A stretch of 64,000 nt of DNA from Ascoidea asiatica JCM 7603 (Eukaryota > Fungi > Ascomycota): the NCBI GenBank assembly GCA_001600695.1, contig BCKQ01000007.1, forward strand, positions 705,712 to 769,711. The letters run 5' to 3'. Below the pieces are notes generated by a model, which did no database searches, was not told the DNA's origin, and worked only from the letters and a program-made list of their open reading frames with translations. Every line of letters starts with the position of its first letter. The stretch's first letter is position 1. Position numbers and translations under genes: made by a program. Positions 1 to 64,000 of this stretch are shown here, piece after piece.

Positions 1-317
1 AGCAATGCCGGAGCCAAATTATCTTTCTAAGTCAATTGCAGTAATTTGTTGATTTAATTATTATATAGATTAGTCACTTCTTAAATAGTTATTTATCTTC
101 TTTTCTTAGGTTTCATGAAAATGAACCATTAATTGAACATATACTTTTTATCACTAATTCGCTTTTTTCTTTTCTCTTCTCTTCTTTTCTCGCCTGTAAA
201 TCATCTTATAAATTGCCTGTAAGATGAGTATTTCCAATCTTCTTTTTTGTATTTTATTTCAATTGATTTTTATGGAGCTTTTTTACATTTTTTGTATAAC
301 CGAGACTAGCCGATGAA

Positions 318-327
318 TGAAAAATTT
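318..327 (+). promoter_or_regulatory. RRPE motif (TGAAAAATTT), possibly for a gene beyond the left edge of the window
   Basis: Exact RRPE consensus in a locally GC-richer, promoter-like patch (300-410). A short AT-rich motif that could occur by chance. Confidence 0.3.
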
Positions 328-1078
328 GGAACGGAAGGAGAGCCGTTGTAATGATCTCACAAGCCTTGTGTTTTTTGGAGTGGCAGGTGTGTGGCTCGTG
401 TGATTGGCGATTGAGAAGAAAATGAAATTAAAAAACAAAAATAAAAAATTGAGGAGAAAGTGAAAATAAAAGTGAATGTTCATTCGAAACAATGGAAAAT
501 GTGCAGAAAGTTATCAAGAAACAGAACACATTTTGTGACAAATGGAAATTCAGATTCTCATTTCATGTTAAAATGAAAAAAACTAATGGAGGTTTATACT
601 TCTATATGAAGATTTTCAAATAAGTTTATAAAATTAAAACAAATTGACTGAATATTAAAATGTAAGAGTCTCAAGAACAATGAATAGATTTTCAATTCTT
701 ACTTTAATCATTGTTAATCTGAAATTTTATGAGATAATCGAGAAGTTTTAGTAATTTAATTTAAAAAATATTGAATTTTTCTTAATTTTAATTGAAGCCC
801 TTATAAAGCTTATTTTCTTTTAGTTACAAAATGGGAATTAGTAGTTTAAAAGAATAAGTTATTAGAAATGAGTAGATAGTTTAGTAACTTTAAATAATAA
901 ACAAAGTTTTTATGATTATTCAATTTTATATAAATAATTTTGTTTTTATCTCCATTTCTCAATTTTTGATTGTAAATAAGATAAATTATTAATCAATTTA
1001 AGTATAGTCATTCCTTTAAATCAATTAGATACTTTTTTTTTATTATTATCATTATTGTTATTATTATTACTCTTAAAA

Positions 1079-2110
1079 ATGAAGAGTAGTTTATTATTAA
1101 GTTTATATTGTTGTGCACAATTAATTGAAGGTAAAATTATTACAGTGACAGATATTAATACACATGTTGTAACTGATATTGTTACAAAATATTCAACAGT
1201 TTATGTTGATGGAGATGAAGATGAAGATGATATTACTTCTTCCTATTCTTCCTCTTCATCATATTCTTCAATTTACTCAACTTCAGATAGTGTAGTTGAT
1301 TTGGATTCTTCAACTTCAGAAACTGTTTATGAAGCAGCTTCAACTTTATCAAGTTCTTCATCAAGTGCTTTATCAAGTTCTTTATCAAGTTCTTCGGAAA
1401 GTTCAGTAGAAACAGATTTGGAAACATCTACAGTATTAAGTGCAGCAGCAGTAACTACATTATCTACAGTAACATCCACAAGTTCAGTAGCTTCAACTTC
1501 TTCATCTTCAACATCATCAATTGTTGCAGTTACAAGTGCAGTTTCAACTTCAGATTCTAGTAGTGAATCAAGTAGTGGTAAATATACAGTTGGAGAAATT
1601 TTTACATTAGATAATGAATATGCAAGTTGTACAGAAGTTTATGGAGTTTGTGGATCAAGTGGAGCAGCATGTTGTAATTTTGGAGCAACATGTTCAACAG
1701 TTAATGCAGAATATGCACAATGTAAACCAACAAGTGTTATTGATTCAGTTACAACAACTGCAATTACCGAACCTGATGGTAGTATTGAAACTGGAGCATT
1801 ATATTCAGGTAGAGGTACATATTGGACCCCATCAGATGGTAATGCATGTGGATTCACTGGAGTTTCAGAAGATGATTTTGTTGTTGCAATTGGTATTGAT
1901 TATTATGAAGAAAATACAGATGTTTATGATAAAAGTGATTTATGTGGAAAGACATTAATTGCTCAATATGGAGATAAAGCTGTAAAAGTTAAAGTTATTG
2001 ATGCTTGTGGATCTTGTGATAAATATAGTTTAGATTTTTCACCAGCAGCATTTGGTGAATTAGCTAGTATGAGTGCTGGAGTTCTTGGTATTACTTGGTA
2101 TTGGGATTAA
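1079..2110 (+). CDS. Secreted protein: signal peptide, Ser/Thr-rich linker, CBM1-like 6-Cys module and C-terminal RlpA-like DPBB (loosenin/expansin-like) domain
   Basis: First ATG at 1079 (MKSSLLLSLYCCAQLIEG, signal-like). CTEVYGVCGSSGAACCNFGATCSTVNAEYAQC at 1628-1723. DPBB motifs GRGTYW..GNACG, VVAI, CGKT, VKVIDACGSC..SLDFSPAAF, ITWYWD at about 1802-2107. Confidence 0.85.
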   Translation: MKSSLLLSLYCCAQLIEGKIITVTDINTHVVTDIVTKYSTVYVDGDEDEDDITSSYSSSSSYSSIYSTSDSVVDLDSSTSETVYEAASTLSSSSSSALSSSLSSSSESSVETDLETSTVLSAAAVTTLSTVTSTSSVASTSSSSTSSIVAVTSAVSTSDSSSESSSGKYTVGEIFTLDNEYASCTEVYGVCGSSGAACCNFGATCSTVNAEYAQCKPTSVIDSVTTTAITEPDGSIETGALYSGRGTYWTPSDGNACGFTGVSEDDFVVAIGIDYYEENTDVYDKSDLCGKTLIAQYGDKAVKVKVIDACGSCDKYSLDFSPAAFGELASMSAGVLGITWYWD

Positions 2111-3231
2111 TTTAAATGAAATAAATTAACTAATCTTTTTTTTTTTCAATTCAAAACTCTGATATTTTTTTTATATTTTAATGCAATTTTTATTAATTAT
2201 CAATTATCAATTGTTGTATTATTATCATTATTGTCTTATGCTAAAGAAGCATTAAATTATGCATTTTCTATTTAGGGTTTGAGACCATTTTTATGGATAT
2301 TCTAGATCAGGTTTTAAATAAAATCCGTATAAGTTACATTTGCCGTGTACATGGAAAACCTCACGGAAAAGTTCGGATCCAGAGCGGAGTTTTAACGGGA
2401 GTTTGGCGTGTCGGCACTAAGTCGGATTAGTTCGGACATAAACTGGAAATAAGCTGGAAACAGGCTGGAAGCAAAGGAACTCAGCTCGGAGTCAGCTCGG
2501 AGTGGTCGGAATTGGCGCGGAAAGCAGCGGTTACCGTCGGACCGAGTCTTGTTGCGGTCCGCTCGGGTGCTGTGGTTCTGTGGTGCTGTGGGCTTGGTGA
2601 AGGTGAAGGTGAAGGTGAAAGCAACTCCTGGGCCTGATTAATAATGCTGCAGTGTTTGATAATAGCCTTTGTTAGTAGCCTTTGATAGCTTTTAATATCT
2701 TTACTGTATCAGTTTTGCTACCCTTTTTATTATTAAATAAGGCTACTAATAATAATATTAATAATCCTCATATCCATAACAATAACAGTAGTATTAAGAC
2801 CAGTAATGAATGAATCATGATCCCTGGATCATGTTTTAGGATTGAAAATTTTTAATTTGTAATTTTATATTCTTAAATTCAAATTAGTAATAAAGCAAGC
2901 TAAATTTCATAGATAATCTAATAAAATTATGATATAAATTGATCAAAATCTAGTATTAGAAATAAATATCCAATTAATAATAACATATATACTATATTTC
3001 AATAAAATTCTTTAATCATATATAATCTATTGATATTCTTATGAAAGTAATCATTATATCTTTATCTTCTATCAAATATAATCAAATATAATCAAATTAA
3101 ATATAATTAATTAAAAATGGTTGCCATTTACATATTCTTTATAATATTCATTTCCTATCAAATGTGATATCAAAAATTATTCTACTTTTAATCAATTTAG
3201 ATATAAATATAATCCAAAATATAATACTCTA

Positions 3232-3284
3232 ATGTCAAATCTTATGTCAAATCTTATGTCACATCTTATGTCAATTCTTATGTC
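3232..3284. repeat. 12-bp tandem repeat (CTTATGTCAAAT)x~4.5
   Basis: Directly visible. Confidence 0.85.
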
Positions 3285-3508
3285 TCTTTATCATTCTTGC
3301 TTCTCTCAATGTTTTATATAATTATCTTTATATAATTTCATTTACCTATATTCTATTTAACTAATCATATTCTTTAATATCATATCTTATATATATATAA
3401 TCACTTACTATATCAATACTGTATATATAGGATAATCTAATATATATATATATAATAAAATATCTAATACATAATTGTAAATAATTCTGTAAATACAATA
3501 CATATCTC

Positions 3509-4777
3509 TTATAAATAGTAAACTTCTTTAATTCTTTCATTGATTCTATCATTGATTTCATTATTCCATTCATTATATTCATTCATTTCTCTTTCAAAAT
3601 CTTTTATATCATTATTCAAAAGTAAATCTCCAATTGAATATAAACTATTATTATTCATATTCACATTCAACTTATTCTCACTTTTATTCTTATTCATATT
3701 TCCATAGTCATCATACCTTTCACAAATTTTTATAAACCATTTCTCATTTTTAATTAATTCAAATGATAATTTAATATATTCATTCAAATTCTCTTCAATT
3801 TTCTTTATCTCTTTATCTTCTTTATCTAATTTCTTAAATTCAATTAATTTATTAAAAAAATTATCATAAATTCTTTTCTCTCTTTCTTTTTCATTTATTA
3901 TTTCTATACCTTTTACTTTTACTTTTACTTTGTATTTCTTAATAATAATCTTTTTATTAAATAATTTGAAATAAATTAATCCAATTAATCCAATTAAAAA
4001 CCCAAATTCATTATTAATTGAATTTAATTTCTTTTTTAATTTTATCTTTTTTATATTTTTCTTATAACTTATTATTATATTACATAAAATATTTTGTGTA
4101 ATTTTGAATTCATTACAAATTTCAATTATATCAATTAATCCAATTTCCTTTACTTTTTTAAATTCTTTTATTTCTCTTTCATTTTTTTTCTTTTCACTTT
4201 GTTCTTTCTTGCAATTGAAACTTTTATTGTCTTTTAATATGACATTCATATTTATATCTGTATTTATTTCATTATTGATTTCATTATAGATATCTGAAAT
4301 TGAATAATTATATTCTAAATTATTTCCAACCTTTTCAATTAATTCATCAACTAAACTATCATTACAATCACAATTATATTTATCATTCTTATAACCATTT
4401 TCTTTTTTTTCTATCTTATTACTATCACTAATATTTCGAAATTGAAAATTGAACAAAATTGATTGAAAAGTTTGAATTAAATTTTCTAAAATTTTTAAAT
4501 TGAATTTATTAAATGTATATTTTATTAAAATATTTAAATTTATATTAAAATTTATATTCAAATTAATATTCATTAAATTTAAATTATTAATATTATGTAA
4601 AATTGATAAATAACATGATATTGGTAATCTTGAACATTCTTCATAATTTGATAATTTTATAAAGTTTATTGAATTATTATATAAATTTATAGCAAAATTT
4701 GTTAAAAATATTGGAGGATCATTTATTGATGTTAATTCTCTTAATATTTGATTTGTTAATTGTATAATATTATTCAT
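3509..4777 (-). CDS. Hypothetical protein (422 aa, Asn/Ile/Lys-rich), no recognised domain
   Basis: 1.27-kb ATG-initiated ORF in DNA where stop codons are very frequent. Composition matches neighbouring genes. Confidence 0.65.
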   Translation of the reverse strand: MNNIIQLTNQILRELTSINDPPIFLTNFAINLYNNSINFIKLSNYEECSRLPISCYLSILHNINNLNLMNINLNINFNINLNILIKYTFNKFNLKILENLIQTFQSILFNFQFRNISDSNKIEKKENGYKNDKYNCDCNDSLVDELIEKVGNNLEYNYSISDIYNEINNEINTDINMNVILKDNKSFNCKKEQSEKKKNEREIKEFKKVKEIGLIDIIEICNEFKITQNILCNIIISYKKNIKKIKLKKKLNSINNEFGFLIGLIGLIYFKLFNKKIIIKKYKVKVKVKGIEIINEKEREKRIYDNFFNKLIEFKKLDKEDKEIKKIEENLNEYIKLSFELIKNEKWFIKICERYDDYGNMNKNKSENKLNVNMNNNSLYSIGDLLLNNDIKDFEREMNEYNEWNNEINDRINERIKEVYYL

Positions 4778-5137
4778 ATCAATTATTTAATATTCTATCT
4801 TCATTCAAACCAAATTTCAAACCCATATTTATACGTTGTTACTAATACTAATACTAATATTTTTTTCACAGTATGTAAATATGCTCGAATAAAGTTACTG
4901 GAATTAATCGTACCAAAATATGCAACTTCCACAAAAATCAATTCCAAAGTCAATATATGCATAAAACTGTGTGCAAACATCTAGCTACACTCAAAGGCAG
5001 CAACACACATGTGTCAATTTGATCCACAAAACTGGTAAAACCCCGAAAACAAAAAACAAATTCCCACTGGCCCCATCTATGTTTTCAAAATTTCAAAGCC
5101 AATGCATTATAAAGCCATGTTTTAAACAAATTGAAAT

Positions 5138-5224
5138 GCTCTTGTGGCCTAGTCGGTAGGGTATCGTTTTCCGGCTACTATTGGAAAACAACGAAGATCC
5201 AGGGTTCGAGTCCCTGCTCGAGCT
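5138..5224 (+). tRNA. tRNA-Arg(CCG) with 14-nt intron (5175-5188)
   Basis: GCTCTTG..CTCGAGC acceptor stem; A box TGGCCTAGTCGG; anticodon stem TCGTT/AACGA with TT-CCG-G (anticodon 5171-5173). Intron after position 37 contains TTGGAAAA, able to pair with the anticodon arm. T arm CAGGG-TTCGAGT-CCCTG; downstream T-run terminator. Confidence 0.9.
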
Positions 5225-5366
5225 TATTTTATTTTTCATCGTTTTTGAATTTGTCTATAGCAGTATAATTTAGTTAACTCGTTCAGTTTATTTTTTTGTG
5301 TTATGAAGTAACTGAATTTAAATTGAATACATGAATAATAAATAAATAAATATATAAATAATATAA

Positions 5367-8300
5367 TTAAATAACTAACTTAGAAAACTTTTGGTTCAAT
5401 TGAGCTTTTAACTCTTCGACATTTAATTTAGTTGAAGAGTCTGAATCGGATTCACTTTCAGAGTATTCTTTATTATAGTCATTGAATCTATCTTCATCAA
5501 TTCCAATATTATCAGAAACACTATTACCAGCTTCATTTAATCCATCATTAAAATATAAGTTATTCTTTGAAACAATTCGTTCTTCATTTTTATCGTTTGA
5601 TTTATTTCTTTTATCACTCAAAATTACTGGACTCAAAAGAGAAGGATAAATATTAACATAATTATCATCATAACTAACTTGTTTGAAGTTTTTATCCTCA
5701 ATTCTATCAGTTCTACTATCTTCATCTTCCATTATTTTTAACATTGGTAAATGAAGACCTACATTTAATTTGGAATATTGTTTTTTATGAATAATATTAT
5801 TTTCTATATTTTCGCTACTTTCTTTCCTATCATTTTTTTTTTCATTTATCAATTGTCTTTCTAACGTTTTTTCTAAATTTTTATTAATGGTATTTAGCAT
5901 CTCAGGTGGTAATGATAACCTTTTAAATTTTCTGCTTTTCATTTTTATTTCATTTTTATCACTTTCTTTTGAATTATCTTCCAAATTATTTTTGAATTCC
6001 CCATTTTCATATGTTATAGTTTCCTCCGTATTCAGACTATTTAAACTTATATCGTTTTTATTTATTTCTTTCTTATTTTTGTCTTTATCATCGTATTTAT
6101 CAGAATACTTATTATTATTATTATTATCAAAAAATTTAGGAATTCTTTCCATTGTCAATTTTTTAATATCTTTGAATGTTTCATTATATTGTTTAAGAAA
6201 ATCACTCAAATGATTATCTATATCTATGTAATTATTAATTTCTTCATTTATATTATATTTATTATTTAAATTATCATTATTGGAATCTGATTTGATTGAA
6301 TTTAATTTAAAATCAATAAATTTTAATTTGTCTGACAATTCATCAATAATTTTAAGATTATTGATTGAATTTTTATTTTTATCTATATTGTCAATTTTAT
6401 TACTTTTATCAATATTATCCATACTATTTTCAAAATTATTTGTTAATTGTGATTCTATAGTTATATTTGTAACATTACTATTGTTGGATAATACACTAAA
6501 TATACTATCTCTTGGATTATTGATATTATCATTATCATTATAGCTACTACTATTATTATTTTTATTATGATTATAAGTAATACTTAAATCAATATTGTTT
6601 AAAATAATAAAATCATCAATCAAATCATTCAAATTATTGAAAAATTTTACATTATTAGTTAAACATGAATTGATTAATCTCAATGCATCTAATTTGATAT
6701 AATTTTTAGATATTGAATCAAATTTATTATTTATATTATTATTTTCTTTTATTTTATTATTGAAAGGAATTAGTTCAATTAAATTCAAAATATTATTTAA
6801 AATATATGATTGTGATGAAGAGTCTAATTGAGTTTGAAAATGATTATGAGAATTTAAATTTGAGTTGAAAGAATTTAAATTGATTATATATATATTTAAA
6901 GTTAAAATAGATGATAAAAAAAATTTTCTAAAATTTTGAAAATTTTTTATATCACTTTGTAATTTATGATATAAATTTAGAAATTCTTTATTTTGATCAT
7001 TATCTGAATTTGTTATATCACTATCAATACTATTATTATTTGAATGAAAGTGAGATGAGGATCTAGGTGATGATAACTTGAAAGATTTTAAATTTGAATC
7101 TATATTATTATTGAAATTATTAGTTATATTATTGTTAAAGTTATTGGATATTGGAGTAAAAGAAGAGGAAGAAGAAGTATTAGAAGAAAAAGAGTTATAG
7201 TACATTTTTTGAAGATTAAAGTTCAAATCATTTAAATTTATATTATTATTGATTAAAATTTTATTTAATAGATTGAAAATTGTTAATGAAGTGTTATTAT
7301 TATTGAAATTCTTATTGAAGTTATTATTTATACAGTTAATTTTGAAAAATTTTAAGAGATAGTTTTTGAAACAATTAATTAAATTAAGAATTGAAGTTGA
7401 GATAAAAGTTGAAATTAGATTCATAAAAGATAATTTTTTTTTTTCAATTGATTTAAAATATTGTAATTGATTATTTTTTGAATTAATTTGAAATTTTGAA
7501 TTAAACTTAAAATTATTATTAGTAATTGATAGTGGTAAAATTGGATTTAAAAAAATGAAATTTTTTAAGTAAATTAAAATATTTGATAAATTTATATCAA
7601 ATTTTTGAAAAATTATGATGAATTCATTTAGATTAGAATTTAAATTATTGAATAAAGATGAATAATTCTTTTTATTCAAATTTGAATATAAATTTAATAA
7701 TAATAGAATTACATAAATGATTTTAGATTTTGAATTAGAAGATGGATTAATAGATGAGTTTAGTTTTAGTTTTTTTAAGATATTGATAAAGATGAAAGTT
7801 ATATTTGAATTTATTATAACTTTATTTACTTTATTTACTTTATTTGTTTGACAATTTTTTTTTATATTTAAATTATAAAATTTGATGTTATTTTTAAATT
7901 GAGATATATAAATTTGATTATTTAATAAATTTGAAGAAATTAAATTATAATTTAGTTTTTCAATATAATTAATTGATGAATAATTTATAGAAATTAGATT
8001 TTTTATAATATATTTTAATAAAATTTTAAAAGAATTTAAATTATTTAAAAAAAAGTGAGTATTTCTATTTCTTTTTTTAAATTTATTTAAAACTTTATTT
8101 GATTGATTTAATTTTTGATTTTGAAGTTTAAATTTTCTTAAATCATTTGAATTATGAGATATATTAGATATATTTGAAGTATTAGATAATTGAGAAATGT
8201 TTGATATATCAGATATGTGAGAAATATGAGTTAATTGACTTAAGGAAGAAAAATTTGATTTATTTCTTAATCTTGAATGAGAGTTTAATGAATTTGAAGT

Positions 8301-8528
8301 TAAAAATGAAGGAGGTTCAGGTAAATCAAGTTGATTAATATTTATATTATTATTGTTATTATTAAAAAAAGAAGAGTTTATTGAAGAAATTGAATTGATT
8401 TTAGATGAATGTTTTTCATTTATGAATAATGGATTATTATAATTATTTGAATTATAATTATTTGAAATGTAGTTATTTTCTTCTATTCCCCAATCAGATA
8501 AAGAATTTAATGAAGCAGTATCATCCAT
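5367..8528 (-). CDS. Inp2-like peroxisomal myosin receptor (vezatin/myosin-binding domain), Asn-rich
   Basis: 1053-aa ORF. The segment YIEKLNYNLISSNLLN followed by hydrophobic stretches resembles the fungal Inp2/vezatin myosin-binding region. The rest is low complexity. Confidence 0.55.
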   Translation of the reverse strand: MDDTASLNSLSDWGIEENNYISNNYNSNNYNNPLFINEKHSSKINSISSINSSFFNNNNNNININQLDLPEPPSFLTSNSLNSHSRLRNKSNFSSLSQLTHISHISDISNISQLSNTSNISNISHNSNDLRKFKLQNQKLNQSNKVLNKFKKRNRNTHFFLNNLNSFKILLKYIIKNLISINYSSINYIEKLNYNLISSNLLNNQIYISQFKNNIKFYNLNIKKNCQTNKVNKVNKVIINSNITFIFINILKKLKLNSSINPSSNSKSKIIYVILLLLNLYSNLNKKNYSSLFNNLNSNLNEFIIIFQKFDINLSNILIYLKNFIFLNPILPLSITNNNFKFNSKFQINSKNNQLQYFKSIEKKKLSFMNLISTFISTSILNLINCFKNYLLKFFKINCINNNFNKNFNNNNTSLTIFNLLNKILINNNINLNDLNFNLQKMYYNSFSSNTSSSSSFTPISNNFNNNITNNFNNNIDSNLKSFKLSSPRSSSHFHSNNNSIDSDITNSDNDQNKEFLNLYHKLQSDIKNFQNFRKFFLSSILTLNIYIINLNSFNSNLNSHNHFQTQLDSSSQSYILNNILNLIELIPFNNKIKENNNINNKFDSISKNYIKLDALRLINSCLTNNVKFFNNLNDLIDDFIILNNIDLSITYNHNKNNNSSSYNDNDNINNPRDSIFSVLSNNSNVTNITIESQLTNNFENSMDNIDKSNKIDNIDKNKNSINNLKIIDELSDKLKFIDFKLNSIKSDSNNDNLNNKYNINEEINNYIDIDNHLSDFLKQYNETFKDIKKLTMERIPKFFDNNNNNKYSDKYDDKDKNKKEINKNDISLNSLNTEETITYENGEFKNNLEDNSKESDKNEIKMKSRKFKRLSLPPEMLNTINKNLEKTLERQLINEKKNDRKESSENIENNIIHKKQYSKLNVGLHLPMLKIMEDEDSRTDRIEDKNFKQVSYDDNYVNIYPSLLSPVILSDKRNKSNDKNEERIVSKNNLYFNDGLNEAGNSVSDNIGIDEDRFNDYNKEYSESESDSDSSTKLNVEELKAQLNQKFSKLVI

Positions 8529-9415
8529 TTTAGGCTTAAAGTCATATTAAATTTGACGTAGATTCGAATGAATTTAAAAGAATTGAATGATTCAGAAGAA
8601 TTAAATGAATTGATTTAAAGAAATGAAATTGATTGATGAAAGATTTATTCTTACTTGAATTGTGATTTGAGAATAGACGCTGTTTACTTTTGAAGAGGAA
8701 GTTTTTAGAGCATAAACCTTTAAAGAAAAAGAATAAAACAGAGAAAGAGCTGGAGATGAGAGTAGTTATTATAATATATTATAATGTATTCTTTATTATA
8801 TCAGAAGAGTAATCATTTATGCATTGTTTATTGGTATTTATCTGATAATTGTTTTGTTTTATGATATATTTATTATGTATTTCTTGGAGTAAGGAAGTGA
8901 AACTCCTTTAAATTTGAATTTTGCAGTGGCGCTTAGGAGCAAAATGGAGTGAAATGGAATAAAACCAGTGAGAATCAAACACAAATTGAAAAAAGAAGAG
9001 GAAAACAACGAAAATAATCAGATCATCTTGATGAATAATATTTATTCGATTATAATATTGCATTTCTATAATATTGATATATAATATTTATACAAGATGA
9101 TCATTGAAATGGCATTAGTTTCAACTTACGATGGCGATGGAGTTGATTGAATTACTCAAAAGAGCATTGATTATTAGTATTAGTATTAGTATTAGTTATT
9201 AGTTATTAGGTGATCTAGAGATTATTTATATAAAAGTGAAAGAAAGTAGATGAAAGTAAAGTAAAAAAAGAAGAAGAATGTTATAATGAAGAATGAAATG
9301 AAGAATGAAATGAAGAATATAATAAAAGTAGAATATAATGAAGAAGTCTATGTAAAGTTTATAATATAGATATGGATATATATTTTATATATATTTTATA
9401 GGTGATTTAGGTAAT

Positions 9416-10231
9416 TTATAGGTAATTTTGATTATTATTATCTTTGTTATATAATTTTAGATATAAAATGGAGATAAATTTATGAATTTTAATAAAAATT
9501 AAATCATCATTAACAATTTTTGTTAAATTTATACCAGTTTTATATAATTTATTATCAAAATTATAAAAATTACTTGATTTTAAATATTTAAATTTATCAT
9601 AATTATTTATTAATATATTTTTTTCATAATTTAATCTTTTTAATTTTAATAAATTTATAATTTTTAGTAAATAAAATAAAATAATTTTATTATTTGAAAT
9701 TAAATTTATTAAATTATTTGAAATTATTGAAATTTTAAATTTTTTAAAATTACCTCTTGAATTAAATTCATTAATATTAAATTCAATTGAGATATTATAA
9801 AAATTTTTATAATTACCATTAATTAAAATTGGTAAATTTAAATCAACATTTTCTTGATCAAATAATTTTTTATTAATTTGATATAATTTTTGTTTAAATT
9901 TATTTGATAAAGGTAATTGAGATGAAATTATAATTCTATTATTATTTTCTGAGATTAATGAATTAATTTTATTTTTATTATCAGATTGTAATTGTAATTT
10001 ACATGAATTACAATAACTATTAACATTTGAATATATTGAATTTAATTCATTAAAATTTATAAGTTGATTAATTAAATTATCTCTTACTTTTTTATTATTA
10101 TTATTTGATATATTATTTGGAATATTAAAAGATTGTGTAGTCATGATAATTTTTGGACCATGCAATTCACAAAAATGACTTAACATGAATATATAATTTG
10201 TATCAGGTTCAAAATTATTCAAAACACTCAT
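9416..10231 (-). CDS. LST7: Lst7 / folliculin homolog (Lst4-Lst7 GAP for the Rag GTPase Gtr2)
   Basis: N-terminal LSHFCELHGPKIIMTTQ and CNSC zinc motif; later SRG motif of the folliculin longin domain. Confidence 0.9.
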   Translation of the reverse strand: MSVLNNFEPDTNYIFMLSHFCELHGPKIIMTTQSFNIPNNISNNNNKKVRDNLINQLINFNELNSIYSNVNSYCNSCKLQLQSDNKNKINSLISENNNRIIISSQLPLSNKFKQKLYQINKKLFDQENVDLNLPILINGNYKNFYNISIEFNINEFNSRGNFKKFKISIISNNLINLISNNKIILFYLLKIINLLKLKRLNYEKNILINNYDKFKYLKSSNFYNFDNKLYKTGINLTKIVNDDLIFIKIHKFISILYLKLYNKDNNNQNYL

Positions 10232-10321
10232 TTTTATAATTACTTTTGATAGTAGATTATGATTATAATTATATAACTTCTTTTGCTTATGATAACATTT
10301 TATATTTCAAATCGATAAATG

Positions 10322-10373
10322 ATTCTATGAAATATTCTATGAAATGTTCTATGAAATATTCTATGAGATATTC
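10322..10373. repeat. 12-bp tandem repeat (ATTCTATGAAAT)x~4
   Basis: Directly visible upstream of LST7. Confidence 0.85.
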
Positions 10374-10741
10374 AATGATAAATGCAAAGCTTAATCAGAT
10401 CAATCAATTGATATGAATAAGTGAATATCTGAGTATCAGAAGTGAGTAAGTGAGTAAGTGAGTAAGTGAATACTTGAATACTTGAATAAGTAAGTGAATA
10501 ACAGCTTCTTTTCTCTCTTTCCTCTGCTTCAATTTGTTTGTTTCCTTTTTTTTCTTCCATCTTCTTTTTTTTTGCTCTTTTTCTCGTTTCTCGCCTTCTT
10601 TTTCTTCAAACGCCATTTGCACTCAGAAAATGCCAAATTTGTTCTACTGTCACAGGGAAGTAAGCTGATTCATTGCCAAACTTTCTTGTTGAATATCCCG
10701 TTTCTCTAGTCAAGTCAGGTGTCCGCGTAAAAGATTTTCTT

Positions 10742-10751
10742 AAAATTTTCA
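10742..10751 (-). promoter_or_regulatory. RRPE motif upstream of BUD20
   Basis: AAAATTTTCA (reverse complement TGAAAATTTT) about 160 bp upstream of a ribosome-biogenesis gene. Confidence 0.55.
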
Positions 10752-10907
10752 TTTATTTTCATTTTCATTTTCATTTATTTTTGTTTTCAATGCTTTTTTA
10801 ATGCTTTTTTAATGCTTTTTCAGTTCTCTTCAATTTGAAATAACTCTGAAAAGAAGCAATTAAAGAAGCAAAGAAGTAAAGAAGCGATAATAAACAACTA
10901 ATACAGG

Positions 10908-11294
10908 ATGGGGAAACTAACAGTGATGAAATTCAAAACCAAGCGTCGCCAGAAGGACTTGGACTTGGTGTATGAAGATCTTTCAAGTGAAAGCAGCAAA
11001 CGATTGCAGAATCAGCCTTTGCAAGAAGACAAACCAGGTTTAGGTCAGTTTTATTGCATTGAATGCTCGAAATACTTCCAGTCTGAAAGTGCTATTGTAT
11101 CTCATAAGAAAGCTAAGATCCATAAGAGAAGACTCAGACAGTTGAAGACATTGCCATATACTCAAAAGGAAGCTGATGCTACTGCTGGTGTTGGTTTGGA
11201 TCATTTCATAAAACAAGTTGATAATTACAAAAAAGAAAACATTCTCAGAGCTGAAAAAAAAGAATCAGATCCAATTGAAATACAAGTTGAGTAA
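10908..11294 (+). CDS. BUD20: Bud20, C2H2 zinc-finger pre-60S export factor
   Basis: KTKRRQKDLDLVY, PGLGQFYCIECSKYF, HKKAKIHKRR, PYTQKEA motifs. Confidence 0.95.
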   Translation: MGKLTVMKFKTKRRQKDLDLVYEDLSSESSKRLQNQPLQEDKPGLGQFYCIECSKYFQSESAIVSHKKAKIHKRRLRQLKTLPYTQKEADATAGVGLDHFIKQVDNYKKENILRAEKKESDPIEIQVE

Positions 11295-11794
11295 ATGAAA
11301 TAAGTAACTGATAAGCATTTAATTCATATCATCATGTATTGCTTATTACTATGAAAGTTCTTCACCACGTTGCTTTGGTCTATTCTCAGTAAATGTTTAT
11401 AACAATTGTAATTGTAATTGTAATTTTAAATTGTAATTGTAATTCTAATTCTAATTCTAATTCAGATAAAACTACTTTAATCGTTATCCATTACAGTGCT
11501 AAAATTATATTCAAATATAACATAATATAATATAATAATGACTACAAAATGGTCTAAAGTTTAGCAAATAAATACAGTTCAACTCGTGCTACTTTAAACA
11601 GCAGTTTCAACTCCATTCAACTTTTCATTTAACTTACTTTTCTCTTTATTTTATCTTTATTTTATCTTCATTTCTCTTCTTTTATATAATTTATATACTT
11701 TTTAATATATTTATTATTTAATAAATCTTAATTTTAATATTATAATTCAATCAATCTACAAATATCCACAAATATTTAAGTCAAATGACCCTAT

Positions 11795-11840
11795 TTATTT
11801 AGTTATTTAGTTATTTAGTTATTTAGTTATTTAGTTATTT
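11795..11840. repeat. 8-bp tandem repeat (TTATTTAG)x~5.7
   Basis: Directly visible. Confidence 0.85.
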
Positions 11841-12085
11841 ATTATGTAAATCACTCATTTAACTTCATTCATAAACGTTTTTCATTTATTATCATTATAA
11901 GCTTTATTCGTATCTCATATATCTAAGCTTCTTTTATATTTTCAATCATATTCTAAAATTTATAAATAGCTTCTATATATACATAGATATATAATCATTT
12001 ATTTCTTTTTTCTTTCTTCTTTATCCCAGACTTCATTTTTAAGATAAGTTCTCCAAAATCAGTTCTTTAAGACTAGTGCTTCAAA

Positions 12086-13222
12086 ATGAATCAAATTCAT
12101 TATTCAAATATATTATTGATATTAATAATAATATTCTCAAATCTTACTTTAAGTGAATCATCTTATTTACCTTCTGAAATATCATTATTAAATTCAAATT
12201 TAAATTATATTGATGAAAATTTTGATAAAATTTATAAATTTAATTCAATTAAAAAAATTCATTCTCATAATGATTATTGGAGAAATCATCCTTTATTTGA
12301 TGCTTTAAAAATATCTGCTCAATCTGTTGAAGCTGATATTTGGTTCTTTAATGAAGAAAATTATAATAAAGGTAATGAAATTTTATATGTTGGTCATGAT
12401 ACTTATTCATTAACTCCAAAAAGAACTTTAAATTCATTATATATAAATCCATTAATTTATTTATTAGATAAAATTAATAATTTATCAAATGAAGATAATT
12501 TAAATTCATTTGATATTGAAAAAATTAATAATACAAAAAATTATGAATTTATACCAAAAGGTGTATTTAAATCAAATCCAAAAGAAACTTTATTTTTATT
12601 CATTGATGTTAAAACTGAAGGTAATAAAACTTGGACAATTTTAGAAAATCATTTAAAACCATTAATTAAAAAAAATTATTTATCATATTTAGATATTGAA
12701 GAAAATAAAATTATTTATAGACCAATTACAATTATTGGTACAGGAAATTCACCATTTAATTATATTTCAAATTTAAATAATTTCAATTCATCATCAAATG
12801 AAGAAAAAAGAAGATATTTTTTTTTTGATTCTCCAATTGAAAAAATTAATTTAAAAAATTCAAATAAATTTCCAATAACTTTAAATCCAATATCTTCAGG
12901 AAATTTAATTGAATTAATTGGTAATTATAATTCAATTGATGGATTAAATAAAACTCAAGAATTAAAAATTAAAAATCAAATAAATTTTGCAAATAAAAAT
13001 AAAATTTTAATAAGATATTGGGGATATTCAGATTATGAAATTTTATGGAAACAATTAAAATTTTGTAAAGTTGATTTTTTAAATGTTGATGATTTAAAAT
13101 TAGCAGATAAATTTAATAAAGAAAATAATTATAAATTAAATTTAATTAATAAGATTAATTGGTTTTTTATATTAATCATTAGAAAAATTAATTCATCTAT
13201 TAAGAAGTTTATTTTATTCTAA
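12086..13222 (+). CDS. AIM6: Aim6-like PLC-like phosphodiesterase with N-terminal signal/anchor
   Basis: IHSHNDYWRNHPLFDAL, SVEADIW, LYVGH, RTLNSLYINPL, LFIDVKT, IIGTGNSP, RYW and LNVDDL motifs. Confidence 0.88.
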   Translation: MNQIHYSNILLILIIIFSNLTLSESSYLPSEISLLNSNLNYIDENFDKIYKFNSIKKIHSHNDYWRNHPLFDALKISAQSVEADIWFFNEENYNKGNEILYVGHDTYSLTPKRTLNSLYINPLIYLLDKINNLSNEDNLNSFDIEKINNTKNYEFIPKGVFKSNPKETLFLFIDVKTEGNKTWTILENHLKPLIKKNYLSYLDIEENKIIYRPITIIGTGNSPFNYISNLNNFNSSSNEEKRRYFFFDSPIEKINLKNSNKFPITLNPISSGNLIELIGNYNSIDGLNKTQELKIKNQINFANKNKILIRYWGYSDYEILWKQLKFCKVDFLNVDDLKLADKFNKENNYKLNLINKINWFFILIIRKINSSIKKFILF

Positions 13223-13579
13223 GAAATGTTAGTAATGTTATTCATTTTTGTTTGAACTATTGGTTTTGGTTTTTATGATCTTTTGTTTTTGTTTTTGATT
13301 TTGATTTTGTTTTAGTTTTGTTAGTCTATTGATATATATATATATATAATTTAATAAAGTCAGTTTATTTTGTATTTCTTTTTTTATATAAAAGATTGTA
13401 ATAGATTATAAAAAAAATGTAAAGTAATATATATATTTATATATATGAATATACATATAAAAAGCGAATGTAAATTATTATTAAAAAGAAAAGAATAATG
13501 AAATTGAAAGAAAAGAAAAGAAAAGAAAAGAAGATATAAGAATAAGATATAAGAGAATGTTTGAAATAAAGATGATTAT

Positions 13580-14158
13580 TTATAATTTTTCAGAGTCTTT
13601 TGAGTATAAAGGAGCATGATATTGAGAAGGAGGTTCTAAAGTTTTATTAATATTATTATTGTTTGATAAATTAACATTTGAAGAGTTTGCACTTAAAGAA
13701 GAGAAATTTATTGGATATCTATTATCATCTAATTTTAAATTCAATTCACTTGCACCAGTTGTTTCAGTTTTCAAAGTATTGTTATCATTGAATATATTCT
13801 TGTTGCTATTATTATTGTTGTTATTATTATTATTGTTGTTGATACCATTTAAATTATTCATTGTATAATCTTCACCTGGAGTATAAACTTCAGGATTATA
13901 ATCAGGATCATCAAAATCATCACCTTCCCTTTTATTTCTTCTATAACCAACAAATATAAAGACACCAAGAACTATAGCAAATACAAGAATTGGAATAGCT
14001 ATTGCCACACCTAATTCAGCACCTTTCAAAGTACTTGGAGTTTCACATTGTTGATCAGTACCTTTTCCATCATCACAATCATCATCAGAATCAGATTTTC
14101 TTTTGAATAGATTAATTGATTGAGAAAAGATTGAATTTATGAATTTAGTTGAAGCCAT
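13580..14158 (-). CDS. Short Skg6/Tos2-like single-pass membrane protein
   Basis: KR..C......CETP followed by TM segment GVAIAIPILVFAIVLGVFIFVG, then YRRNKRE..DPDY, typical of the SKG6 TM region. Much shorter than Skg6. Confidence 0.65.
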   Translation of the reverse strand: MASTKFINSIFSQSINLFKRKSDSDDDCDDGKGTDQQCETPSTLKGAELGVAIAIPILVFAIVLGVFIFVGYRRNKREGDDFDDPDYNPEVYTPGEDYTMNNLNGINNNNNNNNNNNSNKNIFNDNNTLKTETTGASELNLKLDDNRYPINFSSLSANSSNVNLSNNNNINKTLEPPSQYHAPLYSKDSEKL

Positions 14159-14998
14159 TTTTTCTTCTATGATTATATTAACTATGAACGAATGAAATAC
14201 TTATATATATCTAATATGAATTATGCAAAGAGTAACGAGTAAAGAGTAAAGAGTAAAAAGTAATAATATCTATTAGATCCCAGTAATTGATTAGTTAATA
14301 GATGATTGTAAGTTACAAGCGATAGTTATTATAAGTTGTCTAGAGTATGTGTATTTAAAGGAATTAGAAAGCAAATAAAGAATGAAGTACTATATTACTT
14401 TTGAATTCATTTCCTCTTTACAATTTCTTTCTGTCTATATGGATAATATAATGGATAATATAATTGATAATATAGTTGATATTGATGATTATTTGGTAGT
14501 GTCTATTTAATATTTATTCTCAGAGTGATTATTTTCAGTGTCTTCTTTCACCACCACTTTCTTTTACGATAAAAATAGGCCTTTTCAGGCTGGATCTGAA
14601 TCTGAGAGACCTTTTTTTGAGTTGCATTTTGGCGGTTGAATTTTCTGGGAGTTGAAGTTTTGGCCGATTCGTGTTTTTGTTTTGGATTTGGATTTGGATT
14701 TTGTTTTTTTTGTTTTGTTTCGCAGCGGCGTGTTTTGAAGAAGGAACAAAGAAGAAGGAACACGTGAGGCACAGCCACCGAGCACAGCCATACACAGCCA
14801 TACACAGCCATGGATAGCCACGCTGGATTGGGATGCTGAAACGTGGCGGTGAATTGGACAATAAAAGAATTGAAACTGAGGAAAATAAAAAAAGGTTTAA
14901 AGAATAAAGGATTTATAAAGGATTGATATAAGAGTGATATAAGTGATGAATGAATGAGTGAATTGAAGTAGAGAGAAGATTGAAAGAGGGCTCATATA

Positions 14999-15922
14999 AT
15001 GACTAGAGAAGACATCACTAAGGAAGTGACTACTGGGACATTGAGCAATGTGCCCTTGAAGATAATATCCCAGGGCGCAGAAGCTATCATATTCGAAACA
15101 ACTGCTCATCCATATTTATCTCTCCAACAAGAACTAGAAGAAGATGAGAAAGAGGAAGAGGAAGATGAAGAAGAATCTACTCCAGAAAAGAGTAAAAGAA
15201 AGTACATCATCAAATACAGACCTCCAAAGAGGTATAGACATCCAATATTGGATAAACAAATCACAAAACATAGAACTCTAAATGAAAGTAAAATGCTAAT
15301 AAAATTATCAAATTATAAATATTTAAATTCAATTAATAATAAAATTTATGTACCTAATATTCATGCAATTGATACAATCAATGGTCTAATTTGGATGGAT
15401 AAAATAAATGGGATTTCATTAAAAGAATATATATGGAATTTAGAAAAAAATTCAATAGATAATAATTTACAAATTATAAATAATTCAAATTTTACTAAAT
15501 TAATTGAATTTATTGGTTTTCAAATTGCAAATTTACATCAATTAGATATATGTCATGGTGATTTAACTTCTTCAAATATTTTCTTAAAAAATCAAAATCA
15601 AAATCAAAATCAAAATCAAAATCAAAATCAAAAGCAAAAGCAAAATAAATATAATTCAATATCATTAATACCATATTTAATTGATTTTGGTTTATCTTTT
15701 CAATCAAATTTAATTGAAGATAAATCTGTTGATTTATATGTTTTAGAAAAAGCTTTAATAAGTACTCATCCAAAAAATTCAAAATTATATTATTTAAATT
15801 GGTTCTTAAATGGTTATTTAAATTCTTTTAAAATTCATAAAAATTTAAATCAAGGTAATTTAATTATTAAAAGATTAAATATTGTAAGATTAAGAGGTAG
15901 AAAAAAATCAATGATTGGTTAA
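14999..15922 (+). CDS. BUD32: Bud32, KEOPS complex atypical kinase
   Basis: ISQGAEA, KYRPPKRYRHPILD, HGDLTSSN, LIDFGLS, EDKSVDLYVLEKA and RLRGRKKSMIG C-terminus. Confidence 0.96.
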   Translation: MTREDITKEVTTGTLSNVPLKIISQGAEAIIFETTAHPYLSLQQELEEDEKEEEEDEEESTPEKSKRKYIIKYRPPKRYRHPILDKQITKHRTLNESKMLIKLSNYKYLNSINNKIYVPNIHAIDTINGLIWMDKINGISLKEYIWNLEKNSIDNNLQIINNSNFTKLIEFIGFQIANLHQLDICHGDLTSSNIFLKNQNQNQNQNQNQNQKQKQNKYNSISLIPYLIDFGLSFQSNLIEDKSVDLYVLEKALISTHPKNSKLYYLNWFLNGYLNSFKIHKNLNQGNLIIKRLNIVRLRGRKKSMIG

Positions 15923-15949
15923 CCTTTTATAATCCATTTTCTATTTTCT

Positions 15950-15983
<34 letters not shown>

Positions 15984-16258
15984 TATTTTACTTATATATC
16001 TTTATACTCTATAATCATTATATATATCCATCACAAGCAATATATCCAAAGCTTTTTAATTGATATTAAATTTAGGAAAATCCCTTGTATAAGAATTTCA
16101 CGTTTAAATAAATACTTTTGAAAGTCTGTACAAAAAAAAAAAATTTTGCAATCTTTTTAAACTACAATATAACTTAATCTATAAGTTTTAAACTGTCCAT
16201 TTAACGTATTTAATATCCCCTCTATAATAGAAATAAACTCATATTTCTCATTATATTA

Positions 16259-16470
16259 CTAATCTAATTCATAAGGATCGAAATCAGAAGAATTTTCTTC
16301 ATTCGATTCAATATTACCTTCATAATCATCTTCTTCATTTATACTTAAATTCAGAACTTGTCTACTAATAATTAGTTGATCGTCATTTAAGTAAATATCC
16401 AGATTCAGATCTTGACTATTATAATCCATATCCATTCGTGTATGCAAATTATCATAAACATTATTACCAC

Positions 16471-16513
<43 letters not shown>

Positions 16514-18859
16514 CTCGAGATTGTTATCATTTAAAATAGAATTCACTTCTTGATCTTCATTACTATAAATACTACTATCACTTAATTGATTAATATGTAT
16601 TGAAGGTGCTAATGTTGATGCTTGACTATCACTTGGTGTTAAGAAAAATGAATTTCTATTTGATTCATTTTCTTTTGAAATAATTGAAATAACTCCTCTT
16701 GTTGATTTAAAATTATAAATATTATTCAAATTTCCTTCCCATTTTTTATTTATTTTTAAAAATTTATAAATAAATTTATTTGAATATAAATTTATTGAAA
16801 TTAATTTATATTTAAAATCTTCAAAATTATTATCTTCAACATTAAAATTCACTAATTTTTTCAAATTTATTTTTAAACTATCTAAATTTAAATCATTCAA
16901 ATTCTCCATTAAATTATTATTTATATTCAATGAAATTAAATTCTGTAAATTTGATAAATTTTCAATTTCAAATATAAAATTATTACTTAAATTCAAATTT
17001 TCTAATAATCTAAAAGATTTAAAATCACTTGAAATTTCATTAATTTTATTAAAGGATAAATTTAAAATCTTTAAATTGATTAATTGATTTAAATTTCTTG
17101 TATTAATTAAATTATTATTTGATATATAAATTTCTTTCAATTCAATTAAATTGTTTAAATTTTGTAATTTTCTTAATTTATTAAAAGATAAATTTAAAAA
17201 ATTCAAATTTTTCAAAAATGAAATCTCATTTGATATTAATCTAATAAAATTGTTCGATAAATTTAAATAATTTAATTTTACTAAATGTTTTATATTTAAA
17301 ATATCAAAAATTAGATTATTTGAAAGATTCAAATGCTTTAAATTAATTGAATTGTTTAAATTTTTGATCATTGTAATCTGATTAAAGCTTAAGTCTAAAA
17401 AAATTATATTACTTAAAGATTTGAATTCAATTGGAATATTATTGATTTCATTTTTTGAAAAATTCAAATGATTTAAGTTTTTTAAATATTTGATATTTGA
17501 AATTGAAATAATTTTATTATTTTTTATTGATAAAAATTTCAAATTTCTTAAGTTATTTAAATTCTCAAAATTTTTGATCAAATTATTATCTAAGTTTAGT
17601 TTCTTTAAATTTATTAACTTATTCAAATTATTTGAAATTTTAAAAATTCTATTTGAATTCAAATAAAGAAATTTCAAATTTTTTAGAAAATTTAAGTTTA
17701 AAATATTTGAAATTTTATTTTTTGACAAATTCAAATAAATTAATGATGAAGTTGGAGTTAATAAAATTGTTGATAAAAGATTTGAAGATAGGTTTAAGAA
17801 CTTTATTTTCTTAAAAAATTTTAAATTAACAAATTGAAAAGAAGTTAAATTATTATAAGATAAATTTAATTTGATTAAATTCGGTAAATTTAAAGCTATA
17901 TTAAAGTTAGATATATTATTATTTGATAAATTTAAATAGTTTAGATGATTAAGATTATTTAAAACAGATGGAATTTGAGTTAATAAAGTGGTTTTTAAAT
18001 TAAGATATTTTAAATTTTTAAGTGAAGATAAAAATGATAAATTATTATTAGAGTTAATAATATTTGTTGTCATATTATTATTATTATTCTCAATATTATT
18101 GATTGAATTATTTTTTGGATTGTTTGATAAATTTAAATGAGTTAATTCTTTGAAAAATTGAACAAAATCCAATTGATTTATATTGGAATTGGAATTGGAA
18201 TTAGAAATCGAGGTTAAATTGAAATTATTATAAGATAAGTTTAATTTCTTTAAATGAATGAATTTTTTGAGTAAAATTTTATTTAAATTTAGATTGATTG
18301 AAGGTAGATTAATATTTTGTAAATTTAAAGATTTTAAATTTTGATTTAATTGTGGTATAAATATATCTTTCAATAAACTATAACATTTATTGATTTTGAT
18401 ATTAATTTTATTATCAATACTATTTTCAATTGGATTAATTGAGATATTTGGAAAAATAATCTTAAAAGATTTTAAATTTTTAGCATTATTCAATAAATTA
18501 AAATAATTTTTGAAAAAAGAGAAAGTTTTAATATTTGATAAAGATATTATGATATTATTTATAAGAACTGGTTTTGACAAAACTTGATTTATAAGAAATG
18601 GATTATCATAAAAATCGGATATAATTAAGTAGTTCTTTTTATTAAATTCATTTTTGAATTCATCATTGAATTTATTAATTTTCTTGCTAGTTGAATTATT
18701 GGGTAAATAAAGAACTGAATTTAATAAGATTTTTACTGCAGATATTGAAATTGATAAATCATTTGATAAAGCAAGAATTAATAGTTTATCTAAAGGAATC
18801 TCTTGTTTGATAATTAATTCAATTATATGAAAAGGCAAAGGATGAGTTTCAGGGTCCAT
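16259..18859 (-). CDS. Leucine-rich repeat protein (SDS22-class LxxLxLSxNxI repeats) with a possible N-terminal F-box-like motif
   Basis: About 20 repeats of LxxLNLSxNxI across the central ~480 aa; N-terminal LPFHIIELIIKQEIPLDKLLIL; acidic tail. Confidence 0.85.
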
Positions 18860-19822
18860 TAATGATAGTTTGATTGAGATTTGAAAGTTTATTTGATTTA
18901 AAAGATGGAATTAATTGAATTCTTTAGACTCTTTGAATTGACTTAATTCTATTAAATGTTTTCTTGATTCAATTAAACAAAATGAAATAAAAATGAAAAG
19001 AATGTTAAAAGTAAAACCTAGCTAAAATAAAAGATTGAATGAATTAGATAAATCAGAATTGAAATTTCAGTTTAATCATTGAGTCGGATATCTTCAATTG
19101 ATGAAATATTCAGTTATTCACTAGCCCCAATTACTTATTTATTTGATTGACACTGGGATTATTCAATTGAAGGGTTTTGAATTAAAGGTTTATTTATTTA
19201 TTTATTTGTTTATTTATTGATTATTTCTTTCTTTATTGAATGATAATTTCTGTATTTATTTCTCTTTTAGTCTTTTGGTTCTTTATTCGCTTTTCCTTTG
19301 TTTATTTATCTGAGTGCGCTGTTATTTTCCCAGATCCGGAGCGCGCGCTGAAGCCCTACGGATTCACCCGGCAGATCTGCACAGAACAAAACTGCACAGG
19401 CTCCTTGGGGACACGCGCCTGTTTCTTTGTGACACTCCTGTCCGCCCAATGAGGCAGCAGTGGTTGGAATGCCCAGCAGTAGTATGTAAGAAGTTTTGAG
19501 GTCACTGTTGTCTACATTTGTATACATCTGGGACTGGGGTACGTTGAAAAGCATGTCCCAGCATACACTTTCAATTTCAAAGAAAACCCAAAATGTTGGC
19601 TTCAGGATTAGGCTATTTCGGCTATTTTGGCTGTGTCGGCTGTGGCGCTAAAGTTTAATTTAAAGATTTCATAAAATTTATTTTACTACAAGTACAAAAT
19701 ACAAACAATCAATGGAACTAAAATAAAAACGAGAAATAGAAAAAAGTAATAAGTAAATAAAATAATAAAAAATAAAAAGACAAATTGAATCAAGACAGTA
19801 TAGTATGTTAACATTCTTCATA

Positions 19823-22771
19823 TTAAAAAGCAGCTATAGAAAAAGTATTAATTTTGGAAGCATCATCGTTCCCCATATTAAATTTGAAACTAGGATATAA
19901 TTTCTTTTCTTTCTTTGAAGTTTCTTTCTTCAAAGTTTGAGTTTTAAAATTCTCATTATTATAATTAATATTATCAATGTTAGCAACATTAATGTTATTG
20001 TCATTAATATCACTATCATTTAATAGTTGATGAATTATGAATCGAATATTAGATATAACTTCACGATGTCTATTAATCGTATCTGAATCAACTTTGATTT
20101 CTTCTTTTTCTCCCGTAGATAAATCTAATGATGATATCTTTTCCATTAAATCATTAATATTAACATCTTCTGATTTAATAATTGAATTTATATTTGAAAT
20201 TTTAGATGCTTGTTGATTAATACCGATATCATAACTACTATTGATATTTGAATCAAATTCAGAATATCTACTTTTAACTTGAGGAATACTTAAAGAATTA
20301 TTTGAAAGATTAGATATTGGTAAGGATGGGTAAAGACTTGAATTAGTGTTCGAAATAGAATTATAACTTAATTTTGGTTTTAATAAGGAAGTTGAATTTG
20401 CATTTGGATTTGATGGTGACATTGAATTTTCAATTCCAATCTCATTATTGTTATTACTATTATTAACAGTTGTTGAAGAAACATGTTGATTACGATGATT
20501 GTTATTATTATGATTAGCACTATTATTATTCGATACGGGAACAATTTGTGGATAAATATCTAATGAGCTAGATAATTGATTGAAAAATTTATCAGTATCC
20601 ATTAAATCTTGAGATCTTGACGTGTTATTACTATTATTACTATTATTGTTTTCATCAATAATATCATAATTACCAGATGTATCACTATTAATATTATGAT
20701 TTTTAGTTAAATTATTAGAAATTGAAGGTAAATTAAATTCATTTGAAACAGTTTTAAAAGAAGAATCTAAAGAATCTAATTTCGATGCAATAATTGAATT
20801 ATAATTTGGTGAGAGCTTTGAACGTTTAATATCATCACAGAAATCACTTAATAATGTTGTATATTTTCTTTTTCTTTGGGATGCTAATAAATTATTTGTA
20901 ATATTATTATTACTATTATTATTATTATCAATAAATGAATTATCTAATGGTTGCATAGTTACACTACTATTAGAATTATTATTTTCTTGTGGTAAGATTA
21001 CATCATAATTTGAATAATAATTTGGATTTGCATTCGAATAATTTGTATTATAATGTTGATGATGAGAATGATTATCATAAATAGAATTATATTGATGAAT
21101 AGATTGTGATTGAGCTTGTGGTGGTGGGGGTGGTGGAATTGAATGATGAGCATAATGATTTTGACAACATGGATATGGATTACATGATGAATATAATGAA
21201 TAATCATAACTTGGATTAACCGCATTAACAGAATGAATATTATGATGATTTCTATTTGAATGAATAGAATGTGGAATTTGATGATTTAAAACCGAAGGAG
21301 AATTAAATTGAAAATAATCATTATTTGAAGAGTCATTATCGACTAAATTATTATTGATTGAAGAACGATTTTGAATTCTACTTGTATTGATATTATCATT
21401 AGTATTAATAATATTTTTATTCGAGTTTGAATTTGAATTTGTATCATCAGCATGAGTTTTTATATGTTTCTTTAAATCTTGAGGTCTTTTAAATCTTTTT
21501 GTACAAACCTGACAATGATATGGTTTTAAAGGTATATGAACTCTTAAATGAGAAGTTATATGATCCCTTTTAATTGTTTTGATATTACAATTTTCCCACT
21601 TACAAATTAAAGATAAATTTTTATTACATTTTCTACCAACATGTAAATCACATAAATGATTATATAAAATTTCAGGATTATTAAAAATCAAGTTACAATT
21701 TTCCCATTTACAAGGTAATGGACCTTTTTGATCATCACTAATTTTATTTTTTTTATTTTTATTTGAAATAATATTTGAAATATTATTTGAATTTAAAAGT
21801 TTTTTTGATTGAAGTGGAATATATTGATTATCAATTTGTTGAAGTTGATTTTGAAATTGATTATCGATTTGATTATTCATTTGATTATTCATTTGCTGTT
21901 GAAATTGGTTTTGTTGAAATTGAGGTAATAATGGATTTATATTTTGATTTAAATTCGGAAGTTTATTTAAAAGAGATAAAGGAGGTGGAGGATATGAATA
22001 ATTTAATGGATAATTATGACTTTGATTATAATTATCATAATTTAAATAATTATTTGAATTGCTGTTGCTATTATTGATATAATTTGGATAATTGAATATT
22101 GAATAATTTGATTTGTTATTACTAATATTATTAGTAGCATTATTGTTAGAAGAAGAATTATTATTTGAATTAATAAGAGGGTTGAAATAACTTTGATAAT
22201 TTGATAAGTTTGGAGTATTTGAATTGGAATTTAAGATTACATTGGTATCTGTATTTAGATTTGCATTAGTATTAATATTATTAGTATTAGTAATAGTGTT
22301 TGTTATTGTATTGTTGATAGAATTTGAATCAGAATTTATTGATTGTAAGTTAATTTTAGATAAAAGATTATTTGTAACTATATTATTATTTGAGTTAATT
22401 TTGGAAGCATTATTAATATTATTATTTTTATTATTATTATTTTCATTTGAAGCAATACTTGAAGGAGACGTTGAATTATTATTAATATTTGGAGATAATG
22501 AATTTGAAATACGATTTGATAATAAACTTGAAGAATCTGAAGAGATTGAAAGTGAATGCAGATTTGAATTATTATTATCTGAAATATTTGAATTATTTGA
22601 ATTATTATTTTTTAGATTTTGATTTGGAGAGTTTGAGCTTGAGTTTGAATTTGAATTTGAATTTGAATTTGAATTTGAAGAAGATGGTGAAGATGGTGAA
22701 GGTACAGTTAAACTCAAATCAGGCAAAGATAAAGCAGGTAATTGTTGAGATTCATTATTTATTGAAGACAT
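19823..22771 (-). CDS. RIM101: Rim101/PacC pH-response C2H2 transcription factor
   Basis: Three zinc fingers: [51 protein letters not shown]. YPxL/I-type Rim20/PalA-binding motifs (YPQI, YPSL, YPSF) in the C-terminal part. Confidence 0.96.
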
Positions 22772-23079
22772 TTTGAGAAATTAATAAGGAATAAATTAGC
22801 TAAAAATGATATATTGTAGGATGTGATTAGATATAATATGACAATATTTGATGTGATTATAGTTATGGTCGTTATTATGGATATAAATATTTGAAAGATA
22901 GGTTGAATGAGTAAATAAAATGCAAATAAAATAAACAGAAGGGGCTAAGATCAAGAAGCAAATGGGGGTACTTTGAAGGATGTTTTATAACCAATGGTTT
23001 ATTTCAGCAAAGTAGAAAAGTAGAAAAGTACAACACTGGCAGTACCTAGTTATCTTTATTTCACAGTGATAAAGGAAAC

Positions 23080-23549
23080 GCCAAGACAAAAATAGGAAGA
23101 ACAAGAAGAAAAAAACAACTTCCTGCCGCAGTTGTTGAAGTAGATTTGGTATGAGATTTCATAGCAAAAGCAGTAAAACAGTGAAACAGTAAAACAGAGC
23201 TAGCTGGACTAGGTGCTGGACGAGCTGTTGTAGCTGTGAGGACCCTTTAAAATCACACTTCTAGATGTGGCCGGAAAGTCACCTGACCGTAACATAAGCA
23301 CAAAAATGCAACCGGAAAGCAGCCGATCCGTAGCACGACCCTCACGGGACTCGGCGGCTCCAATGTTCCGTGAAATGTGGCCCTCTGCCAAGAAAAAAAG
23401 AAACACAAGACAAGGAAGGGTAACTTACCAGCTTCCGCAGGTCAGCTGATTATTTGAGAATGCACCCCGTTGATAATTGTTCACGTGTTGGAGATCTCGT
23501 AAATCTTAAGTCACATGTAGGTATTTTTCAGCACGTGAATTTGGCCAAG
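23080..23549. promoter_or_regulatory. RIM101 upstream region with three GCCAAG (PacC/Rim101) sites and E-boxes
   Basis: GCCAAG at 23080, 23387 (TGCCAAG) and 23544; CACGTG at 23482 and 23532; GTCACATG at 23510; all within a GC-rich island. Confidence 0.6.
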
Positions 23550-25890
23550 TTTTGAAATGTAACGTTGTCACGGTAACAACTTAATTTTGCGTTAACGTCA
23601 ACCACGCAACAAACTTCCAGTTGTTGCTGAAGTTAGTTTAATTAAACGTAACTTAAATTCTGATGGTTACCAATAAAACAAGATCATCCCCTAGGAAACA
23701 GTGTTAAATGTATTAATGCCGAAATTCTAGATAACATTTTTCCATATATGAATTTTACACTCCAAAAATAAACGAAGCTTACAATTTATTTTTCTCTATT
23801 AAAATCAATTTTTAATTTTTTTTTGAATCAGACTATAATTATCAACTTATACTTACTGAAATGAAATTGATTTCATATCAATATGATTTTATTTAATAAT
23901 AACTATCATAGCTAACATTTATTAATAGCAATAAATAGGCCATTTGTAATAAATTAAGGCATTTGATGGAGGAATAGAAGTGAATGTTCTGGCCCATATA
24001 TTTGGCGGGAATGAATAGCAAAAACTCATTTCTGCTAGTGATAAGTGCTTGTAAGCTAAGGTAGGGTAACATGCTGCGACAACCAAACAAGGGTTTAAGG
24101 TTTCTATGGTAGTAAAAAATATGCATGGAATGCGGTGATGTTATGTGGAAAGCAGTGGATGAAACCTTAGATGCTCAAGAAGTAGTATTTTGAACAAGAA
24201 AAAGGTATACACTTTCAATATATTTCAGTAGTAAAAAAGTGAATAACTTTTTGTTATTAGTAAGTAAATTCATTGTAAGAGTTAAAAGTAATCTTGCCAG
24301 ATAAAATCGAGAACTAGATTAAAATCATCGTTCAACTATTACGTATTCTATAAACTAAAAGTATTAAGACTGCATCAGGAATATGGAACTGGGAAATATT
24401 TGCCATTGAAACAAGGCTATTAATCATCCAATCACATATAATGTTCTATGATTTATTTCAGAGAAGCAACTGTAGCAGAATGAGGTGGAGCAGCAGAAGT
24501 AAGAAAAGGAGATTCCGTTACAGCTCCAATTAACCCAGGAAGAAAAAGAAGTAAGAGTGTGGTATTGATGCTGACTTACCACATACAACACCACATCTGT
24601 TGTATCTTATTGATTTAATTGATTTAATTGATTAATTTTATTGATCAATTTCATTTTATCTAATTCAAATCGATTAAGTTTAATTACTTTATTTAATTGC
24701 TTGTTACCTTAATTAATTAAACTTAATTGGATTTCAATCCTCGCCTCGAGATCTGAATTTTAATTGCAAGGAATACCCGAAACAAAATACTTCTGAAGAA
24801 ACTGTTCATGAATTTAATTTCCTGAGAGTATTTATACCCTTCAAGTCCTCCATTTTTCATTTCTATTTCTCACTTTTTTTTCTCCCTTTTTTTTTTATTT
24901 TTCTTTTCTTTTCCTTTTGATTTTTTATCATATTTGCTTTTTTTTATCAATACTTTCATATCAATTTATATCAATCATATAATATCATATTATACTGTAA
25001 TATATTCTATTATTCAAGAAGTACAGATTATTACTGAGTACTGACTAAAGTACTGGAAAATATAAGAATAAATTTTATTTTTAACCTCTTAACTTATAAA
25101 CAAACCTCCTGAATTTTATAAATACTATATTTTCTCATATTTTTTATATAAATAGGTAAAAATATATATTTTGATCTGCTTCACTTTACTTCACTCAATC
25201 TAATACTGTAGTAATATTAAAAATATCTGAATAATAATTTTTACTGATATTACTACTATTGTGTATTAATAACATTTACACTCCACTTAAAACATCACTT
25301 CAAACATTTAATCAATTTATTCAAATTTCATATTTAACTTAACTAATTATTATCAAAGCCTTCTTCATATTTATATTTATTTATATTATTCATATTTTAC
25401 CCTATATCATAATTTCATAATATCACTATAATCATATATCATATCTCCCTATATCAATCCTAAATATCAACTATCAAATATTTAATATCAAATTCTCATT
25501 ATTTTATATTTTTATTGAAATCTAGAAAAAGAAAAACTTTAAATAAAAATCTTCTATTCATAATAATTATATTAATCATTGCCATAATAACAATCAAAAT
25601 TCTATTGTTATAATAATTTTAATTTTAATTCAATTTCAATTATTTTGCATTTCACATTCGCTTATCCCTCATTATTTTATCGTCAAAAACAATTCTTTTC
25701 ATTTTTTTTTGTTTATCAATAAATTCATTAATATTGTCACATTTCATATTTTCTTTTACTATATATTCTATATCATATAATAATTCTAATGATTTCATTT
25801 CTTCCATTATCAATCATTCTAATTTAATTTAATTCAATTTAATCTAAAATCTAATATCTAATAACTAATAACTAATATTCATTTTTAAAA

Positions 25891-27774
25891 ATGTTTTTAA
25901 TATCTATAATAACTTTACAGATTTTAATACAGTTTTTATCAAATTCATTATCAAAAAATAAAATCAAATCAGAAAATAAACATCTAATATCAAAAAAATT
26001 ATCTCATATAAATATTTTTGATACTTTTAATGTATTTAAAATATTTGAAATTAATTTTTTCAGCTTAATTTTTCTAATTTTATTAATTTTTCCAATTTTA
26101 ACAAATTCAACAACTTTAACATTTTGTTCAAGTTTAAACTCAGGAGCAGTTAAAATATCGACTTCAGTTTATCAATCAAATGGTCTTTGTTTAGATGATT
26201 GTACTGAAGAAAATTATTCTTTTGCAATATTATTAAACAAAAATTGTTATTGTTCAAATTTAGAACCTGACTCAGATGATCAAGTATCTATAGATGATTG
26301 TGATGATCCATGTCCTGGTTATCCAGATGATTCTTGTGGTAATCTAGAGAAATCTTATTACGCTTATATTCAATTAAATGAAGCATCTGGAACTTATTAT
26401 GGTTCAACTTCAACCTCCACTTCAAGTACAAGTTCAACTATAAGTAAAATTACAACCACTTCTTCTATAATAACAACATCTACAAGTTCTTCAATCTCAA
26501 CTAGTACAACACCAACTTCAACTTCTACTTCAAGTACAAATACAAGTATAAGTTCAAAAAGTCTGGAGTTGAAAACTTCAACTCTTATAACTACATCAAC
26601 ATTAAGTAATACAGATGATGAAAATTCTGAAACTTCAGCAGTTGTTTTGACATCAATAGTAGTAGTAACTGCAATTCCTTCTTCAACTAAAGTTTCAACA
26701 AAAGTTAAAAAAGTAACTACAACTTTAACTCCTTCAAGAAGTGATGTAGAATCTGTAGTTGAATCTACAATGTATGAAACTTATATAGAAAGTGATATTG
26801 AAGAAACTTCAAGTACTTCTATATCATATACATCTACTTCTTCTATATCAAGTATATCCTCTACGTCCTCTACATCATCTATATCTATTACTCCTTCTCA
26901 GATTTATTTAACTTCAGTTATTAGTAAAACTAGTATAATTATTGCTACTTCTTCAATATCAAATACAATTTCTTCTTCTTCAATATCTTCGTCATCCTCA
27001 TCATCTTTATTATCATCAACATCATCTTCTTCATCATATTTTTCTAGTTTCAATGATAATTCATCAATTTTTCAAAATCAGGCATTTTTTTCTTCATATT
27101 CATCGGTAATTTTTAAAACAGTTACAGATGATTCAAGTGAAAGTTTAGAAACTACATCAACAATCTCAAATAGTTTAGTTAGTTCAACTACTGATAATAA
27201 TAGTAATACTAGCTCAAGTTTTACGGAATCTAAAAAACAAAATAAAGGTTCATTTTGGAATTCTCCTGGTAAGATTGCAGGAACTTTTACAGCAGTTGGA
27301 TTTGTTATAATTTTATTAATAGTTTTATTAATTTTATTTTTTTTCAAAAAGAGAAAAGATAGAAAAGATTCACCATCATTATTAGATGGTAATGGAAAAT
27401 CAGCTTTAAATAGAAATGGTACTTTAGATTCTGAATTATTTTCAACATCAGATTCTAATTCAATTTTAAAATCAACACCACTAAATATTCAAACTCATAA
27501 ATTCAATGATTCATATGGTGGTGGTGGAGAAACAATTGTACCAATTTGTGCAATTGATAGAAATAATCCAATTGAGAAAATAGATAGAATGAGTACAATT
27601 CGTGTTGATCAAAGATTAGATCCAGATAAATTATTATTCAGTTTCAATGATTTTGGATCTAAAAAATCATTTTCAGATGAACAAGATTATTCAAGAAAAT
27701 TTTTAAGAATCACAAATCCGGATTTAGAAAAACTTTCAATAAAAACTTCAAATCAAAATTCTACAAAACTTTGA
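25891..27774 (+). CDS. WSC4: WSC-domain membrane protein (Wsc4-like)
   Basis: WSC domain (YQSNGLCLDDC..CYCSN..CPGYPDDSCG), Ser/Thr stalk, FWNSPGKIAGTFTAVG + TM segment, tail DQRLDP..DYSRKFLRITNPD. WSC4 is also adjacent to RIM101 in S. cerevisiae (YHL028W/YHL027W). Confidence 0.8.
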   Translation: MFLISIITLQILIQFLSNSLSKNKIKSENKHLISKKLSHINIFDTFNVFKIFEINFFSLIFLILLIFPILTNSTTLTFCSSLNSGAVKISTSVYQSNGLCLDDCTEENYSFAILLNKNCYCSNLEPDSDDQVSIDDCDDPCPGYPDDSCGNLEKSYYAYIQLNEASGTYYGSTSTSTSSTSSTISKITTTSSIITTSTSSSISTSTTPTSTSTSSTNTSISSKSLELKTSTLITTSTLSNTDDENSETSAVVLTSIVVVTAIPSSTKVSTKVKKVTTTLTPSRSDVESVVESTMYETYIESDIEETSSTSISYTSTSSISSISSTSSTSSISITPSQIYLTSVISKTSIIIATSSISNTISSSSISSSSSSSLLSSTSSSSSYFSSFNDNSSIFQNQAFFSSYSSVIFKTVTDDSSESLETTSTISNSLVSSTTDNNSNTSSSFTESKKQNKGSFWNSPGKIAGTFTAVGFVIILLIVLLILFFFKKRKDRKDSPSLLDGNGKSALNRNGTLDSELFSTSDSNSILKSTPLNIQTHKFNDSYGGGGETIVPICAIDRNNPIEKIDRMSTIRVDQRLDPDKLLFSFNDFGSKKSFSDEQDYSRKFLRITNPDLEKLSIKTSNQNSTKL

Positions 27775-28886
27775 CAATTTAAAATTTAATACCTTTTTTT
27801 TTTATAAATTTTTTTTTTTCTATCATCCATCTTCTTTACAATTTAAGTAAGATTTTTATGAATTTTTATTTTTTTTTAATCAAAAAGCATTTACAGTTTT
27901 TATTACATATCATTTTTTTTTATTTTTTATTTTTTATTTTTCTTTTCTATAATTCAAATTATTTAATTTTGATCTTAATTTTCATTTTTGTTATTATTAC
28001 TTTTATTAAATTTTATTTTTATTATATCGTTCATTATTCTAAGCATAACAACTTAGAAAAAAAATATATTATTATTAATATTTATACTAATTATACATGT
28101 TGCTTAAATTTAATTATTTAAATTTTAAGAATTTTTTGTTTTTATTTAAATTTTTTTTATATTTAATCTTAAGGTTTATAATTTTCTGGCTAATTATTTT
28201 TTTATATTTTATTTTGTTGTGTTGTGTGTGTTGTTATTTATAATTATCTTATTTTTTTCAAATTTTTTTTTTTTTTCAGTATATACAATTTGAGAATTTA
28301 ATGGCTTATTATCTCCTCTGGTTATTCAATAGAATTTAAATATTTTAATTTAATATTTCATCTAAAATTGTGAATGTTTTGTTTTTATTGATTTATTCTA
28401 AAATGTAAGTTAATTAATATTAAATTTTCAAAAGATTAATTTATATATTTGTAACATTCAATATTATGTTTTGTTTTAGGATGAAAATTATCAAATGAAG
28501 TAAAATTACAAATTACAAATTCCAAATTTCAGATTCTCTTTGAAAGTTTCAGTAGGTTATTGTATTGCATAAATAACATCTCTGAAATTCAGCTCTGCAA
28601 ATTTGATCCTTTTTTGGTGAGTGAGTTGAATTTCAAGATCAGCGGCAGGGTTATTGGGATCACCTGCTCTATATTCCTGGCAAGGCTGTCCTAGACAACA
28701 CCGTCCTAAATATCAATAGGCGGAAATAAATAAAAAATCAAAAAACCGTACTGCGGAATATCACGGAAGCTAATTTTAAATGAAATGCTTTTTCCACTTC
28801 ACGGACAATCATGGAACGATGCGGAAACACTTAACCCTGCGGATATTAGTCCTTAGCCAATTACCGAGTGGGAAACTCCAATCCAA

Positions 28887-28941
28887 GGAAGTACAAATGG
28901 AAGCACAAATGGAAGCACAAATGGAAGTACAAATGGAAGTA
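28887..28941. repeat. 12-bp tandem repeat (GGAAGYACAAAT)x~4.5
   Basis: Directly visible, ending about 75 bp upstream of the NDUFS4 start codon. Confidence 0.85.
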
Positions 28942-29014
28942 GAATCAAATATAACTGCGTAAGCAATCACCAGAAGAATAATCAGAATTTGATATTGTCT
29001 TTGTAATCAGCAAA

Positions 29015-29533
29015 ATGTTTCGTCAATCTTCCAGAACAATATTGGGCTCAGGTCTCAAGTCGTCGCAAAAACAGCTTGCTTTCTCCTCCATCAGACACCA
29101 ATCCTCAGTTGCAGTGCCAAAGAAAGGAACAGTTTCAATTCCAAGTGCAGAGAGTGCTGTGGAAGCCAAGGAAATATTGAGTGGAGCTCCAAGAGAGTTG
29201 AGCACAACTGCAAGAATTGTCAGAATATTCAAAGAAGCAAAACCTGCAACTCAATCCGGTATCAACAATGGTAAATTTTGGAAATTAGACTGGGATGTTC
29301 TTGAAAAAGGTAATAGATGGGAAAATGATTTAATGGGTTATCAATCAACTAGTGATTATATGCAATGCACATCTCTTAAATTCGATGATAAAGAAAGTGC
29401 AATTAGATTCGCTCAAGGTCAAGGTTGGACTTATTATATTCAAGAACCAAAAGCAAGACATTTCAGAAAGAAAACTTATGATATAAATTTCCTTCATAGT
29501 TATGGTCCTTTAAAACATATCAGAACCAAATGA
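29015..29533 (+). CDS. Mitochondrial complex I 18-kDa accessory subunit (NDUFS4/NUYM)
   Basis: Mitochondrial presequence; [42 protein letters not shown] motifs. Confidence 0.93.
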
Positions 29534-29879
29534 TGACTTACTTACTCTTTATTTCATTTCATTTACCTCTATTCATCTTAAATAAATATCTAAATAAATA
29601 TTTAAATAAATATTTAAATAAATACTCAACTAAATACTTGATTAAATATACAATTAAATAATCAATATCTAATGTAAATCTGTTAGCCGTGTTAAATATG
29701 GATGCAGGCTGCACCTCTGCATTTCGATACGGAACTGCTAAAATCTTTGTTTACTTTTTACAAAATAAAGGTCTAATTTGTTTTTAAATCTGAATTCATT
29801 TTTTATCCAGTTTAGTCTTTTTGATTGAATTAATCTTCAAATTATTGAATAAATCTAACTAAGTAATTCATTTAAAGAA

Positions 29880-32693
29880 ATGTCACAAGAAGATCAATCA
29901 AGACAGTTAAAACTTCATCTACAAAATTTAATCAAAAATTTGGTTCCTTCAATTGATAAAAATGGTAATAAAAATGACTTAAATCAAATTTATAATGAAT
30001 TATTACAATTCATTTCAATCTCAAATAACAATAACAATAACAACAATAATAATATATCTTTAGAATCAATCTTAAAATCTTTTAAAAATAAGTTTAATAT
30101 GAAAGATGATTATGATTCTTGGTTGAAATTTAAAAATTTAATTCAATTATCTTTAAGATATAAAAATAATGAAGAGATTAAAAATTATTTAATTTTTTTG
30201 AATTCTTTAAATAATCAATTTAAAATCACTAATTCAAATCAAAATCAAAATCAAAATCAAAATAACCATTTATATTTAAACTCAAATCAAAATTTTACTT
30301 CAATTAATAATAATACCAATAATTCAATTGAACTACGCGATCAACCAGGCTCAATCAATCAAATAAATCATTCAATAGGTCATCAAATACCTCATTCAAT
30401 AAACCATTCAATGAATCAATCAATAAATAATGAAAATAATTCTTCAATCATTAGAAATTCTTTTACAACTGCTGTTAATGAAGTAAATAATAATTTAACT
30501 TTATATCAAATTAAAAATAATATTCAAATTATTGAAAATCAAAATTTAATCAATAATAATGAAATTATAAATTATTTATTTTATAATTTAGCAGGTTCAA
30601 CATCAAACTTATTTAATTTAAGTAAAAATTTTAATTCAATTATTAATCAAAATCAATTTACTATTTTAATTCCAATTTTTATAAATAATTCTCAAAGTTC
30701 TTTATTACATAAGATATTTGAAATTTCTTTAATTTACTTACATTTAAATGAAATTTTAAGCTTGAATAAAAAAAAAAATAATTCAGAAAAATCTCAAATT
30801 AAAAATTCATTTTTATCAAAATTATCATTGTATTTACAAAACTATTTAAATTTTATTGACAACTTACAGAACTTTTTCAAAAACTTAAACAATTCAAATT
30901 CAAATTCAAATTCAAACTCAATTTTAAAAATCTATCAAGAATTATTTAATGAAATAATCAAATTTAAATTTATCTTAAACTTGTCTGAAAATTTTTTAAT
31001 GTTACAAGATTTTCAATTATTATCTTTAATTTATGATTTTACAAAAAATAATAATACAATCATTCAATCTATAGCTATTGACTTTTTTAAAACTTGTTAT
31101 CAACCATATTTTGAAATTATAATTAATTGGGTTATTAATGGTGAACTTTCAAGTAAAAATAATTTATTTTTTATAGAATATTTAAATGATAAAAATCAAA
31201 TTTTGGACTCAAATTTAAATTCAAACAAAATTATTTTTAATAAATTGAAAATTCCAAAAAATGTTATTTCAATAGAAACTTGTGAAAAGATATATCAAAT
31301 TGGAAAAACAATTAACATTTTAAAAAGAAATTGTAAAGAGTTAAATTATGTTAATAAATTCAAAGATAAATATGAAATTTCATTGAATAAACTTAAAGAT
31401 TTCAAATATTTTAATATTAAATATTTAAATGACTTAATAAACTTTCAATATAATGAAATTATAAACTATTTAACAAAGATTTTATTTGAAAAATTCAAAA
31501 TCTTTGAACATTTTAAAAATCTTAAAGATATTTTATTAATGAATAAATCAGATTTTATTGATAGATTAATTGAAAATTCAAAAGATATTTTAAGTTGTCA
31601 TTATACAAGATTAACTTCATATCAATTGACGAAAATGCTAAACAATTCTATTAATGATTCAAGTTTAAAATATTTTAATGATGAATATAAAAATAGAATT
31701 GATGCACGAATAATAGAAAATAATAATTCAAAAAATTTTAATAATATTAATAAAAAATTAACAGGTTGGGATGTATTTACTTTGGATTATAGAATTGGAA
31801 ATAATCCAATAGCAATAATATTAAAAGATAGTATTAGAGAATATTTAAGAATGTTTAATTTTTTATGGAAATTACAGAGATTAAATTATTTATTAAATAA
31901 AACTTGGATTGATACTAATTTTTTAAGGAAAAATAATAATGTTAAAGAGATTTTATTTCAAGGAATGAAATTTAAAAATTTGAAAATCTCATGGAATTTA
32001 AAAATGTTTTCAATAATAAGAAATAAGCTAATTAAATTTTTGAATAGATTGATTAATTTTTTCCAATTTAACTTAATTGAAAAAAATTATAAAAAATTTT
32101 TTTCATCTATAGTAAAAAATAAATTCACAAATGAAAGAAATACTCAAATACAAACTATTGGTCTTAAACCAAAAAAATCATATATGAAAAAAAAACAAGC
32201 TATCAGTTCTCAAATATTATCATTAAAAAATAATCGTATTAATGATATTGAAGAAAAAAATAATAATGGGGATATTAAAAAAATATTTATATTTAAAGAT
32301 GCAACTATAGATGAATTTACAAAAATCCATTATGATTATATTAGATCAATTTCAAGAAATCGGATATTAAATTTTAAAGGAAAAATCTCAAAAAGAAATT
32401 TTATTAGTCAATTAAATGATTTAATTAGTTTAATGTTTGAATATGTTGGATCATTTAATGAATTCTTTGAAATTATTATAGAAATAATCAAATTTGAAAT
32501 TGAAGTTGGAAAAATTAAAGAAGATGATTATGAAGAAAATATTAAAGATTGTATTTCAAGAATTAAAAACATATCTAAAAATATAAGGAAAAAAATTTAT
32601 TTCAATTTTGAAAAATTAAAAAAAAATTTAATGACAGATTTATTAGAAGAAGATGATATTGATTTAGTTAATCTTGGTATTCTTATTGATTAA
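29880..32693 (+). CDS. SPC98: Gamma-tubulin complex component Spc98/GCP3
   Basis: NWVINGEL, KIYQIGKTINILK, LLMNKSDFI, GWDVFTLDYRI and EYLRMFNFLWKLQR motifs typical of GCP3. Confidence 0.85.
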   Translation: MSQEDQSRQLKLHLQNLIKNLVPSIDKNGNKNDLNQIYNELLQFISISNNNNNNNNNNISLESILKSFKNKFNMKDDYDSWLKFKNLIQLSLRYKNNEEIKNYLIFLNSLNNQFKITNSNQNQNQNQNNHLYLNSNQNFTSINNNTNNSIELRDQPGSINQINHSIGHQIPHSINHSMNQSINNENNSSIIRNSFTTAVNEVNNNLTLYQIKNNIQIIENQNLINNNEIINYLFYNLAGSTSNLFNLSKNFNSIINQNQFTILIPIFINNSQSSLLHKIFEISLIYLHLNEILSLNKKKNNSEKSQIKNSFLSKLSLYLQNYLNFIDNLQNFFKNLNNSNSNSNSNSILKIYQELFNEIIKFKFILNLSENFLMLQDFQLLSLIYDFTKNNNTIIQSIAIDFFKTCYQPYFEIIINWVINGELSSKNNLFFIEYLNDKNQILDSNLNSNKIIFNKLKIPKNVISIETCEKIYQIGKTINILKRNCKELNYVNKFKDKYEISLNKLKDFKYFNIKYLNDLINFQYNEIINYLTKILFEKFKIFEHFKNLKDILLMNKSDFIDRLIENSKDILSCHYTRLTSYQLTKMLNNSINDSSLKYFNDEYKNRIDARIIENNNSKNFNNINKKLTGWDVFTLDYRIGNNPIAIILKDSIREYLRMFNFLWKLQRLNYLLNKTWIDTNFLRKNNNVKEILFQGMKFKNLKISWNLKMFSIIRNKLIKFLNRLINFFQFNLIEKNYKKFFSSIVKNKFTNERNTQIQTIGLKPKKSYMKKKQAISSQILSLKNNRINDIEEKNNNGDIKKIFIFKDATIDEFTKIHYDYIRSISRNRILNFKGKISKRNFISQLNDLISLMFEYVGSFNEFFEIIIEIIKFEIEVGKIKEDDYEENIKDCISRIKNISKNIRKKIYFNFEKLKKNLMTDLLEEDDIDLVNLGILID

Positions 32694-32956
32694 TAAAATA
32701 ACTTTACTATAATAATTTATAAGTCATTATGAAACATTTTAATTAAATCTTTTAATATTTCTTAACTTTTTTAGCCTTTTAAGTTGAAGTTTTATTTAAT
32801 TAATAGTTGATGAGATTAATCAAAAGAAAAACAACCAAATTTTAAGAACCAGCAAATGATTTGTATAATTCATAAAGTAGAATAAATTCTAAGGTTATAT
32901 CCGATAGCCGATTAGGTAATTTTTATTTTTTAATTATAATGAAATGAATGAAATAT

Positions 32957-33859
32957 TTATTGATCATTATAATTTGATGGATAAGATATTTTACCTTGAG
33001 TTTGTAGAGCATTAATTAAAGGTAATAAAGGTAATAAATCAGACTTTTGAATTAAATTAAATTCATTAACAAAGCTTATGAAATGAGAAAAAAAAGAATT
33101 ATAATGAGCTTCTAAAGATAAATGAATAATTTTATCGAAATAATTATAATAAATATGAGCAAAAATTTTGAACATTTCTTTTAATAAATTTTTACAATTA
33201 TTTACAAAATTTGTTGGAAATGGAATACTATTTTTTGTTGGAAAGATTGATTGATCATTAATTTTATTATTGATTGAATTTAAAGTTAAATTGATGAATT
33301 GTTTCGGAGGTAAATTTAAATTTTTATTTTTAGTTTTATCATAATAATAATAAATTATATTTGGACCTGCATTCATATGATTATTAAAATTATTTAATAA
33401 AAATTCAGAAATTATTTCAACAAATTGATTTAAATTTGTAAATAATTCAAAAATATTTAAAGCTAACCATTCTTTATAATCAATATATTTTGGTAATTGA
33501 ACAATAGTTTTAAAAGAACCTTTAACAACAGCAGATCTAATAAATGGATCACATAAAAATAAAGGTATACTATTATTATGATTATTATTATAATTTTCAA
33601 TATTATTGTAATTGATGTTATTATTATTGATGTTATTATTATTGATGTTATTTATATTATTGCTAATATTGTTGTTGTTATTATTATAATTGATATTATA
33701 ATTATTATTATTATTATTACTATTATTATTATTATAATTGATATCATTATTCATATCATTATCAATATCATAGTTTTTATTGTCATTATCCTCAATTGAA
33801 TATTTATTTTTTTTTGAAGTACGAGATTTTAAACCTCTAATAGAAGAGAAGAAAGACAT
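32957..33859 (-). CDS. MOB2: Mob2, Cbk1 kinase activator
   Basis: PLFLCDPFIRSAVVKGSFKTIVQLPKYIDYKEWLALN, IFPTK, FAHIY and LSLEAH.NSFFSHF motifs; Asn-rich N-terminal insert. Confidence 0.95.
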   Translation of the reverse strand: MSFFSSIRGLKSRTSKKNKYSIEDNDNKNYDIDNDMNNDINYNNNNSNNNNNNYNINYNNNNNNISNNINNINNNNINNNNINYNNIENYNNNHNNSIPLFLCDPFIRSAVVKGSFKTIVQLPKYIDYKEWLALNIFELFTNLNQFVEIISEFLLNNFNNHMNAGPNIIYYYYDKTKNKNLNLPPKQFINLTLNSINNKINDQSIFPTKNSIPFPTNFVNNCKNLLKEMFKIFAHIYYNYFDKIIHLSLEAHYNSFFSHFISFVNEFNLIQKSDLLPLLPLINALQTQGKISYPSNYNDQ

Positions 33860-34546
33860 TTTGAAGTAAGCAAATTATATTTTTATATCTTCAAATGATT
33901 GTATCTTTATTTGATATAATAATTAGTAAGTATTTAGTCTGAGAAGAATGAATAAATAATTGTAGATTTGAGTGAAAATATATTAAAGAAAGAAAGACTT
34001 TAAAAGAAGATATCGACAAGCAATACATTTCATTCTTTCATTCTTTCATTCTTTGATTTATTAACTATTGCTTTTCTTTTACCCGAGAGAAAAGAGCACA
34101 TGAAAACACAGCCACGTATACTCAGCCATACGGATTTGAAACTAGGTGGCTTAAAAACGTATCGGATAATTGCGGATGATTAGTCGGAAAAACGGATGCA
34201 ATCCTTAGGAAATCGGACAGGATGTTATCCGTATTTACAATATCCGCAAGAGCCCTGCCTTTCTAACAGCCAGGGCTCTGGCCTTTGTTGATGTTTTGAA
34301 ATAAACTTCGATTTGGCGCTGGTTTTGGTGTTGGAGCTGGCGGTTGAGGAGCGAGTGCAGCGTCTGATTCAGTTCACTGCTCTTCTTCTTCCACAGGATA
34401 TATTCAAGCAGATATACAAATAAAGGAGTAGATAACTAAAAGAATAAATATTCAAGTAACAATTAATTAACAATCAACAAACAATAACCAACAACTGAAG
34501 AAAGATCACCCAATTATTCAATGATTTCAATTCAAAACTAAACTAA

Positions 34547-35086
34547 ATGGCATCTCCTTCATTTAATCCTGTCCTAAATTCAAATATTTATAATCATAAT
34601 AATAGCGCCAATAGTATTAGTAAAAGTAATGATAACAATATTAATAACAATGATAATGATAAAGAGAAGTTAATTCAATTTCCTTCAATTTCTGCAATTT
34701 ATTTGAAATATGATTCAAAATTAGCATATTCTTATTTAAATTTAGGTAATTCAAATTATTCAGATCATTCAGAGTTATCAAATTTATCAATTGATGATAA
34801 CATAAATTCAAATTCAATTGATCTTAAAGATTATAAAATTAAATTAACTTCAAAAAATGAGTCTTTATTAATTTCAAAATTTGAAGTAATTTGGCTAAAA
34901 GGTAATTTAATTTCAAGAAGATTAAATTTCAGTAATTTAAATAATTTAAACAATCAAAATCAAAATCAAAATATAATTATTAATGCTCATTTTTCTTATT
35001 TTCCAGATTTTAAAAATTTAAATAATAATAAATTAATTAAAAAATTAAAATATAAAAAAATTAAACAACATAATTCAATTATTAAA

Positions 35087-35118
<32 letters not shown>

Positions 35119-38100
35119 TAATAATAATTATAATAATAATGGTAGAAATTTCAATCTTAGTAATAACATTAATACTACAACTACTAATAATAATTCAAAT
35201 AAGAACATTTTAAATTCAAATTATAGTAAAAAAATCATAAATTATAGTAATACCAATCCAAATAATAAAATTTATAAAACTTCTAACACCATTAATGATA
35301 ACAATAACAACGATTACGTCAATGACGATGATGATGATGATGATGATAACGAGGATAATGTTGATGACGTACAAGATGATTATGATGCTGACAGTTCTTA
35401 TTCTAATAATAATGATAATGAAAATAATGAGAAAAATAGAGCTTTAGTGATTGTATTTAGTGATAAAGCTCATATTTATTTCATAAATGGCTCTTCATTT
35501 ATTGTAACTTTTCCCTTTAAAATTCTAAATTCAATGATATCTTATCAAGGTTTAGTTCTTCAAAGACAATTAAATTTAAATCATTTTAACTCAAATTCAA
35601 TTATCAATCAATTATCTCAAACTAATCAAACTAATCAATTTATAAATTCAAATAAATTTAAAGATAATTTACATTCTCCATTTGTTACTTTAATCGATCC
35701 CATTTTAGAATTAGGTTCTGTTGTATCTTCTTCAACATCTTCAATTTCTTTAAATGATCAATTAATAACTTTTCCTAAAAATTTATTAACTTCTTTAGCT
35801 GCTACTTTTAACCCTATTTTAAATATTATAACAATTTATCATGTAAGATTTTTATCTAAAAATAAATTACTTTTAAATAATAAAAATTCTAATAATATTA
35901 ATAATATTAATCTTAATAGTAATAATAGCGATACTGATAATGATCTTAATAATATTAAAAATAACAGCAATAATAATAATAATAATAATAGTAATCAAAA
36001 CAATCCAAATAATTCATCTTATACTTACTCATATTTATCTAATAATAAAAGAAGAAAATCCTCTTTAGGTAATCCAAATTCAAATAATTCAAATCTTAAT
36101 ATTAATTTATCAAATAATACTAATATTAATACTAATCAAAATAATAAAAATAATAAATCTAAAAATAGAAGATCTTCAAATTTTGGTATTTTACCAACTT
36201 CTTCAAATAATAATCCAAATACAATACTATACTCTTCAAATGATGATGATTTATCGTCTGCTTCTAATTCTATCCGTATTACTTCAATTTCAAATTCAAT
36301 TTCAAATTCTACTCAACTTTTACCTTCTACAATTTCAAATCGTAATAATGATGAAATTTCAAGTAAAAATAATGATATAGATAATCAATCAGATGTTCAA
36401 AACTCAAAACAAAGATCAACTTCTCATCATTCAGAAATGTTATCTTATGATAGAATGGCTTCTAATAATTTAATGGATACTTCAATCTCAAATATTGATT
36501 TTAATAATACAATTAGCAATACCACTAATCTTGCTAATTCGAGTAATACAAATATTTATACTAATAACGATAATGATGGTGACATTGACCTAAGTATTAA
36601 TTTAGATAATGACTCTTCTTATATCTATAACAATTTTAATCACAATGTTATCTCAAATCCAATTTTAAGAAAAGATATAATTTTAACGAAATTAGAAAAA
36701 ATTCATTTTAAAAATTCTATTGATTCTTTAAAAATTTTTACTATAAATTTCTTGGATAAAGAAGCAATAATAGTTATGAATAAACAATCAAATGACTGTG
36801 AAGCTTTAATCTTTAAATCTTCGAATAATAATGTAACTATCCCAAAATTTCAAAAATCTTTTATATTCAACTGTCTTGATTGTTTTCCATTAAATTTGAA
36901 TACTAATAATAATACTAGTAATCAGAAGGTTACTAAAGATATTAATAGAGAAATTATTAATCAAAATATTATTCTAAATGAGAATAATAATCATAATGGT
37001 TATATCATAACTTTAAATAATGATAATACTATTAATTTAATTAATGTCTTCTTAAATTTAAAATCTCATAAATTAAACTTATTTAAAAATAAAAATATTC
37101 CAAAGATAATTAAAATCGCAGATAATAATGATACTGATCTAGCTTTAATTGGTAAAAATAATAAAATTTATTTATTCAATTTATTGATTAAACCTAATTA
37201 TTCTTTAGTTTTATCATGTCTTAGAGTTTTTAAAATTTTAGCTGGTATAGAGGTTTATGAATACTTATGGTTACAATGGTGCTCTGCTTTATCTTTGAAT
37301 AATAATCATGATGATTGGAATGCCTTTATCATTTCAGTTTTATCATTATTATTACCCGAAAATTACAGAAAAACTTTGGGTAAGATTGATAAGGTTAACA
37401 AGGTTTCTAAGAATTTACAAAATGCAATTTTATTAAAGACAAAAAATGTTAATCCATCATTTTCTTTAAATAATGCAACTGCTAATATTATCTTAGCTTT
37501 GCATTTGATCAGAGAAGAATTAAAATTAGATATTACAACAAGTAATGATATTTATAATTTAGGCCTACTATTAGCTCAGTTGACTGTTTGGATGGGTTGG
37601 ACAGAGAAATGGGTTTCGTATTATTCAATTGATTATAATTTATTGGATAAAAAATCAATTCAATTAGGTACAATTCAATCAATGTTATTGGAAAATCCTC
37701 CAAACTTATTAAAATCTTTATGTAGTATTTTCACGAATGATATTGTTCCTTACATTACTGTTTCACAATTAACAGAAGAAAATGATTTAATTGATAAATT
37801 AGTTACACCTAGAACATATTACATTCTAAGATTATTTGAAGCGGTTATATCTCCAGAGTTTGAACCAATGGATATAGTTTCAATGATGGTTGAATATGGA
37901 ATTAAGAAGATTGACTTAGAGACCTTTCCGCCTGGAATTGCAATACCATTAAAAGAGGCAATTGCATACTGCCAAGAAAATACACCGGTAGATTGGGGTA
38001 ATCAAGCATTTGATTTGATTAACAGAAAGGATTTAAGATCGCTTTCAAAACCATTCAAAGATTTTCAAGTTTTGAGTTCTTTCAGTAATGTTAAGGATTT

Positions 38101-40549
38101 GGGAATTAAAGATGTTAAGCAAATTGTGGAACTTGTGACGAATAAAGAGCCAATATCTGCTTGGGATTCAGAATCTGAGGCTGATAGAATAAATATAACT
38201 AAGCTTATATTTTCGAATGATAGACGATTTTATGAAGTTACAAGACTCCTTCAATCTTCAAGAGTTCAGACTTTGTCTCTGAATTTAGCTTCTGAAGTTA
38301 GTGAATATGAATTATTTCAAGTAGAAAAAGAATATGCATTGAAAGTTGCTACAAGAACATTAACCATACCCATGGGTAGAGGTGCCATATTTTTATCAAG
38401 TAGAATGCCTTTGATGACAGAAAAATTCCCAATTCCTAGACTAAATTTGTCTGTTACTATGATCCATTCAGAAACTACTATCAATGTTGAAAAAGATTTA
38501 GCAAGTGAAGAAGTGCTTCAATGGGGTTATTTTCATAATGGTGCATCGGCAGGGCTAGCTATTTCTAGGGATGCAAAAAATATCACAGGTAGTTGGATTG
38601 ATTTCAACAAGCCAATGGTTCTAAATGCTCAACATGGTGGATTTTTATTATCTTTAGGTCTTTTAGGACATCTTAAAGATTTAGAGCAATGGTATATCTT
38701 CAATTATCTTGGGCCAAAACACATGTATACTAGCATTGGACTATTGCTTGGAATGTCAGCCAGTTTAAGAGGTACGATGGATATGAAATTAACCAAAGTT
38801 TTGTCGGTCCATGTCGTGGCATTGTTGCCGCAGGGAGCTTCTGATTTGAATGTATCTATTCCTGTACAAACATCTGGAATCATTGGAATTGGATTATTAT
38901 ACTTAGAAACACAACATAGAAAAATGAGTGAAGTTTTATTATCTCAAATCAATAGTAGATTAATTGTAAATGAAGAACTTATTATTGATGAAGGTTATAG
39001 ATTATCAGCTGGAGTTGCTTTGGGATATGTTAATCTCGGTAAAGGAGATAATATTCCTGGCATTAATATGGTTGATCGATTATTGGCTTTAGGTACACCT
39101 TTAAAAGATATTCAAACCGGGGATGCTTTGGATCAAGCATCATATGGAGCTCTAATAGCATTGGCATTTATTTATCTTAAATCAATGAATCAGTCTGTTG
39201 CAAGTAAATTAGATCTTCCAAGAACAGAGCAGTTCTTAGAGTATATACGACCAGATGTTCTTTTATTAAGGGTTGTTGCACGTAATTTTGTGATGTGGAA
39301 TGATATTGGAAATGATGAAAAATGGATTAAAACAGTAATACCACATTGTTTATTAAAAAAATATTCTATTGAAAAAATCAAAAAATTAAATTCCAATCAG
39401 CTAATTTATTTTTATTTTATTGCAGGATCTTGTCTATCTATGGGAATTAAATATGCTTCAACAAATGATGAAACTGCTAAAAAAACTATCTTAAAATATT
39501 TAGATTTTGTTATCAAGCTTACTCAAAAATCAAGTAATTGTTTTGATGAAAGTTTAGCAAAACAAAATATATTTGATGTTCAAAATGTTTTATTGATTGC
39601 AGTATCACTAATCATGACTGGTAGTGGTGACCTAGATGTTTTTAAAAGATTAAGAATTCTATTTAATCATGTTAATAAAGATATGCAATATGGTAATTAT
39701 ATGGCGGTCAATATGGGATTGGGATTTTTATTTTTAGGAGGAGGACAATTTGGTTTTAATGATTCTAACTTTGCAATTGCATCATTATTGGTTGGTGTAT
39801 TTCCATTATTTCCTAAAATAAATCAGGAGATTAAAATTCATTTACAAGCGTTAAGGTATTTTTGGGTTCTTTCTGTCAGGCCTTCTTGTTTAGTTATCAG
39901 AGACGTTGAGACTATGAAGCCTATAAAGGGTAAGATCGAAATAATTTTAAAAAATGGAAAAGTATTAAATAAAGAAGCGCCATGCTTAATACCTAATTTG
40001 AAAGAGATTTCATTTATTTCAACATTATCAAAAGAGTATTTTAACATCAATATAAATTTGAACATGAATTCTAGGAATAAAAAACAAAGTTATTTAAAAG
40101 TATTTAAAAAATCATTAACATTATATGGATTCAAAAAAAAAGAATATTTAAGTCTCAAAAAAAGCTTTGATTCAATCTTAGAGACATATAATAAAGAAGA
40201 AGAAAAAGAAGGAAACACAGAAGGAAGCGAACATAATTTTGGATTTGAAAATTGTAAAAGTACATTAGATAGGTTATTGAATGATTATAATTATTATTAT
40301 AATTATAATGAAGAAGAACTTTTAAAAAGAGGTAAAACTGATTTCTTTGATTGTGAGCATATTGATACGTTGATTGAGATTGAGGAAATGGTTAAAAAAG
40401 TTAAAGATATTGATTATTTATGGAATATTAAATTATTATTTGCTTATGCCGATAAGGTTTTAGATGAAAGTAAATCATTTTATTTGAGTTATAAGTTAAT
40501 TGATGAGCTAAAAGTTGAATTGTGGGCATTCTCAAGAAATTGTTTATGA
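34547..40549 (+). CDS. APC1: Anaphase-promoting complex subunit Apc1
   Basis: IFSNDRRFYEV.RLLQSS, WGYFHNGASAGLAI, WIDFNKP, HGGFLLSLGLLGHL, PC repeats, TGSGDL and HLQALR motifs; large Asn-rich inserts in the N-terminal third. Confidence 0.95.
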
Positions 40550-40722
40550 AAAAACCAGAAAACAGAAAATTTTAGTTTAAGATGGTTTCTATTTCCTAAA
40601 TTTATATTTCTTTAATTTTATTTCTTTACATTTGTATTACATATAGATAAATATATATGAATATCATATTATAATTGTAAACATAAATGTATTACTAGGT
40701 GACAACTACTCTAATACGATGA

Positions 40723-41436
40723 TTATTTTAGCTTCGATTGATTATTTTTATCAACAGAATCTAATTCAGCTAATATAACAGCAGCTCTTTTCAATTGAAC
40801 GAAATTTGTAAATTGCTTGAAAACATATAAAGGTAAAGTTAAATAAACTAAATAAGTAGCCAATTTAATGTTAAAAACTTTTGGTAATTGATCAAAATTT
40901 TGCAAATATAATGCTAAATAAAATAACTCATTAAAAAAACATGTAATGAAAAGTACAGATTTTTTGGTATAATATAAATTCAATAACCAGCTGGATTCTT
41001 TAGATATAGATTTATGTGAGGAACCACCAGATGATAAAGTTGCAAACATATGCATATAATGAGAAGCTAAATCCACAGAAGTTGCAAGTTGAAAGAAAAT
41101 TAAAGCATAATATTTATTGGTTAATGAATTTGAATTACATAAATAACAGATTAAAGTAGAAGTTGTACATCTATCTGTTACCATATCTAAAACAGCACCA
41201 AATCTTGAGGTTTGATTATATTTTCTTGCAGCGGCTCCATCACCAGCATCCAACAAACATGATATTGAATAAATAATCGTACAATATATAGGATGATTTT
41301 CCATTAAAAATAAAGAAATTATTGCAGATAAAACTCTTGAATAACCAATTAAATTTGGAATGTATAAAAAGATATCATTGGAAGTAACTACTGAGGACAG
41401 AGGTGATATACCTTTTGACGAATTTGCTGTTGTCAT
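40723..41436 (-). CDS. PIS1: Phosphatidylinositol synthase
   Basis: IFLYIPNLIGYSRV, CDP-alcohol motif LDAGDGAAARKYNQTSRFGAVLDMVTDR, DLASHYMHM, FNELFY. First ATG at 41436. Confidence 0.96.
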   Translation of the reverse strand: MTTANSSKGISPLSSVVTSNDIFLYIPNLIGYSRVLSAIISLFLMENHPIYCTIIYSISCLLDAGDGAAARKYNQTSRFGAVLDMVTDRCTTSTLICYLCNSNSLTNKYYALIFFQLATSVDLASHYMHMFATLSSGGSSHKSISKESSWLLNLYYTKKSVLFITCFFNELFYLALYLQNFDQLPKVFNIKLATYLVYLTLPLYVFKQFTNFVQLKRAAVILAELDSVDKNNQSKLK

Positions 41437-41730
41437 TGTTCTATAATTGATTGCCGGAATTATCAAACTACTGAAATTTAATCGAAAGATAGGGAAGTCT
41501 CAAAATTAAATCCACAGCTAAAAAACTTGAAGAGTTATATGAAAAGATTTGACGATTTAAAGATTTGAGCATTTAAACATTAAAACATTTAGAAGTTATT
41601 TTGTAGAAGCCAAAACTCCGTCCTTATAAGATAACCGAATTAAGGAAAGAGCTCAATATAATTTAACAAATTTCCGTGGCATTAACAACGAAATCCGGCC
41701 TCTCATATCGGCCTCCCCAAACAAATCAGG

Positions 41731-41959
41731 CCAATTAAACTAGGCTACACAACTCTTTGTGTGGCTACTGAAATTCACCTAACCATGTGATCTTTATAAC
41801 ATGTGACATATGTTACAACATTCCCATGATCTCCTACAACACGCCCGATTTATATTTTAGGTAACTATTTAAGTTGTCAATCTGCAAAGATGAACCTTAG
41901 TCATCTTCTGACCACTCTTATAGTTAGTAAAACAAAATATACTCCTATGTTTTATTAAC
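41731..41959 (+). repeat. 5' LTR of copia element A (~230 bp)
   Basis: Colinear direct repeat of 50243-50472, roughly 70-75% identical by eye, with exact blocks CTTTGTGTGGCTACTGAA and TCTTTATAACATGTGACAT. Ends approximate. Confidence 0.85.
41784..41807 (-). promoter_or_regulatory. Two CDEI-type/Cbf1 motifs (ATCACATG and GTCACATG on the minus strand) in the 5' LTR
   Basis: CATGTGAT at 41784-41791 and CATGTGAC at 41800-41807 match the reverse complement of RTCACRTG. Function unproven. Confidence 0.5.
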
Positions 41960-44900
41960 TATTGAGCCTAATTATTTTAATAAAAAAAATAATTTACTAT
42001 TTGTTTTGTTTACTATTCATAATAAATTAAATGATTTTTGTTTTATATCCAAAGTGTCCTGATTAACAAAACAATTGATAAAGTGAATTTAAATTACCAT
42101 CACCTTAATATGATGCTTATTTAGCATATGGTATAAATATAAACTCGGTATAAGTTTTAATATATCCAACCAGTCTCTGAAAACATTTAAGTCAATAAAC
42201 TCAAATTAACATTCAAGGTACCTAAAATAACTTTTCGGTATATGTTTTTCATCCATTTGAATAATTTATATCCGCTTTTGTTGTTAGTCTTATTTGCCTT
42301 TTTTACCCCTTAAACCTTAAAACTCTCTGCTATGCTGATGCGATTACTGTTTAAAGGATAATAATTCTACAAACATTCTCTGTTGGTGGGTTTTCACCGA
42401 TAGAGACAATTGGGGTATCTAATTTTTTTAAAGACTTAGAAATGGTTTTCCACCACGGTCTCCATTATTTGTTATTTCGGTTTAGAGATCACCAAAAAGT
42501 CAGTTGTTTAAAATTGCTTACCAACAGCGGTTCTCACAGTACGTTTAATCTCATAAACATATGACCTATCAAAAAGTATTCATGTAATTAGAAGCTAATT
42601 TAAAGCTGAGTCAATATGAAAGTAATCGTTTTATTATTGTTGAGCCCTTGTGATTTGGTTCATGGTGAACAATTATGTTTTTGAATATAAATTTTATTTT
42701 AAATTTTAATATTGATTAAATTTTCCAAATTTATCTACAATTATTTTCAATACTACTGATGATTTATGTTGCCCAAACCATTCAATTACTATTTAAAATT
42801 TCAAACTTCAATTAAAAAGTTTGTCAAATCATTACTTATTCTTATTGATAAAAACATTATCAAACATGTATCAATTCAACTAAATGCTATTTCACTAACA
42901 ACCATCTCCAGATACAAAATCAATTGCAGTCTAGAGCATTTTATGTTAAATTATTATTTTTTAAATTGTTCATAACTATTTTTAATTTTAATATCTTATC
43001 GCCATATCTACAACGTTTTGTGGTTCAGTTAAATTCATCTGCCATTTTACTTTTGAAACTATTACTTATTATATTTCCATGTTTCCTACGTTTGAGCTAT
43101 TACTTTGTCCAGTGAATTAAACATCTTATTCAAAAACTCATTTTTAAAAAATGTTTTTCATATGTATTTCTATTCTAATAAGTTTAATTAGATACAATTT
43201 TTTTTTGTTTTGTTCATATAAACATTTCGGAAAGTTCTTTCTTTTCAAATGTTATTAATTTTAAAGGTTGACCCGAATCTTCCTAAATTTACTCCTGAAA
43301 GACTATGATCAAAACGTTTCAAAATGTTGAATTCTCACTCAATTATAATTGATTTAAAACTATTTCCCTAAATCAGAGTTCCAGTAGTATTTTGAACGAA
43401 TTTCCTTAATATAATCTTGTTTAATTTATTCATGTGTTGATATATTTTAGATTTGTTTTACTTTAATTCTGTCTCATTTTCCATTTCAATCAAACTTCTA
43501 TCTAAACTATTGCTTAATCCCGGAAACATGTCTACAGACGTTCCTATTGATGGTAATTTTGATAACAACCTTGTTGGTAAACTAAATGATGATGATGTTA
43601 ATGAATATCTTCTGTTTATTTCAAAATTTGCATAATGAATGCAATTCGTACAAGCTTCTTCACAAAATACTCTCTCTATTTCCATATTTGATCATCGCAT
43701 CAACGTGTTTAGACTTAGTACTGTTGAAAACATTAATCAAACTGAAATTAATCAGAGTGTTTTTTTACAAGCTAAACTTATCGGCAATTATCAAGTATCA
43801 ATAGTTCCTGAAAAGAAAACACTTATTCATATTGAAAAGGACAATAAAACAGAAAGAATTTAATTATTAAGAAATAATAACCCTACTTATCCTTTTTGAG
43901 TAATTATGCTAATGAATTCTTTACCGAACCTTTGATTGAATACCCTATTAAATTATTCACAAATGTTATAACTTTAGATAATGAAAATTCTAACAATGAA
44001 GATAACCAAATAAGAAAATTACGTTTTGAAGTTAGCAAATATTCAGTTAAAAATTGTGAGCACCTTCATAAATTTGTAGATAGAATTTTTTCTCTTCGTG
44101 AATTATTTCAGCTCATCACTGAAGATCAATCTGGTTTTGGTTTTACAAAATGACATTTCCCGTCAAAGTAAAGCTATTATTAAACAATTTTTGAATAATA
44201 ATATTGAATAAAAGCTTGACTTTTCCACTCAACAAATCATTGATATTATCGAGGTATCAAAAGTCAAAGTTCAAGTCTCAATCATGAAACATCAACAGAA
44301 AAAAATTTATTCTGAAGACCTGTTAAATCAATTAGTATCAGTTATTAATTTCAAATTCGGAAACGGAGTTCTCAAAAGTGCTAATCTATTATGGTAGAAA
44401 ATAAAAAACTCTTTATTGAAGTTCCTTCTTCTGACCATCAAGAATTAATCAAAGATCAAAATACTTACATCAAATTAACAAAAACACTTTTCGAATAAAA
44501 TGTCTGGGGTTATTGCTAAACACTTAATAGAAAACTTTATTACAAGTATTAATACAAATAAGTATAACAAATACAAAGATAAATTTATCCCCTTATCAAT
44601 AAATGGTAATGTGAAATTTATTGTTGAATCGAATTTAATTGCAGTTCAATTGCTAAAATCTAGAAATGCAGAAAATGACAAATTAATTATTGAAAACTTA
44701 ATAAGAAAAGAAATTTCACTACCGATATTTTAGATCCCAAGAAAACTGGTTTAGGTCAAAACTTCAGTTCAAAGTCTCTTTATATTAAAATATCCAAAAT
44801 TTCTGCTTCTGATGACACTTCTCATGTTTTGGCTTTCAATAATAAAACAAACTCAATTAATGACATGTCTTCTAACACTGATACTGATGATTAATATATT

Positions 44901-47900
44901 TTACTTATCTCTGATACCAATGCTCCAAAATGTTTTGCCCTTCCCTTAAAAACAATTTATGATGATGAGTTTTTTGAGTCCCTTTTATGAAGCTAAACTT
45001 TGCTGCAACTCTAAAGTTTTCAAACATGATCAATCTCTCTGTCCTATATCCGTTACAGACTTAACTAAGTTCTATCAACTATTAGTTTATTATAAAATGG
45101 CTTCTTATCATTCTTTATTTGTTCAATTATAGGATGAATACTAGTTTTCTATTATGAATATTATCAAAAAGAATAAATGTTCTAAAAAATTTGGAAATTT
45201 TTAGAAAAAGTTTCTTTAATTATAATTCTCAATATGAACGATGGTGGAGTTGAATTTATAGCTTATTATGATAGCAATAACAAATTGATCAATGCTAATT
45301 GTCACTTAAACAATACATGTACTAGGTTCTCGTTCAATGTGTTCAAATCTTATAATTCTTGTTTAAATAATTTCATTGAAACCAATTTCAATTTTATAAG
45401 AATGAGCTCTCTTAAAACAAATTTACAAATCCATCATAAATTGAGTTAGCTTCCTCTCAATACGATAATTAAGCTTATTGATTGTAATGCAATTGATCAC
45501 AAAAATCTTATGATTTCTAACAAGGATTTTAGTTGCGCAATATGTCAATGACATAATATTAATGATAAGATTTCTTCTAAATCAAAATTTGTTGCTACTA
45601 GACATAATCAAAATATTCAAGTTGGTGGCATAGGACCCGTTACTCCTGTTAGCATCACAGGTTATAAATATATTTTTGGTATTGTTGATAAATTTACAAA
45701 GTTTATTTATGCTAAACCTATATTTTATAAACGATAATCAGCTATTTATTTAACGTTTTTCTGAACCACTTACAAACTCTATTTCAGTATAAAGCTACCT
45801 TTCTATTCAGTGATCAAGGTGCAGAGTATGTCAGCAATTTGATTAACCTAAAAGTATTTATGGATGGAACAGATCAAAGATGTATGTTTTGGTTATAGAA
45901 GTATTCAAAATCGTTTAGCACAAAGAGCTATTTCAACTTGGCTCACAATCTGTAGATCTTTATTATTTTCTTCCGGTATTCCTAATAGATTGCGGGAATT
46001 TGCTAGTTTTGATTCAATGGATAGGCATACTAAATCTTTACATAATAATAGTTAAATTAGTCCGCTTGAACTACAATATAATTAACCTTGCATTCAGCAA
46101 ATTTATGTATTCGGCTCCTTTATTTTTACAACTAAAGAGTATATTAGACTTCAAAGCTCAAAAACTTGTAAACACGGTAGGCGAATTTTCCTTTCTGAAC
46201 CTAGATCTCAGCCTGGTCAACTTTATTTAAATCATGATTTTATGAAAATTATGATTGCTGTTGTTATTAATCAAAACAAAAAACAAAGACTACTTAAAGA
46301 TCTTAGTATAATACTAGATATAAATAGAATTCAAATAATTTCATCTGACTCTAAAACAAATTCATTCCATTCTGTATCTGCTTATCAAGAAGATGTTCAA
46401 ACCCCCATTAAAGTTTCCTTTAAAAAATCAGATTACTGCTAAACTGAAAGATACTTTCCAGACTATAAACTTAGAATTTCAAAAAAGGTCTCTGATAATT
46501 TGTGTAATGAATTTTTCGATGTCAATGGGAATTCCTGATTAAACACTATTACTAAAGATTTCCTCAATAACTCTAATATATCTCGTACTAACAATATAAC
46601 TGTTTCTCCGGCCTCTGTACCTAAAACACCATCTAAATTTTCTCCTTAAAATCAAGTTACGTTTAATTTCCCTACATCTATACAACTTGTCAATAGAAAT
46701 AGATTGACTCAAAAGACAATTCCATCTTATGAGTCAATTGAAAACAAAACAACAATTTTTATTTCTGAAACTGTAAAAAATTCAATCGACTCTACTCCTA
46801 AACCAGCATCTTTCTCTGCTACTTCACCCACCCTAAAAAATTATCATGTTAAAGAAAATACAATTAAACATTGCCTTCAATAATTCTAATGGTTGCTTCT
46901 CTAATCCTGATTCACTTCTTCAATACTTGGAAAAAGAAAAATCCGTATCAGAATTGGATAAATTTAATCTTAAACTAACTAATGAAAATTCTTTAACACC
47001 GAATCCAGCTTTTCATCTAATTACATCGTCAGATAAAGTTTCTATTTTTCCTATAAATAACAATTTTCAATACTCAAATTCTGTAAAAGCTTCTCGTCCA
47101 GATGAAAACTTTATTTTAACTCCCTCTAAAAGTTTCTCTAATAAAATTTCTAATTACAATGGTTCCATATGATTTAATCCCCTCTTCTTATATAATAAAA
47201 ATCTTACCGCTGATGTTCTTAATCCAAATTCTTGGCTATAACAATAACTTATTATCTCAAATTTCTAAACTTAATTGAAATAATTTTTTTGTTAATTGTT
47301 TATTAGATTCTAGTTGCACTCCAAATGATCTATGTTCTGTAGTTACTAAAAGCTATAATAATACTGATAAAAGATACTTAAATTATACAATCCCCAAAGC
47401 TATTCCAAATTAGAATGAAGGTTCTTTTATTACACCTGTGCCACTGAGGAAGAATTTCTTCATATATATCGCTCAATTCATCTAGATGAAGCTTTAATAA
47501 ATGGAAAATTTTCTCCTGGCACGAAAACGCTTATTAATAAGCTTTCTCAAACTCCCCTTTCTTTTGGTACATCTTCTTTATATGAAGTTTTAGATCATAA
47601 TGTTGGAGGACATTTTATAACGAATATTAAACAGTTAATCAAGAACCAGTAAATTTCAAAGCAATTCAATATATACCATCTAATTTTCAAAAACTTTGGC
47701 TTGAAGCTTGTTCTCGAGAATTCAATTGTTTCAATTCATTTGAATTTTGCGAATTACTTTCAGAACCTATCAATAAAATTCCAATTTTCACAGGAAGATG
47801 GATACTAAAAATGAAGCATATTTCTGAATTTAGACCAAACCAAGATGGGTGATCCAACGTGATCGTCAAAAACCTGGAAGAGATTTGAAACTTATGCACG

Positions 47901-50242
47901 TCTGTGCCCTAATGAGATTTTTCCCACCTTAATCAAAATATATGCAGAAAAGAAATGGTTCATTGAAACTGGTGATGTTCCTTCTCCATTTCTGAGATGT
48001 TAAATTAAAGAAACACTATATGTCCATGAACATGAAGGCTTATTAACAAACAATTTCCTAATCATATATATTAAATAACTGGTAGTATTTACGGTCTGCA
48101 TCAAGCACCAACAGAATGGTATCTACAAGTTTCGGAACAGTTATAATATAAATTATACACTCAAGATGAAAATGTTTCCTGTATTATTTCAAGATCCTCA
48201 ATTTTTTGTATAAAAATAGATGCTCTGTAAGTTGAAGACATTATTGTTACTGCGTCTTCAATGAAAGCAATGTAAATTAGAAAAAATGATTTTTCAGAAT
48301 TATTTAATATTAAATTATTAGGTCAAATAAAAAATTTCCTTCGCCTTGAGATTGATTGGAACAGAGAAAAAGTATATACATTTATTAATCAAGAAAAATA
48401 TTCACAGAAAATAATAGATACTTTTTTAATCAATACAAATAAAGATAATATCAATGTACGGTACAATGATTCGTTTAAAACTCTAAATATAATTCCTGAA
48501 AAAAATAAAATTTTCAAAGATTGAAAAAATTTCTTATACCCAAATAGGAGGAAGGCTGGTACATTTATCTAGATTTTTCCGACCAGATATAACTCAGTCT
48601 GTTCATATTCTAACTAGACAGAAGGTAAACTATAATTAATTTTATTACAAATGTGCTTTACCTATTCTAAATTATATAAGGAATTCAATTACTTTGGTCC
48701 TTTATTTCCATTAGATCCAATGAAATATAAATCAAGCACTTTCTCTGATGCCTATTACTCTACAGGTGCTCAGTCGGTTAGTGGTACTATTACAATATAT
48801 GGTAAGATACCTTTCTATTGGGGTTTTAAATTTATAGCTTTTCCTCCTTAATATTCCTCAGATTCTGAATTGCAAGCTCGTGCTCACAGCTCTAAGAACA
48901 CGGGATATCTAGCTTGGTTCATTTCAAGACATGATTCCTTCACTTGACCAGACGACACATTCAATAGTTTCAACAGAAAGAGAAATTTTAATTCAAGTTT
49001 CCAATTACCTTTTCTAGATAAACCACCCATTAAAAGTTTTGCCACTATAGTTTTTGTTGATAATAAAAGTGCTGTTTGTTGGACTACATATAGTAGTAAG
49101 CTAAAGGCTAGAGCTCATAATGAACAAAGGTTTTTATTAATTTCTGACAGAATCTATAAAAAATAACAAGAAGTTGAATATGTCAACACTTTAAACAATA
49201 TGGCTGCTATTTTTATTAAATGTCCCCGGATGCAAGCGTCCTTCGTTCAGCTAACTTTCTAGTCTCCAGACCACCAGTTATAATAGCTTAAATTTAATAG
49301 TTATATTGTTGATTTAACTCACTCATAAGGAATTCTGTTCTGGATGTGATACTATGCAGATATTAAAATCAAGTTTCTATTCAACTACTAACCAATCGCA
49401 GCTAATTTTAATTTGGTTTCATCAAGTTCCAAAATCATCTACAAAATCCACTTTAACATTAGTTAAGTTATTCAATTTTATTTTTCTTTTCAGCAAGCCC
49501 AAATCAATAATTGTGTCACAAGCACATGTTACAATTCTTCTGATTGTTTACTTTCATTAGAAGCTAGTTTGCTTCTAGTCGTTTTCCAAAATTAAATCCA
49601 ACATGTTAAATTCTTCCCAATCTAGATTTCATCTGTTTCAAATCTACTTGAATCGAATAATAAATTCTTACCCAATTCTGCAGTATGATTTGCTAATAAC
49701 TCTTTAGGATTAGAACTAAATTATTTACAGTTTATACAATGTATACTTATAAACTTAAATGTTTATTAAAATTCAGTATAAAAGTAGTCTTTATTTAATG
49801 GTCAACTAATTTACTAAATTATAACTGCTACTGACTTTGATTCCATAGTTACTGATCATTTCCAATTTTTTTTTTTCACTATACCTTATCTTTTATTCTT
49901 TTAGATTCTGCGTTTTAATTTCTTTAAGTTCTGGAGGTGCTCTTTCATGTCAAAGATAATTGTTAGTTTAAAATTTATCTTCTTTTATGCTTTGATTTAT
50001 TTTATCTTTTCATTTTCTCCTTTACATTGTTTTACTCTAAATTTCTTATCTTTTGGTAAAGACAAATTTTCTATTGTTTTACTCTTGGCATGATTACTTG
50101 TTACAACAACCCTTACTCTATGATATATACCTAATTAGAATAAGGACGTGAAGTTCATCGAGTAAGGCTTAACTACCTTATTTCTTCAAAAGCTCACTCT
50201 CCTTAACTGTCATCATCCACCAGAAATTCCTGTTTGTGGAGG

Positions 50243-50472
50243 TGAATTAAATTAGGCTCAACAAGCCTTTGTGTGGCTACTGAAGTTTTAGCTAGTCAAG
50301 TAGTCTTTATAACATGTGACATCTGTTAGAGGAGTCACAGGATCCGCTAAAACACTCTCGGTTTATGTTTAGATAACTATTTTAGTGGTCAATCTTCCAA
50401 GATAAAACTTAGTCATATTCTTAGCAGTTTTGTAGTTAGTAAGACAAAATATACTAATACTTTTTAATAAAC
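50243..50472 (+). repeat. 3' LTR of copia element A
   Basis: Starts with TG after a purine-rich GGAGG (PPT-like); homologous to 41731-41959; contains CATGTGAC at 50313-50320. Confidence 0.85.
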
Positions 50473-50499
50473 CAAACTAATTGAATTGCGCTAAACATG

Positions 50500-53400
50500 G
50501 CTTCGTGCGGCTAATGTCACTAAACGCTACATTCATTAATTAAGGTTAAATACGCCACCGTTTGGATATTGCAACTAACCATGACAAACTAAAGGGCAAT
50601 TTGTAAATGGAACAAAAAGGATGTTTCTGGCATCAACGATAAGTCTTTTACCCACTTGATAGATTTTAATTTTGTTTAAAAAACTAAATTGTAGACAGCT
50701 ATGGATACTGATAAAAACCGGAGGTATACTGTCCGTCCTTCTATGCCGTTTATTTATTCCCGTTTTGTCATATAAGGAAGATAGTTTACATATATTAAAA
50801 TTCAATATTATAAATATAGTTAATCCTTCTGGTTCAAAAATATAAAAAAAAAAAAAAAAAAAATTATAGAAAAATAAACTAATTTATTTAAATTTAATTT
50901 TTTAAAATCAGCAAAACAATATCAATTTTGTTTAACAAAGATAGAAAAAACAAAAAACTGATTTCTAAAAGTATATAGAAGAAAAATAAAAATTAAATAA
51001 AAGCATCAAATTAAACAAATATAAAAATCAAGGTTGGTAAAGCTCACTTGAAGTTCCATCTTTATTGTAAAAAGCATAAACAATCTGAGTCTAACGGTCT
51101 TAATTTCTTGTTGAAGTAACGAGGTCTTCTCTTTAACTGGTTAGGGAACTGTTTTAGAATTTGTAATTGATATATAATGAAAGGAATGGGAGAAATTCAT
51201 CTGATGCTCTTTTAAAAAGTTTTTCAATTTTCAGTTTCCAATGGAAACTCAATTCTGAACTTCACTAAATTGTATCGTACCATGATATTGGTGTTATAAT
51301 TTTCCCATCTATTTTGCAATTCTAACATACTGATTTCTGTTCACCAAAAAATTTAATTGCATCGGCTGAGAGATTATTAATTTGGGGAATTGGAACTGGT
51401 CTTCTATATGGCCTTTGATTATCTTTGATTCGCTATTTTGGTTTCAATCAGTACAACATCTTCTAAACGCTTATCTGCGATTGGTTGTTCTAACACCAAT
51501 ATATAATGTAATGTAACTGGTGCTTGTTTGCCAGTAGGTTCGGAAGTAAAAAAAGTATTGATTTTGTAATTATGTTCAAATTAAAGGGGCAAATAAAAAT
51601 AAAAGTTAGAAGGAAATAATTAAATCGCCTTTAGAAAAAACAGGCAATTTAAATACCATTCCAACTGGCATGATAAAAAATGAGGTAACGTTAAACGGAT
51701 CTCATTTTAGACAGCTTGCCTTAAGTACATAAAGACAATGTAAATATTATTTGTTCACCACAAATATCGAACTTTCATGGATGTGTAAGAATCCTAAAAA
51801 ACTATTATAATAAACCGTCAATGCCAATGTCACCTAATTAGATAAAAAGCGACAATTCAAATGAAAAATATTTTTATTGTTACATTAATATGTGGATGTA
51901 ATTGGGTGAGATTCATATTGAGCGTGTCTTGCTCAAGTAAAAGATTTTTCTTTTTCCTGAGGGTGAGATCACGTTGAACTAAAACAATACTTTGTTTTAG
52001 GAGTCTCACTTGAAAACAGTTTGTAGTTACTTTTTCACTAGTGAAGACGTTTCAAACTACTCACTAAAGCTCTTCGAAGCAAGAGGTTTCAGAAAACATT
52101 GTTTTTCTGGAAATATACCGAATTGGTAGAGTAGGTAGCTATCAAAAACTCTGTATCGACGGGTTATTCGCGAAGTATCCTCTAGGAGGCTTATAGCACG
52201 GGTTGCTTTGTGCACCGTCTGCTACCGAGTTTTGAGGGTTGCACAGAAAAACATAAAACACCCCATTCCCCTCTATTGGAAATTGCTTGGAATAGGAAGG
52301 AAAGTATTATTCATTTTTTAAGTGATAAAATTCATTGGATTACCCATACTGGTCATGTCAGCATGCGGATACATATCCGTCCTTATGCCAAAAAAAAAAA
52401 CTTTTCAAAAAAGCACTATCAAATGACTTCCGACGCATGTGTCTGACTTTAGTCCCGAAAGCTGTAATTGAATGCAGTTCAGTCGAAAAAAAAAATTTAT
52501 CAGTAAAAGGTATGTAATTCAAATCTCCGCAATTGCGAATTAAAAGATAAAATATATAAAAGGAAAATAAACATTTATGAGAGGTCACTACCCTAATTAT
52601 ATCGGTGGCAAAAATGAGGGTAACCCATATTAACAATAAATTTGTAAAATTAGCATCCAAAAGTTCACTGCCACACTTCGGAAAAGCAGTACAATAACGT
52701 TCTGATCTAAAACAGAGTAAGTCATTCTGCAAACAAACAAGAAGATTAGAGTACATTCTGCACGTAGACGGAATATCGCAAAAAAATAACAGATGCGGGC
52801 AGCGCGCCGTTAGGTGCACTCCAGATTTTGGAACCGAATTCTAAGAACGCGATAGAACATAGGGTAAATAATCTAAGTATCAATGAAGATTTTACAAATA
52901 GACGAGACTTTGTCTGTACACTTATAATCGTATAATAAGATGATTGACAATCAAATAGACCCACGATTATAACTCGAAGGGTCTTGAAAATTTAGGTAAT
53001 CTTGATATATCGCCATTTAAAGGATTTTCATAATGATAGAAAGAACAAATTATATTGGAGGGTTCGTGTTCTGGAAAATGCTTTCTGGTATTTACAATCT
53101 TTAAATTGATTTTGGAATGATTCTCTCTGTTTTTGTTTAGCGGTTCAATTTGTGAGACTCTAGATTTAGTCTTTGCTGGATCCTTGGGAGCTGTTGGTTG
53201 TCTTGCAAGGCTAGGATTTAAGTGCTTGAACCCGTCCACAGGCCGAACGCTACAAACTAAGGTCAGAATTCATATTTAGACTATCTGGACCTATATTAAA
53301 TAAATACGGCGATCAAAACGAGGTCCAATTCCGAGGAAAGATGGAAATAAAATTCAATTTGTTAGATTAAACCATTAAAATTTGCACATATACCATTAGT

Positions 53401-56400
53401 CTGTGCGTGATATGCAGTGGTTGTGTGATATTTGATTCCTAAAGAGGCTAATTTTTCAATAACATTCTTCGGAACAAAACGAGAAGCATTATTGATACTC
53501 ATTTTTTTAATTCGGCCCAGGTTAGTGACTAAAGTTTGAGCTAAATCTAAAAAATGTAAGGAACCATTATCTTGTGTTGCAACGGCATACTTTTAGTATG
53601 TACGATAAGCAATTGCAATAATACAAAGTTTATTACCAGATGATGTGTGTTGAAAAAGACCAAAAAGGGTACCCCATCTTGTAAAAGCTGTTACAGAAAG
53701 AACTGTATTCGTGTTTTAGAGATACCTGAGCCGTCTTTATCGTATGACAATGAGGAGAAACTCTAATAAAACCTTAAAATAATTGACTACTATCGAGATG
53801 TAAGTATTTTCGTTCACAATCTTTTCTAAATTTCCAATGCAACAATGAGCATTTCAAAGATGAACTTTTTCAGTGACTTCCTTAAAGACTTCTTCACTGA
53901 AAACAGTAGCTAAGTGATCTTTAATTCTAATAAGAAGTTGAATATCCTGAAAAATAACGTTAGCAACGATAAATTTAGAATTCCCATATTTTAGGAATTT
54001 CTTTACGTTGAAAAAAACTTTTTAATTAATAAGATCAACTTCAGACAAACCCTCAATTGGTTTGATGCGTTTGATTTGACTATCAGTTTCAACAACTTGC
54101 TGAGTTTCCAGTAATGTCCGATTTGCTTTTTCATCTGCCAAATTAGCGCTTCTTGATAAGAAATCAGGAATAACATGTTGTTTTCTAGGGTTATATTGAA
54201 TATCAATTTCATTATATTCAATGATTTCAATAAATTTTGTAATTCTTCTTGCTGGATTAGATTTAGTTCTAAAATATTAAAAAGATTCATTATCAGTTCT
54301 TATAATAATTTTGCATCCTTGAATGTCTGTTTTACAAATGAATCAATGAATGAACAACCGACAAATATTCTCTCTCTTGAGCAGAATACTTTTGTTGTGC
54401 TTTGGAAAATTTTCTTGATTCAAAAGCAATACAATACAATCGATATTTTCGACTGTTCTCATTTGCATATGGTTAGAGTAACACGCAGCGAAAGCCAAGT
54501 CAGAAGTATCGGGTTCTAAAATGACAACTCTTTCAGGATCAAATGGCTTTAAAATAGGAGCAGTAGTTACTGTATTTTCATTGATGGGAAGCATTCAGTC
54601 AGAGAAGGATTCAATTCAGTTTTTATTCTTTGTTTAGGATAGTATACCAATAAATCAGTAAAGGGGGGGGCATCTGTTGAGAGAAATACTGGGTAAATTT
54701 TCTATCATATGAACATAGATTAGGAAAGCCTCTTATATCAGTAATTGAATCTGTTAAAGGCTAATTTCAGATTTTCTTAATTTTTGTACGAACGGTTTAG
54801 CTTCCTTCTGAAGAAAGAATATCTCCTAAGAATTTGAGTTCCTTTCAAAAGAATTTAGACTTCTTGACATTTAATTGAAGTGTTTCTTTTTCAAGTTGAC
54901 TAAGGATCTCATTCATTTGAATGATATGATCAGCGTTTTTATGGCGGTAAACTTTATCATGTAGATAAACAATAACTTAAGTTAAATGGCCTAAAAGTTT
55001 CATGATAAATCATTGAGAGGTATAAGTGCCATTGAATAAGCCAAAAGGCAGTACATTGAATTGATAATGCCTGATTGGAAGAAATCGCTGGTTTGAGTTT
55101 ACTATCATTATTTAAAGAAATTTGCTAGAGGACAATATTTCATATCTAAGCAAGTGAAGTATTTAGCCCATTGAGTGTGTTTAACCAAATATTAATAGCA
55201 GCCAAATTAAAATAATATCTAACATTAATAGCATTTACTTTCCTATAATGAACACAAAGTCAATAAGTTCTATCATCTTTTGGAACAAGAACTAAAGGAA
55301 AGTTCCAACTACTTTTAGTTTTATAAATTAATTCAGCTTCTAAGTTTGATTAAACAAGTTCATCAATGAATTTTTGTGGAAGAGGACTATAGTGGTAACT
55401 TCCAATATAGAATGGTGTTTCTGATGTTGTTTCAATAGTGAGCTTGAACAGTATTTCTTAAGGTAACCTTGGAGCTGAAATTTAATCATTGAAGTACGGA
55501 ATTTTCCTAAGGTCAACCTCTTGTTCCTTATCCGGTATCGATGCTGAAAAATAAAATCTTCCTAGTTCATCAATGTTCACCCGATTCAAACTACAGTTTT
55601 CAGAATCATTAGAAAACATAAGGGAAAGTTTATCATAATTTTTTGCTCAAAACGTATGGTCGTAGAAAAATCTACTGTCAATAGGAGTATGGAAAGCTTT
55701 TATTGAACTTCCTGTCAAACAGAACACTTAATGTCAGGTAAAGCAAAGTTTGCAATAAATAATCGTAAAAAGACATCATTCTTGACTATCATTGCCCCTG
55801 TAAAGCCACGAACTGTTGGAGGGTTGCGCTCTAGCCATTTTGTTTCCAATCCTTTTAAAGATGATTCAAAAGATAGGTAAATTCAGCAGCAGTTCCAAAA
55901 AGAATTGTCATCGTTTTATCATTAATAGTAGAATTTAAGTTTCTATTAGAAAAGTTTGTGTTATTGGAGTTAATTGATCTAAAATGCTCATCTTCAAGAA
56001 AGGATTCCGAGGTGACTTCCTGCTCTGATTTTTCAAATGGGTGTTTTGTACTCCTTCTACCGCAATTCTGTAACTAGATTTTTTGTCATATCTCTTTTTG
56101 TATCTATAATTGGGATAGACTTTTGATTTTCTATTTGCGGCTTCAGTTTCAGCAATTGTTGGCTATTTTATACGCCAGATACAACTATTTCTGAAATGTG
56201 CTGGGAGATTAGAGAAATAACAAGGATTGTTTGGGGAACGAATTGCATTGAAGTTTTCCTTTCAATTCGCAAGATTAGTTGTTTCAAGATCAATGAACTC
56301 ATAGATCTCATTGTCAATAATAACTTCATTTGAAAGAGCTGTAAAAACATCTCTTGACATGAACAAGTTTAGTAGTTTGTGGAACAGTTCAATAGTTGTT

Positions 56401-57600
56401 TTGGATGGAAATTTCGTTTCCAACCGAATTTGATGAGGAAATTCATTTCTAATTTCAGAAATGATTGTTAGTATCATGTAAGCACTAGAAACAATATTTA
56501 AAAGAAGACCTTCATAACAAATTTTAGATCGTGTAATATAATCAAGAACTTTTTCTTTTTCAGAGGGTTTAATTTCTTTGAGTTGTTCAATGAAAGTCCT
56601 ATAATTTTGAAATGGGCCTATTGGTCGGAGAAGGACGGCAGAGGCTGCAGGACAAGAAGTACTTCTTAAACGATTTCTTGCAATACTTCTAATAAAATTA
56701 AACCATTCTAAATTCATACATTCTGGAATATAGGTTCAGGATTTCCAAGTACAGCCAGGTGACCGGTATACTCTACTGGCACAGGCCTGGCGCTATCAAT
56801 TTGGCCGACAGCAATAGTAGTGCAAGCCTTGGTGATAAAACCCTTGTACCTGTGATGCCTACCGGAAAAGGAAGGAATACCCCTGGGGATACAGAGTCGG
56901 CGATAGTAATATGTCCAAACCTTACAATGGATGTTAGTAATCACATTTTACGGGTTTACACGTTTGTATGTTAAACAAGTATTGGGAGCGGGGGCTTACG
57001 GGTTAACAGTGATTATGGATTGTCTGCTTCCATTTTAGTACATAGAGCATGGAGATGCTTGAACTATTCTCCAGCTACAATGTTCCATGACATTGGATAG
57101 ATATACTCGCCGGCTACCAATTATCTAACAAGTTCCCTAATCATCAAGACCGTAACTTGATTGTCATACACACGAGTGATTCAGATATACGGAGATCCCG
57201 GAGGGCTGGTTTCACGTTCCAATTTGTAATTATACAAAGGAATTATTAGTTCATATTTCTCTATGACGGATTAATATGTGGTTATCAACGACGTGAAGTC
57301 CTGTAATGGTTAACAGTTTTTGTCTAACAAGATGCTGTCTTTGGCTTGATTAGGGGAGATTGATTACTGAGTACGTACAAGAAGCTGATCATTAGTCCGA
57401 CACCTAAATCTACAAAATGGAACAAAAAGTCGTCCTAGGTTCTATCAAACTGAAATTGTACTTGCACCTTATATCAGATTTTATGTGGACAATACTGACT
57501 TGTGGACTGAGATTAAGAGATGTAATTTCAACGTGAAATATAAGAGGTAGGGACTGATATGTTCCTTGGGGTTGGGGTCCCTAATAGTAACCGTACTGCT
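50500..57600 (-). mobile_element. Degenerate Ty3/gypsy LTR retrotransposon (element B); outer boundaries approximate
   Basis: Gypsy domain order on the minus strand: gag-like ORF 56262-56717, zinc-knuckle remnant NCGRR ~56055, PR remnant ~55890. RT: FPLVLVPKDDRTY*LCVHYRKVN ~55230-55303, NVLPFGLFNG ~55030-55060, VIVYLHDK ~54955-54976. RNase H PFDPERVVILEPDTSD ~54500-54550. IN: TAYHAQTNG 53393-53419 and LPKFSRPFEL (GPF-like) ~52970-53000. PBS-like TGGTAGC at 57119-57113. Confidence 0.85.
51540..52965 (+). mobile_element. Nested, opposite-strand fragment of a second gypsy-type integrase region
   Basis: Interrupts element B between its GPF-like motif and the following APVT motif. The plus strand shows CTVC 52211-52222, PIPLYW, SLDY..TG ~52332, GY.SVL..FSK..H ~52367-52420 and a frameshifted HxQTN at 52723-52738. 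Confidence 0.55.
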
Positions 57601-57980
57601 ATACGTATGGAAAATACCCAGCACGAAATACGGGAGATATTTATTGCTGTTCAAGGTCCAAATTAATATAAATGGACCATAATTACTTTATTTTTATATA
57701 ATTTTTTATATATAGGTTATGGAGATAATTGAATAGTAGTAGTAATAATAATATTTAAATTATAGATATGAAGATTTATATCCAATAAATCATACCTTAA
57801 CCTATACATTTTAAAGAAGTCTCAATAGATTGTAATTTTAAAATTAAGTTTCTATCATCTCTACCGTCAACAATTAAGTTTTCTTTTAATTTTGGTGGTT
57901 TGAATTACTATCCATGCCAATACCAGAGGCTCCCATAGTTCTTGTTGTCTGATACACTATTGAGACTCATTATGCTCAAA

Positions 57981-57988
57981 CATGTGAC
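57981..57988 (-). promoter_or_regulatory. CDEI-type/Cbf1 motif GTCACATG in a GC-rich patch between retroelements
   Basis: CATGTGAC in the same AACATGTGAC context as in the element A LTRs. Confidence 0.4.
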
Positions 57989-59051
57989 CCGGATGACTTT
58001 CAGTCGTTTCCGAGGACACTCGCACAGATGCGGATCCAGCTCAGGGTTGCCACAGAGAAAATCTTTATTGTCTCAGTCAAAAATAAAATAATGTCAATTG
58101 TTCTTCTCATTTATATTTTATATAGAGTTGAATTCATGTTTTTTTTCTTCAGCCATATAAGGTTATTAGCCTACTGCTGCTCCAAAAAATGTAAATCAGA
58201 TTATCGTTAATTTAAATAGTATTAGAAATTAGCCTGTTTACTGTGTTTTATTTGTACATATTTTTGCAAATTTTGTAGTTAAAATTTAAAAAATATTGGG
58301 GACATCAATAGTGATCTTGGGTAAAACTTACTTTACCTGTATGAGGTGTTTATCGTTACAATTATTATTGTAGATTTTATTGCAATTTTAAAATGGTTCA
58401 AAAAGTTTAAGTATTTGGATATTTGTCTTTTAAAATTCTTCGATTTCATTTGAAATTACCTTTTATTTAGTACAAAATCCAAAGGCTAATCCATTCATAG
58501 TACTTTTGAAATTCAATCCAATTAATAACTGTTATACTACTAAACGTATTTTAATTCAATTTATATTTTCTAAATTAAAACATAATGCAATTCAAAATTT
58601 TAATCATCTTGGTGATCAATTCAATATCAATTGAAGTTGTTGATGTAAAAATAAGACTCCTACAAATGTTAATCATATTGGTGTTCAACTAAAAATCGGT
58701 TTCAAATTATTAAACTAAAGATTACTCATCTACAAATGGTAATGGTAGCTGAGTTAAATGAAAAGACAACTAAAAATCTTTAAAAACAAACAATTCATCA
58801 ATTGTTTATTAATTTCTTATTTAATTACTTTGGTTTTTCTTTAATACAATAAATTAAGTTAAAAACTAATTCTACCTTCAATTAGTTATCATTTCTTTTA
58901 TTAGTCACTTTTAAAATTGGCAAAACTACAAATTTTATTAGACCCACAGGACTGGTAATTAATCTCTAGTGTATGAGCACCTTGGTTTTAATGTTTACAA
59001 TAGTCACGGTCTATTCACCATCCACTGCTGGAAAGCCGCACAGTGGCAAAT

Positions 59052-62000
59052 TGTTACTATATGGTTTTAATAATTGAAATAGTGTTATATGACATTCTAT
59101 ATAAGAAGGTGATATCAGAGATTTCTTTAAAGAGATTTTTCTAAGTGTGGGTTGCCGAGTTTCAAAAGTATAGAAACTTAGTATGGTTAGGTTCCTATCT
59201 ATTTCACTGGTCAAATAGAACTTTATGTGTGTAATTACTAATCACATTCCCTCACATATACCAGTGTGTCGTGTTTATTATTTGTCTACTAAGTGATCAA
59301 TTTTGTGTTATTCAGGATTAGAACTAACAATTTTGTCATGATTTTAATTCCAAAATAAAACAAACAAAACGTATAATGGTTTGATTTATTATCTATCATC
59401 ACATTTTGCAAAATAAAACAAAGCTGGTAATAACGGTGTTCACAACCCATAATTTCAGCTAGTTGTTGTATGACACTTTTTCATTGTTAAGAACCATTTT
59501 GCTCGACTTTTAAAAATATTAAAATATTTTCCAAATCCAACTAAACTTAATCTAACCGGCCCGTTCAGTAATAATTTATTCACAATTCCGTGTTAATTGA
59601 TCTACCTAATTTTATTGTGTCACATAAAATTTTCAAAAACTGTTAATTCAATTTATCTTTCCAAATCTTAAGGAATTATCTTTGATATACTTATTTAGAA
59701 ATCTTTCTTAATTATCTTCCTACTTTACTTTTAATGTTCAAATAGTTATTTTTCATGCCTGGTCAATATTATCCTATTGAATCTTTTTATGATTAATTTG
59801 CGAATGCAAATGCTTCTTCAACTTCTGTGCTCCAACTGTTATCAATTATAATCAAACTCGTTTAGATCCTATCAATTTTATTCAAACTAGATTGATTGTG
59901 TGATGATACTTGTGATTTTCAACTTAAAGATTCTAATTCTGATATCAATGTTATTACCCAAATATTACTCAGTGTCTTAGTACAATTCAAATGATTTAGT
60001 ATGTGTTTATAATACAATTGTTCTAAATCATTTTTCGTTAGACTCTGATCAAACTTATTGGGTTACAAGTGATTTCTCTCGATCTTATTGAAAGGTTTAT
60101 TATGATACTGTTTCAAGTATTGTTTCTGGATGGTTAACTATTAGGGTCCTCAAAAATATATATATTCCAGAAGACATTCAAAGTTCTCCTAAAAGCGTTT
60201 TCAATTATGTTTCAACTCTTCAATCGTATGGTACCACTATTCAAAAAGCGATTGGTAGAATGAATGCTACAACTGAATATGCAAGTTATGCTTTAAGAGA
60301 TATTTTCTTGAACTTCCAGATAAAGAAGATGAGTTCCCACAATTTTTCAATCCTGAACTAAATGCTTTGAGATCCCTTTATACAATTCCTAGACTTAATT
60401 ATGAACTTTAAAAATATCCTCAACTTGCTATATCTTTACTAAAACCTTTTCTCCAACATTTTCATTCTGAGAAGAATATTAGTTTTTCAGAAGTAAGTGA
60501 AATTATTGTCAAAGATAAATTAACTCATGTAATTTATCCGGAAAAACATTTAGCAAATACTTTTCAATTGGGTCGTAAATATGGTTATTTTGATGATACT
60601 GTTAAAGGTAATGATACTCCTTTTTCTAAAGATGAATCTTCTGTTGGTAAGAAATTTAAAGGTAACTCTAATAAGAAATCTTATTGCAAAAACTACAAAG
60701 TACATCATCTATGGGGTGCACATATTGCTCGTAATGATGATACTCCTGGTAAAGATGCTTCCTCTTCTGGGGTGTGTTTTTAATAATTATCTTCCGTTGC
60801 TGTCGTAGAGTCAGGTGCTTCTCATACAATTATAACTACAGATTTAGAACAACATTTTTTCAATTTCAGACCTTCAAACCTATTACTTATGCTCACTTTT
60901 GGAACTCAAACTACTACTACTGCTGTTGGTCATATTTCAATTAAAATAAAAGATACTGATACTGTTTATACTATATCTGCTGTTGTTGTTCCTTCAATTG
61001 ATATAAATTTTATTTCTGTTAAACGATTGTGTAAGATCTATAACATCGCTGTTTCCTTTGATTGCTATGACGTTTTTATAAAAGATAAACTTAATGTTCG
61101 TCCAGTTGGTACATTTTCTTTAGATAAAATCGTTGTCACACAACTTCTATTTTTATACCAACTGATCATCCTCCAGGTATAATATCACCCAGGTATAATA
61201 TCACCCATTTATAATGTTACTACTACTAATGCTACTTAATTACGAGAAGAACATTTAATAAATGGACATCCATCTGTTTCCATTATAAGAAATATGGGAT
61301 ATAAAATAACTATTCACAATGAAAGAGACATAAAACAATGTGATAATTCAACTAGAACCAAGATGAAACACTCATTTCAAACAAGTAATGTTGGAAATTC
61401 CTCGAGAAGGTTACTCCAAACTGCTCATATGTACACTATTGCTCCTTATACGTTAACTAATAAAACTAAACAGTGGTATGTAACCATGATGGATGATTAC
61501 TCTGGATACGTATCTACCTTTAAGGTAGTCAATAAAGGACATATTGCAAAGACAGTTACAGATACAAATATTTTCTGGGAGAGACTTACTGGACTTAAAC
61601 TTGGTGTTATCAAGAAACACAAGGGATGCCAATTCAATAAACTTGACGTAGGATATAAGCTTCCTCATGCTGCTTATAGTCCATATTTTAATGCACGAAT
61701 TGAACGAGGTCAAAAGATTAAAAGAATCGTTGATTCATTACTACATACTGTTGCAGATAATATAAACGTATTAGAATACAAGACCTTATACTTATGGGTA
61801 TGCTAGTTAAGACCTCGTTGGTATCATTCATCAACAAAACAGTCTCCACTTGAATTATTTGTAGGTAGAAAACCTCTTTACGTAATAAAACACCTAGAGT
61901 CATGGAAGATACTTAGATATGTTATAAAACGGGAAAGGTTCTTGCCTGTTTTATAGGTTTCCCTAACATTTCAGCTACATATAAGTTCTTATTACGTATT

Positions 62001-63730
62001 TATCCTATCAATGAAGTCATGACATTTGATCTAAACAGATCTTATACTCATTATACGTTAAATATAAAGAAGTCCCAGTTACAACTACAGATAATTAATA
62101 AACAGCTTTATATCCAACTTTTATTACAACGCTTAATCAGCCTTCTCATATATTCAATCCAACTTTCCTTTTAAGTGATTCAACTCAAATAGATCCTACT
62201 GATGTTATTGATCCAAAGAAATATAAAGATCCTATCAAGAATCCTAATTATCGACTGGCCATTGATATAGAAGTTCAAGAATTTATGAATCAAAATGTCT
62301 TTGAAGAAGTTGAATGTAAAATTATTAAAAGAATTCCAACGTCTCATACTCATAAATTTGTACGGATGTTTACACAAAAATATGATACTTTTAAAAATGC
62401 TACTAGACATAGGGCAAGGCTGGTGGAATTAGGCAATAGAGAAGGTCAATTATCTACTTCAACTGATTCTTATGTTAGGCATAAAAGCTCCTTTAGGTTT
62501 TACTTAAATTTCTCTCGAATTAAATCTTCAAGTATTTGGTGTGGATATCAGTGCAGCTTTTCTGATTGCTAATCCAGGAACATCAATATACTGCGGGACT
62601 CCTGAGGGGAAGGAACATATAATTAACTCAAATGTCTTATCTTTAACAAGGCCGCTTATGGATTTAAGGATTGTTCCTTAAATTTTTATCTTCATCTTCG
62701 ACAACTCCTATCAACCATAACAATTGAAGATAACATACTAACTGAAAGTCAATCCAACTATAATATATACTATATTACTATCAATTATAAATCTAAGCTA
62801 ATTCTAGCTTTTGATGATGAAGATTTCAGCTTAGTCGGTACCTCCTTTTACTGTAACTACTTCATTGCGCAACTTAAAAAGGTTTACCAGGTAAAACATA
62901 CTTTTCAACTTGATTAAATTCTTGGCTGTCATCTTTCATATAAATCAGGATCCATCTCTATATCACAGACAGATTACATTACTACAACCCTACAAGAACA
63001 AGCCTGGGAATCAATCCCAACTGCTAAATCTGTATGTCATCTTACTCCTCCGACAGAATGGGCACCCTTAAGCTTACATACTATTCCTGTTTTAGATATT
63101 GAGATTCAAAGACTTTTAGGTCAGCTATTGTGGCTAGCTACCCAAACTAGAGCAGATGTTCTTTTTATGTCAGTTTAATATTCAGTTCTCCTTATACCAA
63201 ATTGATATTAGCCCAAATCAAGCAAATCTGCCGTTATCTTGAATACACAAAAGATTATGGAATCCGTGTTACTAAAAGCTCAAGAAGTATCATATCATAT
63301 TGTGATACAGGCTTGAATAATAATACTCAGCTTGGCTTTATTAAAACAATGGCTAATAATAATATTCAATGGAGTAGTTCTAAATGCAAAGTACCTGATA
63401 CCTCAACATATATTGCTGAACTTTATGCTGCTACATCATTCATTGAGTCTACATTATGTTCCAAAGGTCTCAAAGAAGTACTGCAACTTTACTCTCAGAT
63501 AATCTAGCTCTTGCTTCCGTTATTAAAGGTCATAATAATATTAAAAGTATGAGGCACTTCAAAAAGAGAATCAATAAACATAGAAAATTATATCAAACTA
63601 AATAATTTGAAATTAGTCATGTTCCTGGAATTTTAAATCCAGCGGATGTTTGAACAAAAGCTCTTCCTGGATCAAAATTGCTTTCACTATTGGAAGTAGA
63701 TAGTTTTCAGAGTACTATTATCTGTTATTA
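59052..63730 (+). mobile_element. Degenerate Ty1/copia retrotransposon (element D); 3' LTR not identified within the window
   Basis: PR VESGASHT ~60805. IN: HLINGHPS ~61252, LQTAHMYTIAP, MMDDYSGY, FNARIER (ORF 61294-61806). RT: HRARLVELGN ~62408, DISAAFL ~62544, KAAYGFK ~62648, AFDDED ~62807. RNase H: YCDTG ~63298, NPADV*TKAL ~63636. Candidate 5' LTR ends CA at 59314, followed by GGATTAGAA. Start approximate. Confidence 0.85.
61173..61204. repeat. Exact 16-bp tandem duplication (CCAGGTATAATATCAC)x2 disrupting copia D pol
   Basis: Directly visible. Confidence 0.85.
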
Positions 63731-64000
63731 ATTTGTTTTTTATTTTCTTTTTTATTTTTATTTTTGTTTACGTTATGTTCAATTTTGTTATCTACAATAT
63801 TTAATCTTTTTTTTTACTTAACATTTTGCATTAAAATTTGTCAAATAGTTTATCAAACTTTTCGAATAATGGTTAAGACGTGTTTATTATTTATTGTTAC
63901 AGATTGTACTAACTTTTATATATCAATTATTTGGTGCTATTTATGTTTTATTTTATTTTATTTTGTTTACTATTATTCCTTGGGGCTCTCACCTATTTTC

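Follow-up and report, generated by a model that had tools for sequence, protein, structure and literature searches.

Where do the genes of the budding yeast Ascoidea asiatica JCM 7603 give way to decayed retrotransposons, and does that change mark a centromere? Retrotransposon-cluster centromeres are a published class in budding yeasts (PMC13017519, PMC12711049, PMC5106798): in many orders the centromeres coincide with clusters of Ty5-like/copia elements, each chromosome having a single cluster (PMC12711049, PMC13017519), with Cyberlindnera sargentensis, Scheffersomyces stipitis, Debaryomyces hansenii, and Saccharomycodes ludwigii as examples (PMC12711049, PMC13017519). An initial annotation of a 64,000-nt stretch of contig C7 (hereafter, the window) proposed a locus of this kind in its right-hand part. 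Here, we compared the window and its continuation (L001-L010) with the remainder of the assembly, which comprises 71 pieces and 20.3 Mb; clusters outside C7 were mapped by match coordinates. Three sequencing runs were found for the organism, all of them DNA.

The gene-to-transposon boundary

The initial annotation had described a collapse of gene density next to PIS1, and this was borne out: host genes end with the PIS1-like gene (Table 1), and none occurs from 41.7 kb on. In the first 41.5 kb of the window, 14 ORFs reach 180 aa or more; their products include a Mob1/phocein protein, a gamma-tubulin complex protein, and the PIS1-like CDP-alcohol phosphatidyltransferase. Between 41.7 kb and the right end of C7 (C7:867818) no host ORFs were found, the long ORFs all being transposon-derived. 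The gene-free length, previously put at over 22 kb, was therefore understated; from 41.7 kb on, the window holds the gene-facing margin of a transposon graveyard that is at least 120 kb long and extends through L001-L010 to the end of the contig. Recognizable repeats and transposons cover 3% of positions 1-41.7 kb vs. 63% of 41.7-64 kb, and 46% of the whole desert, the latter being a lower bound because the reference set is small. A tRNA search over the entire desert found none, and no Rfam families were found in it up to extended coordinate 144 kb. Of 40 short desert ORF pieces scanned against Pfam, only a few could be named: Pol_BBD, RVT_2, zf-CCHC, MULE, and, weakly, Ulp1. Approximately half of the desert is without class assignment after these scans. 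Its G+C content (0.29-0.36) is higher than that of genic DNA, with no GC-poor trough. The genome of this budding yeast is very AT-rich.

Table 1. Features of the window and of the adjoining desert.
Feature	Position	Strand	Basis
PIS1-like CDP-alcohol phosphatidyltransferase, last host gene before desert	40723..41466	-	Pfam CDP-OH_P_transf, E=4.5e-17
Inner 22 kb of the desert (at least 120 kb)	41700..64000	.	ORF listing and repeat comparisons
copia A, whole element	41731-50474	+	LTR pair and similarity to copy E
copia A 5' LTR (family 1)	41731..41958	+	Direct repeat of 50245-50470; followed by degraded primer-site-like motif
copia A interior: gag-like, protease, integrase, RT, and RNase H remnants	41959..50244	+	tblastn to copy E, 43525-49253
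copia A 3' LTR	50245..50470	+	Direct repeat of 5' LTR
LTR-like repeat, probably gypsy B 3' LTR	52469..52758	.	71-75% identity to C6 telomere-adjacent sequence and C26 start
gypsy B pol remnant (protease, RT, RNase H, integrase)	53069..56111	-	tblastn to dispersed gypsy copies L051-L056
Unclassified repeat between gypsy B and copia D	56736..57751	.	71% identity to extended coordinates 100641-101656; 75-84% to C3 start
copia D	57981..64000, on to ~64322 beyond the window	+	LTR pair, Pol_BBD, RVT_2
copia D 5' LTR	57981-58156	+	Primer-site-like motif GGTTATTAGCC 4-5 nt after LTR
MULE DNA transposon	L008:605-3926		PF10551, E=8e-22, between terminal inverted repeats

Decayed elements in and beyond the window

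Within the window, the desert contains three old elements, copia A, gypsy B, and copia D, which are neighbors and un-nested. The earlier element list held for these three, all of them old and decayed, but not for a nested gypsy (integrase) fragment placed at 51.5-53 kb, since 50.4-53.1 kb yielded no match, even with a threshold of E=5. Nesting, which had been claimed for the window, was instead seen beyond it, where copia E lies within repeat X and a MULE within another copy of X.

The two LTRs of copia A are 77.8% identical (K2P 0.26), and its 5' LTR shares 85% identity with the LTR of copy E. Its interior, which contains many stops, frameshifts, a deletion of ~1.9 kb, and an RVT_2 match with four stops (48048-48440), is 75-79% identical to the better-kept copy E, with 79% DNA identity across 4 kb. 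On the plus strand of copy E the domains run Pol_BBD, rve, RVT_2, i.e., the copia order with an RVT_2-type RT. Gypsy B DNA is 78-80% identical to the dispersed, more intact gypsy copies L051-L056, retains RVT_1 (54824-55093) and RT_RNaseH_2 (54335-54576) domains, and is collinear with the reference copy L052, on which the Ty3/gypsy order of RVT_1-type RT, RNase H, and integrase was seen. The stretches next to the C6 telomere and at the C26 start that match its probable 3' LTR also match extended coordinates 65691-66140. Copia D is bounded by a 178-bp direct repeat (75% identity, spacing 6.17 kb) and encodes a Pol_BBD domain within 60787-61179 and a weak RVT_2 match with four stops (62366-62998; E=2.3e-6); two copies on C4 match it at 82-83% identity, and of these one lies immediately behind telomere repeats.

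The desert was thus built by several LTR retrotransposon families and at least one DNA transposon, a MULE whose 670-bp terminal inverted repeats are 98.7% identical, and these are partly nested. The old copies decayed in place. Their retention, as originally suggested, was supported by LTR pairs that are 75-78% identical and by full-length family 1 copies that occur in clusters only. RIP-like decay was rejected because transitions were not in excess (393 vs. 442 transversions) and the G+C content of the desert exceeds that of the genes.

Primer site, LTR ends, and possible affinity to Ty5

The primer-site motif of family 1, GGTTATTGAGCC, adjoins the LTR, is exact in five copies, and consists of GGTTATGAGCC, the complement expected from the anticodon-arm core of the universal initiator tRNA, with one T added. 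There are eight occurrences of GGCTCATAACC in the genome, and the sites are candidate initiator-tRNA genes only. In copia D, the primer-site-like motif has one substitution relative to the expected sequence. An initiator-tRNA-type primer site has been called diagnostic of the Ty5 family (PMC12711049), and copia A/E and D, with their near-match to such a site, are plausible candidate members of the Ty5 lineage. They differ from Ty5 elements in that the primer site is one base off the expected sequence and the LTRs end in AAT...ATT: the LTR of copy E, the boundaries of which were set by an empty site in the second copy of repeat X, starts with AATTAAATT and ends with CTTATT, and the TGTTG...CAACA termini of Ty5-lineage LTRs are absent from it. 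A CDEI-like motif in the LTR (RTCACRTG) was discounted, as ~15 chance occurrences are expected per 120 kb (a rough estimate) and the motif is mutated in both copia A LTRs.

Distribution of clusters in the genome

Clusters of decayed elements were found on C1 (1936-1978 kb), at the start of C3 (~0-96 kb), on C4 (1484-1520 kb), and on C7, with further clusters on C8, C10, C11, C12, C14, C15, C16, and C19; their positions are non-telomeric contig ends or contig interiors. The six largest contigs (11.2 Mb) hold four clusters, or ~1 per 2.8 Mb, from which ~7 would be expected in 20.3 Mb. The telomere repeat, a 17-nt unit, marks 14 ends (C1, C2, C3, C4, C5, C6, C9, C14, C15, C17, C24, C47, C53, and one piece inside scaffold C4), which implies at least seven chromosomes. 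In five telomere-bearing contigs (C1, C3, C4, C14, and C15) the order is telomere, gene-rich arm, cluster. Mapping for one cluster per chromosome, as the initial annotation had advised, therefore gave agreement in number, but the left end of C1 carries another, weaker cluster and elements are scattered over C15 and C18, so a rule of one cluster per chromosome is not established.

Element copies common to clusters of different contigs are 88-93% identical. Internal sequence of family 1 (A, E) is restricted to the clusters of C7 (twice), C19, C11, C14, C27, and C8, with the exception of one 540-bp internal fragment at C3:502 kb, and the young family F (copies 90-97% identical) occurs on cluster pieces only; full copies of both copia families are confined to clusters. 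LTRs of family 1 additionally occur at a small number of arm positions (C13:76 kb, C2:2264 kb, and C12:36 kb), in some cases without a nearby internal family 1 match.

A possible centromere and how it might form

We lean toward the reading that the desert marks the centromere or pericentromere of C7's chromosome, i.e., a regional centromere of the Ty5-cluster type. Support comes from the long intergenic tract, free of genes and full of Ty5-like elements and LTRs, and, as judged from its sequence, the locus is most likely a further example of that established class, the class itself not being new. The centromere proposal of the initial annotation stands insofar as the locus fits the published class and the mapped genome-wide pattern is compatible with about one cluster per chromosome away from assembled telomeres; it is weakened by the same families also capping telomeres, by the second cluster on C1, by the family 1 LTRs on arms, and by a G+C content above that of genic DNA. 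No known centromere-linked gene was recognized in the flank, and neither the main texts of PMC12711049 and PMC13017519 nor the supplementary files consulted for PMC12711049 mention PIS1, APC1, MOB2, or SPC98. An exact-match protein search with one of the flanking genes gave no hit.

Presumably, copia families whose primer site is of the Ty5 half-tRNA type prefer one special chromatin domain per chromosome, which would be the kinetochore region or adjoining silent chromatin, with chromosome ends targeted as well. Insertions into this domain would hit no genes, and LTR-LTR recombination would be rare there, a condition under which we infer that dead copies stay full-length and do not collapse to solo LTRs. 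A short part of the cluster would carry the kinetochore itself. A more far-reaching version, in which regional centromeres of at least 100 kb, among the largest of budding yeasts, are multi-family and the same Ty5-like families reside at centromeres and telomeres, is doubtful; if true, it would suggest one shared chromatin mark at both places.

Alternative explanations

The desert could also be an extended subtelomeric transposon domain leading to a chromosome end, in which elements gather because Ty5-like integrases are drawn to silent chromatin at telomeres, as happens in Saccharomyces, where Ty5 targets Sir4-bound telomeric chromatin (PMC13017519). We regard this as possible, but clearly less probable than a centromere. 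The desert is open-ended: the right end of C7 falls inside a young multi-copy element, copies of the same young elements (90-98% identical) lie at the ends of C3, C16, C23, and C13 and ~1 kb from the end of C19, and the C7 end is an assembly break within a repeat, with no telomere. The telomere check proposed earlier thus had a divided outcome, for while the C7 end is not telomeric, about 17 kb of the desert is duplicated on C47 (21.6 kb), which is a 97-98% identical, reverse-oriented copy of extended coordinates 142387-159292 and is capped by a telomere. The desert may therefore lie near a chromosome end, through a terminal inverted duplication with the C47 arm, although C7 and C47 break in the same young repeat, as simple paralogy would likewise predict. 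Other telomeres also adjoin desert sequence: that of C24 caps a truncated family 1 element, those of C5, C6, and C3 are flanked by matches to desert repeats, and in the piece inside scaffold C4 the telomere repeats directly abut a copia-D-like copy, with three decayed copia matches in the next 31 kb. (These C4 repeats were rejected as a genuine internal, "interstitial" sequence, since they directly follow a scaffold N gap.) Against a subtelomeric domain, none of the 11 telomere-bearing contigs >150 kb has an RT/integrase match within ~35 kb of its telomere, so ordinary subtelomeres are short here; moreover, the 14 telomeric ends are already assigned, cluster-bearing contig ends are similar in number, and on C3, C4, C14, and C15 the clusters lie opposite the telomeres.

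An interstitial transposon island with no kinetochore role, in gene-poor, recombination-poor, or silenced DNA where insertions are tolerated, would be expected several times per chromosome. The two clusters on C1, the scattered elements on C15 and C18, the family 1 LTRs on chromosome arms, and the mixed content of copia, gypsy, MULE, and unclassified repeats are all compatible with such islands, which we nevertheless consider unlikely: the six largest contigs contain only one bridged internal cluster in 11.2 Mb, and the confinement of two families, one of them young, to clusters points to targeting rather than passive tolerance. In addition, the choice of special chromatin is narrow, because all budding-yeast orders except Lipomycetales are reported to be without canonical (H3K9-methyl) heterochromatin (PMC13017519). 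Finally, unrelated repeat contigs could have been chained during assembly, given its 71 pieces and the doubtful join in scaffold C4, where an N gap precedes telomere repeats. Such an artefact is very improbable, as the junction between PIS1 and the copia A LTR is spanned independently by a contig from a separate 2023 run (X2) with even depth on both sides, read depth around it is at the single-copy level, diverged old copies (75-80% identical) are unlikely to collapse, and the desert parts read or translated contain no long N run, only a few isolated N near the contig end.

Comparison with known systems

The C7 desert resembles Ty5-cluster centromeres in being a big gene-free region of mostly dead copia-type elements and LTRs, in a putative primer site of the initiator-tRNA half-molecule type, in the sharing of copies between clusters on different contigs, and in an estimated cluster number close to the apparent chromosome number. 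It differs in its length of at least 120 kb, compared with the few-kb intergenic regions quoted for Wickerhamomyces, in its additional gypsy, MULE, and unclassified repeats, in the presence of the same families at telomeres, and in being known from sequence alone. In Saccharomycopsis fibuligera, each chromosome has a single island made up of degenerate, repeated LTR elements of the Ty1/copia type, and these islands are putative centromeres (PMC5106798). The likeness lies in the island of degenerate Ty1/copia LTR elements; however, the telomere unit is 11 nt in S. fibuligera vs. 17 nt here, and that case is backed by complete chromosomes and an RNA-seq trough, whereas ours comes from a fragmented assembly and DNA only.

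Ty5 of Saccharomyces is found at telomeres and silent mating loci through integrase-Sir4 targeting. The elements described here are likewise copia-type, have a putative half-tRNA primer site, and can lie directly beside telomere repeats (C24 and the C4 piece), but most copies belong to large clusters in internal positions. Cryptococcus and filamentous fungi have transposon-rich regional centromeres that depend on H3K9 methylation, DNA methylation, RNAi, or RIP. These too consist of nested dead retrotransposons over tens to hundreds of gene-free kilobases; unlike them, the desert has no RIP-like signature and its host is a budding yeast, of a lineage that is presumed to be without H3K9-methyl heterochromatin, like other budding yeasts outside Lipomycetales.

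If confirmed, the locus would be an unusually large Ty5-cluster centromere made from multiple families, in a class that recent work reportedly places at the root of point-centromere evolution, and the marking of both centromeres and telomeres by the same elements would bear on what their integrases recognize. The clusters indicate where centromeres are to be sought in a chromosome-level assembly, and the desert repeats explain the positions at which the present one breaks.

Extent and composition of the desert

The gene-free, transposon-filled region seen in the initial annotation was confirmed, but the 22 kb assigned to it proved too small. With the remainder of contig C7 to the right of the window (L001-L010) taken in, so that extended coordinates (the window followed by L001-L010) run to 162.1 kb, where the contig stops, all ORFs of ≥180 aa from 41.7 kb onward were transposon-derived. 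Since no tRNA was found across this whole stretch and no Rfam family up to extended 144 kb, the desert is at least 120 kb long. Demonstrable repeats and transposons make up 3% of the gene-bearing sequence and 63% of 41.7-64 kb; across the entire desert they account for 46%, which is a lower bound. G+C was 0.29-0.36 in the desert (window 41700-64000 plus L001-L010) versus 0.16-0.31 in genic DNA, the reverse of what is reported for some yeast centromeres, which are GC-poor troughs. A contig from a separate 2023 sequencing run (X2) spans PIS1, the first LTR and the inside of the first element, with even depth on both sides.

The window (C7:705712-769711) belongs to a genome of 20.3 Mb in 71 contigs or scaffolds; G+C is ~25%, and the yeast-like genes lack introns and have many Asn runs. 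Fourteen ORFs of ≥180 aa lie within the left 41.5 kb of the window, bearing out the ~3 kb per gene estimated earlier; among the ORFs there is one of 2000 aa, which the initial annotation took to be APC1.

Features of the window, the rest of C7 and the genome-wide transposon clusters
Feature	Location	Details
Mob1/phocein protein	left 41.5 kb of window	ORF
Gamma-tubulin complex protein	left 41.5 kb of window	ORF
PIS1-like phosphatidyltransferase	40723-41466	ORF
Copia A	41731-50474	LTRs 77.8% identical, K2P 0.26
Gypsy B pol remnant	53069-56111	minus strand
Copia D	~57981-64322	178-bp LTR pair 75% identical; Pol_BBD domain; RVT_2 match weak
Copia E	extended 69900-79882	LTRs 93.3% identical
Repeat X	L001:2173-5899 with L002:5881-8129; L007:8930 to L008:9591	low-copy, unclassified
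MULE DNA transposon	L008:605-3926 (C7:840316-843637)	670-bp inverted ends 98.7% identical; inside second X copy
Young copia family F	L010:4065-8107 (C7:863776-867818)	454-bp LTR, zinc knuckle, Pol_BBD domain
Clusters of stop-bearing matches, by coordinates	C1:1936-1978 kb; C14:289-358 kb; C15:336-386 kb	
Clusters of stop-bearing matches, left ends	C1, C3, C8, C10, C16, C19	
Clusters of stop-bearing matches, right ends	C4, C7, C11, C12	

Elements of the desert

The interior of copia A is 79% identical to copia E, a better-kept copy beyond the window (together, family 1), and gypsy B is 78-80% identical to more intact gypsy copies dispersed elsewhere in the genome. A nested gypsy fragment, also proposed from the sequence, was looked for at 50.4-53.1 kb and not found. 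Substitutions between element copies showed no transition bias, so a RIP-like process was rejected. Copia E (L001, L002) has an unusual length of 9.98 kb; upstream of its protease, open frames of 430, 114 and 386 aa extend over ~3 kb, and the 430-aa frame, the piece of the three that was scanned, matched no Pfam family. Copia E sits within repeat X, its two flanks being contiguous in the second X copy. Repeat X has ~5 copies, C13, C34 and C38 included, and its sole Pfam hint was a weak Ulp1-protease match (E=0.0035); no integrase could be established in it. In the MULE, one stop divides the transposase frame into open stretches of 311 and 254 aa, and no second copy was among the matches listed in the genome search. 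The family F copy is interrupted by the 370-bp LTR of another young family, which also flanks intact dispersed copias (e.g., C6:901-910 kb). A ~1-kb repeat was also seen at L008:8583-9596, L001:4470-5506 and L003:9799 to L004:833; it has >30 copies of 70-73% identity on many contigs, in both arms and clusters, and may be an LTR or a non-autonomous element.

The LTR of copia E ends in CTTATT, directly followed by GGTTATTGAGCC, the complement of the universal initiator-tRNA anticodon-arm core, GGTTATGAGCC, plus one additional T. This motif is exact in five copies, every one in a cluster region, and in copia D GGTTATTAGCC lies 4-5 nt past the LTR. A primer site of the initiator-tRNA-core type has been called diagnostic of the Ty5 family (Hession et al., PMC12711049), for which TGTTG...CAACA has been named as termini (Haase et al., PMC13017519). 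Such termini are absent here, the LTR ends being AAT...ATT; we therefore describe family 1 and copia D as Ty5-like in their priming, without assigning them to Ty5. The copia E LTR (L001:5900-6123) also contains GTCACATG, a match to the CDEI/Cbf1 pattern RTCACRTG. The two LTRs of E keep it intact, whereas in the two LTRs of A it is mutated; it is likely a chance occurrence.

Genome-wide clusters, telomeres and the centromere reading

Whole-genome Pfam searches (RVT_2, RVT_1, rve and RT_RNaseH_2; 55-78 matches each) were placed along the contigs. Stop-bearing matches formed clusters (see table); RT/integrase-type matches with an open frame were mostly single and scattered along the arms. Four clusters fall on the six largest contigs (11.2 Mb), a density of ~1 per 2.8 Mb that would give about seven across the genome. 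The telomere repeat is a 17-nt unit, CATCCAACATCAACTGT read from left ends (e.g., C9:1-85 and C6:1153095-1153196); its presence at 14 of the contig ends examined (L011-L081) indicates at least seven chromosomes. The internal sequence of family 1 and the young family F, whose copies are 90-97% identical, were found only in clusters or cluster pieces, which favours targeted integration over simple survival; family-1 LTRs are present at a few arm sites too. The right end of C7 falls inside F and the LTR of the other young family. Since C3, C13, C16 and C23 end within copies of the same young elements, and C19 has one ~1 kb from its start, this end is an assembly break. The left end likewise breaks in repeated sequence, as at least the first 23 bases of C7 (L017) recur in reverse complement at the very start of C21 (L031); the sequence looks coding.

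Centromeres made of retrotransposon clusters are an established feature of many budding-yeast orders, and it has been argued that point centromeres descend from them (PMC13017519). In C. sargentensis, dead Ty5-like elements form a single cluster on every chromosome, located at its Hi-C peaks (PMC12711049), and each S. fibuligera chromosome has one degenerate copia island (PMC5106798). The C7 desert fits this class, although it differs in size and mixed element content and its families also associate with telomeres. The centromere or pericentromere proposed in the initial annotation is our best reading, held as somewhat more likely than not, and it is complicated by telomere-capped family copies and by the two clusters on C1. 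The latter would suit an island that is not centromeric, which we consider improbable.

An extended subtelomeric domain, which we regard as rather unlikely, would accommodate the telomere-linked copies. A truncated family-1 element is capped by the C24 telomere, and repeats of the desert match sequences adjoining the telomeres of C3, C5 and C6. In scaffold C4 (L062, C4:1519084-1522117, at about position 1490), an N run is followed by about three telomere units and directly by a copia-D-like copy, with three decayed copia matches in the remaining 31 kb; probably, a piece from a chromosome end was joined to the scaffold in error. Comparison of L082 (C47:18480-21636) and C47:1-5223 with L008-L010 showed that C47 (21.6 kb) carries a reverse-oriented, 97-98% identical copy of extended 142387-159292 (~17 kb of the desert), capped by telomere repeats where it matches extended 142387; an additional ~4.7 kb lies in between. 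C47 could represent a paralogous end of a chromosome, or else a terminal inverted duplication of which it forms the far arm. On telomere-bearing contigs >150 kb, no RT/integrase match lay within ~35 kb of the telomere, and the order on each of C1, C3, C4, C14 and C15 is telomere, gene-rich arm, cluster, as a centromeric position would have it.

Outside the window and distant from all transposon clusters, an RVT_1 match at C7:265612-265905 lies within an open 936-aa frame, which may encode the catalytic subunit of telomerase or a different host reverse transcriptase.
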